From Candidatus Jordarchaeales archaeon (GTDB lineage Archaea > Asgardarchaeota > Jordiarchaeia > Jordiarchaeales > Freyrarchaeaceae): a stretch of DNA of 32,000 nt. This document shows positions 1 through 32,000 of the stretch, piece by piece. Every line of letters starts with the position of its first letter. Positions within the stretch are counted from its first letter, which is position 1. The position numbers and the translations under genes are program-made. A model generated the notes under the pieces. That model did no database searches and was not told where the DNA came from. It saw only the letters and a list, made by a program, of their open reading frames with translations. The stretch spans positions 90,001-122,000 of the forward strand of contig JAWCFL010000001.1 in NCBI GenBank assembly GCA_038858525.1, written 5' to 3'.

Positions 1-78
1 GTTTTCGAATTTCTTTTCTTTTAGAGCGCGTTCCGGGTAAAAGTAGCTTACGTGAGTTTCTTCGTTAGACGATGACAA
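1..78 (-). CDS. Hypothetical protein, N-terminal fragment running off the window edge (MSSSNEETHVSYFYPERALKEKKFEN...)
   Basis: TTG at 78 preceded by SD-like GGTGAGGG; frame is open for 26 codons to position 1; co-oriented with the upstream gene run. Confidence 0.35.
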   Translation of the reverse strand, partial: MSSSNEETHVSYFYPERALKEKKFEN

Positions 79-136
79 GCCCTCACCATCCACCTTTTCT
101 CTGGAAAGATAAAAAGGATCTAGTTGAATATAAAAA

Positions 137-2740
137 TTATTGAGTGGTAGATATTTTTTGTCTTTGTCCTGGTGGACTTTTTTTCGTGTTATTTCTTTTT
201 TGGGTAGAACCGTGCAGGAGAAAGAGCATTATGACTAGGATGGCTGTTATGGTTATTGTAAGCGGGATTCGCCATGTGACTTGTTGTGAGACTACTAATG
301 GGAGGTTTAGGGGCACTCTGTGTTCCGTTATTGTTATAGATTTGGCATCTGAAACATATATTTTCCCATTTTCCGTTGTTGCTACTGCGTAAATTACTAT
401 TTTGTTTTCGAGTTTTGTTGTGTCAAGTTGGAAGCAAACTTTATTTTCCTGTGAGGTTTTCGTGATTGTTTTTTGTCCACTTATAACTATAACTGTTAGG
501 TTAACAATTCTGTAGGGATGAGTGGCTGTAATGCTTATTGATACTGTTTCGCCTTTCTTTGCTTCCGAGGGAATTTGTATATTGAACTGTGCCGGGGCTA
601 TGTCTCCAGCTAACCATTCACACAAAGATTTGAATAATTGAATGTTGTCTTTTTCTGTTACCGAGGTGTTTTTCCATAGATCTAGGTCGGCGACAAACGC
701 TACTTTTCCATTATGCCATTCGATGCATGAGGCAATGATGTATTCTTGAGTGATGGATGGAGCAACAAGTAATGGTCTTCCTCCCTCGACTTTTCCAGGG
801 TCTTCTAGCAGGATTTCGTTTGCCCTGAATGTTTGAGGCGCTTTCGTGCATCTGGCAATTACAGTACCTGATAGACTCGATGTTGAGAAAGCGACATTAA
901 AGTATGATGCGAGCTTGTTCGCGTTACTTGCTAGAGCTGGGTCATTCTCTCCGATTATAAGTAGGCTTCCACCTGATTGGACAAAGCTAAGTACGGCTTC
1001 AATCTCGTCTTTAGTATAGTTTTGTGAAGGGTAATAAACGACGAGTATGTCGAAGTTTCTAAGGGTTTCGAGTGTTATTTCGCTGGTAAGTTTCTCGAAG
1101 TAGAATAGACTTGCGTTGAGTGTGTTTCTGAGGATAGAGGTGTTGTTCCAGAGTTCCAAATAACGGTCTTGTTGATGATACTCATCGATAAGGATTTTTA
1201 TGGGAGCTCCCACCTCAATAATGGTTTGAAAGGGAGAGAAGCCTTCTTTGGTCACCGTTACGTTATATATGCCTCTTTCAGGGCAGGGAAAACGTATTTC
1301 GCCGTTTTTGTCTGTGATGTATGTGTGGTAGTAGTTTAATCCTTTTATGCACACATAAGCACCGTTAATGGGAGCGTTTCCATCTGAAACCCTGAGTGTT
1401 GTTATGCGCCCAGGAACCAAACGATTATCGACTTCTAAGTTTAAGCTCTTTATCGGCCCGAAGCATACTGGAAGCTCAGGGTCACCTAGAAGGATGTACT
1501 CAAGGAACAGTTGGGTATACGTCACGTTGTTTTCAAGTAGATTTTTGTATGACTTATAGTATTCCTCCTTAGCTTTGTATAGGGCGTACCCTGGACGTTG
1601 GTTGAATGGCTGGTCTGCACTGAAGAAAACTTTGAAGAAGGTGTAATCGAAGAAGGTGTCTGCGGCGTCGTTTATCGTGTCACCGCCGAAGGTTGTTCTG
1701 GTTGACGCTATAACCGCTATGGCGCCACCTCCAGAATTTTTAAGTAAAGATTCTGCAATGGAGTCGGTGCCACCATCAATGTAACCTGCAAGGCACGCTG
1801 ATATGAAAAACAAAGGTAGACGGTAACCATTAGAGAGGTTTTTCGCGGTATTTGAAGTTAAAAATGGTGGGGAGTTTTGCGCAATATAAAGACCAGTTTG
1901 GCTTCCGTGAGAGCATATATTAACTATCGCTACCCCTTCGCTGACTTTCTCCATAAAAGATTGCTCTGTGAGGTTGTCAAAATTCCGTATACTGTCATAT
2001 GTGAGGAGAGTATATCCGGATGGGAGTTGGGGGAATGCTTTTAGGGTGACTTGTTTAGCTCGCCACCCTTGAATATCTTGAAAGGAGTTTATTTCGCCTC
2101 CTATAAGGAGGACTTTACTCGTCCATTCACCAGAATGCGTATATAGGTATCGCTCGTATGTTAGAGTTTTGTTTATGAAGGCTTCTAGTTCATCCGTAGA
2201 GGAGACGGGTATTCTTCCCACGTAGATTTCAGGAGACCAGTCTATTTCTCCGGGCTCACCGTAGCGGCCATCATTATCGTCGTCAAATGAGCCATCGAGA
2301 GCAGCATAGTAGTAATCTGAAGGAATAAGATTGTTGCCTATAGTAAAATATCTTATCGGAATTTTATCGACGTCTCCCACTAGGAGAACCCACTGCACTC
2401 CTTTTGAAACGTATAGGCTCTTTAGGAAGTTGCGAATTTTTGATGCGTTGTCTTCGCCCATGAAGTTCTGGTAAATAAAGCCTATCGTGTAGATTTCTGC
2501 GGGAAATCCCTTGAGAGATTTCCACTCGGCGAGAGGACGGACGAGATCAACCCATTCATCGCCCACAATTATCACATACTTTACGCTGTTATCCATAAAA
2601 AAGGTGGGAGTGCATGGAGGAGATGGAGAAGGAAAAGTATACAGAGAGTATAATTGTGGAGGCTGGTTTAGAACGGGTGATGCTAGAGTGGCGAGTATTA
2701 GGAAAAGCGGTAGTACAGCTTTCCTGAACGTTCTCATCAT
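137..2740 (-). CDS. Membrane-anchored secreted C25 (gingipain-like) cysteine peptidase with a GldG/IFT52 (GIFT)-like domain
   Basis: N-terminal signal-like helix; C25 motifs VLLVGDVDKIP, SDYYYAALDG, EIYVGRIPV; His/Cys catalytic dyad in SHGS and SACLAG; later ILIDEYH...FDILVV...NYTKDEIEAVLSFVQSGGSLLIIGE resembles GIFT/DUF4350; C-terminal TM helix. Start trimmed to the ATG after GAAGGAG. Confidence 0.85.
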   Translation of the reverse strand: MMRTFRKAVLPLFLILATLASPVLNQPPQLYSLYTFPSPSPPCTPTFFMDNSVKYVIIVGDEWVDLVRPLAEWKSLKGFPAEIYTIGFIYQNFMGEDNASKIRNFLKSLYVSKGVQWVLLVGDVDKIPIRYFTIGNNLIPSDYYYAALDGSFDDDNDGRYGEPGEIDWSPEIYVGRIPVSSTDELEAFINKTLTYERYLYTHSGEWTSKVLLIGGEINSFQDIQGWRAKQVTLKAFPQLPSGYTLLTYDSIRNFDNLTEQSFMEKVSEGVAIVNICSHGSQTGLYIAQNSPPFLTSNTAKNLSNGYRLPLFFISACLAGYIDGGTDSIAESLLKNSGGGAIAVIASTRTTFGGDTINDAADTFFDYTFFKVFFSADQPFNQRPGYALYKAKEEYYKSYKNLLENNVTYTQLFLEYILLGDPELPVCFGPIKSLNLEVDNRLVPGRITTLRVSDGNAPINGAYVCIKGLNYYHTYITDKNGEIRFPCPERGIYNVTVTKEGFSPFQTIIEVGAPIKILIDEYHQQDRYLELWNNTSILRNTLNASLFYFEKLTSEITLETLRNFDILVVYYPSQNYTKDEIEAVLSFVQSGGSLLIIGENDPALASNANKLASYFNVAFSTSSLSGTVIARCTKAPQTFRANEILLEDPGKVEGGRPLLVAPSITQEYIIASCIEWHNGKVAFVADLDLWKNTSVTEKDNIQLFKSLCEWLAGDIAPAQFNIQIPSEAKKGETVSISITATHPYRIVNLTVIVISGQKTITKTSQENKVCFQLDTTKLENKIVIYAVATTENGKIYVSDAKSITITEHRVPLNLPLVVSQQVTWRIPLTITITAILVIMLFLLHGSTQKRNNTKKSPPGQRQKISTTQ

Positions 2741-2768
2741 CTCCTTCAAATGATGTTGGGGTTCTCGC

Positions 2769-3878
2769 TCAGTATATGTCTTCTTTTGATTCTTCTTCTT
2801 TTTCCTTTGTTAATTCTTTTACCGATATTCTCTTTAGTAAAAGATTTCCCATCGAATTTTCTACTTTTATTATATATTCTCCATCGTTATCCACTCGTGG
2901 AAAGACGAAAACCAAGCTTTCTAGAGGGAACCATAGTTCCACGTTTGTTGACCATGAATATGTCTCAAAGATGTCCTGTATATGACTTATAGTTATTTTT
3001 ATGTCTTCAAGTCCTTTTTCAGAAGAGTTTTTAACCATTATCTTAAGCTTCTTTCCTTGCTCCATTAGTTCTATGCCTTCTAGCTCAACGGGGCTCTCAC
3101 GCATTAGCTCAACTTGCCTAGTTTTTAGTGGGCTTTTCTCGGAAAGGGTGACGCTTCTAATCGGGGTCTGTTCACCATAGAGATGACTGAGGAGAAAATA
3201 AACAAGACTTTTCTGTTTCTCTGCATCAAATTGAAGAGAGTCTATAACTTTTCGGGAAACTTCAGGTATCACTGAGACGCATATGTCCTCCAGCATAGAG
3301 ACTATATGCTTGCTTTCTTCGATGAGTGACTTATCTCCCTCGCTTTTGACGGGTTTAATTTTAGCTTCTTCAGCTAAAATTAGGAGGTAGAGGTTATCAT
3401 AGAACTGCTTCTGTATCTTTTCTCTTAACGCTCTTAGGAGCTCCTCACCAAGCGGCTTTGCTATAGATGTAGGAGCGCTCACTATGAGCACAAAGACCTC
3501 TTCTGCCTCCTCATCTATTCCCGCTCTCTCTTTTTTCCTAGAGGACCTGGCGGTGAACTTTGTTCCAGAGTATACTTTTCCGCCAAACTCCATGTCAACA
3601 TGATCCACGTTTCCTTTGAACTCGTTAACGCCAAGCCACCAAACAGGGTGACGTTGGAGAAGTCTGATGACGGATTTATTGCCTTTCAATTCGTGAGGTA
3701 TTGTGAAAAGAATTAGATGCCCTTTTGCTTCATGAAAGCAACACAGGTATATTTCAATAAACTCAGAGAAAGCGGTTATCTTTGAATTAGCGTATGTACT
3801 ACTGTTCTCAACTTCGCTCTTTTGCATAAAAGACTCTGCTATTTCATTACTGGGATTCCTAGACGGATGCTCAACCAT
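2769..3878 (-). CDS. Hypothetical protein with a longin/uDENN-like N-terminal domain and a C-terminal beta-sandwich
   Basis: 369-aa ORF with SD; IYLCCFHEAKGHLILFTIP resembles the uDENN FD-x3-GP-x5-P start; predicted beta-beta-alpha-beta-beta-beta-alpha-alpha order; C-terminal LKIMVKNSSEKGLEDIKITI is Ig/appendage-like. CDS is secure, fold call is inference. Confidence 0.75.
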   Translation of the reverse strand: MVEHPSRNPSNEIAESFMQKSEVENSSTYANSKITAFSEFIEIYLCCFHEAKGHLILFTIPHELKGNKSVIRLLQRHPVWWLGVNEFKGNVDHVDMEFGGKVYSGTKFTARSSRKKERAGIDEEAEEVFVLIVSAPTSIAKPLGEELLRALREKIQKQFYDNLYLLILAEEAKIKPVKSEGDKSLIEESKHIVSMLEDICVSVIPEVSRKVIDSLQFDAEKQKSLVYFLLSHLYGEQTPIRSVTLSEKSPLKTRQVELMRESPVELEGIELMEQGKKLKIMVKNSSEKGLEDIKITISHIQDIFETYSWSTNVELWFPLESLVFVFPRVDNDGEYIIKVENSMGNLLLKRISVKELTKEKEEESKEDIY

Positions 3879-3897
3879 CTTAAACCCTCAATGAAGC

Positions 3898-4353
3898 TCA
3901 ATACCTTTCGCTTTCGAGCTGGGGGGAGACAGGCTGCAACTCTATGTTGTAGTAACGGGCGTACCTTTTAAATCCGTTAACCCACTTCTTGCTTATTACT
4001 CCGATAAGCTTTCCGTTTTTGTCTACCACACCCACGCGCTTTATCTTGGTCTTCTCGAACAAATCCTTGATTTCGTCTATTGAAGCGTCTTCGCGTACCG
4101 TGATTATGTCGCGAAACATTATATCTTTAGCCTTATACTTTCTAGGGTCTTCCTCCTTAGCGATAAGTCGGAATATTGCTCCATCTGTTATTATGCCCAC
4201 AACGTTGCCTTCATGGTTGACTACAAAAACGCTACTCACCCAGTTGTCAATCATAAGCTGGGCGACTCTAGACAAGGAATCATCTTCGTTACACGTAACA
4301 ATTTCTCTCATGGCAATATCCAAAATGGAAAATGAACGATTTTCTGACTGCAA
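3898..4353 (-). CDS. CBS-domain pair protein
   Basis: Two CBS repeats (IAMREIVTCNEDDSLSRVAQLM...VVGIIT; DIMFRDIITVREDASIDEI...LIGVIS). Start moved to TTG at 4353 behind SD AGGGGG. Confidence 0.9.
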   Translation of the reverse strand: MQSENRSFSILDIAMREIVTCNEDDSLSRVAQLMIDNWVSSVFVVNHEGNVVGIITDGAIFRLIAKEEDPRKYKAKDIMFRDIITVREDASIDEIKDLFEKTKIKRVGVVDKNGKLIGVISKKWVNGFKRYARYYNIELQPVSPQLESERY

Positions 4354-4603
4354 TATTATAAACCCCCTAATACCTAAATTTTGATAAAATATAATTTTTA
4401 CCGTGCCACGAGTTCTAAACAGGGAAAGAAAAACGCACTTTAATATTCCACGACCATACAATTCGATGTATTTTTCATTTGCTCCCCCTCCTTTTAGAGG
4501 CCTCTCAGGGGGCTTTCGCCACTAACTTATGTCAGACATTTAGTTTCGAACCGCCATTCCTCTCCTCATTTAAGAAGAGAGGAACTTTAGAAAATTAGAA
4601 TAG

Positions 4604-4739
4604 TGCCTCGGCCGGGATTTGAATTCCCTTAGCTTTTTAAACAGCTACCCGGGTCAAGGGGTCGAGTGGGCAGGTTGTAAGCCTTGAGCCCCTTATGCTT
4701 GGCCGTTACAGCCTCTAAAGGTGACTACACCACCGAGGC
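4604..4739 (-). tRNA. tRNA-Glu(CTC) with three non-canonical introns: 16/17 (4706-4722), 34/35 (4666-4685), 53/54 (4624-4647)
   Basis: Removing 17+20+24 nt leaves a 75-nt cloverleaf GCCTCGG TG GTGT AGTCCGGCCAA GCAT A AGGGG CTCTCGA CCCCT TGAC CCGGG TTCAAAT CCCGG CCGAGGC A; BHB-like junctions; CCA not encoded. Confidence 0.92.
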
Positions 4740-4766
4740 ACTCGAATACTCTCGGTAAAAGTGCAG

Positions 4767-4780
4767 TTTATTAACCTTTC
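4767..4780 (-). promoter_or_regulatory. BRE/TATA promoter of tRNA-Glu
   Basis: Minus strand GAAAGG-TTAATAAA ending 28 nt upstream of the tRNA 5' end. Confidence 0.65.
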
Positions 4781-4823
4781 GCACACTATAAGAAATGGAG
4801 GGATTCGTAGGGGGCGCGCCGTA

Positions 4824-5468
4824 TTGAAAGTTACTTTTTCCCCTGTAGCTTTATCTAAGGTTTTCTACGTAGCACTTAACAACAGAGATGTTGAAGTAGC
4901 AGGTTTTCTCGTAGGGCGAGTTAGTGGAGATCACGTTTTGGTGACTGATAGTTTATGGGTGGGTGGCAGAGGGGGAAGAGTCCATGTGGAACTTGACTTT
5001 GATGCCATGGCTAAGGTTGCTGGAAAGCTAGAGGAAGATGGGGGAGACGAAGTTATAGTTGGATGGTGGCACAGTCACCCGGGGATGGGGGCAGATTTTA
5101 TGTCGGCAACAGATATTAAAACGCAATGTGTGTGGCAAGCGCTTTTTCCTTATGCCATAGCGCTTATCGTTGATCCTGCGGAATACGAGAAGAGAGGAAT
5201 TAATAAGAGGAGCTGCAGTCTTTATAAGGCGGTAAGTAGTGGATATGAAGCAATTCCCTTTGATACGATGTTAGACTTAAATGAGCTGGTCTCTGCAGGT
5301 TTGAGGTCTATTAAAAGAGCTTTAGAAGGGGAGGTTAAATTTACCTTAACGCAAAAAGAAAAGGTAATTTACAAGGAGAGAATTATCGAGAAAACTGGTG
5401 AAATAATTGCGCTCGCTCTCTCAATTTGGACAGTAATACTTGCTCTCCTTTTCTGGGTTCTTTCTTAA
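4824..5468 (+). CDS. JAB1/MPN+ (JAMM) metalloprotease, Rpn11/CSN5-like, with a C-terminal transmembrane anchor
   Basis: EVAGFLVG (catalytic Glu), VGWWHSHPGMGADFMSATD, ALIVDP; last 21 aa hydrophobic. The GTG start at 4761 overlaps the tRNA promoter, so TTG at 4824 is preferred. Confidence 0.9.
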   Translation: MKVTFSPVALSKVFYVALNNRDVEVAGFLVGRVSGDHVLVTDSLWVGGRGGRVHVELDFDAMAKVAGKLEEDGGDEVIVGWWHSHPGMGADFMSATDIKTQCVWQALFPYAIALIVDPAEYEKRGINKRSCSLYKAVSSGYEAIPFDTMLDLNELVSAGLRSIKRALEGEVKFTLTQKEKVIYKERIIEKTGEIIALALSIWTVILALLFWVLS

Positions 5469-5583
5469 AACATCTCCTCGTGAAAGTTAAAAATTATGAA
5501 ACGTAGAAAGAAGGGCTGAAAAAGGGGACGCTTTATTCAAAGAGACACTGATGATTTAGGTTCCACTATGCGGAAGAATAATT

Positions 5584-6723
<1,140 letters not shown>

Positions 6724-6784
6724 TCAGTAGTCGTCTACAATTAAACAAAACAGAAAGGCAGCATACAAGTGAAAATAAAGTGTT

Positions 6785-6931
<147 letters not shown>

Positions 6932-6957
6932 TCCGCTTTTTTCAGTTGCAAAAAAGA

Positions 6958-6971
6958 TATTTAAAACTTTT
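6958..6971 (-). promoter_or_regulatory. BRE/TATA promoter of tRNA-Phe
   Basis: Minus strand AAAAG-TTTTAAATA ending 27 nt upstream of the tRNA 5' end. Confidence 0.65.
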
Positions 6972-7014
6972 CTTACTCCACAGGAATACTTTAACATAAA
7001 GATTAAAGAGGTCA

Positions 7015-7323
7015 TTATTTCAGAGACATTTCAATAAATATTTCTTCTGGGATGCGTATTCTCATTATCTGCTTAAGCGTGCGCTCGTCGGGGTCATGAA
7101 GAACTATTAGTCGCTTATGTATTCGCATCTCCCATTTGTCCCATGTGGCCGTACCTTGTCCTGACGGACCCTTCCTCACTGGAACGCGAAGTCTCTTCGT
7201 TGGTAAAGGTATCGGGCCAGCTATTCTCACGCCTCTTTTCTTGGCTAGCTCTTTGATCTGACTACACACTTCGTCCAGCTTTTGGTGATCCGTGCTTGAG
7301 AGCTGAATTATCGTTTTCTGCAA
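7015..7323 (-). CDS. rpsJ: 30S ribosomal protein S10 (uS10)
   Basis: [16 protein letters not shown] and [10 protein letters not shown] motifs; TTG start after SD AGGTGA. Confidence 0.97.
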
Positions 7324-7392
7324 TAACGTCACCTTTCCTACCGGTAGTATGCAGGGTAGTGGTGATGGAAAGGGGGTTAAAAAGTTTTTTGA

Positions 7393-8247
7393 CTAGTATA
7401 GAGCGAAATCCAGAACTCTGCCACATGAACAGCTCCTTTCTTTGGGGATTGCTTCGACAACCTTGTAAAGTAGCTTTCTCACTTTTTCTATGTTTTCGCG
7501 CATGCTTTTTGCAACTTGTTCCGCCGTGACTGGCCTTATGCCGTAAACGTCAACGTCTGTTGGCATAGCTATAGTAGCGAAGCATATTTCAGCTTCCTTA
7601 GCTAGGACACACTCCGGATAGGCCGTCATGCCAACCACGGAGAAACCTTGATTTTTATAGAAAAGACTCTCTGCCCGGGTCGAGAAACGTGGACCATTTA
7701 TGCAAACGTATGTTCCTTCTTCATGTATTTTGTAGTTGAGTTCATGTGCACAATCAATTATTACTTTTCTCAGTTCAGGGCAAAATGGATCTGCGAATTC
7801 TACGTGCCCTACAACGCCTCCCTCGAAAAACGTGTCTTTTCTCTGCCCAAAGGTTCTGTCGAAGATCTGATTGACTATAACAAACTCTCCGGGTTTGATT
7901 TTTTCTGGTTGCAAGCTACCACACGCGGCGGGAGAAATTATTCGTTGCACACCTAGGCTTTTCATGGCCCATATGTTTGCTCTGTAGTTTATTTCGTGCG
8001 GTGGAATGGTGTGGTATCTTCCGTGCCTAGCGAGAAAGGCGACTTTTCTCCCTTTTACCAGTCCTACTATTATGTTGTCTGAGGGGGAGCCGTAAGGAGT
8101 ATAAACCTTGATTTCCTTTGCCACCGAGAAGATGGCTGGATCGTAGTTTCCTGTTCCGCCTAAGATGCCTATTTCGCATGGAAGAAGTTCGTCTATTTCC
8201 TCTCTAGTTGCGTTTATTGGCACATATAGAGGAGTAATTTTCCTCAA
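7393..8247 (-). CDS. mtnP: S-methyl-5'-thioadenosine phosphorylase
   Basis: IGILGGTG, TPYGSPS, FLARHG, INYRANIWA, GPRFSTRAES, VVGMT motifs. Confidence 0.93.
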   Translation of the reverse strand: MRKITPLYVPINATREEIDELLPCEIGILGGTGNYDPAIFSVAKEIKVYTPYGSPSDNIIVGLVKGRKVAFLARHGRYHTIPPHEINYRANIWAMKSLGVQRIISPAACGSLQPEKIKPGEFVIVNQIFDRTFGQRKDTFFEGGVVGHVEFADPFCPELRKVIIDCAHELNYKIHEEGTYVCINGPRFSTRAESLFYKNQGFSVVGMTAYPECVLAKEAEICFATIAMPTDVDVYGIRPVTAEQVAKSMRENIEKVRKLLYKVVEAIPKERSCSCGRVLDFALY

Positions 8248-8405
8248 GACAAATTACCCTCCTCGCCTAACATGCTGTAACGGATAGTTATTCAGCGATA
8301 TGGTTTTTAATCTTTTTGTCGTTCGCTATGGCTGTTAGCTGATGCGTATGCATTGGAAAATAAGATAAGGAAGGATCTCTTATTTGAGAAAGTTGTGTAA
8401 CCATA

Positions 8406-9692
8406 TTAGTTGATTTCGATTACTTTTCCTGTTCCTTGAGGAGCTGTTATTTCTCCTTGCTCCATTACTATGACGCCATTAGTTATTGTTATTTCGGGTT
8501 TTCCTTTCGTTTTCCATCCTTCGAATGGAGTTTGCTTTGCTTTTGAGTAAAACTTTTCGGGTTTTATTTTGTCTTTCTTTTTTGGTTCTATTATTGTTAG
8601 GTCGGCGTCGTATCCTTCATCTATTTTTCCTTTATTTTTTATTTTGAATATTTGAGCTGGTTTCTCTGAGAGGACCTCCACTAGTCTTTGCAGAGTCATT
8701 CGTCCTTTATTTAGCTGTGTTAGCATTAGTGGAAGAGTGGTTTCTAGCCCGGGAAACCCTGGTGCTGCTTCGTGAAATGAAGCTTCCTTTTCGTCTTTCT
8801 GGTGGGGGGCGTGGTCACTCGCAACAACGTCTATTATGCCTTGATTAAGAGCCTTCCATAGCGCTTCTAAGTCTTCCTTGCTCCGTAGGGGGGGAAGAAC
8901 CTTTAGGGAGGACCCTTTTTTTTCTAAGGCCTCCTGTGTGAGGAGGAGGTGGTGGGGTGTAACTTCGCATGAAAGGAGAGGATGGAACAGTTTCATCTTT
9001 TTTATGGCTTCCACCGTGAATTTCGATGTTATGTGGCATAGGTGTAGTTGGCAACTCGACTTTGCAGCTATTTCAGTATGCATTAATGCAGCTATCAGTT
9101 CCACGAATGATGTGTGAAGCTGGAGGAACTGACGAGGGGATGTATAAGTCTCCGGTAGGGGTAGTTCAGGATGCACGGCAACTGGTTTATTGTTTGTAGC
9201 GGCGGCTTCGAAAAGAGCGCGTAAGGAAAGAGAAAGTTCTATGTCTTTGGGGTATAGTTTGAGGGCTACTATGCCTTCATTTACTATTTCTTTAAGACTG
9301 CTTAAGTTATGTGGGAAAAGGGAGAAAAAACCGATATTGACCACCGCTTTTTGGCTGGCAATGCGCTTTTTCATTTTAATTACTTTAACGGAGTTTGTTT
9401 GAGGAATAGTGTTTGGCATGTCGAGAACCGTCGTTATTCCGCCTGCTGCCGCTGCGCATGTTCCAGTATAATAATCCTCTTTGTATGCTTGATTTAGGTC
9501 TCTTAGATGCACATGCACGTCTATTAGTCCGGGTAGAACTATTTTGTGGTAAGCATTTATGGTCTTCTCGCCATGCCCTTGAAAGCTCTTGCATAGCTTA
9601 ATTATTTTCCCAGACGATATTACTATTTCTCCTTCTGTGAGGTGGTTTCTCCAGAGGAACCTGGCGTTTCTTATGATTAGGTCTGGCTGCAT
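8406..9692 (-). CDS. pyrC: Dihydroorotase (type I, amidohydrolase superfamily)
   Basis: PGLIDVHVHLRD, AAAAGGITTVLDMPNT, CEVTPHHL, VVASDHAPH, PFEGW motifs. Confidence 0.85.
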   Translation of the reverse strand: MQPDLIIRNARFLWRNHLTEGEIVISSGKIIKLCKSFQGHGEKTINAYHKIVLPGLIDVHVHLRDLNQAYKEDYYTGTCAAAAGGITTVLDMPNTIPQTNSVKVIKMKKRIASQKAVVNIGFFSLFPHNLSSLKEIVNEGIVALKLYPKDIELSLSLRALFEAAATNNKPVAVHPELPLPETYTSPRQFLQLHTSFVELIAALMHTEIAAKSSCQLHLCHITSKFTVEAIKKMKLFHPLLSCEVTPHHLLLTQEALEKKGSSLKVLPPLRSKEDLEALWKALNQGIIDVVASDHAPHQKDEKEASFHEAAPGFPGLETTLPLMLTQLNKGRMTLQRLVEVLSEKPAQIFKIKNKGKIDEGYDADLTIIEPKKKDKIKPEKFYSKAKQTPFEGWKTKGKPEITITNGVIVMEQGEITAPQGTGKVIEIN

Positions 9693-9710
9693 GAGAACAC
9701 CGTTTTCACG

Positions 9711-10511
9711 TTAGGGAAGCGAGAACCTGTTGGCCACAAATCGTGTAAAGTCCGTTTTTGTGAGGATTCCTATGAGGCGGCCTTCTTTGTTTACTACTGG
9801 GGACGCCTTAATTTTTTCTTTGACGAACTTCTCAACGGCAGCGCTTATCTTTTCGTCGGGATGCAGGGGTGATATTTTCTTCATTACATTTGAAACTTCT
9901 ATTTGTTTTATGCGTGTCATCTGATATTTCTCCGGAACGCTGTCACGAAACTCAGCTAGATATCTTGCAATCATGCCTTCAGTTATTAGTCCGACAAGTC
10001 TTCCTTCCTCGATAACGGGCAGACTGCTTATCTTTTTTTCGAGCATTATACGTCTCGCATTGGTTATTCTTTCATATGGAGGTATTGTTATCGGGTTAGG
10101 GGTCATAAGTTGTGATACCGTGACGTTTTTCACCTTTGAGCATAATTTGGTCATCGTAGACTTTGTGACAAGTCCCACAAGTTCCTCCTTATCCACGACT
10201 GGGAGACCCGAAATTCTTTTCTCCAGCATGATTCTTGCTGCGTCTACGATGTCCGATTCAGGGGGAACAGTTATCGGGTTAAGAGTCATCGCGCTTGAAA
10301 CATGTATGCTGGATGCTTGAAGAGCTCCTAACCTGCTCGAACCTAATCTGTCAAGTATATCTCTTTCGGTTAATACCCCAATGAGTCTTCCTTCGTTAAG
10401 TACCAAGAGACGCGAAACCCTGTTCTTTACCATGAGGTCTATTGCGAAGGAAAGAGATGCGTCTTTGTCTATAACTATAAGGTCCTTCGTCATAACCTCT
10501 TTAACTAACAA
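9711..10511 (-). CDS. Protein with four CBS domains
   Basis: Four repeats of the VxEVMT...I..LPV...LVGI(L/V)T pattern. Confidence 0.92.
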   Translation of the reverse strand: MLVKEVMTKDLIVIDKDASLSFAIDLMVKNRVSRLLVLNEGRLIGVLTERDILDRLGSSRLGALQASSIHVSSAMTLNPITVPPESDIVDAARIMLEKRISGLPVVDKEELVGLVTKSTMTKLCSKVKNVTVSQLMTPNPITIPPYERITNARRIMLEKKISSLPVIEEGRLVGLITEGMIARYLAEFRDSVPEKYQMTRIKQIEVSNVMKKISPLHPDEKISAAVEKFVKEKIKASPVVNKEGRLIGILTKTDFTRFVANRFSLP

Positions 10512-10651
10512 ATGATTTCACCCTTGATGAATATAATACCTTTTTGAGAACCATTCATCCGGCGTTTTATTAATCTTTTGAAAGAAAACCAGATAATAAA
10601 GTGAGGGAGGCGTTTATATTTATTTTAGAAACTAACTTTTAGGGGGTCCTA

Positions 10652-13075
10652 GTGGGCGCAGGATCCATTTCATACGTCCAGGTCGCCTTGATGATTGTTT
10701 TAATAACGTTTAGTGTTGTTGGATTAAGATTGGGAAAGGAGTCTTTGGGGGTTTTTCATAAGGGAGCGTATTATAAGCGCTTCAGGTGGGTTCTAGCTTC
10801 AACACTTAAGGTTACTTCTTTGCCTGTTCAGGTTTCCCGTGGAGAGGGAGGAAAACATGAAAACGCTCTTTTTTATCCGTTTCAGCATCTCACATCCATT
10901 TGGCATGAAGTGGATGAAGTAAGCTACGAGTTAAGGGCGACTGGGAAAGAGTTGACCGTGTTTTTCCATGTTTTCGGTAAAGGGTTCACGCTAATTAAGG
11001 CTACAAGAAAATTAAAAAGAGCATTGCTTTCTGTGAAGTCAAGTTTGGAGGCACGATTTCCGGGTCTTGTTCTTTCGATTCCGTCACCTGAGGAGTTTAG
11101 AGAAATTTTTAAGTTGCATCAGGGGAAGCCTGCGTCTTCAAAGAAAAAAACGCTGACAGTGGTTCTCCCGAGTAAAGAGAGAAAGATTTGCGTTTTAACA
11201 GTCTCAGGCGGAATAGACACTACCGCTTACAGTGGGTTAACCCAAATAGACATGCTTGCAAGGGGGCTCGTCCAGCTGGATGCCGATGCCAGTTTTGTGG
11301 TTTGTTTCAAGCCGGCGAAAAAGAAGTTTGGTATAATCGGAGGAGACAACCTGGCACGATCTGAGAAGACTACAGGATTGTGGAGTGTATCATGCTATAC
11401 GTTACTTGAATTGGATGAAAACGAAAGGGACTTGGAATTTAAAACATTGCAGGTTAAAAACATATTGTCAACGGTTTTTTCTAGCTCAGCTGATAGGTTG
11501 AAAGTTAAAGTGGTGAGCGGAAGTACCCTAAAAAGAAAGTATTCCACTATTGCTATGAGGAGGTTTTTTGGGAGGTCCTTTGAGCTTTCAAGCTTAAAGC
11601 TCTCAGCTTTAACGCATTTACCCACAAAGGGAGTTCCAGGTTTAAACTTGAAGGTTAAGCCTGAATTTAGCATTCCTCCCGAGAAAATTTTTCAAGGAGA
11701 TGGAGTAAAAGTAGGGTATGTCATTTTCGAAGATAAAAAAATTTTTCCATTCAATCTTAAACTAGAACACCTCAGAAAAGGTGTGGCTGTTTTGGGGGCT
11801 ATTGGTAGCGGCAAAACACGCATGATAATGAAAGTTGCCCAAGATGTTGCCGCTAATTACAGAATACCGGTTCTCATATTCGAAAGTAAAGGAGAGTTCG
11901 CTTCTCTTATAGAAAGACTTCCTCCTGATATGCTTGAAAAAGTCATCATTTTGAGGCCGGGTAGTACATATGCACCATTAAAAATAAATTTGTTTGACCC
12001 AGGAGAAATGATGCCTGAAGAGTATGCCCGCCGCCTTTTTGGATTACTTAACGCCGTCTTTCGCTCCCTGTTTAGGGAGGACAGCGAACTAACAGTCCAA
12101 ATGTCGAGAGTGTTGAGTGATGTTCTTCCTGAAGTTTTAAGAAACGAGGAAACCAGGAGCATTGAGGGATTTCTACGCGTTTTGAGAGATTATGGCAAAC
12201 GGGAGGAAAAAAATCCAAACATTTATAGTACTATTAGTGCTTTAGAGGCAAGGATGAACATTTTCCTTAGAGGAATGCTCGGCGAGGTTTTCAACACCAG
12301 GAGTTCTAATGTGAGTATTGAGGAGTTAATGAGAAATGTGACCATTGTAGATTTCAGTTATCTCTTTTCAAATGGAGGAAATAAAGAGGATGCGCAACTA
12401 ATAATGAACTTGTTAATGCTTCACGTTTTCCAATCAGGGTTAAAGCGGGTGAACGTAAACATGCTTTCACATCTAGTAATAGTTGACGATGCCAGATTTT
12501 TAATTCCAGAAGTCTTCGTGAGACGTAGCACAAGCGACACTACAGCGATCGAGGACATGATTACCCTTGAGAGGGGGAAGGGACAAGGGTTAATACTGAT
12601 TTGCCAAGACCCTTCGGTATCACGTATAGCGCTTGCCAACTGTAACACGAGAATAGTTTTTAGACTTTCCTTTAAGTCACAATCCGAAGAAGAATTTATT
12701 AGGATGTCACTTAACCTTCCCGAAGAGCAAAGAGAGTTCTTACTGACACAACCTAACCGTTCGGCTCTAGTGAAAATTCCAGAGTTTCCGCATCCCTTCC
12801 CAATAATAACGAATGAATACAATATAAAAGAGGTCACCCCGACTATAATAGAAAAGCACAACAGAACATACCATCCATACTTATTCAAGAATAGTGAAGA
12901 ACTTAATGTTGACCATTTTTTAGAATGGGTGGCAAGCATGGGTTCTGTCACTTTAGAGCAAGCAGCAAGACAGATAAAGGTGAAAATGAGTGACGTGATT
13001 GAGCTGATAGGAAAGCTAGAAAAAGAGGGATATTTAGCACTAAAAGATGGAAAAATTTTCATAAAAAGTTCTTGA
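10652..13075 (+). CDS. HerA/VirB4/VirD4-like (DUF87) P-loop ATPase with an N-terminal TM helix and a C-terminal winged helix
   Basis: Walker A GAIGSGKT; Walker B-like LVIVDDA; CQDPS and ANCNTRIVFRL motifs typical of the FtsK-HerA superfamily. Confidence 0.85.
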   Translation: MGAGSISYVQVALMIVLITFSVVGLRLGKESLGVFHKGAYYKRFRWVLASTLKVTSLPVQVSRGEGGKHENALFYPFQHLTSIWHEVDEVSYELRATGKELTVFFHVFGKGFTLIKATRKLKRALLSVKSSLEARFPGLVLSIPSPEEFREIFKLHQGKPASSKKKTLTVVLPSKERKICVLTVSGGIDTTAYSGLTQIDMLARGLVQLDADASFVVCFKPAKKKFGIIGGDNLARSEKTTGLWSVSCYTLLELDENERDLEFKTLQVKNILSTVFSSSADRLKVKVVSGSTLKRKYSTIAMRRFFGRSFELSSLKLSALTHLPTKGVPGLNLKVKPEFSIPPEKIFQGDGVKVGYVIFEDKKIFPFNLKLEHLRKGVAVLGAIGSGKTRMIMKVAQDVAANYRIPVLIFESKGEFASLIERLPPDMLEKVIILRPGSTYAPLKINLFDPGEMMPEEYARRLFGLLNAVFRSLFREDSELTVQMSRVLSDVLPEVLRNEETRSIEGFLRVLRDYGKREEKNPNIYSTISALEARMNIFLRGMLGEVFNTRSSNVSIEELMRNVTIVDFSYLFSNGGNKEDAQLIMNLLMLHVFQSGLKRVNVNMLSHLVIVDDARFLIPEVFVRRSTSDTTAIEDMITLERGKGQGLILICQDPSVSRIALANCNTRIVFRLSFKSQSEEEFIRMSLNLPEEQREFLLTQPNRSALVKIPEFPHPFPIITNEYNIKEVTPTIIEKHNRTYHPYLFKNSEELNVDHFLEWVASMGSVTLEQAARQIKVKMSDVIELIGKLEKEGYLALKDGKIFIKSS

Positions 13076-13101
13076 AGGAAAATGAATAATGATGGTAATA
13101 C

Positions 13102-14346
13102 TTATTTCGCCTTCGAAGTTGCACGTAAATACGCTTTCTTGAGAGCTTCTATTGCCGGGAGCTTCTCACCTGCAAGCAAAGACAACATTGCTTTTCCACC
13201 AGTACTTACATAGCTTATTTTTGTTGAAAGACCGAATTTTTCTAAGGCTTCAAGCGTATGTCCCCCTCCAGCCAGAGAGAAACCTCCGGATTCTGCAACC
13301 GCCTTAAGAAGCTCCTTTGTCCCCTTACTAAACTTGTCGTCCTCGTAAACTCCCGCTGGACCATTTATCACAAGTGTTTTCGCTTCACGTAATATCTCCG
13401 CGAACCTTGAAATGGTTTGTTCACCTAAATCCTTGATTTGGGAGTTATGTGGAAGAGAGTTTACTTCAGCTTCTACCCGTTTACCATTCACATCCAACGC
13501 AAAGTCCAACGGAAGCTCAATTTTATCGCCAAAAACACTTATCAACTTGCGTATCTGTTCAACGTATTCTGACGCACCCTTAGAAATTAACAGGCGTTTA
13601 TTTACTTCACCTACATCTATTCCTTTCGCCGCTACAAATGCAACAGCCAGTAGTCCAGTTAAAAGTACCCTGTCAGCTATACCCGTCTTTAAGGCATGCT
13701 CTATGACCTTATAGCTATCGTCAACCTTTGCTCCCCCAAGAAGGTATACGCAAGGTCTTTCGGGATCATTCATGATGGATGAAAGAGCCTTCACTTCAGC
13801 TTCCATGACTCTCCCGGCCACCGATGGCAGAACCTCGGTGAAAGCTATAAGGGACACGTGGCTTCGGTGAGCTGCCGGAAAGGCATCATTAACGAAAATA
13901 TCAGACACCGCGGAAAGATTTTGAACCAATCTTGTTTTCAACTGCTCTTTAACGTCTTTTACCTTGGTCTCCTCGCTAGCAAACCTAACGTTTTCGAGAA
14001 AAAGTATCTCAGAAGGCTTTAGCCGCCTGATGGCTGAAATAGCCTTATCTCCATATATGTCATCAACATACCCGACTTCGACTCCAAGCATTTCACTTGC
14101 AATCTCGGCATGTCGCTTCAATGATACAAAGTCACTTTCTCCCTCACGTCCCTGATGAGAAAGAACGACGACCCTTGCATCTTTTTCCGCCAGTTCAAGT
14201 AAGGTCTCGCCATGCCGTTTAATCTTAGTTACCTCTTTAAGAGCTCCGGTTTCTGGGTCTATAGGTGAGTTTATATCAACTCTGACTAGAGCTGTCTTAC
14301 CATCGAAGGAGAAGTCATCTAAGGTGAAGAATTCTTTGTTCATCAA
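13102..14346 (-). CDS. pgk: Phosphoglycerate kinase
   Basis: LVRVDINSP, LSHQGR, FLENVRF, NDAFPAAHRSH, LGGAKVDD, GGGHT, VSTGGKA motifs. Confidence 0.98.
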   Translation of the reverse strand: MMNKEFFTLDDFSFDGKTALVRVDINSPIDPETGALKEVTKIKRHGETLLELAEKDARVVVLSHQGREGESDFVSLKRHAEIASEMLGVEVGYVDDIYGDKAISAIRRLKPSEILFLENVRFASEETKVKDVKEQLKTRLVQNLSAVSDIFVNDAFPAAHRSHVSLIAFTEVLPSVAGRVMEAEVKALSSIMNDPERPCVYLLGGAKVDDSYKVIEHALKTGIADRVLLTGLLAVAFVAAKGIDVGEVNKRLLISKGASEYVEQIRKLISVFGDKIELPLDFALDVNGKRVEAEVNSLPHNSQIKDLGEQTISRFAEILREAKTLVINGPAGVYEDDKFSKGTKELLKAVAESGGFSLAGGGHTLEALEKFGLSTKISYVSTGGKAMLSLLAGEKLPAIEALKKAYLRATSKAK

Positions 14347-14502
14347 GAGACCTCCTCAACTCGCGCCCGAAGCTAAGCCTAATAAGACTCTCTTTTTCTT
14401 AAAAATTTTTCAGCAGAAGACGAAAAAGCACTTTTGGCTAAAAACGAGTGAAATCGAGAAAATAAAGGCAAAATAAAAAAAGACGCAATGGAGGGATGAA
14501 CA

Positions 14503-15642
14503 ATATTTCTTGCTTCAACCGGGATAGGAAGCCACCCTATAGGAGACCTTCAAAAAGTAGTTAAAGACATATTAGCATCCGGAATAAATGTCCCGTATAT
14601 GCCTCAATCGGTAAATGACAACATGATATACCAGTTTCATAACATGATCCCTGGACTAGTTTTCCGAGATGGAAATGTGTTTTTAGATCTCTCCACCATA
14701 GAGAGAATGAGGAGCTTTCAAGTCTTTAAGGGGGAGCTTGAACTGAAGAGCACGTACTTATTACCTTCAGGAGTGCCGGTAAGACGAGAGTTCATAGAAG
14801 GCCTTTACGTTCTTCAACAAGAGCTAGAGGCGGCGAAGCCAAAAATTTGGGGCGTAAAAGGGGAAATCACAGGACCATTAACAGAGGCATACAGCGTAAC
14901 AATACTTCCCAAGCATGATAAAGCGATACATGAAGATTATATTTTTGATGTGGTTCTTAAAACGACGTGCGAAGTTGCGTCATGGATTTCATCGAAAATA
15001 ACGGAGATCACTAAGAAGATGGCGGGTAAAAACGGATTGCCAATTCTTTTTATTGATGAACCACTCCTCCCACTCGTTCTCAGAGAACATGACGCTGAAA
15101 CGGTTAGAGAAGCCTTAGAGCAGGTTCTCAGAAGAGTCAAATGTAGGAAAGGAGTGCACGTGTGTGATGAACCAGTATCAGTGATAGACATGATACTTGA
15201 ACTTGAAGTTGACTACTTTTCATTTGACTTGATAAAATACCCCAAAACGCTAGAAATGGCTGACAAAGAACGGCTTAAAATACATGTTGACGAAGGAAGA
15301 GGGGTCGCTTTTGGCGCCACACCAAACACGCCAGAATCCATAATGGATGACGAAACACTATATAGAGCTCACAAAGGAGAAGTGAGCGTTGAAACTTTCC
15401 TTCCAACACCTCAAAAAATCGCCAATACGGTAGTTAATAGCTTAGAGTCAGTAAGAGGGAAAGTTAACGTCGAAGAACTCGCTATAAATTCATTGATAAC
15501 GCCACAATGCGGCTTCAGAAGTTTCAATGTACCAAATCCCGAGGAAGGAGAGAAAACCGTAAGAAAACTTTTAGAAAGACAAGAGAAGGCGGCACAAATA
15601 ATCCGTAAAAAATACGGAGTTAGTAGAACAGACGAACAATGA
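14503..15642 (+). CDS. Cobalamin-independent methionine synthase catalytic-core-like protein (MetE C-terminal/URO-D fold), probable ATA start
   Basis: LFIDEP, GVHVCD and ITPQCGF Zn-ligand motifs; the family-like N-terminus FLASTGIGSHP...VPYMPQ lies in frame upstream of ATG 14599 and begins at ATA 14503, 7 nt after GGAGGG. Confidence 0.8.
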   Translation: MFLASTGIGSHPIGDLQKVVKDILASGINVPYMPQSVNDNMIYQFHNMIPGLVFRDGNVFLDLSTIERMRSFQVFKGELELKSTYLLPSGVPVRREFIEGLYVLQQELEAAKPKIWGVKGEITGPLTEAYSVTILPKHDKAIHEDYIFDVVLKTTCEVASWISSKITEITKKMAGKNGLPILFIDEPLLPLVLREHDAETVREALEQVLRRVKCRKGVHVCDEPVSVIDMILELEVDYFSFDLIKYPKTLEMADKERLKIHVDEGRGVAFGATPNTPESIMDDETLYRAHKGEVSVETFLPTPQKIANTVVNSLESVRGKVNVEELAINSLITPQCGFRSFNVPNPEEGEKTVRKLLERQEKAAQIIRKKYGVSRTDEQ

Positions 15643-15644
15643 GC

Positions 15645-16892
15645 TCATGCCCCATACTTTTTAGATAAACCCAAGTAATCAATGAGTATTGGCATTAAGA
15701 AGCGCGCTTGTATTCTGCCAAGTCCACCTTTAGCGCAGTCCCTTTCACTGAAGCGTTTAACATCATCAGACCTAATCCCTGGACCAGCTATTGCTACAGG
15801 TACAGGCTCCCCGGTATGATCCTTAACTAAGACCGGGGTAGTATGATCGGCTGTTAGAACTAAGTATGTACGGTCTAGTTCAACAGAGTCCAAAAGAAGA
15901 CTGACAAGTTTATCGGCTTTTTCTATCATAAATATCTTCTTTTCTAAGTCCCCATCATGACTAGCACTGTCAGTCCCCTTAATGTGAAGAAATACGAGGT
16001 CATATTCGTCTAGAAGCTTCAATGCCGCATGCCCCATTGCATTTATGTCTGTGTCGAAGCTCCCTGTCACACCTTTGACTTCTATTACGTCCATACCAGC
16101 AGCTTTACAGACACCCCTAACTAAAGCGTTCGCCACGATGCATGCTGCTCTTAAACCATAAAGTTCTCTAAGAGAAGCCATATTAGGCAACCTTCCAGCT
16201 CCTCGAAGCAGAAGTATGTTTGCTGGACGTAAGCCCTTTTTTTCCCTCTCAAAGTTAAGAGGATGCCTTCGAAGAGACTCATAAGAGTACATTGTGAATT
16301 CATTAACCACGCTTGCGGTCTTTTTGGCTTCAGGAGTAGAATCCAGTGGAATAGCTTGCATGACACTACCTTCCTTATGCGGGTCTGTGTCTGACACCAT
16401 ATGGGAGAGACCTAAACCTCTTAGAACCACAACGCACCTGTGCTCTGTCGTATGTTTAACGGTGACTTCGACGTCCGGGAAAAGTTTTGAACGGTATCCA
16501 TTAAGTGATTTTGCCAGCACGTCGCCTTCCGGAAGGGATCTGCCAGCACGTCGATCTAACACTTTCATGTCTTCTCCAACAGTCGCAAAATTAGCTCTAA
16601 ACGCTACATCATCACTACTAATGTTTATGCCTGCTCCCAAGGCTTCCAGTCCTCCTCGCCCCCGGTAAACTGCATATGGATCATATCCAAAGAGGGAAAG
16701 GTGAGCTACATCGCTTCCTGGAGGGACGCCGGGGGATATAATGTCAAGAATACCGCAGATGCCTATTTCAGCCAGCTTGTCCATCCCAGGCTTTGATGCC
16801 ACTTCTAGGGGAGTTAAACCACCAATAGAAGTAATAGGCCTATCAGCTAATCCATCAACCACAATGAAAACCACGTTTTTCCTTTCACTCAA
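15645..16892 (-). CDS. apgM: 2,3-bisphosphoglycerate-independent phosphoglycerate mutase, archaeal type
   Basis: VVDGLADRP, PGSDVAHLSLFGYDP, RGGLEALG, KGTDSASHDGD, TADHTTP; start trimmed to TTG at 16892 after AAGGTGA. Confidence 0.95.
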   Translation of the reverse strand: MSERKNVVFIVVDGLADRPITSIGGLTPLEVASKPGMDKLAEIGICGILDIISPGVPPGSDVAHLSLFGYDPYAVYRGRGGLEALGAGINISSDDVAFRANFATVGEDMKVLDRRAGRSLPEGDVLAKSLNGYRSKLFPDVEVTVKHTTEHRCVVVLRGLGLSHMVSDTDPHKEGSVMQAIPLDSTPEAKKTASVVNEFTMYSYESLRRHPLNFEREKKGLRPANILLLRGAGRLPNMASLRELYGLRAACIVANALVRGVCKAAGMDVIEVKGVTGSFDTDINAMGHAALKLLDEYDLVFLHIKGTDSASHDGDLEKKIFMIEKADKLVSLLLDSVELDRTYLVLTADHTTPVLVKDHTGEPVPVAIAGPGIRSDDVKRFSERDCAKGGLGRIQARFLMPILIDYLGLSKKYGA

Positions 16893-17037
16893 GCAGTTCA
16901 CCTTCTTCTTAATTTCAGAAGCAAGTATTGCTACCGTGATTTTAAAGCACATTGGCTTTCAAAATCTTTTCCCAAAGGTCTCAATAAAAAATTTTTAAAA
17001 AGCGAATCAATGTAAAATAGCAACACTCCGGACGTGA

Positions 17038-18327
17038 ATGTTGATGCTACTTGAAAATGAAGAAGAACTTATAGAAAACTACAATAGGATCCCTGAAGTT
17101 ATCCCACCAAACTTGCCTGAGAGAGTTTACATATGGGACGAAACGTTAAGAGACGGAGAGCAAACCCCGGGCGTTTTCCTTACCGTGGAAGAAAAAGTAG
17201 AGATCGCTAAACTTCTAGATGAAGTAGGAGTAAGCGTTATTGTCCCAGGCTACCCTGCGGTATCAAGAACAGAAAAAGAGGCCGTAAAAAGGATAACTAG
17301 TGAAAACTTGAGCAACGCCTTGGTGGCAGCTCCAGCGAGGCCAAGAAAAGAGGACATAGACTTGTGTCTAGAATGCAATGTGGATGAAATACCCATCTTT
17401 ATGCCGACAAGCAGACTCATGATGAAATACTCCCTAAACAAGACTCTTCAAGAAGCAGTAGAGATGATTTCTGATGCTATTTCCTACACATTAGACCACG
17501 ATGTAAAAGTAGATTTTGTCGCCGAGGATGCGTCACGAGCAAAAATGGAAGATTTGATATATATATCTAAAGTAATTGCAGAAGCTGGAGCGAGTAAAAT
17601 AATAATAGCAGACACCGTAGGGGTTATGCGTCCTCTCTCAATGAAGTACTTAATAAGTAGTTTGCGTGCAGCGCTCAAGGATCACAAAATAGAGTTTGCA
17701 GTCCATTGCCATAACGACTTAGGCTTAGCCACAGCGAACACGCTAGCAGCCGTCGAGGAAGGCGTCATCTATCCTCATACGTGCGTAAACGGTTATGGCG
17801 AAAGAGCCGGTAATGCTGCCTTTGAAGAGATAGTCGTTGCCCTAGAAGTGCTATACGGAGTTAAAACTGGAATAAAAATGGAGAAAATCTATGAGTTATC
17901 TCAATTCGTGGAGCGCTGCTTTGACATTCCCGTCCCTCTTCACAAACCATTAGTGGGGGGAAACGCGTTTACCCATGAAAGTGGCATACACGTTCGTGCA
18001 CTTTTACATCATAAGCTAACCTATCAACCGATACTACCAGAAACAATAGGTAGAAAAACAGAATTTCTTCTAGGAAAATTCACTGGCAGCGGCATAATAC
18101 GTTACATGCTTAAAAGTAGAGGAATAGAGGTCACCGAAGAACAGCTCAAGGAAATAGTTGAACGAGTCAAAGAACTACAAGAAAGCAGAGGCAAGGTAGT
18201 CGCAAAAGAGGCGTTTTCAAAAGTTAAACAGCTTTTAAGGGAGGTCAGAAGAAATGTCTCTGAAAAAGAGCTCTTAGATATAGTTAACGAAGTCTTACGA
18301 GAAGGAAAAGTACAAGCCGGAGGATAA
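17038..18327 (+). CDS. LeuA-family synthase (homocitrate/citramalate/isopropylmalate synthase, AksA-like) without a regulatory domain
   Basis: DETLRDGEQTPG, HCHNDLGLATAN, NGYGERAGNA, FTHESGIH, GKFTG motifs. Confidence 0.9.
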   Translation: MLMLLENEEELIENYNRIPEVIPPNLPERVYIWDETLRDGEQTPGVFLTVEEKVEIAKLLDEVGVSVIVPGYPAVSRTEKEAVKRITSENLSNALVAAPARPRKEDIDLCLECNVDEIPIFMPTSRLMMKYSLNKTLQEAVEMISDAISYTLDHDVKVDFVAEDASRAKMEDLIYISKVIAEAGASKIIIADTVGVMRPLSMKYLISSLRAALKDHKIEFAVHCHNDLGLATANTLAAVEEGVIYPHTCVNGYGERAGNAAFEEIVVALEVLYGVKTGIKMEKIYELSQFVERCFDIPVPLHKPLVGGNAFTHESGIHVRALLHHKLTYQPILPETIGRKTEFLLGKFTGSGIIRYMLKSRGIEVTEEQLKEIVERVKELQESRGKVVAKEAFSKVKQLLREVRRNVSEKELLDIVNEVLREGKVQAGG

Positions 18328-18402
18328 TATTACAATTACAGAACGAAGACAAAAAGAGCTTCGAACCTCCCTTCTTAACTCGAAGTGAGAAGTAGCATGA
18401 AG

Positions 18403-19722
18403 CTATTTGAAGAAAATGGCTCTGCCGATACCATAATATGTCTTTACTCTGGAATATGGTGATAAAATATTTCTGCCGTCTATTACTATTGTGTCTTCTG
18501 GTAAATCGATATTCCGAAAGGCATCATGATCTGTGGCGATTATTATGCAGTCTCTTTTCCTAATTGCTTCATTTATGCTTTGAGCCACTTTAACTCCTTC
18601 ACCTTCCACTTTTTTCAGTAACGGGTCATATACTATAATATCGTATATTCCTTTTTTGCGTAGTAAGTCTATTATTTTGAGAGCAGGAGAGTTACGTGTG
18701 TCCTTTAAGTTTCTCTTATACCCTAAACCCAAAACAGATATTTTAGCATCTGAAGCACGAATTCCCTTCTTTTCTATCGCCTTAACTGCCAAGTCTACGA
18801 CATGAGCAGGCATAGAATCATTTATACTTCTTGCCGCCTCTAGAAGAGAGGTGTCGATGCTCATTCTCTTTCCGACACTTATTAACATGCAGGTAGCTGG
18901 CCCTATGCAATACCCGCCAACGCCACACCCCGGCTTCATCCTTATAAAGTTCCATTTTGTCGCGGCAGCATTCAAAGCTTCCTCTATATCTACACCCAGT
19001 TTTTCAGCGATCAAAGCGAATAAATTAGTTAACGCTATGTTGACATCCCTTTGCGCATTCTCCATCACCTTAACCAGTTCAGCCGTGGTAGCCGTGGAAA
19101 CTTTAACTACTTTATCGGTGATTTGATTGTAAAGCCAGTATGCCGCCTCACTTGAAACTTCGTCTACACCACCCACCACCTTCGGAATGTTCCAAATCTT
19201 ATGGTTTGAATTTCCGACGTCTATCCTTTCCGGCGAGAAAGCCAGCAAGAAATCCTTCCCAGCCCTTAAACCCGTTGCATTTTCAAGCATGGGTTTTATT
19301 AATCCTTCCGTAGTTCCTGGTGGAACGGTGCTCTCAGTAATAAGCAACTTTCCACGAACACCTCCTTTAATAATAGAATTGTAAGCAGAAACCAAGCAGC
19401 TTAAATCAAAATCAGTAGTACCCGTAGCGTGAGTAGGAACTGTGACAATGACCACATCTCCAAGAGAAGAAGCCTCGGCGATATCTGTACTAAAGGTCAT
19501 GCATGACCCATAACGCTTTAGCACATCTGATACCCAGAGCTCCTCATCAATGTAGTTTACACCTTGTCTTAATGCGTCCACCTTTGATTTATCAGTATCA
19601 AAACCATAAATCCTGAATCCCTTCCACGCGAAGACGCAAGCAACGCTAAGTCCAACATATCCAAGTCCCACGACGGAAATTGCAACCTGTTTCTGTTTAA
19701 TCCTCTCAATTAACTCCTCCAT
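18403..19722 (-). CDS. wecC: UDP-N-acetylhexosamine 6-dehydrogenase (WecC/WbpA family)
   Basis: GLGYVG Rossmann motif, ESTVPPGTT, FSPERID, ENAQRDVNIA, GVGGYCI, GLGYKRN...DTRNSP. Confidence 0.85.
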   Translation of the reverse strand: MEELIERIKQKQVAISVVGLGYVGLSVACVFAWKGFRIYGFDTDKSKVDALRQGVNYIDEELWVSDVLKRYGSCMTFSTDIAEASSLGDVVIVTVPTHATGTTDFDLSCLVSAYNSIIKGGVRGKLLITESTVPPGTTEGLIKPMLENATGLRAGKDFLLAFSPERIDVGNSNHKIWNIPKVVGGVDEVSSEAAYWLYNQITDKVVKVSTATTAELVKVMENAQRDVNIALTNLFALIAEKLGVDIEEALNAAATKWNFIRMKPGCGVGGYCIGPATCMLISVGKRMSIDTSLLEAARSINDSMPAHVVDLAVKAIEKKGIRASDAKISVLGLGYKRNLKDTRNSPALKIIDLLRKKGIYDIIVYDPLLKKVEGEGVKVAQSINEAIRKRDCIIIATDHDAFRNIDLPEDTIVIDGRNILSPYSRVKTYYGIGRAIFFK

Positions 19723-19835
19723 TTATTGTTCCTCCTATTGAAAAAGGAAACTTAATGAGCGGAATAATTCACTTGAAAGGACGAAAAGAAAAAAGAATAA
19801 ATAACCTTTAGTCCGAAAGCTCTCTTAGGCAACGT

Positions 19836-20030
19836 GGGGGCGTGGTCTAGGTATCGGTGGCTTGCCCTCCGATAGGAGAACTTGGTATGAACCCGATAGG
19901 TGCTCTCCTACCGGGGTGCAATACCCTCAAAGAGGGGCGTGAGTCCTGCCTGGGGCGCAGAGCAGTGTAGAACCACTTTCTGCACTGCTAGCGTAAGCGG
20001 TCCCGAGTTCAAGTCTCGGCGCCCCCACCA
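19836..20030 (+). tRNA. tRNA-Pro(GGG) with four non-canonical introns: 15/16 (19851-19880), 24/25 (19891-19921), 25/26 (19923-19943), 42/43 (19961-19996); CCA encoded
   Basis: Removing 30+31+21+36 nt leaves 74 nt plus CCA: GGGGGCG TG GTCT AGCTTGGTA TGAT T CCTGC CTGGGGC GCAGG CGGTC CCGAG TTCAAGT CTCGG CGCCCCC A; every intron folds as a hairpin. The third intron's boundary could slide by 1-3 nt. Confidence 0.9.
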
Positions 20031-20130
20031 AATTCAGAATTTTCGCGTTTTGACAAGGAAATTCTTTAAAGGAAAATTTTAAAGTGGACTTGGTAGGAGT
20101 TAGCTTAAAGAGGTTACGTGGTGAATTATT

Positions 20131-21168
20131 TTGGCTCGAACCGCCGTGATCTATCACTCAGAATATCTCAACCATGGTGTTGACGATCATCCCGAGAACA
20201 AGAGACGGTTAGAGGCTGTTATGCGATTTTTGGAGGAAGAGGGGGTTCTGAGAGCTCCTGAGGTGAAGGTACTAGAGCCTGAGAGGGCGGGTATTGAGGA
20301 GGTTATGCTTAATCATGACGTAGAGTATATTGAATATGTCCGCGCGCTTTCCGACATCGGAGGCATGCTTGACCCAGATACAGTAGTTACTAAGGGGAGT
20401 TACGAGGTTGCTTTGAGGGCTGTGGGGGGCGGAATACTGGCTGCTAGGGTTGTCGCTGAGGGAAAATTTGATAATGCTTTTGCCCTTGTTCGCCCACCAG
20501 GGCATCATGCAGAAAGGGGGAGTGGGCATGGGTTCTGCATATTTAACAATATAGCGATTGTCGCCCGTATCCTTCTTAAAGAGGGCTTTAAGCGGATAAT
20601 GATTGTGGACATAGACTGCCATCATGGAAATGGAACTCAGAATGCTTTTTATGAGTCCAGTGAGGTTCTCTATTTAAGCCTCCATCAGTGGGGTATCTAT
20701 CCAGGAACCGGCTGGCTAGAGGAAGTAGGATATGGAGAGGGGGAAGGATACACTGTTAATATTCCTCTTCCTTCTGGAACGGGGGACCAAGAGTATCTTT
20801 ACGCTCTTGAGGAGGTTATGATGCCGATAGTGGACGATTATAGGCCAGAGTTCATATTGGTTTCTGCTGGTTTCGACACTCATTACTCTGACCCGATAAC
20901 TTCGATGAAACTTACATCTGTTGGGCATCGTGAAGTGGCAGGCGTTCTTCTCGATGCTGCAAAGAAAAATGGCGGGAAAATCGTTTTCGTGCTTGAGGGA
21001 GGATATAGTCTTTCAGCTATACCAAAAAGCATAGCGAATATAATATGCCTTATTTCAGGGATAGACAGGTCATGGGATGACAAGAAAGTTGAGGGGGTGG
21101 GGTTAGATAGAGTAAAAAGGAGGGTTGAAGAGGTAAAGCAGGTTCTTAAATCGTACTGGAAATTTTAA
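20131..21168 (+). CDS. Zn-dependent histone deacetylase family protein (class II/AcuC-like)
   Basis: HPENKRRL, RPPGHHA, GFCIFNN, DIDCHHGNGTQ, YPGTG, SAGFDTH, LEGGY motifs. Confidence 0.96.
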   Translation: MARTAVIYHSEYLNHGVDDHPENKRRLEAVMRFLEEEGVLRAPEVKVLEPERAGIEEVMLNHDVEYIEYVRALSDIGGMLDPDTVVTKGSYEVALRAVGGGILAARVVAEGKFDNAFALVRPPGHHAERGSGHGFCIFNNIAIVARILLKEGFKRIMIVDIDCHHGNGTQNAFYESSEVLYLSLHQWGIYPGTGWLEEVGYGEGEGYTVNIPLPSGTGDQEYLYALEEVMMPIVDDYRPEFILVSAGFDTHYSDPITSMKLTSVGHREVAGVLLDAAKKNGGKIVFVLEGGYSLSAIPKSIANIICLISGIDRSWDDKKVEGVGLDRVKRRVEEVKQVLKSYWKF

Positions 21169-21188
21169 CAGGAAGGAGGGTAGCGTGC

Positions 21189-22382
21189 ATGAAGAAGTTT
21201 AAGATAGCGACAGAGGAGGAAATAAAGGCTGGTAAAACAACGGATGTTTATTTTTTAAGAACCATTGAGGTTTTAAAGAAAAATGGGCTTGATAGCGTAA
21301 ATGTGACGGCTGAGGTGACAACGGGTTCATTACCGAGGGGGTGGCCTTGGGCGGTACTGGCAGGCGTATCCGAAGTAGCGCACTTAATGGAGGGAAAAAA
21401 AGTTAATGTTTACTCGATGCCTGAGGGGACCATTTTTAAAGCAAGTGACTATGGAGGGTTTCGAGAACCCGTCATGTTTGTGGAGGGAGCTTATGGCGAG
21501 TTTGCCTTGTTTGAAACACCTTTGCTTGGACTCGTATGTCAGGCATCGGGTATTGCGACCTCAGCTGCGAGGCTGCGTAAACTGGCTCCAGACAAGATTA
21601 TTCTTTCCTTCGGAATCAGGCGTATGCACCCAGCAATCAGTCCACTGATCGATTACTGTTGCTATATAGGCGGGCTGGATGGTGTCTCTGGTGTTCTAGG
21701 AGCGGAAGAGCTGGGTATCCGGCCGAGCGGAACAATGCCTCACGCGCTCATAATAGTGTTTGGCGACCAGGTTAGAGCATGGAAGGCTTTTGATGAAGCT
21801 TTACCCGCTGATATCCCAAGAATAGCGTTATGTGATACGTGGTTTGATGAGAAGGCCGAGACAATAATGGCGGCTGAGGCGCTTGGAGGTAGACTTTGGG
21901 GTGTACGCCTGGACACTCCTAGTAGCAGGAGAGGAGACTTTGCGTCAATAGTAAGAGAGGTTAGATGGGAACTAAACTTGAGGGGATATACTAACGTTAA
22001 GATCCTTGTTTCAGGCGGTATAGGGGAAGAGGAAATAAAGCAGCTCAGCGATGCTGGGGTTGATGGGTTTGGTGTAGGGACATGGTGCAGCAATTCTCCG
22101 GTAATAGACTTCGCTTTGGATATTGTGGAAATTTCAAGAAAGCCTGTTGCGAAAAGAGGGAAGCTTGGAGGTAAAAAACAAGTTTGGAGATGCAAGAAGT
22201 GCTTTATTGATGTTGTAAAGCCAGCGAAGGATGAGGTGCCTCCAGAGTGCCCGAACTGCAAAACAAAAATGGAGGCAATGCTTCAACCCTTAGTTAAGAA
22301 TGGAGAAATAGTAGCAAAACTTCCATCACCCCAGGAAATTAGAAGGTACGTTCTAGACCAGCTATCCAGAGTGTCGATATAG
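21189..22382 (+). CDS. pncB: Nicotinate phosphoribosyltransferase, archaeal type
   Basis: GKTTDVYFLRT, FGIRRMHP, GTMPHAL, VRLDTPSSRRG, SGGI, FGVGT, C-terminal Zn ribbon. Confidence 0.93.
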   Translation: MKKFKIATEEEIKAGKTTDVYFLRTIEVLKKNGLDSVNVTAEVTTGSLPRGWPWAVLAGVSEVAHLMEGKKVNVYSMPEGTIFKASDYGGFREPVMFVEGAYGEFALFETPLLGLVCQASGIATSAARLRKLAPDKIILSFGIRRMHPAISPLIDYCCYIGGLDGVSGVLGAEELGIRPSGTMPHALIIVFGDQVRAWKAFDEALPADIPRIALCDTWFDEKAETIMAAEALGGRLWGVRLDTPSSRRGDFASIVREVRWELNLRGYTNVKILVSGGIGEEEIKQLSDAGVDGFGVGTWCSNSPVIDFALDIVEISRKPVAKRGKLGGKKQVWRCKKCFIDVVKPAKDEVPPECPNCKTKMEAMLQPLVKNGEIVAKLPSPQEIRRYVLDQLSRVSI

Positions 22383-22418
22383 GCAACCTAATTGAAACAA
22401 TAGGTTTTATGCTGACAT

Positions 22419-24586
22419 TTAGAACTCTGCCAATTTGACTCACTTTAATCTTCAAGTCTTTAATTCTTTCTTTTCCCCGCTAGAGACTTGATCCTTTATT
22501 TTTCTTGCCGTTTCAGGACCCTATTTTTGTAGGCTAGCTAGTTTTTCGAGGAAGATAGGTTTAAGTCATCAATGGAACGTACACTTGCATTAAACAGCAT
22601 CCTAGCTCTAACTTTGCCTACGCATTCAACTTCACGATGTCCAGTAACTCTTCTTTGATGCCATACCTTATCCCGTTCATGCATTTTTCCGAGAAAACGA
22701 ATTTTATCGGTCATGTCTAGTATATTTGCTATTTCACTTGCTGCATACGTCAACTATTCTGGCTATTTCGACTAAAGGATAAGTATCTCCCACACCGACA
22801 ACGAGAAAGTCCACTACTTCGTCCTTATCGACCTCACCTATCCACTCTTAGTAGAAAGGCGGTCTTGACCTCTAAAAAGGAGCCGTTCGTACTTCGCCGG
22901 ATCAGATTCATAGTTCGGTACTTCTGTCATGAAAAAGTCTTTGTTATTTTCTACAATCGTGGAAAACTGGTAATCCTTTTGTAAGGTAAAGCCGCAGCAT
23001 ATCCGGCGTGGTGCATAACAAGTATAGATAGTTTATTTCTAAGGGAGGCGGGAATCTTAAGCCGTTGATTATCTTAATCACGGATAATGGGTCTACGTAA
23101 ACTTCTGCAACACGCTTTCCTAGTGGGGATGCCGCTAAATTTCTGTCTGAGATTTTTTAGAAACCCGTTGTTCGAAAGAAACGTTAATACGTTCTTTATC
23201 GTTTTGGGAGTATCTTTATGTATCCGCCTTGCGGATAAGCGTAGAAACTTCCACTAAAGAGCTAAGAAGTTCTTCCTCGGCCATTTACATAGCCGGATAC
23301 CACTAGAGATAAAACGTGACATCTGAGAGCGTTCTCGGATGAAAGCTTGGACTCTACTCTTTCGTGGCTCCCCTTTCACGTAACGTTTCAAAAGAAGTGA
23401 TTTTCCTTAGTGTTTTTAGCTACTAAGATTGCTTCACCAACCACATCATATTTTAGTCTTCCAGCCCTACCAGCCATTTGCTTATAAACAGGTATAGGCG
23501 TTCATTCCACCTTCGGCTTCTTTTGTAATTTCTGATTATTACGTGTCTTGCTGGAAGGTTAACACCCGCAGCTAAAGTTGGCGTTGCACAAACTACTTTA
23601 ATCAGGTTTTCCTTTGAAGCCATGTTCTACTATTCTTCTTTGGGGAGTACTTAATCCAGCATGATGAAAAAGCTACGCCTTTTTCGATTGCCGATGTGAA
23701 CTTCTGAAATTTTGTTTTTCTCACCGCTAGCAACCAACTCCGCAATGATCTCTCTGAGGGAACGCTTCTCTTGCCTTGTAAGAAGGTGAGCGATGAAATA
23801 TTAGAGGAGGCGCTATCTACAGTCATTGATCCTCCCTAGTCGCCTCAAAAATGAGCGCTTGACAAGCGTTCTTAACGGTATTAGCAGCTAAATATACTGC
23901 GGCATCACTTGTACTCTCCTCAACAATAGAGGAGGTCCCATCGCTAAACTCGGTTGCTCATCAAAGAAAAAGCATTCCTTTAGTTGAACAGGACGCCAAT
24001 CACTAAATATATGAGCGCCGCCAATCCACCCGCTGATCTCGTCAGCGTTCTTTATTTTTGCGCTTAAAGCTAGGATTTGAGGAGAAGGAGCAAATTTTTC
24101 AGCCTAGTGAGAACTATTTCGAGCGTTGCACCACGGGAAGGGTCACTTAGAAGGTGCATTTCATCTGCAACCACAACATTGACCTTAGAAAAATGGATGA
24201 GTTTGCCTCATTAAAGCGTCAGCCATTTCGTTAATGCAAACTAATACGTCAAATTCCTCCAGCTCATACTTCACAGAGTCGTAGTCTCCCGTTGAAACTC
24301 CGACATTACCTAAGCTATTCCACTTCGAAAACTCCTGAAACTTCTCGTTCGCGATGGCACGTAGTAGAACCAAATAAAGAGCGCACCCACCTTCCAAGAC
24401 TTTCTTAATCATACAAAGCTCTGCTATGAGAGTCTTACCCAGCAGCAGTCAGCGCAAGCCAAAACAGCGTTCCGCCCATTAGGCACACAGCTTCTCACAG
24501 CAGCTTCTTGAGGCGAGTATAACTTCTTAATGCCATGTGTCTCTAAAGTCTTCAGGACGTTCGGGCAACAGCTCGTCAATAAGCAT
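22419..24586 (-). pseudogene. hel308: Degraded Hel308 (Ski2-like SF2) DNA helicase
   Basis: Motifs appear in order but split over several frames and stops: [103 protein letters not shown]. The 3' end is approximate. Confidence 0.9.
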
Positions 24587-24654
24587 CGAACCTCTCTCCG
24601 TTTAAACAAGTTATGTTCTCAGACAAGCGCGTTATCTCTCCTTGTGAATTTATC

Positions 24655-24661
24655 AAAGTCA
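24655..24661. repeat. Left target-site duplication AAAGTCA
   Basis: Identical 7-mer at 26024-26030; both abut the inverted-repeat ends directly. Confidence 0.8.
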
Positions 24662-24703
24662 CAGGCTGTCGAAAGATTCGACATCCTTAAATATGAGTCT
24701 TTC
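24662..24703 (+). repeat. Terminal inverted repeat, left copy
   Basis: Contains palindrome TGTCGAA-AGA-TTCGACA (24667-24683); inverted match to 25981-26023. Confidence 0.9.
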
Positions 24704-24724
24704 AGCTGTCGAATCTTCAGCCTC

Positions 24725-24850
24725 TCCGTTCCTGTCCATCCGCTTGTCCTCATCGCAAGGCTTGTTAGGGCGGACTTCATCCACATCATGGAGCTTTCAA
24801 GGGAGCCTGAAACTCCTCACATCCTGGAGGAATTTTCTAAGCAGATTTCT
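24725..24850 (-). ncRNA. Putative TnpB omegaRNA scaffold overlapping the tnpB 3' end (boundaries approximate)
   Basis: GATGTGAGGAGTTTCAGGCTCCCTTGAAAGCTCC resembles, from memory, the GA-rich structured tails of archaeal tnpB genes; omegaRNAs overlap tnpB 3' ends as a family rule. Not folded computationally. Confidence 0.45.
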
Positions 24851-25926
24851 ACACGCATCCATATGCCTATCTATTCCGCATTTCGGGAGCTCTGCTCTTT
24901 CGGCTTTATGATTGAGCCACATACCGAGCAGATTTTAGACGTTTCCTCCTATCAACATAAGAGGTTGTGGAGCCGTTGAGCAGATCTTTATACTCAACAT
25001 AGAACTGTAGCCTTCTTGTCGGCATGGCATTCCACAACCTTTTGAAACGCTTAGAGTTGATGGAGCATCTCTGAACCTTTCCCTTAAACTTGTTGTATCG
25101 CTTCCCTTTCTTATTCGTTGATTTTCTCATCCCCTTAAGGTCTTCAAAGACTATCGTGTAGCCTCTACATTTGTTAATTATAGCTTTAGATAGCTTGTGG
25201 AGGGCGTCTTTAATCTTGCCGCTCTCTCTTTTTTCCCATACTTTTTCATAAGCCATTTGTAGGTTTTTGTCCCTTTAGCAACTTTCATTTGGATTCGCTT
25301 TCTCTTTTCAAAGTATGCTGAACGTATCCTTTTCTTTTAATCTCGGAAGTATCAATGACGGAGGAGCCTCCATCGGTTGCCAGCGCCGTTATGTTTTCCT
25401 CGTTTATGTCCAATGCAATAGCTCCTTTAGGCTCTAAGAGGTTGACAACCCATTTAAAGGGTATGAGGACGTACTGCTCGTTTATTATGATTTCCCCAAT
25501 TTTTAGCTCTCCACGCTTCCATGCATCAACGAACTTCCTCTGGTAGCTTCCAAAAAGGAGCTTTAAATGGACAAGTTTTCTCGGCTTAACCGAAATCCTT
25601 ATGGTTTCACCATCAAACTTGTAGGCTAAGGGGGAAACCTTCACGAACAGACTCTTAACCTCTGGAACCTCTCCGCCTCTCTTCTTCCAAGCCTTAACGG
25701 CTCCAATTGCTACTCTGTAAGCCGTAACGTAAAAGCTGATTTGGTATGAATATTTACGTTTAAGCTCCACATATATGGCATCGTGAAGCGACTTTAGCGA
25801 CGTAGTCCTTAGTTTTACAAGTTTCTTTATGCAGGCATTAACAATTTCTTGATAATCAGAAAGCAACTTGTCTATCTCGGCGTTCTTCTATTTGAAGGGA
25901 ACTGACTGCACAACCTCTAAAGACAT
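24797..25926 (-). pseudogene. tnpB: TnpB RNA-guided nuclease, inactivated
   Basis: ATG 25926; TAG at codon 13; RuvC-I AIALDINEEN, RuvC-II IVFEDL, Zn finger TSKICSVCG...PKCG, RuvC-III DRHMDACRN; frameshifts near 25320, 25230, 24945 and 24890. Confidence 0.9.
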
Positions 25927-25980
25927 CAAAAATTTATCTTAGATAAAGTTTTATGAATCTTTCAGAAACATCGGCAAAAA

Positions 25981-26023
25981 GAACGACTTATATTTAAATG
26001 ATGTCGAATCTTTCGACAGCTTG
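25981..26023 (-). repeat. Terminal inverted repeat, right copy
   Basis: 26000-26020 is the exact reverse complement of 24665-24685. Confidence 0.9.
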
Positions 26024-26030
26024 AAAGTCA
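26024..26030. repeat. Right target-site duplication AAAGTCA
   Basis: Identical to 24655-24661. Confidence 0.8.
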
Positions 26031-26137
26031 AAAAGACTGTGTCTTCCCTGTTCTTAGGGAAAGATTAGTGAAATAGAAAAGGATATAAGGTTTCGTTTTT
26101 TAATGGCTCGGCAAATTAATGGTTTTGCGTGTGAAAA

Positions 26138-27547
26138 ATGAACAAAAAGGTTATTCTGCTGGATTCAACGCTTCGTGAAGGAGAGCAGACGCCGGGCGTA
26201 TCATTCACCATAGAGGAGAAACTTGAGATTGCGAAAATGCTGGACGAAGTTGGCGTCGGCATGATCGAAGCAGGGTCCCCCATGGTTTCGGAAGGAGTCA
26301 AAGAGGCTGTTAAAAGAATAGCAAATGAGTCGCTGAAAGCAGAGGTTATTGCTCACGTCAGAGCGGTTAAAGAAGACGTAGACTTAGCTCTTAATTGCGG
26401 AGTTGACCGAGTAGCCATCTTTATGGGGACGTCACCTATACATAGAAAAACGAAATTTAAGTTAAATGAAGAGGAAATTATTAAGAGAGTAATTGAAGCA
26501 GTTGAGTATGCTAAAGAGCATGGAGTTAAAGTGAGGTTTACCCCTGAGGATGCAACTAGGACTGAAAGGGAATACCTAGTTAGGATTTGCTCAGCAGCTA
26601 TAGAGGCGGGAGCAGACAGAATAAGCGTGGCGGATACAGTAGGAATAATGACCCCAGATAGTATGTATGAGCTTGTATCTTTTCTTTCCGAAAAGCTAAA
26701 GGGTGCAGGACTTGACGTGCACTGCCATAACGATCTAGGATTAGCTGTTGCCAACTCTCTCGCAGGAGTGAAGGCCGGAGCAAATGTGGTTCATGTTACG
26801 GTAAATGGGCTTGGAGAGAGAGCAGGCATAGCACCTCTTTCGGATGTAGCTGTTGCGTTAAAAGTATTAATGGGAATAGATCCCGGAATAAAGTTTCACA
26901 TGTTAACTGAGCTCTCAAGCATGGTTGAAAGATATAGTGGCGTATACCTTTCTCCTCACACCCCAATAGTTGGAAGTAACGCGTTTTCCCATAAAGCAGG
27001 AGTTCACGTAGCTGCCGTTCTAGCTGACCCGAGCACGTATGAAGCGTTTGACCCGTCAATCTTGGGAAGAAGCAGAAAAATAGTCGTAGATAGATATGCT
27101 GGAAAGCATGCTGTTAAAGCAAAGCTGGACGAGCTAGGAGTAGAAGTAAATGAGGAGCAACTGGAGAAAATAACTAGGAAGATAAAGGAGCTTTCAGATA
27201 AGAAAAAGCGCATAGAGAACGCTGACATTTTAGCTATAGCAGAAGAGGTGTTAGGACGAAACGTCAGAGGCGTAACGCCTGAAGGAGTTATGGGGATCGT
27301 CTTAGTGAAGGTCGAGTCGCATGTTTACACGACGAACATAATAAGAAGGATCATAAATATCCCCGGAGTGGAAAACGCATTTGAAGTGAGTGGGGAGTAC
27401 GACATAGTGGTTTACGTTCAAACAAGGAATATGAGCGAGTTGAACGAACGCATAGAGGCAATCAGAAGCGTAAGGGGAGTTGAAAGAACCACAACAAAGA
27501 TAGTGCTAAAGAGGTTCGACAGTCAAAATAAAATAATTTCGAAGTAA
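26138..27547 (+). CDS. Homocitrate synthase-like LeuA-family enzyme with a C-terminal Lrp/AsnC (RAM) regulatory domain
   Basis: DSTLREGEQTPG, HCHNDLGLAVAN, NGLGERAG, FSHKAGVH; C-terminal IPGVENAFEVSGEYDIVV...IRSVRGVERTTTKIVL is a RAM domain. Confidence 0.9.
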   Translation: MNKKVILLDSTLREGEQTPGVSFTIEEKLEIAKMLDEVGVGMIEAGSPMVSEGVKEAVKRIANESLKAEVIAHVRAVKEDVDLALNCGVDRVAIFMGTSPIHRKTKFKLNEEEIIKRVIEAVEYAKEHGVKVRFTPEDATRTEREYLVRICSAAIEAGADRISVADTVGIMTPDSMYELVSFLSEKLKGAGLDVHCHNDLGLAVANSLAGVKAGANVVHVTVNGLGERAGIAPLSDVAVALKVLMGIDPGIKFHMLTELSSMVERYSGVYLSPHTPIVGSNAFSHKAGVHVAAVLADPSTYEAFDPSILGRSRKIVVDRYAGKHAVKAKLDELGVEVNEEQLEKITRKIKELSDKKKRIENADILAIAEEVLGRNVRGVTPEGVMGIVLVKVESHVYTTNIIRRIINIPGVENAFEVSGEYDIVVYVQTRNMSELNERIEAIRSVRGVERTTTKIVLKRFDSQNKIISK

Positions 27548-27564
27548 AAATTACGATTTAACTT

Positions 27565-28854
27565 TTATATTTTTTGTTTTGCCATAAATACGCAGTTTTC
27601 GCTTCCACAGGCTGCGCATTCAACCTCTTCAACGGTATATGGAATTTCGTAAACTGCTTCTGCTAAACCTTTTATGATTCCCCTGAAATTAAAGCATATT
27701 GGTGTTTTGTATATTTTTCCCGGCTGAACCATTATCGAGTTTTTAACTCTTACCTTTATCATTGAGGGGGCATTTCTCATGTCTGCTTCGACAAGCCCCC
27801 AGCCGGCTAGGCTAGCAGTATCTAGCCCTCTAATAAAAAGTTCGTCTTCAGCGAATGGAAAAGCCTCGCGAAGCCGGCGGATAGTTCTATAGGCTATACG
27901 GTAGCCGGCGCTTTCTAGAACAGATCCGATCCGATCGATCACGTTTTCTTCTACGCCTTTTCTCACGATTTCATGAAGGAATATCGCTGGCAAAATCGTT
28001 ATACGTCCAAACTCACCTATTATCTGGCTTCTAATGCTACCTTCAGCGTCCATGGTCACTGTTGTTTTTATAGAATCAAAAGAGGAAAGTATGTCATTTC
28101 CGATAAGAACTTCCCGTTCCCTAAACTTCAGGGAGTATGGTGTCGCTACGCGGACACAAGGTAAACCAGCGTTCTTAATTACGGTAATAAAACTTTTAGT
28201 TATTCCCTTAGCCTCAAAGCTCTTAAGTTCTATTACAGTGTCAGCGATATGCTCTGCAGCTGCCACAACGCTACGTTCATGCATCTCCCGGTTTAACGAT
28301 GTGAAGAAAAGATCATTTAGAAGTTTAACCTTTGACTTGACATCCCACAAGAAATGTAAACACTTGTCAGGGTCTCCCGTGGAGAAGATAGTTGTGGAGA
28401 ATTGATTATAGATCCAAGTAACTTTCATTCCTGGAAAAGGAATTCCTTTAAGCTTTTCATTTCTGAACTTTTTTAGTACATACATTATGTGGTTCAAGTC
28501 ATTTGTCCTTGTAACGATTTCTATGTTTGATTCCGAAGTCTCAGCCACACCCATATAGCTACTAAAAAGGTCTATGTAAAAAAGACGGTTTTCTCTCAAT
28601 GCCTCACTTGTGATTTCAGGAGCGTAAAGCTGAGGGTATGTTTGAGATGGCGGATCAGTGGTGATTAGGAGAACGGTTTCGCCTCTCTGTAGGAGGTTTA
28701 GAGATAACATACCGAGTAAAGCTGATGCATCCTGAGAAGTACCACTATCACAAAGAATAAGGACTACGGATCCTCGGGGAATTCCACCCCCACATAAGAA
28801 GTCCAGACCCGCAATTCCAGTACTTGCGAGATTTTCATACAAATTTTCCGCCAC
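27565..28854 (-). CDS. KaiC/RecA-like ATPase domain (degenerate Walker motifs) fused to a C-terminal V4R domain
   Basis: STGIAGLDFLCGGGIPRGSVVLI KaiC start; P-loop reads CDSGTSQD; V4R motifs ICFNFRGIIKG and VEEVECAACGSENCVF. Confidence 0.88.
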   Translation of the reverse strand: MAENLYENLASTGIAGLDFLCGGGIPRGSVVLILCDSGTSQDASALLGMLSLNLLQRGETVLLITTDPPSQTYPQLYAPEITSEALRENRLFYIDLFSSYMGVAETSESNIEIVTRTNDLNHIMYVLKKFRNEKLKGIPFPGMKVTWIYNQFSTTIFSTGDPDKCLHFLWDVKSKVKLLNDLFFTSLNREMHERSVVAAAEHIADTVIELKSFEAKGITKSFITVIKNAGLPCVRVATPYSLKFREREVLIGNDILSSFDSIKTTVTMDAEGSIRSQIIGEFGRITILPAIFLHEIVRKGVEENVIDRIGSVLESAGYRIAYRTIRRLREAFPFAEDELFIRGLDTASLAGWGLVEADMRNAPSMIKVRVKNSIMVQPGKIYKTPICFNFRGIIKGLAEAVYEIPYTVEEVECAACGSENCVFMAKQKI

Positions 28855-29023
28855 CTAGAGAGGCATCAAAATCGACTTTAAGAAATCTTATAATAAAGAT
28901 TTTCTGTAAGTAACAGTAATCATACGTCTCATATAACTGTATATTGAAGAAGTTATTTATTTTTTTCTCGAATATCTCGATAATACATAATAAAAAAAAG
29001 GAAATTTTTGATTGAAAACAAAT

Positions 29024-30814
29024 TTAAATTGCGGTTTCTACAACAATGTTTTTGAATGCTTCTTCGATTTTCTCAATAAGCGAGTCGACATACTCCTCGA
29101 TCTTATCATTTGGTATGACTTTCATGCGTGCAATCTCGTCTCTCACTGGAAGATTTAGAACGTTTGATATCGAAACACCCTTAGCTACGCTGTCGCGCAT
29201 CATGTGATAGAATGTAATTATTGTCTTCAGCATGAGATATGATTTCTTTGGGTCACAAAAAGTGTCAACTGGGTGGAGGGCTGACTGCTGTAGATAGTCT
29301 TCTCTTATCATTCTGGCAGCTTCAAGGATTACGCGTTCACTTTCTGGCAAAGCGTCTGGACCAACTAGCTGGACGATCTCTTTAAGTTCTTCTTCACGTT
29401 GTAGAAGGAACATGGCCTCTTTACGTAACTCGGAGAACTCTGAGCTAACCTCACGCTTAAACCAATCTTCTAAGTTTTCTAGGTAAAGGCTGTAGCTTTG
29501 AAGCCAATGTATGGCGGGGAAGTGTCTTCTGCTTGCTAAATCCTTGTTAAGTGCCCAGAAGACTTTAACTACACGCAGCGTGTTTGTCGTAACTGGCTCA
29601 CTAAAGTCTCCTCCAGGAGGAGAAACTGCGCCGCATATTGTGACTGAGCCATACCTTGGGTTATCCTCTGTAGAGCCTAGAGTTATTACGCGTCCAGCTC
29701 TCTCGTAAAATTCTGCAAGCCTAGAGCCTAAATATGCAGGGAACCCTTCCTCTCCAGGCATTTCCTCAAGCCTGCCGCTTATTTCACGGAGAGCTTCAGC
29801 CCACCTTGAAGTGGAGTCAGCCATAAGCGCCACGTGATACCCTTGATCCCTGAAATATTCCGCAATCGTAATCCCCGTGTAAATTGAAGCTTCTCTGGCA
29901 GCTACGGGCATATTGCTAGTGTTGGCTATGAGGACTGTTCTGTTCATTAACGGCTCCCCAGTACGAGGGTCCTCTAACTTCGGGAAATCTTCCAGCACCT
30001 CGGTCATTTCGTTTCCGCGTTCCCCGCAACCGACATATACTATTATGTCTGCTGAAGCATACTTTGCCAACTGGTGAAGCATGACGGTTTTACCGGTTCC
30101 AAAACCTCCCGGTATAGCCGCTGTGCCGCCCATTGCCACAGGGAAAAACGTGTCGATTATTCTTTGCCCGGTTACAAGTGGCACAGAAGACTCTAGTTTT
30201 CTTAGGACTGGTCTCGGCTGCCTTACAGGCCACTTCGACATCAACTTTACATCATGGATTACTCCTCTTCGTACCTCTATTCTCGCAACGGTATCTGTCA
30301 CGAGGTAATCTCCTTCAGGCATTATTTCGACTATCCTTCCACTTACACCGATGGGAGCTAGAATTCGTATCGTCACCAGTTTTTTCTCAGGGACATTACC
30401 TATTATCTGGCCTTGAACCACATATTCTCCTTCTTTAACGAGAGGGGTGAAATGCCATTTTTTGTCTCTCGGGAGTGCTTCGGCAATTGCTCCTCTCCTT
30501 ATAAAGTCGCCTGTTGCTTCTTTTATTCTTGGAAGAGGACGCTGTATACCATCAAAAATTTGCCCTATTAAGCCCGGGCCAAGTTCCGCGGAAAGAGGCA
30601 TCCCCGTCGCTATGACGGGCTCACCGGGCTTTAAACCTGAAGTTTCCTCATACACTTGTATCGTTGCTCTGTCACCTTCAACCCTGTTTACTTCCCCTAT
30701 CAGTCGTTCCTCGCCAACCATGCAGACTTCATACATCTGAACGCCTATAAGTCCTTCAGCCTCAACGACGGGGCCAGACACCCTTACAATTTTCCCTATT
30801 TTTTCTTTAGACAT
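29024..30814 (-). CDS. atpA: A/V-type ATP synthase subunit A, no intein
   Basis: [54 protein letters not shown] motifs; 596 aa. Confidence 0.98.
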
Positions 30815-30934
30815 TTCAAATCATCTCCATCATCAGGAGAGTTTTTCGTTACGTTCTATTATGTAGTGGCTTAGATACTCCTTTTAAAAGATTTGGTTGT
30901 GTTTAAGGTTTCGTAGATGAACAATAAAAACCGG

Positions 30935-31291
30935 CTAGGCTGCTAGAAGGTTATACGCCGCCGTCCATAAAGTAAGCCAAAGGAAGAAAGAAGTGATGAG
31001 GCCGGATGTGAAAAACGGAGGCCAACCTCCAACTTGTTCGGGAGTTATTTTTAAGAAGAAGCGTGAAAATATGAATGGAAGTATAATGAAGAAGAAGATT
31101 CCTAAAAGCGCAGCTACAGCGGACGCAGAGGATGCAAATAATAACTCGGAGATGGGCGGATTAAGAACTGGCTTTATTAGTGTGCTTACTAACGACGCCG
31201 CCATCGCCATAAGGTTTCTAACCCACCATATTTTTTCCTTAGGTGGCTGTGCAGTCCATTTTTCCTTTAGTCTTAAGGAGAATTTTTTCAT
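30935..31291 (-). CDS. EMC6/Rab5ip-like small membrane protein
   Basis: Three hydrophobic segments; KIWWVRNLMA and GLITSFFLWLTLWTAAYNLL resemble the EMC6 G-L-x-T-x-x-x-F-W-T-x-x-Y pattern; strong SD AGGAGGTGA. Confidence 0.7.
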   Translation of the reverse strand: MKKFSLRLKEKWTAQPPKEKIWWVRNLMAMAASLVSTLIKPVLNPPISELLFASSASAVAALLGIFFFIILPFIFSRFFLKITPEQVGGWPPFFTSGLITSFFLWLTLWTAAYNLLAA

Positions 31292-31298
31292 TGATATA

Positions 31299-31315
31299 TC
31301 ACCTCCTAGGAGGGG
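31299..31315. promoter_or_regulatory. Back-to-back Shine-Dalgarno sequences of the divergent EMC6-like and rqcH genes, forming the palindrome CCTCCTAGGAGG (31302-31313)
   Basis: Minus-strand AGGAGGTGA 7 nt before ATG 31291; plus-strand AGGAGGGG before TTG 31318/31321. Confidence 0.65.
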
Positions 31316-31320
31316 TTTTG

Positions 31321-32000
31321 TTGGAAGCTATGTCGAGCCTTGACATTGCGGCAATAGTATCCGAGCTGAATAGGATGCTGGTTGGTGGCAGAATACGAAA
31401 CGTCTATCAGATTAACAGGATCTTCATTTTCAGGGTACGAACGAGCAATGAAGATTTTCAACTTCTCGTAGAGCCAGGTAGAAGAATTCACCTTACATGG
31501 TATGAAAGGGTGAAGCCTAGGTTTCCTCCACCATTCTGCATGACGCTCAGAAAACACTTGAAGCATGGTAGGATCCTCTCTGTGCAGCAATATGATTTTG
31601 ATCGAGTTGTAATGCTAAATGTCGGTTTTGCTAAAAATAGAGTGACTCTGGTTTTTGAGCTTTTCGGGGACGGCAATATCGTGCTTCTTGACGAAGAGGG
31701 CAAAATAATTGTAGCGGAAAAATACGCTTCGATGAAAGACAGAGACATTCTCCCCAAAAAAAGCTACCTTTTTCCTCCTTCTAGAGGAAAGGATCCTCGA
31801 AATATAAGTTTTGAGGAGTTCAGAGAAGTTTTAGCTGGAAGTAAAGGGAAGATTGCAGCCATCCTTGTTAGAAACCTCAGCATTGGAAGTATTTTAGCTG
31901 AAGAAGCGTGCATAAGAAGCGGTATTGAAAAAGAAAGAGATGTAAGCTTGCTTTCAGACGATGAAACACGCACTTTGTTTGAGACACTGAAAGGATTATT
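31321..32000 (+). CDS. rqcH: NFACT/Rqc2 ribosome rescue protein, partial (runs off the window end; absent from the supplied ORF track)
   Basis: Translated by hand: MSSLDIAAIVSEL...RIRNVYQI...LVEPGRRIHLT...PPPFCMTLRKHL...QQYDFDRVV...LVFELFGDGNIVLLDEEGKII; the start could also be ATG 31330. Confidence 0.93.
   Translation, partial: MEAMSSLDIAAIVSELNRMLVGGRIRNVYQINRIFIFRVRTSNEDFQLLVEPGRRIHLTWYERVKPRFPPPFCMTLRKHLKHGRILSVQQYDFDRVVMLNVGFAKNRVTLVFELFGDGNIVLLDEEGKIIVAEKYASMKDRDILPKKSYLFPPSRGKDPRNISFEEFREVLAGSKGKIAAILVRNLSIGSILAEEACIRSGIEKERDVSLLSDDETRTLFETLKGL

Follow-up and report, generated by a model that had tools for sequence, protein, structure and literature searches.

By its sequence, a gene of this Candidatus Jordarchaeales archaeon encodes an MPN+ protease that resembles Rpn11 and CSN5 and retains a complete active site (hereafter JAB), and hydropathy supports the reading of its C-terminal helix as a single-pass membrane anchor. 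The best explanation of these features, which we consider fairly likely, is an Rpn11-type zinc isopeptidase whose C-terminal tail anchor tethers it to the membrane on the cytoplasmic side. On the sequence evidence, ubiquitin removal in this archaeon would probably take place at the inner membrane surface of the cell.

On the plus strand of the window, meaning the whole stretch of 32,000 nucleotides that was analysed, one open reading frame ends at 5468, and the stop codon of this frame occupies positions 5466-5468. Translation from the TTG at 4824 gives the JAB protein of 214 residues, and the N-termini of homologues (M/V-K/R-V-x-x-S-P) lie level with this codon, which makes 4824 the likely start. 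A GTG start at 4761, which would add 21 residues, was rejected because the homologue N-termini align with 4824. The gene lies on contig C1, flanked by a CBS-domain gene and trpS. No RNA genes were found in the window with Rfam and ARAGORN, and a scan of the window for bacterial-type promoters and terminators, whose models are inapplicable to archaea, returned nothing above shuffled sequences. The coordinates of the gene and its parts are given in Table 1.

Table 1. Features of the JAB gene, with positions in the window, strand and basis of assignment
Feature	Positions	Strand	Details and basis
Whole gene, predicted tail-anchored Rpn11-like JAB/MPN+ metalloprotease	4824..5468	+	214 aa plus stop, TTG start; ORF, translation, Pfam, homologue N-termini
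Predicted cytoplasmic MPN+ catalytic domain, residues 1-167	4824..5324	+	AF2 pLDDT about 85-95 over residues 1-160; Foldseek; 6FJU profile match
Codon of catalytic Glu24 (JAMM general base)	4893..4895	+	Invariant in 13 homologues; modelled in contact with the C-terminal tail of ubiquitin
JAMM zinc motif H83-S-H85-x8-S94-x2-D97 (HSHPGMGADFMSATD)	5070..5114	+	Sequence; gap in CsRpn11; invariance
Charged linker from domain to anchor, residues 168-193	5325..5402	+	pLDDT <50 at residues 170-190
Predicted C-terminal transmembrane tail anchor, residues 194-212 (IIALALSIWTVILALLFWV) plus terminal LS	5403..5465	+	Hydropathy; AF2 helix; homologue tails

The catalytic assignment was supported by both Pfam and residue-level comparison. 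The Pfam JAB/MPN family PF01398 matched residues 2-107 (E 1.3e-12; 48 bits against a cut-off of 22.5), and Prok-JAB PF14464 gave a weaker second match (E 4e-7). A link to EMC8/9 (UPF0172), which are proteins without the catalytic motif, was rejected, as the Pfam score of 18.1 bits falls below the cut-off of 24.4 and reflects general MPN likeness. The catalytic set is complete (E24, H83, H85, S94 and D97) and unchanged across 13 aligned homologues, and the domain also includes Ins-1 (about residues 44-58) and, at its C-terminal end, a helix (residues 152-167). The motif is spelled H83-S-H85-PGMGADFM-S94-AT-D97, giving a His-to-Ser spacing of eight residues where Rpn11, AMSH and CsRpn11 have seven. 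In the HMMER alignment, CsRpn11 showed a one-residue gap exactly opposite this x8 loop; all the JAMM residues claimed in the original prediction, which was made from the DNA sequence before this analysis, were present with the x8 spacing that it had described. The spacing was also considered as a clade marker and rejected, since x7 and x8 coexist in genus g13 of family f12, where some species carry HTHPGLGV-FMS (x7) and one species carries HTHPGLGAGFMS (x8); the sister genus of g13 has the x8 spacing. Because the two spacings alternate inside one genus, the extra residue represents loop variation and no deep signature.

Comparison of the family profile with the PDB gave the strongest match to CsRpn11 (6FJU, 2.2e-38), followed by Rpn11 (about 1e-23) and CSN5 (3e-19), with weaker matches to BRCC36 and AMSH (about 1e-11; AMSH about 3e-11) and to archaeal JAMM1 (about 1e-5). 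Together with the PF01398 match, the CsRpn11 and Rpn11 values bear out the earlier assignment as an Rpn11/CSN5-like protease. The AF2 model built from 13 homologues had a mean pLDDT of 80.6 and consisted of an MPN core (residues 1-150), a helix (152-167), a linker of low confidence (170-190) and a terminal helix (184-213). When this model was compared with the PDB by Foldseek, CsRpn11 (6FJU, 6FNN, 6FNO; 30-38% identity) occupied ranks 1-5, yeast and human Rpn11 and CSN5 came next, and the probability to Rpn11/CSN5 structures was 1.00.

CsRpn11, from Candidatus Caldiarchaeum subterraneum, is a proven deubiquitinase (6FJU, 6FJV, 6FNN, 6FNO; Fuchs et al. 2018, PMC6043591) that cuts after Gly-Gly in the ubiquitin precursor and in conjugates but does not process SAMPs; it is soluble, and membrane association is nowhere mentioned in that study (PMC6043591). 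Both proteins are about 200 aa long, combine an MPN+ core bearing Ins-1 with a short C-terminal helical part, lack Ins-2, and come from archaeal eukaryote-like systems of ubiquitin, E1 and E2. The two differ on four points: CsRpn11 is a soluble protein with the x7 spacing, its gene belongs to the ubiquitin operon and it matures the ubiquitin precursor, whereas the window JAB has the x8 spacing and a predicted transmembrane anchor, its gene lies apart from the operon and the ubiquitin with which it is paired needs no maturation. Rpn11/PSMD14 and CSN5 share the catalytic motif with the window JAB and, as far as the model indicates, the grip of Ins-1 on the ubiquitin C-terminus. Compared with them, the window JAB lacks the lid/CSN assembly helices, Ins-2 and the N-terminal helix, and it would be bound to the membrane and not to a complex. 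Its domain starts at residue 1-2; Rpn11 chains align from their residue 27-30. A PF01398 search of the genome (92.7% complete) found no MPN- partner (Rpn8/CSN6), and neither the Rpn8 heterodimer nor the lid-bundle helices of Rpn11 proper were recovered, the C-terminus being a putative transmembrane helix.

We predicted the complex that the organism's own ubiquitin would form with zinc and JAB residues 1-170. The model gave an ipSAE of 0.84, compared with 0.01 for the best control, and passed a mark that was attained by 58 of the 80 solved complexes and by 2 of the 110 mismatched pairs, a pass that may reflect likeness only, since the solved ubiquitin complexes of CsRpn11, Rpn11 and AMSH-LP (e.g. 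6FNN, 5U4P) make JAB and ubiquitin a textbook pair. Contacts agreed at ≥98% between runs, and the partner pLDDT was ≥90. In this model, ubiquitin residues 70-78 contact E24, H83, H85, S94 and D97, and the beta-sheet face of ubiquitin contacts JAB residues 53-68 and 99-111. The modelled interface suggests that the canonical mode of ubiquitin binding can accommodate the x8 loop.

Hydropathy analysis of the protein placed the Kyte-Doolittle maximum over 19 residues (2.65) at residues 194-212, and the second-best segment reached 1.31. No N-terminal hydrophobic or signal-like segment was found in the JAB protein by the same analysis. The profile is that of a tail-anchored protein, with a single predicted transmembrane segment at residues 194-212 of 214 and the bulk of the chain N-terminal to it. 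The hydrophobic helix that had been claimed at the extreme C-terminus is accordingly present, two residues from the end, and AF2 drew residues 184-213 as one long helix with a pLDDT of about 90. The preceding linker (residues 168-193) shows little conservation, and its length differs between homologues.

The tail is more than a chance feature, being retained in most relatives. In a search of 5.8 billion proteins, the terminal hydrophobic helix was kept in 7 of 7 homologues, the most distant of which is Odinarchaeial (31-37% identity); the named homologues come from Candidatus Freyarchaeota and Odinarchaeia. An exhaustive profile search covered 1.84 billion cluster representatives, and classification of the best 150 matches revealed a terminal anchor in 45, of which 24 had the x8 and 21 the x7 spacing, while 9 further x8 representatives among these 150 had no anchor. 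The anchored x7 proteins are mostly 277-302 aa long. The source names of the clusters were Hodarchaeota, Baldrarchaeia, Odinarchaeota, Heimdallarchaeum and Helarchaeota, and all named clusters were annotated merely as 'Mov34/MPN/PAD-1 family protein'. When 151 Asgard genomes were sampled, 29 of the 30 best full-length loci had a transmembrane tail (tail Kyte-Doolittle 2.15-3.25), and the anchored loci came from six families (f1, f2, f3, f4, f12 and f15). The original prediction had named loss of the tail in homologues as evidence against an anchor; these counts (7/7 homologues and 29/30 loci) mostly speak against such a loss, although a sister lineage with a polybasic tail is described below. 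The tail sequence itself is poorly conserved among homologues; its hydrophobicity and position are retained. Judged from these sequences, the anchored layout is a family trait that recurs in at least six Asgard families.

The anchored JAB is the sole Rpn11-like match in several lineages, among them closed or near-closed genomes such as G011 (1 contig, 98% complete) and G022. Genomes of family f2 carry two kinds of JAB, namely a soluble x7 paralogue (HSHPGFGCFLS) located about 1.5 kb from the E2 gene and an unlinked anchored one. Asgard surveys have included counts of JAB/MPN genes (PMC9192718, PMC10936438), and one preprint noted a JAB gene in a Borrarchaeial ubiquitin cluster. The searchable full-text literature, a scope outside which most subscription journals lie, contained no description of a transmembrane-anchored JAB/MPN protein in Asgard archaea.

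The genome under study (2.09 Mb, 63 contigs) contains one PF01398 match, which is the anchored JAB gene. An operon of ubiquitin, E2 and E1 lies at the very start of contig C53, apart from the JAB gene. The ubiquitin gene is truncated by the edge of C53, and a full-length 78-aa protein of 99% identity is present in the database, with database relatives named Jordarchaeales. Together with the names of the JAB homologues, this places the organism in the Jord/Frey lineage of the Asgard archaea. Here and in most relatives ubiquitin ends in ...TGG-stop, so trimming of a precursor would not be needed in this organism. The genome also encodes the ESCRT proteins Snf7 (ESCRT-III) and Vps25 (ESCRT-II) and a full-length Get3/ArsA homologue (330 bits). 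The genome check for ubiquitin and ESCRT genes that accompanied the original prediction thus returned ubiquitin, E2, E1, ESCRT-II and ESCRT-III. Because the ubiquitin operon runs off the end of its contig and the genome is 92.7% complete, a soluble second JAB may be missing from the assembly. The two-JAB genomes of family f2 offer a precedent for such a missing soluble copy.

The JAB gene showed no linkage to ubiquitin or ESCRT genes in this genome, nor to ESCRT genes in seven others, and the anchored JAB was likewise apart from the ubiquitin operon in G011, G022 and G036. Synteny of the surrounding genes (the CBS gene, a 369-aa unknown, trpS, S10 and MTAP) holds within the genus (G002) and partly within the family (G004). 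No JAB neighbours were conserved beyond the genus, and five more distant genomes keep no synteny with the window. Two uncharacterised genes (about 260 and 400 aa), found close to the anchored JAB in three further families, were considered as partners and rejected, as they had no tblastn match in this genome and belong to no Pfam or NCBIfam family.

The distribution of JAB genes followed that of E2. An Rpn11-like JAB, anchored or not, was detected in 108 and E2 in 109 of the 151 Asgard genomes, with an identical distribution at family level; this co-occurrence is descriptive and not a statistical test, the relatives not being independent. Seven families (f6, f7, f11, f17, f19, f22 and f26) lack both JAB and E2 in all or nearly all genomes, with presence in 0/26 genomes of f7, 0/5 of f17 and 1/7 of f19 (the same genome for both genes). 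Only three genomes were discordant, and their completeness was 69-82%.

The original prediction had described the protein as reminiscent of endosomal AMSH. An ESCRT-coupled, AMSH-like role, in which the anchored JAB would strip ubiquitin from cargo just before ESCRT-III scission, appears to us possible but rather doubtful; such a role amounts to a narrower version of the best explanation. AMSH is soluble, is recruited via its MIT domain and STAM, and has a Zn-binding Ins-2 that confers K63 specificity. In the window JAB we found no MIT domain and no Ins-2, JAB being its only Pfam domain with nothing N-terminal to the MPN core, and its profile similarity to AMSH was much weaker than that to Rpn11 or CsRpn11, so that the AMSH comparison drew nothing specific from the data. 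A permanent anchor would also need no recruitment by ESCRT, unlike AMSH. That same anchor would nevertheless fix JAB at the membrane, where ESCRT acts, and the presence of Snf7 and Vps25 in the genome and a published link between Asgard ubiquitin and ESCRT genes (PMC9192718; preprint 10.1101/2023.07.25.550441) are in keeping with a coupled role; against these points stands the absence of ESCRT gene linkage in the eight genomes, this one and the seven others. AMSH, AMSH-LP and Sst2 resemble the window JAB as JAMM isopeptidases acting at the membrane in the ubiquitin-ESCRT pathway, a likeness of functional analogy only. Action on membrane proteins, which the original prediction had also proposed, is something we infer from the tether alone.

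Membrane-inserted deubiquitinases of another class offer a second comparison. USP19 is tail-anchored in the ER and USP30 is held in the mitochondrial outer membrane by an N-terminal transmembrane segment, and both are eukaryotic deubiquitinases. They resemble the window JAB in that a deubiquitinase domain facing the cytosol is tethered by a single transmembrane helix, and they differ in being eukaryotic cysteine proteases of the USP fold, non-homologous to JAB. In principle, the design of the putatively anchored JAB is closer to USP19 and USP30 than to AMSH. We know of no transmembrane-anchored deubiquitinase of the JAMM class in eukaryotes.

A different substrate would change the reading of the enzyme itself. 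HvJAMM1 and PfJAMM1 are established archaeal JAMM desampylases, and JAB could likewise serve as a desampylase or general metallopeptidase acting on another modifier (SAMP/ThiS/MoaD/Urm1-type) or on a non-ubiquitin membrane substrate, a reading that we judge quite unlikely. A second ThiF-type E1 is encoded on contig C4, which would suit such a system, and the window JAB gave weak NCBIfam matches to the haloarchaeal desampylase NF041370 (29.8 bits) and to Cap3 (22 bits), but these scores are far under the respective cut-offs of 130 and 200 bits. The HvJAMM1/PfJAMM1 enzymes (5LD9; PF14464) have the superfamily and metal site in common with the window JAB; they differ in being about 130-140 aa long, in lacking Ins-1 and in acting on SAMPs. 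For the desampylase role the genome holds a separate JAMM protein on contig C14, minimal in size (134 aa) and with the canonical H-S-H-x7-S-x2-D motif, which is by its sequence of the usual archaeal desampylase type. Furthermore, CsRpn11, the nearest characterised relative, rejects SAMPs (PMC6043591), the distribution of JAB tracks E2, a component without which SAMP systems operate, and the modelled complex with ubiquitin passes. Where the original prediction had left the activity as deubiquitinase or desampylase, the former is therefore favoured, and the latter has become less likely in view of the 134-aa JAMM and the low NF041370 score.

It is very improbable that the C-terminal helix is a protein-protein interaction helix of a soluble complex and not an anchor: eukaryotic Rpn11 and CSN5 do assemble the lid and the CSN via a C-terminal helical bundle, as is well established (PMC6043591), and non-hydrophobic tails take its place in some relatives, but the helix consists of 19-21 uninterrupted apolar residues (Kyte-Doolittle 2.65-3.2 across homologues), flanked by charges and 0-4 residues from the terminus, a tail typical of transmembrane anchors and not of bundle helices, its hydrophobicity and position persist despite poor sequence conservation, and the PF01398 search found no Rpn8-like MPN partner in the genome.

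The relatives with other tails were informative about the anchor. In G002, a genome of the same genus (95% complete, 8 contigs), the protein ends in a polybasic tail (...KKLYRRKDTIFKERKRRKIIT) in place of the transmembrane helix, and P0018, an independent metagenomic sequence 69% identical to the G002 protein, also has a polybasic end (...RLKKLFRWRRHFRGKRRGELVA). As both are polybasic, they represent a real sub-lineage without the transmembrane helix. In Helarchaeial relatives with the x8 spacing (about 290 aa), a soluble C-terminal extension or domain takes the place of the anchor. Given the polybasic and the soluble Helarchaeial variants, the anchor is not indispensable. Quick maximum-likelihood trees of the MPN domain had a poorly resolved backbone, and the AU test (46 rows, including five tail-less x8 rows) rejected a single clade of anchored proteins (p 6.8e-5); a single origin is accordingly not claimed, and the rejection indicates that soluble and anchored forms interconverted several times. 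The polybasic-tailed and Helarchaeial-type relatives are live examples of anchor replacement. A membrane-first origin, in which the attachment and removal of ubiquitin began at the membrane together with ESCRT sorting and soluble enzymes arose by loss or replacement of the anchor, seems to us unlikely; under such an origin the soluble enzymes would comprise the Asgard JABs linked to the operon and, at a later stage, Rpn11, CSN5 and AMSH.

Under the preferred reading of an Rpn11-type isopeptidase tail-anchored at the cytoplasmic face of the membrane, the N-terminal 190 residues of JAB, having no signal sequence, would fold in the cytoplasm. Insertion of the final 20 or so residues would follow translation, with the Get3/ArsA homologue as the likely chaperone. 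A flexible linker of some 25 residues would then carry the catalytic domain and limit its reach. The Ins-1 segment and helix 2 would bind the organism's 78-residue ubiquitin, and the ubiquitin C-terminus (...TGG) would be threaded into the zinc site (E24, H83, H85, S94, D97) and cut after Gly-Gly. Because the ubiquitin gene already ends in GG, the main task of JAB would be deconjugation and not precursor maturation, and because JAB is the sole Rpn11-type enzyme in the genome, the removal and recycling of ubiquitin would be concentrated at the membrane. The likeliest substrates would be ubiquitinated membrane or membrane-proximal proteins, possibly ESCRT cargo. The fold, the motif, the predicted anchor, their conservation and the gene content come directly from the analysis; from sequence and models we infer the activity of JAB, ubiquitin as its substrate, its topology, its Get3-dependent insertion and its targets.

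Among prokaryotes, it is the Asgard archaea whose ubiquitin and ESCRT machineries are most closely related to those of eukaryotes. An anchored JAB would add a JAMM-class case to the membrane-inserted deubiquitinases, which are otherwise of the USP class and eukaryotic. The 170-residue domain, the 78-residue ubiquitin, E2 and E1 form a simple set of reagents for biochemistry, and the transmembrane tail, the polybasic tail and the soluble C-terminal domain provide natural controls for the purpose of the anchor. In many Asgard lineages the only Rpn11-type deubiquitinase seems to be tethered to the membrane, which makes it testable that at least ubiquitin removal in these organisms is a reaction of the membrane surface.

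The anchored JAB varied among the Asgard relatives in motif spacing. Between the second His and the Ser of the JAMM motif, close relatives in family f12 (L058-L075, genera g13 and g21) alternate between seven residues (x7, HTHPGLGVFMS) and eight (x8, HTHPGLGAGFMS and HTHPGMGAHFMS), and the tail anchor is kept in all of these relatives, x7 and x8 alike. In family f2, five genomes (G006, G007, G008, G009 and G010) carry an additional, soluble Rpn11-like JAB with x7 spacing (HSHPGFGCFLS; e.g. loci L018, L021 and L024). This gene always lies ~1.5 kb from an E2 gene and is divergent to it, and the anchored JAB is also present in the same genomes, unlinked.

Two adjoining genes of unknown family, encoding products of ~260 and ~400 aa, lie close to the anchored JAB at loci from three different Asgard families, no more than 3 kb away from it. 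At one of these loci (L044) the order is 417 aa, 260 aa, JAB on one strand, with overlapping genes or 12-nt spacing. The products of the pair have no TM segments and no Pfam match, and a tblastn search against the window's genome returned no match to the pair.

Locations of features in the window, elsewhere in its genome and in other Asgard genomes
Feature	Location	Strand	Remark
369-aa protein of unknown family	window 2769-3878	-	no Pfam or NCBIfam family
CBS-domain gene adjoining the 369-aa gene	window 3898-4461
~260/~400-aa gene pair	L044:7618-9637	-
~260/~400-aa gene pair	L043:9225-11203	-
~260/~400-aa gene pair	L045:2843-4852	+
Ubiquitin-E2-E1 operon	L011:1-1703		contig C53, window's genome
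248-aa protein near minimal 134-aa JAMM gene	L012:2425-3171	-	contig C14, window's genome
Same-genus JAB orthologue with polybasic tail	L040:7203-7802	-	genome G002

Within the window, the 369-aa gene and the CBS-domain gene form a conserved unknown pair: two relatives carry versions of the 369-aa protein with 68-69% identity, and in both the gene adjoins the same CBS-domain gene. Just upstream of the JAB gene, a candidate tRNA-Glu(CTC) with three introns (window 4604-4739, forward strand) was assessed; ARAGORN reported no tRNA in the window, and an Rfam search of window 4462-4823 gave no match even at E ≤ 1. Both blanks are compatible with a multi-intron archaeal tRNA.

Elsewhere in the window's genome, the ubiquitin-E2-E1 operon begins at a contig edge, within the ubiquitin gene, and the region upstream of it (perhaps with a RING E3 or another JAB) lies beyond the assembly. 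The 248-aa protein has a CxxC...CxxC zinc ribbon at its C-terminus, and its N-terminal domain looks like one of PH/GLUE/GRAM type.

The anchor itself is replaced in the same-genus orthologue and in an independent metagenomic protein, P0018, where the TM helix is absent and the C-terminal tail is instead strongly polybasic (KKLYRRKDTIFKERKRRKIIT; RLKKLFRWRRHFRGKRRGELVA). This tail may be an electrostatic replacement of the anchor, binding membrane or nucleic acid.

Follow-up and report, generated by a model that had tools for sequence, protein, structure and literature searches.

The window analysed here is a 32,000-nt stretch of DNA, C1:90001-122000, from a Jordarchaeia (Asgard) genome of 2.09 Mb in 63 contigs, referred to below as G000. 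Positions 19836-20030 of its forward strand hold the sole tRNA-Pro(GGG) gene of this genome. The locus opens with GGGGGCG and closes with CGCCCCC, an A and an encoded CCA (Table 1). Once the intervening segments are spliced out, ARAGORN identifies the 77-nt product as a tRNA-Pro(GGG) with a canonical cloverleaf: a 7-bp acceptor stem (GGGGGCG/CGCCCCC), a D arm of the form GTCT-AGCTTGGTA-TGAT followed by U26, the loop CTGGGGC with GGG in a 7-nt anticodon loop and U33 in place, a 5-nt variable loop and the T-loop TTCAAGT. A preliminary description of the locus, made from its letters, had proposed a tRNA-Pro(GGG) gene with four introns that account for 118 of 192 nt. The ARAGORN call of the spliced product, together with the existence of relatives lacking each intron (see below), bears out both the identity of the gene and the boundaries of the inserts, whose lengths (30, 31, 21 and 36 nt) add up as described.

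Table 1. Features of the tRNA-Pro(GGG) locus and its flanks. Positions are those of the window; carets mark cleavage sites.
Feature	Position	Strand	Description
Possible archaeal TATA-type promoter element	19795..19806	+	Putative A/T-rich box gaataaataacc, ~30-40 nt upstream of the mature 5' end
Exon 1	19836..19850	+	Acceptor 5' strand GGGGGCG, U8 G9, D-stem GTCT, A14 G15
Intron 1 (30 nt, position 15/16)	19851..19880	+	Relaxed motif GTCT/GGAG with 3/4 pairs; bulges AG^G, AA^C
Exon 2	19881..19890	+	CTTGGTATGA; 3' part of the D-loop (positions 16-21) plus positions 22-24
Intron 2 (31 nt, position 24/25)	19891..19921	+	Central helix GTAT/GTGC with 4/4 pairs; bulges GA^A, AA^T
Exon 3 (single T, probable U25 of the mature tRNA, pairing with G10)	19922..19922	+	From ortholog comparison
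Intron 3 (21 nt, position 25/26)	19923..19943	+	CGTG pairs with exon TATG (19886-19889) after loss of intron 2
Exon 4	19944..19960	+	U26, anticodon stem CCTGC, loop CTGGGGC (anticodon GGG at 19952-19954), GCAG (positions 39-42)
Intron 4 (36 nt, position 42/43)	19961..19996	+	Central helix GCGC/GCGT with 4/4 pairs; bulges AG^A, AA^G
Exon 5	19997..20030	+	G43, variable loop CGGTC, T arm CCGAG-TTCAAGT-CTCGG, acceptor CGCCCCC, discriminator A, encoded CCA
Possible oligo-T terminator	20041..20052	+	Two T4 runs, ttttcgcgtttt, 3' of the gene; putative

Standard programs overlook this gene. ARAGORN in default mode reports no tRNA in the window and Rfam gives no match there at the gathering score; when introns are allowed, ARAGORN miscalls the locus as a tRNA-Leu(tag) with one 105-nt intron. 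Four introns lie beyond the models of such finders. Pro(GGG) is the only decoder of CCY codons, yet the finders report none here. Searching the whole genome for Pro(GGG) returned one match. A second "Pro(ggg)", called by ARAGORN on contig C27, was discarded: its acceptor, T arm and cloverleaf are poor, and the Rfam RF00005 matches do not include it. The 195 nt of the locus are identical, with zero differences, in two further public assemblies, a result that rules out an assembly artefact.

Eleven distinct orthologs of the gene, all within one order, were compared. Five belong to a Jordarchaeum-like family (f1) that includes the present genome, four to a Freyarchaeia-like family (f2) and two come from metagenomes. 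The metagenomes were scanned with a pattern that required intron 2, so that spliced forms were undetectable, and four of its eight matches were due to chance. The orthologous gene also occurs in public sequences of Candidatus Jordarchaeia, Jordarchaeum and Freyarchaeota, including the complete Freyarchaeia-1 chromosome CP147778.1. Introns 1 and 2 are retained in 11/11 of the distinct orthologs and intron 3 in 10/11. The exception is an ortholog from the same genus, G002, which lacks exactly the nucleotides of intron 3, so that its intron 2 ends directly before T-TCCTGCC (...AAT-TCCTGCC). Intron 4 is missing from all f2 orthologs, where GCAGG is uninterrupted; in its place these genes have an intron in the anticodon loop, and a further insert lies in the T loop, for a total of five. 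The Pro(CGG) and Pro(TGG) genes of this same genome have no intron 2, nor do Pro genes in other Asgard families, compact ones among them; intron 1 is absent from a compact Pro(TGG) gene in L015, which belongs to another Asgard family. The two families share invariant exons, with compensatory substitutions in the intron hairpins; within exon 2, TGGTATGA is invariant in the 11 orthologs and the first two bases vary (CT, CC or AT). It is the relatives lacking each intron, rather than the splicing motif itself, that raise the observation above chance. The real precursor contains 63 instances of a motif defined as a 4/4 central helix with one flank, against 50 +/- 10 in shuffles of the precursor; with no enrichment over the shuffles, the presence of a motif was not used as evidence alone.

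Bulge-helix-bulge motifs can be drawn for all four introns. Intron 2, as the preliminary description stated, has a motif of its own: the central helix GTAT/GTGC forms 4/4 pairs in 11/11 orthologs (40/40 cells paired in the 10-sequence alignment A2), and the inner hairpin shows two-sided, compensatory changes. The central helix of intron 1 belongs to the relaxed class, with 3/4 pairs in 10/11 orthologs and 4/4 in the remaining one (M032). Three to four of the 4 pairs are present in intron 3 of 10 orthologs after removal of intron 2, and likewise in intron 4 among the orthologs. Inner helices in register with the bulges measure 6 bp (TATCGG/CCGATA), 4 bp and 4 bp in introns 1, 2 and 3 of G000, that of intron 3 being the hairpin CCCT/GGGG between the bulges A19890-T19922^A19923 and AG^T. 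When the flanking helices of intron 4 were examined, its inner hairpin was found 2 nt out of register with the bulges, a relaxed geometry. Unconstrained RNAalifold folds introns 2 and 3 into two separate hairpins, and six pairs over these two hairpins still pair despite changes on both sides. The central helices show one-sided changes only, without true covariation, because their exon strand is invariant. Considered together, the helices, the restored cloverleaf, the insert-free relatives and the genes for the enzymes (see below) make the four predicted introns a fit for archaeal introns of the protein-spliced type.

T19922 very probably represents an exon of one nucleotide, U25 of the mature tRNA. 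This T is invariant in 11/11 distinct orthologs from two families (alignment column 42), and in the 10/10 orthologs that carry both introns it is the sole nucleotide separating introns 2 and 3. In G002 it adjoins U26 directly: since this gene, free of intron 3, reads ...AAT-TCCTGCC, T19922 must count as exon. In contrast to the intron interiors, which differ between families, the junction that ends in this T, GT-R-Y-AAT, is conserved. A pyrimidine faces G10 at position 25 in the paralogs as well (TGAT in Pro(TGG), TGAC in Pro(CGG)), and with U25 taken as exon the three Pro isoacceptors of this genome share a common D arm, GTCT...TGAY. All boundary combinations that yield an exon of 1-4 nt while keeping the mature length constant were then compared. 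The 1-nt parse scored 14, 14 and 13 in three divergent orthologs and the next best scored at most 10, in keeping with the earlier statement that exons of 2-4 nt lack a good motif. The single T between introns 2 and 3, a central element of the preliminary description, is thus upheld by orthologs, by G002 and by the paralogs alike. With this parse the mature sequence around U25-U26 is expected to read GGUAUGAUUCCUGCC. An exon of one base is a limiting case for protein-catalysed RNA splicing.

So small an exon constrains the way in which it can be spliced. The fragments produced by the endonuclease are held together only by the fold of the RNA, and a mononucleotide cannot be held in this manner. 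If both flanking introns were cut prior to ligation, U25 would be set free and lost. Hence, introns 2 and 3 would not both be cut before ligation; ligation must intervene, and the two introns would leave in two cut-and-ligate rounds, in either order.

Pair counts suggest which of the two orders prevails. The 3' strand of intron 3 has the form C-R-T-R followed by the bulge AG^T. Its partner after removal of intron 2 is the exon sequence TATG, followed by the bulge A-U^N; this helix has 35/40 cells paired, the only changes being from U.G to U-A, and includes an invariant G-C pair, G19889-C19938. Prior to removal of intron 2, the partner is made of the last four bases of that intron (TGCA or TACA), with 21/40 cells paired and an A.C mismatch beside the cleaved bulge in 10/10 orthologs. 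The post-removal helix is better by at least one pair in 10/10 orthologs; in G000, intron 3 has 4/4 central pairs without intron 2 versus 3/4 in its presence. The motif proposed earlier for intron 3 (TATG/CGTG, with bulges AT^A and AG^T) is therefore present, with all of its pairs once intron 2 is gone. The paralogs provide independent support for intron 2 leaving first. The Pro(CGG) gene (C13:31352-31509, minus strand) and the Pro(TGG) gene (C1:76214-76357) have one intron each, at position 25/26, and in five f1 genomes the motif of this intron, in Pro(CGG) and Pro(TGG), uses the uninterrupted exon strand TATG-A-Y^; in Pro(CGG), TATG pairs with C-R-T-R at 4/4 positions in five of five f1 genomes. 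On the strength of these comparisons we favour removal of intron 2 before intron 3 as the probable order. Thermodynamic folding is a weak discriminator in this respect. At 37 and 70 C, ViennaRNA gives the central helices of introns 1-3 probabilities close to zero in almost all splicing states. The intron 3 helix becomes modestly more probable after removal of intron 2 (0.05-0.6 in several orthologs); for G004, the optimum without constraints contains the intron 3 motif once intron 2 is gone.

The same gene structure, one-base exon included, could also be processed in free order, with intron 3 being cut from the primary transcript too and ligation intervening. In this scheme a relaxed motif would borrow the 3' end of intron 2, with TGCA/CGTG as the central helix and GGG/CCT as the outer helix. 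The primary transcript of G000 can form such a motif, with 3/4 central pairs flanked by helices of 3 bp on the outer and 4 bp on the inner side; the three central pairs and both flanking helices are also found in G001 and G005, and the outer helix (G-C, G-C, G.U) in 10/10 orthologs. Two-subunit (alpha-beta)2 enzymes with a "specific loop" cut relaxed motifs (PMC5829648), and an endonuclease of such broad specificity might cut this one and so take intron 3 first. G002 is relevant on two counts: it shows that intron 2 is spliceable without intron 3 present, and its exact loss of intron 3 alone fits an intermediate devoid of that intron. If the loss went through a reverse-transcribed intermediate, an RNA without intron 3 but with intron 2 must once have existed. 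Against this scheme, the pre-removal helix is the inferior one in 10/10 orthologs, falling to 1/4 pairs in G010 and M028, and the A.C mismatch occupies, in 10/10, the very pair beside the cleaved bulge. Furthermore, the outer helix and the inner helix of intron 2 itself compete for one run of Gs, and the paralogs point to exon TATG as the ancestral partner of a 3' strand of this type. We therefore consider free order unlikely. The preliminary description had gone further in the opposite direction, holding that the intron 3 motif forms only after removal of intron 2 and that splicing is obligatorily sequential. That the helix is better after removal (35/40 against 21/40) stands, as does sequential splicing, which the mononucleotide argument calls for, with intron 2 first favoured by pair counts and paralogs. 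The words "only" and "obligatorily" go too far: a relaxed 3/4 motif can already form in the G000 primary transcript, and this motif and G002 both weaken the case for an obligatory order. The intermediates of the two orders can be told apart by their expected junction words, GGTATGATACCC with intron 2 removed and intron 3 retained, and GTGCAATTCCTGCC with intron 3 removed and intron 2 retained.

Two further readings dispense with the one-base exon U25. The first has three introns, introns 2 and 3 being replaced by a single intron of 52 nt (19892-19943) with TATG/CGTG as central helix and AA^C and AG^T as bulges, so that A19891 becomes nucleotide 25. Its motif, entry 56 of 109 in the motif enumeration, is already complete in the primary transcript, with a 4/4 central helix and 2-bp flanks on both sides. 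However, this reading would put an A at position 25 in G000, G005 and M032 and a G there in all remaining orthologs. Neither base pairs with the invariant G10, and the paralogs and compact relatives carry T or C at this position (TGAT, TGAC). The invariant GT-R-Y-AAT junction and its 40/40 pairing with GTAT in the 10-sequence alignment would be left unexplained, and so would G002, where the register of intron 2, with a 9-bp inner helix, yields U25-U26. Lastly, the inner helix of the 52-nt intron would break two hairpins supported by covariation. This reading is very improbable. Slightly more improbable still is a register shifted by one, in which GTGC at the end of intron 2 pairs with GCGT and the cuts fall at 19921^19922 and 19942^19943; T19922 is then discarded and G19943 becomes nucleotide 25. 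The central helix is complete (4/4) in G000 and G001, 30/40 cells are paired over the alignment and the outer helix is partly conserved. Nevertheless, the shift places G25 opposite G10, leaves no inner helix after the 5' bulge, takes a G that is paired within the hairpin of intron 3 itself in 10/10 orthologs, and conflicts with the mature sequence implied by G002. Both readings contradict the paralogs and clash with the covarying hairpins. That the locus is unspliced, as a tRNA pseudogene in decay or through an artefact of assembly, agrees with the failure of ARAGORN default and the Rfam gathering score to find anything but is hardly credible for the sole gene with a GGG anticodon, given invariant exons and compensatory hairpin changes in two families, an identical sequence in three assemblies, and a genome that encodes the splicing machinery.

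This machinery includes two EndA paralogs. One of them, at C3:81835-82089 on the minus strand, is alpha-like (191 aa); its best solved relative is 3P1Z_B, the catalytic subunit of the (alpha-beta)2 enzyme from Aeropyrum pernix, with which it aligns gap-free through the specific loop, including a lysine equivalent to APE K44. The specific loop confers cleavage of non-canonical and relaxed motifs and is conserved in TACK and Asgard archaea (PMC5829648). In the second paralog, which is beta-like (198 aa) and lies at C43:5978-6235, the catalytic histidine is apparently absent from the alignment region, and this protein looks like a structural subunit. The genome also encodes the ligase RtcB (601 bits), at C1:35280-36587 on the minus strand.

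A pathway for the maturation of this tRNA can be proposed. The locus would be transcribed into a precursor of ~195 nt with four bulge-helix-bulge introns. The predicted (alpha-beta)2-type endonuclease would cut the introns and RtcB would join the exons. Intron 2 would be excised first, its motif being already complete in the primary transcript. The joining of A24 to U25 would then recreate the TATG-A-U^ strand needed for the intron 3 motif, and intron 3 would follow. U25 would thus stay covalently bound to a neighbour throughout, introns 2 and 3 leaving in two separate cut-and-ligate rounds. Introns 1 and 4, whose motifs are independent, could be removed at any time. Overall, we judge it fairly probable that the locus is a single functional tRNA-Pro(GGG) gene with four introns and a one-base exon from which intron 2 is removed first. 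With a ligation step placed between two rounds of cleavage, its transcript would offer a simple natural substrate for studying how EndA and RtcB are coordinated.

The paralogs also suggest a history for the two adjacent introns. In the simplest scenario, the 25/26 intron is the older one, since its design is common to the Pro(CGG) and Pro(TGG) genes, and intron 2 landed later inside the 5' bulge of its motif. Having been inserted in the motif of intron 3, intron 2 would have to go first for that motif to be restored. A younger intron inside the motif of an older one bears on how these introns are gained. We might speculate, with considerable doubt, that the one-base exon is the footprint of the arrival itself, intron 2 having entered the bulge opened by the endonuclease, and that cutting, ligation and cutting follow each other strictly in vivo. 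One such route would be for a free intron to be inserted by RtcB after mis-cleavage and then copied back into DNA. If this were true, the locus would present the smallest exon of any protein-only splicing system and a natural reporter of how tightly EndA and RtcB are coupled. Two families, in the order that is closest to the tRNA sets published as "most interrupted", have kept the arrangement.

In Atabeyarchaeia and Freyarchaeia, 92-95% of tRNA genes are interrupted, often by several introns and often at non-canonical positions (Valentin-Alvarado et al. 2024; PMC11291895). A preprint on Freyrarchaeaceae and Jordiarchaeaceae counts as many as five intervening sequences in a single gene and finds that most genomes have two EndA paralogs (Goswami et al. 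2026; 10.64898/2026.10.13.758758). The present locus resembles these published Asgard sets in clade, in the kind of intron, in the frequency of non-canonical D-arm positions and in having a two-subunit EndA; in those sets, too, standard finders miss many introns. A tRNA with four introns is in this sense of a kind already known in the clade. In contrast, neither study (Valentin-Alvarado et al. 2024; Goswami et al. 2026) says anything about exons of one nucleotide or about the order in which introns are spliced. The census of Goswami et al. takes insertions of at least 10 nt and treats boundaries within 3 nt as one position (10.64898/2026.10.13.758758), and would probably count introns 2 and 3 as one insertion. 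If such pairs merge in length-based censuses, the number of introns in these Asgard lineages is undercounted.

Ordered splicing of nested crenarchaeal introns is already published. Tocchini-Valentini and colleagues in 2009, and Sugahara and colleagues in 2007 and 2008, reportedly described Thermoproteales pre-tRNAs with multiple introns, some of them nested, and their ordered processing. There, the motif of the later intron is said to be completed only after the earlier intron has been cut and ligated, by a broad-specificity (alpha-beta)2 endonuclease. Whereas in those cases one intron reportedly lies inside another, introns 2 and 3 of the present gene abut around T19922, each with a hairpin of its own and neither inside the other. 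Intron 2 interrupts the exon-side bulge of the intron 3 motif, not intron 3 itself, and the host is an Asgard archaeon, of a different phylum from the Thermoproteales. One-nucleotide exons reportedly occur between self-splicing introns of organelles, in fungal mitochondrial genomes with complex intron arrangements. There, as here, a single exon nucleotide would lie between two introns, but the genes are apparently protein or rRNA genes rather than tRNA genes, with an apparently different mechanism of splicing.

In the eukaryote Cyanidioschyzon merolae, nuclear pre-tRNAs contain up to three ectopic introns, the removal order of which was established by RT-PCR of intermediates (Soma et al. 2013; PMC3728597). 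Their motifs fold independently and the order depends on motif stability or position; unlike the present gene, these pre-tRNAs have neither introns that abut nor an exon of one base (PMC3728597). The searchable full-text literature yielded nothing relevant on one-nucleotide exons or abutting introns in archaeal tRNAs, and the one-base exon predicted here between two introns is, as far as this search reached, without a description. By eye, no C/D-box guide motifs were seen in any of the four introns. The gene next to the locus encodes a deacetylase-family protein; a look-up with this protein returned genome assemblies only.

The one-base exon of the tRNA-Pro(GGG) gene in the window, T19922, has counterparts in the Freyarchaeia-like family. 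Five inserts are present in each ortholog from that family, the one in the complete genome CP147778.1 among them; introns 1 to 3, together with the one-base exon, are the same as in the window genome (G000). The intron at 42/43 is replaced by an anticodon-loop intron at 37/38, and the fifth insert, 28-31 nt long, lies in the T loop at a register that is only approximate. The loci compared are listed in the table.

A different arrangement was found in G002, a genome of the same genus as G000. Its Pro(GGG) gene retains introns 1, 2 and 4 and precisely lacks intron 3. The microhomology at the deletion boundaries amounts to a single base (T); a partly spliced RNA copy may have been the route of this loss.

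The octamer CCGATAGG is common to two intron hairpins: in that of intron 1 it lies in the 3′ arm (window 19869-19876), and in that of intron 2 it lies in the 5′ arm (19893-19900). Because of this shared repeat, the 5′ arm of intron 1 could also pair with intron 2. The repeat extends to 9 nt in G001 and G002 and is absent from the Freyarchaeia-like family; a chance 8-mer repeat within 200 nt is not unlikely.

Coordinates of tRNA and splicing endonuclease (EndA) genes
Feature	Location	Strand	Remarks
Pro(TGG), G000	C1:76214-76357	+	L035; outside window
Pro(CGG), G000	C13:31352-31509	-	L036; outside window
Further putative tRNA gene	window 4604-4739	-	acceptor 3′ end + CCA
Further putative tRNA gene	window 6785-6931	-	acceptor 3′ end + CCA
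Pro(GGG), G002	L005:1501-1670	+
Pro(GGG), Freyarchaeia-like family	L006:1171-1470	-
Pro(GGG), Freyarchaeia-like family	L009:1331-1651	+
Pro(GGG), Freyarchaeia-like family	L007, L008, L028, L032
EndA, alpha-like, G000	C3:81835-82089	-	broad-specificity loop lysine
EndA, beta-like paralog, G000	C43:5978-6235	+	catalytic histidine apparently absent

The Pro(TGG) and Pro(CGG) paralogs of G000 contain three introns each (15/16, 25/26 and T loop), and their spliced products were confirmed with ARAGORN. CCA is encoded in Pro(GGG) and Pro(CGG) and not in Pro(TGG). An intron-less "tRNA-Pro(ggg)" called by ARAGORN at C27:20967-21041 (-) of G000 has acceptor mismatches and lacks the TTC of the T loop; the Rfam tRNA model reported no match there, and the call is probably a false positive. 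Within the window, the segments of the two further putative tRNA genes each open with an acceptor 3′ end and CCA in reverse complement.

A four-intron Pro(GGG) gene of the G000 family type is also present in JAPDJY010000008.1, a public MAG record titled "Thermoproteota archaeon". The gene is identical to that of G004, which belongs to a different genus of the G000 family; the title probably misplaces an Asgard genome.

Judged from their sequences, the two EndA paralogs of G000 would together be compatible with an (alpha-beta)2 enzyme.

Follow-up and report, generated by a model that had tools for sequence, protein, structure and literature searches.

A decayed tnpB gene, in an archaeal genome that looks Asgard, lies inside a true insertion that has inverted ends and has duplicated 7 bp of its target, at positions 24662-26023 of the window (the whole 32,000-nt stretch of DNA that was analysed). 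We consider it fairly probable that this insertion is a dead copy of a non-autonomous transposon of the cut-and-paste type, which carried a TnpB and the scaffold of its guide RNA as cargo and would have been moved in trans by a transposase, probably of the DDE class. A DDE enzyme is the likeliest agent because inverted ends combined with a variable, mostly 7-bp duplication are typical of that class, the commonest of the transposases that cut with a stagger and leave such a footprint. A sequence-only reading of the same DNA had proposed such a relic, mobilised in trans by a DDE transposase; the insertion is real and belongs to a tnpB-only family with repeats and duplications, but no transposase with these ends was found, so that mobilisation by a DDE transposase is read from the footprint that such an enzyme would leave.

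The insertion lies in the spacer that separates hel308 from the homocitrate synthase gene. It comprises the following features, given in window coordinates:

24655-24661, no strand: left copy of the target-site duplication, AAAGTCA (the empty site of a congener has a single (T)AAGTCA)
24662-24703, no strand: inverted-repeat arm at the tnpB 3' end, the right end in gene orientation (core 24662-24685; tip CAGG, kept in all relatives)
24662-24830, minus strand: non-coding 3' region, from the zinc-ribbon/RuvC-III part to the end of the element, a probable omega-RNA scaffold (from an alignment of eight relatives)
24830-25926, minus strand: tnpB pseudogene (from comparison with intact relatives)
25981-26023, no strand: inverted-repeat arm at the tnpB 5' end, the left end in gene orientation (tip CAAG)
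26024-26030, no strand: right copy of the target-site duplication, AAAGTCA

The sequence-only reading had described a segment of 1362 bp whose ends are inverted and identical at 23 of 24 positions (24662-24685 against the reverse complement of 26000-26023), which is flanked by AAAGTCA and carries a decayed tnpB as its only coding content, and all of this was confirmed. The inverted ends lengthen to 30 nt at 90% with a repeat finder and to approximately 43 nt at 88% with BLAST, a 21-nt stretch of the repeat is exact, and AAAGTCA sits flush against both arms. By our own calculation, identity of the flanks in 7/7 positions at fixed places is expected about once in 16,000 by chance, and an exact 21-nt repeat together with 7/7 flanks exactly at its tips is far beyond chance. 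When the element and one AAAGTCA are removed in silico, the remaining sequence aligns without interruption, over its whole length, with the hel308-to-homocitrate-synthase spacer in another genome of the same genus (G003), where there is a single TAAGTCA and there are zero inverted repeats. Since this empty site, which the sequence-only reading had suggested looking for, has one (T)AAGTCA and no repeats, the segment is a genuine insertion that duplicated 7 bp of its target. A second congener (G001) is also without the element, which is single-copy in its own genome, and its DNA had zero copies in 61 related genomes.

The sole coding content between the arms is tnpB, on the minus strand. Against its intact relatives the gene reads successively in frames -3, -2, -1, -3 and -2, and must therefore contain at least four frameshifts, and its codon 13 is an in-frame stop; the copy in the window is decayed and inactive. 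The D/E/D residues of RuvC and the CxxC motifs of the zinc ribbon are still recognisable in the shifted frames, and the protein shares 65% identity with the intact 415-aa relative P0002 over residues 1-199 and 86-87% with P0001. These two proteins, whose contigs carry the same ends, were the nearest matches in an HMMER search in which a 193-aa N-terminal fragment, compared with 1.84 billion representative proteins, gave only 125 matches. P0002 scores above the Pfam cut-off with both PF07282 (52.6 bits) and PF01385 (31 bits), and the intact relatives, approximately 400-415 aa in length, contain the Pfam families OrfB_IS605 and Cas12f1-like_TNB and the MJ0013 N-terminal family, with the RuvC-I D, RuvC-II E, RuvC-III D and the cysteine columns conserved throughout their alignment. 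The encoded protein is predicted to be an ordinary TnpB/Cas12f-like RNA-guided nuclease. Inside the left arm, approximately 64 nt upstream of the ATG, there is a ATTTAAATAT box (25990-25999, minus strand) which is likely to be a promoter, and a TTTAAAT box is found again in the left ends of relatives.

Diverged relatives of the element (33-87% protein identity) are present in the window's own genome, in a congener, in Bathyarchaeia and in metagenomes, and their ends begin (C/T/A)AGGNTGTCGRAA. The duplications flanking the copies of the family, that in the window included, differ in sequence (four of 7 bp, one of 8 bp and one of 6 bp), in line with the earlier expectation that other copies would bracket tnpB with different duplications, those found being TAAACAA, TATTTAA, TCTTATT, AAATACTT and TTGTTC. 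An element elsewhere in the own genome (C24:12886-14150) encodes a TnpB approximately 41% identical to that of the window and has ends of 14 nt (CAGGCTGTCGAAAA and CAGGTTGTCGAAAA) with TTGTTC on both sides; homology between this element and locus L119 begins exactly at the repeat tip. The congener copy (G002:C3:178186-179305) is flanked by TAAACAA in 7/7 positions. A metagenome scan with a 4-sequence alignment gave 78 loci, and duplications are complete at L182 (TATTTAA, 7/7) and L187 (AAATACTT, 8/8). At L179/L183 the window's element was found at another locus, with 82% DNA identity and a duplication decayed to 5/7.

A multi-copy family is present in the Bathyarchaeia genome G418, where five left and five right ends were located at contig ends, all of them beginning (A/C/T)AGGCTGTCGAAAAATTCT. 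The left flank on contig C19 and the right flank on contig C53 have TCTTATT in common, a 7-bp duplication whose two copies the assembly has placed on separate contigs. The multi-copy TnpB of this genome is only approximately 33% identical to P0002, and a second TnpB lineage (L351) has the same end in front of it. One end sequence brackets two TnpB lineages approximately 33% identical within G418, as would be expected if a separate enzyme reads the ends. Left ends differ in their first base (A/C/T), also between the recent copies of G418, and the right tip is always C. The 4 nt upstream of the duplications are AT-rich, yet inconsistent across 11 sites, and no consistent motif adjoins the duplications at these 11 sites.

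Related elements with up to 79% DNA identity are held by Bathyarchaeia genomes, and the host of the window looks Asgard, judged from six full-length Ras-family GTPases (141-193 bits) and an ESCRT-II EAP30 protein above the cut-off in its genome; the element family therefore crosses phyla. Among the genomes listed, 50 of the 251 in the case of a Bathyarchaeia sample, none was shared between that sample and the 400-genome sample of the host's phylum. A search for profilin gave no match, but nor did its control. The sequence-only reading attached particular interest to the case of an Asgard host; the host does look Asgard, but near copies also occur in Bathyarchaeia.

Another origin of the layout was held out by the sequence-only reading, namely that an IS1341-type tnpB landed in a small MITE, to which both the ends and the duplication would then belong. 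The single copy in the own genome would agree with such a capture, as would the ordinary asymmetric ends found in a sister clade of the same TnpB family. However, the end motif without tnpB was found zero times in the fetched loci and in genomes G000, G001-G004, G053, G400, G401, G410, G418 and G446, and the short tnpB-free MITEs which the sequence-only reading had named as speaking against a tnpB-carrying family were thus absent from the loci and carrier genomes searched. An exact search for the end pattern across genome contigs gave 102 matches, nearly all of them single bacterial sites that read as chance or coding; only two, both from Bathyarchaeia, were related, one of them a 34-nt solo remnant. 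Furthermore, the ends bracket only tnpB, and among relatives of 33-87% identity they have diverged together with TnpB. The element has no further pair of IS605-type ends inside the repeats, and its right arm belongs to the 3' stem-loop that is conserved in the tnpB unit. The inverted ends are an inherited feature of a sub-lineage of archaeal MJ0013-type TnpB elements and, because they are heritable in that sub-lineage, we regard capture by a MITE as very unlikely.

In a maximum-likelihood tree of 60 family members, the inverted-end elements fall into two clades with good support, A (the window copy, L183 and L180) and B (L182, L185, L186 and L187), and L188 has a different, 40-nt inverted repeat. 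Clades A and B and L188 fall outside a clade of 43 relatives with 96% support, of whose members 13 have right ends of the asymmetric type and 30 went unclassified. Asymmetric ends begin GGG and finish CGG. This type includes an abundant family of the window's own genome, represented by roughly twelve partial copies, most of them at contig ends, in which the left end begins GGGTTTGCA and the right end consists of a hairpin followed by CCGACAACGG; no duplication was found in those copies that can be paired. The right ends of the inverted and asymmetric types follow a common plan, "hairpin plus ..CGACA.C..".

Eight relatives align well over the stretch between the RuvC-III motif and the right tip. 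The right arm supplies the 3' strand of a stem, the 5' strand of which is found just inside the element, and in the window the terminal stem-loop is formed by 24704-24719 pairing with 24669-24680. The terminal stem shows compensatory changes between lineages (GTCGAA/TTCGAC, GTCGGA/TCCGAC and GTCGGAAGA/TCTTCCGAC), and of the 17 pairs that RNAalifold predicts further upstream in the 3' region, 13 show compensatory changes; comparison of the 3' region with Rfam gave no family match. Covariation of this kind is consistent with the conserved 3' region being probably an omega-RNA scaffold that ends at the right tip, with the duplication and the flank serving as guide. The left end in clade B has neither the partner half nor the hairpin, and the sequence shared by both ends is therefore confined to roughly the outermost 14 nt; the repeat of the window lineage, which has lengthened to approximately 40 nt, now includes the TATA-like box.

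The presence of hairpins at the ends also bears on whether a Y1 transposase of the IS200/IS605 type or a serine transposase of the IS607 type moves the element, in which case the apparent inverted repeat would consist of palindromic end hairpins. The end core does hold a palindrome (GTCGAA..TTCGAC), the subterminal hairpin of the right end resembles IS200/IS605 ends, and relatives with asymmetric ends (GGG start, CGG finish) belong to the same TnpB family. Nevertheless, the repeat runs past the palindrome on both sides, inverted, and the left end of clade B is without a hairpin. No Y1 gene (PF01797) was found in the own genome, which is 92.7% complete, or in cis in the 78 loci, and no gene for an IS607-type recombinase stands beside tnpB at those loci. 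The duplications and the empty site contradict this explanation, which we consider highly improbable, as variable duplications of 6-8 bp are not products of Y1 or serine transposases (PMC13565253, PMC4810608).

Several hallmarks of DDE-type transposition are present, in that the end repeats are conserved across copies, the duplication is near-constant in length and variable in sequence, and the empty site has one copy of the duplicated sequence. Three of the copies count against this explanation, as L181 and L188, which look intact, have no clear duplication in their flanks and L186 has an 8-bp repeat that is offset by 3 nt. Furthermore, a simple symmetric DDE model does not explain the variable first base of the left end as against the constant C of the right.

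No gene recurs beside tnpB in the 78 metagenome loci, transposase genes included, and no autonomous relative combining the same ends with a DDE transposase was found in the loci, the carriers, a 400-genome sample of the phylum (IS1595, DDE_Tnp_2) or viral contigs, where the only match was a conserved phage coding sequence. The search of the carriers, among them a congener that is 95% complete in 8 contigs and the multi-copy G418, covered four DDE Pfam families, and DDE_Tnp_2 was tested in the phylum sample only. DDE_Tnp_1, rve and Mutator-type (Transposase_mut) genes were not detected in G000, G002, G410 and G418, nor were rve or Mutator-type genes in G446; G401 holds one decayed DDE_Tnp_1. 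IS1595-type DDE genes occur in 17 of the 400 genomes of the host phylum, and IS1595 was rejected as the partner, its ends in this phylum (e.g., GGCTCTTCCCC and CGCTCTTATAAC) being unrelated to those of the element and none having been found in the carriers. The ISC1217-type DDE_Tnp_2 family, which makes duplications of 6-8 bp, was likewise rejected, its matches in the phylum sample being rare, weak and without the end motif. Because the genomes are incomplete MAGs, the absence of a partner is weak evidence either way.

That no transposase was found in cis in the 78 loci, nor any of the tested families in trans in the carriers, would also fit elements that are autonomous, with TnpB, whose RuvC domain has the RNase-H fold, excising and inserting them alone or with host repair, and with staggered cuts giving rise to duplications of 6-8 bp. 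The restriction of these ends to tnpB elements and the variation in duplication length between 6 and 8 bp point the same way. We nonetheless think such autonomy unlikely, as the same ends on two TnpB lineages approximately 33% identical suit an external enzyme better, and the search in the carriers, all of them incomplete MAGs, covered only four DDE Pfam families. To our knowledge there is no case of TnpB acting as a transposase. An archaeal TnpB clade that is self-sufficient, in which TnpB with its omega-RNA or host repair would move the element and the nuclease would double as transposase, strikes us as quite unlikely.

An integrase outside the DDE class, whether a Cas1-type casposase or a member of another family, may alternatively act in trans, which we hold to be improbable. 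Casposons make duplications of approximately 14-15 bp, against 7 bp here, and no Cas1 gene lies near any of the approximately 100 loci examined. In favour of such an enzyme, the DDE families tested were not found in the carriers, the host looks Asgard, and Asgard Cas1-TnpB units flanked by repeats have been reported (PMC10691335).

Under the reading that we favour, transposition in trans by a DDE enzyme, a transposase encoded elsewhere would bind the 14-nt core of the ends, excise the element and insert it into a target whose strands have been cut 7 bp apart. Once inserted, the TATA-like box in the left end would drive transcription giving TnpB, and the 3' region would yield an omega-RNA, with its last hairpin overlapping the right arm and with a guide made up of the duplicated 7 bp and the flank beyond.

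"Solo" tnpB genes are for the most part taken to be remnants of IS200/IS605 or IS607 elements, or their passengers. Here, a whole archaeal TnpB sub-lineage, found in a probable Asgard host and in Bathyarchaeia, has switched to inverted ends with 7-bp duplications. The sequence-only reading overstated the novelty of the layout for prokaryotes, as TnpB between inverted repeats is rare but has already been reported in them (PMC10691335; review PMC13565253). What is particular here is that the family is archaeal, that its duplication is of 7 bp, that a sister with asymmetric ends is present in the same genome and that no transposase-bearing version was found. The lineages with inverted and with asymmetric ends offer a natural comparison for the way in which TnpB and its guide RNA adapt to a change of mobilising enzyme, and the same comparison bears on what benefit there may be in a guide that starts with the duplicated target. 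If a partner is found, it will add one more pairing of DDE and TnpB; if no partner exists, the view of how TnpB elements move would change.

Among the known systems, ISL2, IS630 and IS1031 make duplications of 2-3 bp or TA, as against 7 bp in the window family. These three have been described as partner families of TnpB (2026 review, PMC13565253). The Fanzor-bearing DNA transposons of eukaryotes (Bao and Jurka, 2013, PMC3627910) likewise carry a TnpB-family cargo between inverted repeats that generate duplications, whereas the window family has a prokaryote-type TnpB of approximately 400 aa, an archaeal host and no transposase in cis. Fanzors are enlarged proteins with additional domains, encoded by eukaryotes or by the giant viruses of these. 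The description of the element as "Fanzor-like" thus stands for its layout, which is analogous, but the family profile, compared with solved structures, matched Cas12f/TnpB best (69-63 bits), with the mimivirus Fanzor2 L79 in the same range (58 bits) and ISDra2 TnpB at 41 bits, and apart from Fanzor2 L79 no chain named Fanzor was among the matches listed. The likeness to Fanzor carriers is limited to architecture, an analogy with no special Fanzor affinity behind it, and adds little to the Fanzor question.

Elements of the IS200/IS605 group, including IS1341, have no terminal inverted repeats, make no duplication and insert 3' of a fixed target of 4-5 nt (PMC4810608, PMC13565253). The window element resembles the IS1341 group in its length of approximately 1.3 kb, its lone tnpB, its omega-RNA-like 3' region and the subterminal hairpin of its right end, and differs from IS200/IS605 elements in its inverted ends of 24-43 nt and its 7-bp duplication. 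IS607 elements, with a serine TnpA and GG ends, have neither inverted repeats nor a duplication, unlike the window element, which has both. Six DDE-associated branches of TnpB (DDE-1 to DDE-6), all with inverted terminal repeats, have been described (Altae-Tran et al., 2023, PNAS, PMC10691335), together with solo TnpBs that have the same ends as the DDE-associated ones and are presumed to be moved in trans (PMC10691335). Although, unlike in those branches, no DDE-bearing version of the window family was found, it shares with them and with the solo TnpBs a prokaryotic TnpB placed between inverted repeats and a tnpB 3' end that lies within 250 bp of the end of the element.

The tnpB element of the window lies in the upstream region of a hel308-type helicase gene that is itself decayed: set against its orthologue in a same-genus genome with an uninterrupted site (G003), which is intact at 688 aa with DEAD, Helicase_C and archaeal helicase domain 4, the window gene gives only piecemeal matches, in three frames and at 31-50% identity. 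The C-terminus of the homocitrate-synthase-like gene on the other side is an Lrp/AsnC ligand-binding domain. The two neighbours are:

Window 22419-24654, minus strand: hel308-type helicase gene, decayed (compared with the G003 orthologue)
Window 26138-27547: homocitrate-synthase-like gene (HMGL-like, HCS_D2 and AsnC_trans_reg domains)

The window's own genome (G000) also carries an abundant tnpB-only repeat, whose TnpB belongs to the same superfamily as that of the window element:

G000 contig C6:42806-44662: 1.86-kb tnpB-only element, with about a dozen further partial copies at contig ends

Its ends are asymmetric (left, GGGTTTGCA..; right, a hairpin plus CCGACAACGG), its non-coding 5' stretch spans ~630 bp and it shows no target duplication. 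A Y1 transposase was sought in the G000 genome and not found. Among the inverted-end elements, the insertions at L182 (a related tnpB element) and L183/L179 (the window's element at another locus) each occupy an AT-rich target that is nearly palindromic (ACTATTTAATAGT; TCTTTTTATTG..CAATAAAAAGA), and these two sites hint at a symmetric target preference.

In one Bathyarchaeia relative, tnpB is separated from the right inverted end by a homing-endonuclease ORF, which falls within the stretch that forms the putative guide-RNA region of other element copies:

L306 (G410:C24), locus 850-1419, minus strand: ORF for a LAGLIDADG homing endonuclease (Pfam score 29.5 bits, exceeding the cut-off)

In the small (2.1 Mb) G000 genome, six genes code for full-length small GTPases of the Ras family (141-193 bits) and another for a homologue of ESCRT-II EAP30 (66 bits); together these indicate that the host is probably an Asgard archaeon:

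G000 contigs C4, C12, C10, C6 and C3:106337-106999: six Ras-family GTPases and the EAP30 homologue

The element at L119, in a Bathyarchaeia MAG (JAWAZE010000004.1), has an unrelated 327-aa ORF in place of the 5' part of tnpB. It shares 79% DNA identity over ~800 nt with G000 C24:12886-13680, part of the second, diverged inverted-end tnpB element of that genome, a likeness that suggests inter-phylum transfer or else a binning error.

Follow-up and report, generated by a model that had tools for sequence, protein, structure and literature searches.

TnpBs flanked by inverted terminal repeats (TIRs) and solo TnpBs have already been published on DDE transposons (PMC10691335, PMC13565253). The branches DDE-1 to DDE-6 (Altae-Tran et al. 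2023, PMC10691335) resemble the locus presented here in that TnpB lies inside inverted terminal repeats, its 3' end falls within 250 bp of the element end and solo copies are mobilized in trans. CboIStron of the IS607 family (PMC10690162) is alike in its three-stem scaffold and in the pseudoknot that joins a loop to the 3' end of the RNA; the same nexus pseudoknot is essential for the activity of its nuclease, CboTnpB. The IS200/IS605 elements and the IS1341 solo-tnpB elements also have an omegaRNA at the right end and solo tnpB copies mobilized in trans but, unlike the element described below, they lack TIRs and TSDs and depend on a Y1 HUH transposase.

The window, that is, the whole 32,000-nucleotide stretch of DNA analyzed, from an archaeon that is probably an Asgard, contains a non-autonomous TIR element of 1362 bp (24662-26023, minus strand) with tnpB and an omegaRNA as its only cargo, delimited by its TIRs, its TSD, the empty site and comparison with relatives. 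Sequence comparison placed the right-end TIR, which would double as the 3' part of the omegaRNA scaffold, at 24662-24703 and the left-end TIR, of a long subfamily, at 25981-26023 (both minus strand). The TIRs are about 42 nt long and share 88% identity over 43 nt (E 8e-7); the left-end TIR is about 43 nt longer than its counterpart in locus L016. The TSD is a 7-nt direct repeat, with its left copy, TGACTTT, at 26024-26030 and its right copy, which corresponds to nucleotides 1-7 of the predicted guide, at 24655-24661 (both minus strand). In the congener G003 the alignment spans the insertion point and holds one copy of the repeat, and the congener G001 is likewise without an insert at this site. 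The first-pass annotation had placed the direct repeat and the adjoining CTTTT (26035-26031) correctly, and the 3' tail that it quoted was recovered at 24735-24662 of the minus strand, followed by the flank; the inner repeat ends at 24703, however, and not at 24728, near which it had let its alternative scaffold stop.

The gene downstream of the element, hel308 (22422-24586, minus strand), lies 75 nt away and carries several frameshifts compared with the intact open reading frame in G003. No second full copy of hel308 was found in the genome, and the insertion may have cut the gene off from its promoter. Beyond the left end, positions 26138-27547 (plus strand) encode an enzyme that resembles homocitrate synthase and has an Lrp/AsnC ligand-binding domain at its C terminus.

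Comparison with homologues identified the tnpB of the window element (24830-25926, minus strand, ATG at 25926) as a pseudogene, a status that the first-pass annotation had not stressed. It is damaged by an in-frame stop at 25890 and four frameshifts near 25338, 25235, 24942 and 24891, and the copy is a recently decayed relic. Intact homologues, whose open reading frames extend into the omegaRNA, occur in Bathyarchaeia and other archaea with 65-84% identity over the N-terminal fragment. One of them, P0001 (84% identical over the query fragment), matched PF01385 and PF07282 and has the domain architecture of TnpB (RuvC, zinc finger); its score against NF040570 was 89.8 bits, below the cut-off of 100, and a PDB sequence search with it gave no match. 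Values of dN/dS among close homologues, the N-terminal half of the window copy included, were 0.07-0.08, which shows strong purifying selection on the protein. The genome of the window (G000) holds a second element of the same TIR type, type A, on contig C24 (12886-14150, minus strand), also with a frameshifted tnpB. As no intact type-A tnpB turned up in this genome, the omegaRNA of the window element is probably orphaned.

The predicted omegaRNA scaffold (24662-24823, minus strand) has an approximate 5' end and a 3' end at the last base of the TIR, as judged from a pseudoknot, covariation and a covariance model. A hairpin directly after the RuvC-III codons is common to all relatives; in the window it forms the nexus-like stem-loop 1 (24799-24818, minus strand), whose stem covaries among relatives, with a shuffle test that is inflated by related sequences. 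The loop of this hairpin contains CAGGCT (24804-24809, minus strand), and the final six bases of the element are AGCCTG (24662-24667, minus strand); the two strands (24809-24804 with 24667-24662) are complementary over 5-6 bases. Across relatives with different ends, loop and terminus vary together through compensatory changes. The window and most type-A elements have CAGGC/GCCTG, L117 has CAGGG/CCCTG and L018 CAGCC/GGCTG; IS6-like and some IS607-like elements have GGTTC/GAACC, the IS607-like sisters CCGTT/AACGG and L237 GCGTT/AACGC. Full Watson-Crick pairing (5/5) between loop and terminus was present in 11 of 13 type-A, 7 of 7 GAACC-type and 35 of 39 IS607-like loci, with the ends of the TIR elements set independently, by the TSD. 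Pairing was maximal at the terminus and fell to chance level, about 3/5, when the end was slid by at least 3 nt; crossing loops with ends of other types gave 2.3-3.9, again chance level.

A covariance model built from the sisters only pointed to this position in type-A loci as well, with E values between 1e-4 and 6e-3 in five of them, and matched the window weakly (E 0.27). Rfam contained no family matching the RNA of the window or of the sisters. Minimum free energy folding alone was not significant (z -0.96, -1.46), the pseudoknot being outside its reach, and a sigma-70 promoter scan was uninformative for an archaeal host. At 24719-24724 (minus strand) the window reads AGGCTG where relatives read GAAGTC; the minimum free energy fold pairs this segment with the terminus, an interaction that would compete with the pseudoknot. 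Identity with L028 stops exactly at 24662. The pseudoknot covariation and this drop in conservation strongly support a predicted scaffold that reads through the TIR hairpin and ends at 24662, the outer TIR end, as the first-pass annotation had proposed, and the conserved structured RNA for which it had suggested looking at homologous 3' ends was found, through the covariance model and the shared hairpin. The window element has a predicted omegaRNA at its 3' end, presumably expressed and processed in intact relatives, with a pseudoknot from loop to terminus.

With the scaffold ending at the last TIR base, the guide would start with the TSD. The predicted guide (24642-24661, minus strand), for which a length of 20 nt is assumed from other TnpBs, comprises the TSD and the region upstream of hel308, and the same scaffold end strongly supports the earlier proposal of such a guide. 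The empty allele offers the site motif and a full guide match. At the occupied site, the left junction has the motif and a match of 7 contiguous nucleotides, as the first-pass annotation had put forward (12/20 overall), and the right junction has a full match, but with GCCTG in place of the motif. No second target with fewer than 5 mismatches in 20 was found among the seed-matching sites of the genome.

We compared several insertion sites, since one site alone cannot separate a TSD from an IS605-style target plus element end. The TSDs at 11 sites of the tnpB family were 6-9 nt long and unrelated in sequence, eight exact and three with 1-2 mismatches; none was seen in two further elements, L018 and L235. 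The C24 element has the TIR of the window element and a 6-nt TSD, GAACAA, that differs from that of the window. Directly 5' of the TSD, T occupied position -4 at 10 of the 11 sites, A or T positions -3 and -2 at all 11, and C or T position -1 at nine. The resulting motif TWWY, defined post hoc on 11 sites of which four come from one genome (G402), was present at 8/11 against a background of about 4.5% in the same flanks, and leaving out the four G402 sites gave p about 0.01. The T-rich site motif is real, as anticipated for the insertion sites of other copies, and the CTTTT of the window (26031-26035, minus strand), the candidate TAM position, fits it. A partial mirror image of the motif lies on the 3' side of the TSD (p 5e-5), so that the motif may reflect the preference of the transposase alone; L172, a DDE element without tnpB, sits in a similar T-rich/A-rich site. 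In IS605 and IS607, transposase target and TAM converge, and for this reason we infer that TWWY may also be read by TnpB. The T-rich TAM of the first-pass annotation is borne out as a motif 5' of the TSD and stays a candidate as a TAM, a partly mirrored motif being explicable by the transposase alone.

We favor, with a probability of roughly 0.55, the reading that the window element is a DDE-captured, IS607-derived tnpB-omegaRNA cassette, mobilized in trans, whose guide is reset at each insertion and whose intact relatives cut empty alleles. On this reading, an archaeal IS1182/IS5-like DDE transposon would have taken up a solo cassette of IS607 ancestry between its TIRs, and the cassette would be moved in trans, leaving TSDs of 6-9 nt. 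A pseudoknot retuned to the last TIR base would allow each insertion to reprogram the guide to TSD plus right flank. DDE insertion would join the right end at the nick in the top strand with which the TSD begins, and guide base 1 would then follow the same target bases whatever the length of the TSD. The matching target would be the empty allele, with the guide start directly after TWWY. An active TnpB would cut empty alleles only; the occupied site would escape, with the motif and a TSD match alone at its left junction and a full match without the motif at its right junction. The TnpB of intact relatives would most likely cut empty alleles in this manner, which would favor retention or homing, and for cleavage of empty sites taken by itself we lean towards acceptance.

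Cleavage by the TnpBs of the window's clade is uncertain because the canonical D-E-D triad is absent and the gene in the window is broken: RuvC-I D (25410) and RuvC-II E (25145) are kept and RuvC-III (24871) reads DRH, not DRD. The RNA anatomy and guide could stand unchanged with a D-to-H TnpB that binds but does not cut, or nicks weakly, and acts as a passenger or as a regulator that, for example, represses a neighboring gene or protects the element, with the T-rich motif belonging to the transposase only. The DRH motif, the mirrored site motif, the setting of the tnpB-free L172 and the many decayed copies (window, C24, L028, L117) agree with such a protein. We nevertheless judge it unlikely, if far from negligible, as the other two catalytic residues are retained under a dN/dS below 0.1, the type-A copy on C24 keeps DRD, and conserved D-to-H branches of TnpB are argued in PMC10691335 to be probably active.

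A layout reported for Fanzors on DDE transposons (PMC13565253) would assign the 3' TSD to the scaffold and the 5' TSD to the TAM, with the guide beginning past the TSD. We consider this very unlikely here: TSDs that vary in both sequence and length leave no motif for a protein to read, the pseudoknot ends at the last TIR base, and the right junction would present a TAM beside a perfect target.

Similarly improbable is an IS605- or IS607-type element in which palindromes at the ends look like TIRs and the direct repeat consists of a target motif joined to the element end (TGAC, for example). Each end does contain a palindrome, the nearest sisters are IS607-like and an intact cognate DDE transposase was not found; against this, the direct repeats differ at every site, GGG stands directly before the left end in 24 of 29 sister loci and at none of the type-A sites, no Y1 TnpA was found in G000, and the same TIR encloses a DDE remnant. 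The window element shows the inverted terminal repeats and TSD of DDE-associated TnpB elements. The sister clade, rather than the window element, has the features of the IS607 family (no TIR or TSD, a GG core, a G-rich target), and those of the IS200/IS605 family (no TIR or TSD, a fixed target motif, Y1 TnpA) were not found.

The DDE remnant lies in L172 (533-1806), where a type-A TIR pair with a 6-7-nt TSD surrounds the C-terminal part of a DDE transposase and two small cargo ORFs. Full-length relatives of the remnant are DUF772 plus DDE_Tnp_1 proteins of 310-360 aa; their best NCBIfam match was IS1182 and the next IS5, all below family cut-offs, with scores of 82-167 bits against NF033551 (cut-off 270). 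An IS1182/IS5-like DDE transposase likely mobilizes the window element in trans. The searches recovered no intact transposase flanked by exactly this TIR, and no cognate transposase was found in G000 (92.7% complete), in the congeners G001-G003 or in G402. Two sets of candidate partners were rejected: intact transposases related to the L172 remnant, whose TIRs are of other types (often with GCGCGC TSDs) or undetectable, and the IS6 transposases of G021 and G400, which are without type-A ends. L201, L202, L206 and L212 are intact Bathyarchaeia IS1182/IS5-like elements at GCGCGC sites with 6-nt TSDs.

G402 contains at least 15 type-A ends, which flank tnpB genes of more than one family as well as a 124-bp MITE; the MITE at L183 (27-150) consists of two type-A ends plus a TSD, without omegaRNA. 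A search for the TIR pattern across 401 genomes of the G402 phylum recovered real ends in G402 only, viral contigs gave one match with no sign of an element, and plasmid blastn gave no match. Other tnpB elements (L113, L114, L133, L137 and L029) are bounded by IS6-like TIRs (GGTTCTG...) and by TSDs of 8 nt, most of them exact, and the GGTTC/GAACC pair was present in the three of them tested (L113, L133 and L029). L017 has a 12-nt direct repeat (1455-1470 and 2728-2739) and lacks the left TIR; its guide would have a 12-nt match immediately before its own gene. L016 carries an orphan GAACC-type omegaRNA without tnpB (3226-3355, minus strand) that faces a type-A element. The genome of the window also contains an intact IS607-like solo tnpB, L109 (G000 C3 90605-91714), with AGGG before its left end.

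The other option of the first-pass annotation, a scaffold that stops at the inner repeat (24703-24718, minus strand) and a fixed element-internal guide, has next to no chance of being correct: MAFFT aligns this TIR-like repeat with the ends of short relatives, but it pairs with the loop at only 2-3/5 in all three long elements against 5/5 for the outer end, it folds as the predicted 5' arm of the last stem (pairing with 24683-24672), and it is missing from most relatives, being common to L028 and echoed in L234. In alignment A3 the long elements are aligned via this repeat, and the pair counts from it understate the pseudoknot. As the inner repeat fails the pseudoknot pairing, the predicted guide is the TSD plus the hel308 leader (24661-24642).

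Type-A TnpBs form one clade (SH-aLRT 98) that adjoins an IS607-like group in a quick, midpoint-rooted tree, used for grouping only and not for the order of events. The clade also takes in L029, with an IS6-like TIR, and L237, with an IS607-like RNA end, while other IS6-like elements fall elsewhere; the mixture of end types implies that ends changed more than once. The IS607-like sisters, at about 40% identity, have WGGG targets. CGACA is common to the sister terminus and the type-A TIR and, speculatively, may have eased capture. We offer only tentatively, and at less than even odds, a history in which this TnpB clade moved repeatedly from IS607 to IS1182- and IS6-like DDE ends, with the pseudoknot rewritten each time, the TAM exchanged, WGGG giving way to a T-rich motif that follows the target preference of the DDE enzyme, and an active His-RuvC homing nuclease retained. 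If true, it would be a prokaryotic parallel of the Fanzor transition, natural intermediates included.

A new transposon end means a changed 3' terminus of the scaffold, and a new target preference a changed TAM. The clade provides matched natural pairs, with IS607-like WGGG sisters on one side and TIR/TSD members with a T-rich motif on the other, as well as compact archaeal TnpBs of about 400 aa. The window copy itself is dead and is of value for the intact relatives to which it leads. Base-level predictions of where the scaffold ends, where the guide starts and where a candidate TAM lies make it possible to test directly what TnpB does on DDE transposons. The literature searched yielded no IS1182/IS5-like partner, no variable TSD lying within the guide and no retuning of the pseudoknot at base level; overlap with the DDE-1 to DDE-6 branches is possible.

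The DDE partners named in the texts consulted are IS630, ISL2 and IS1031 (PMC13565253), whereas those proposed here are archaeal, IS1182/IS5-like and leave variable TSDs of 6-9 nt. Among IS607-type relatives, the sister clade has AACGG as its terminus and sits behind WGGG, and MerR-type HTH genes lie upstream in some of its loci; its GGG/WGGG target agrees with the TGGG TAM of CboTnpB; the window element differs from the IS607 family in having TIRs and TSDs, ending in GCCTG and lacking both a GG core and a WGGG target. Fanzor1 (PMC13565253) is likewise an RNA-guided nuclease that rides a TIR/TSD transposon, in its case a eukaryotic DDE transposon, and has an RNA from the right end, but there the pseudoknot is lost and a fixed TSD equals the TAM, whereas here the pseudoknot is kept and a variable TSD would lie inside the guide.
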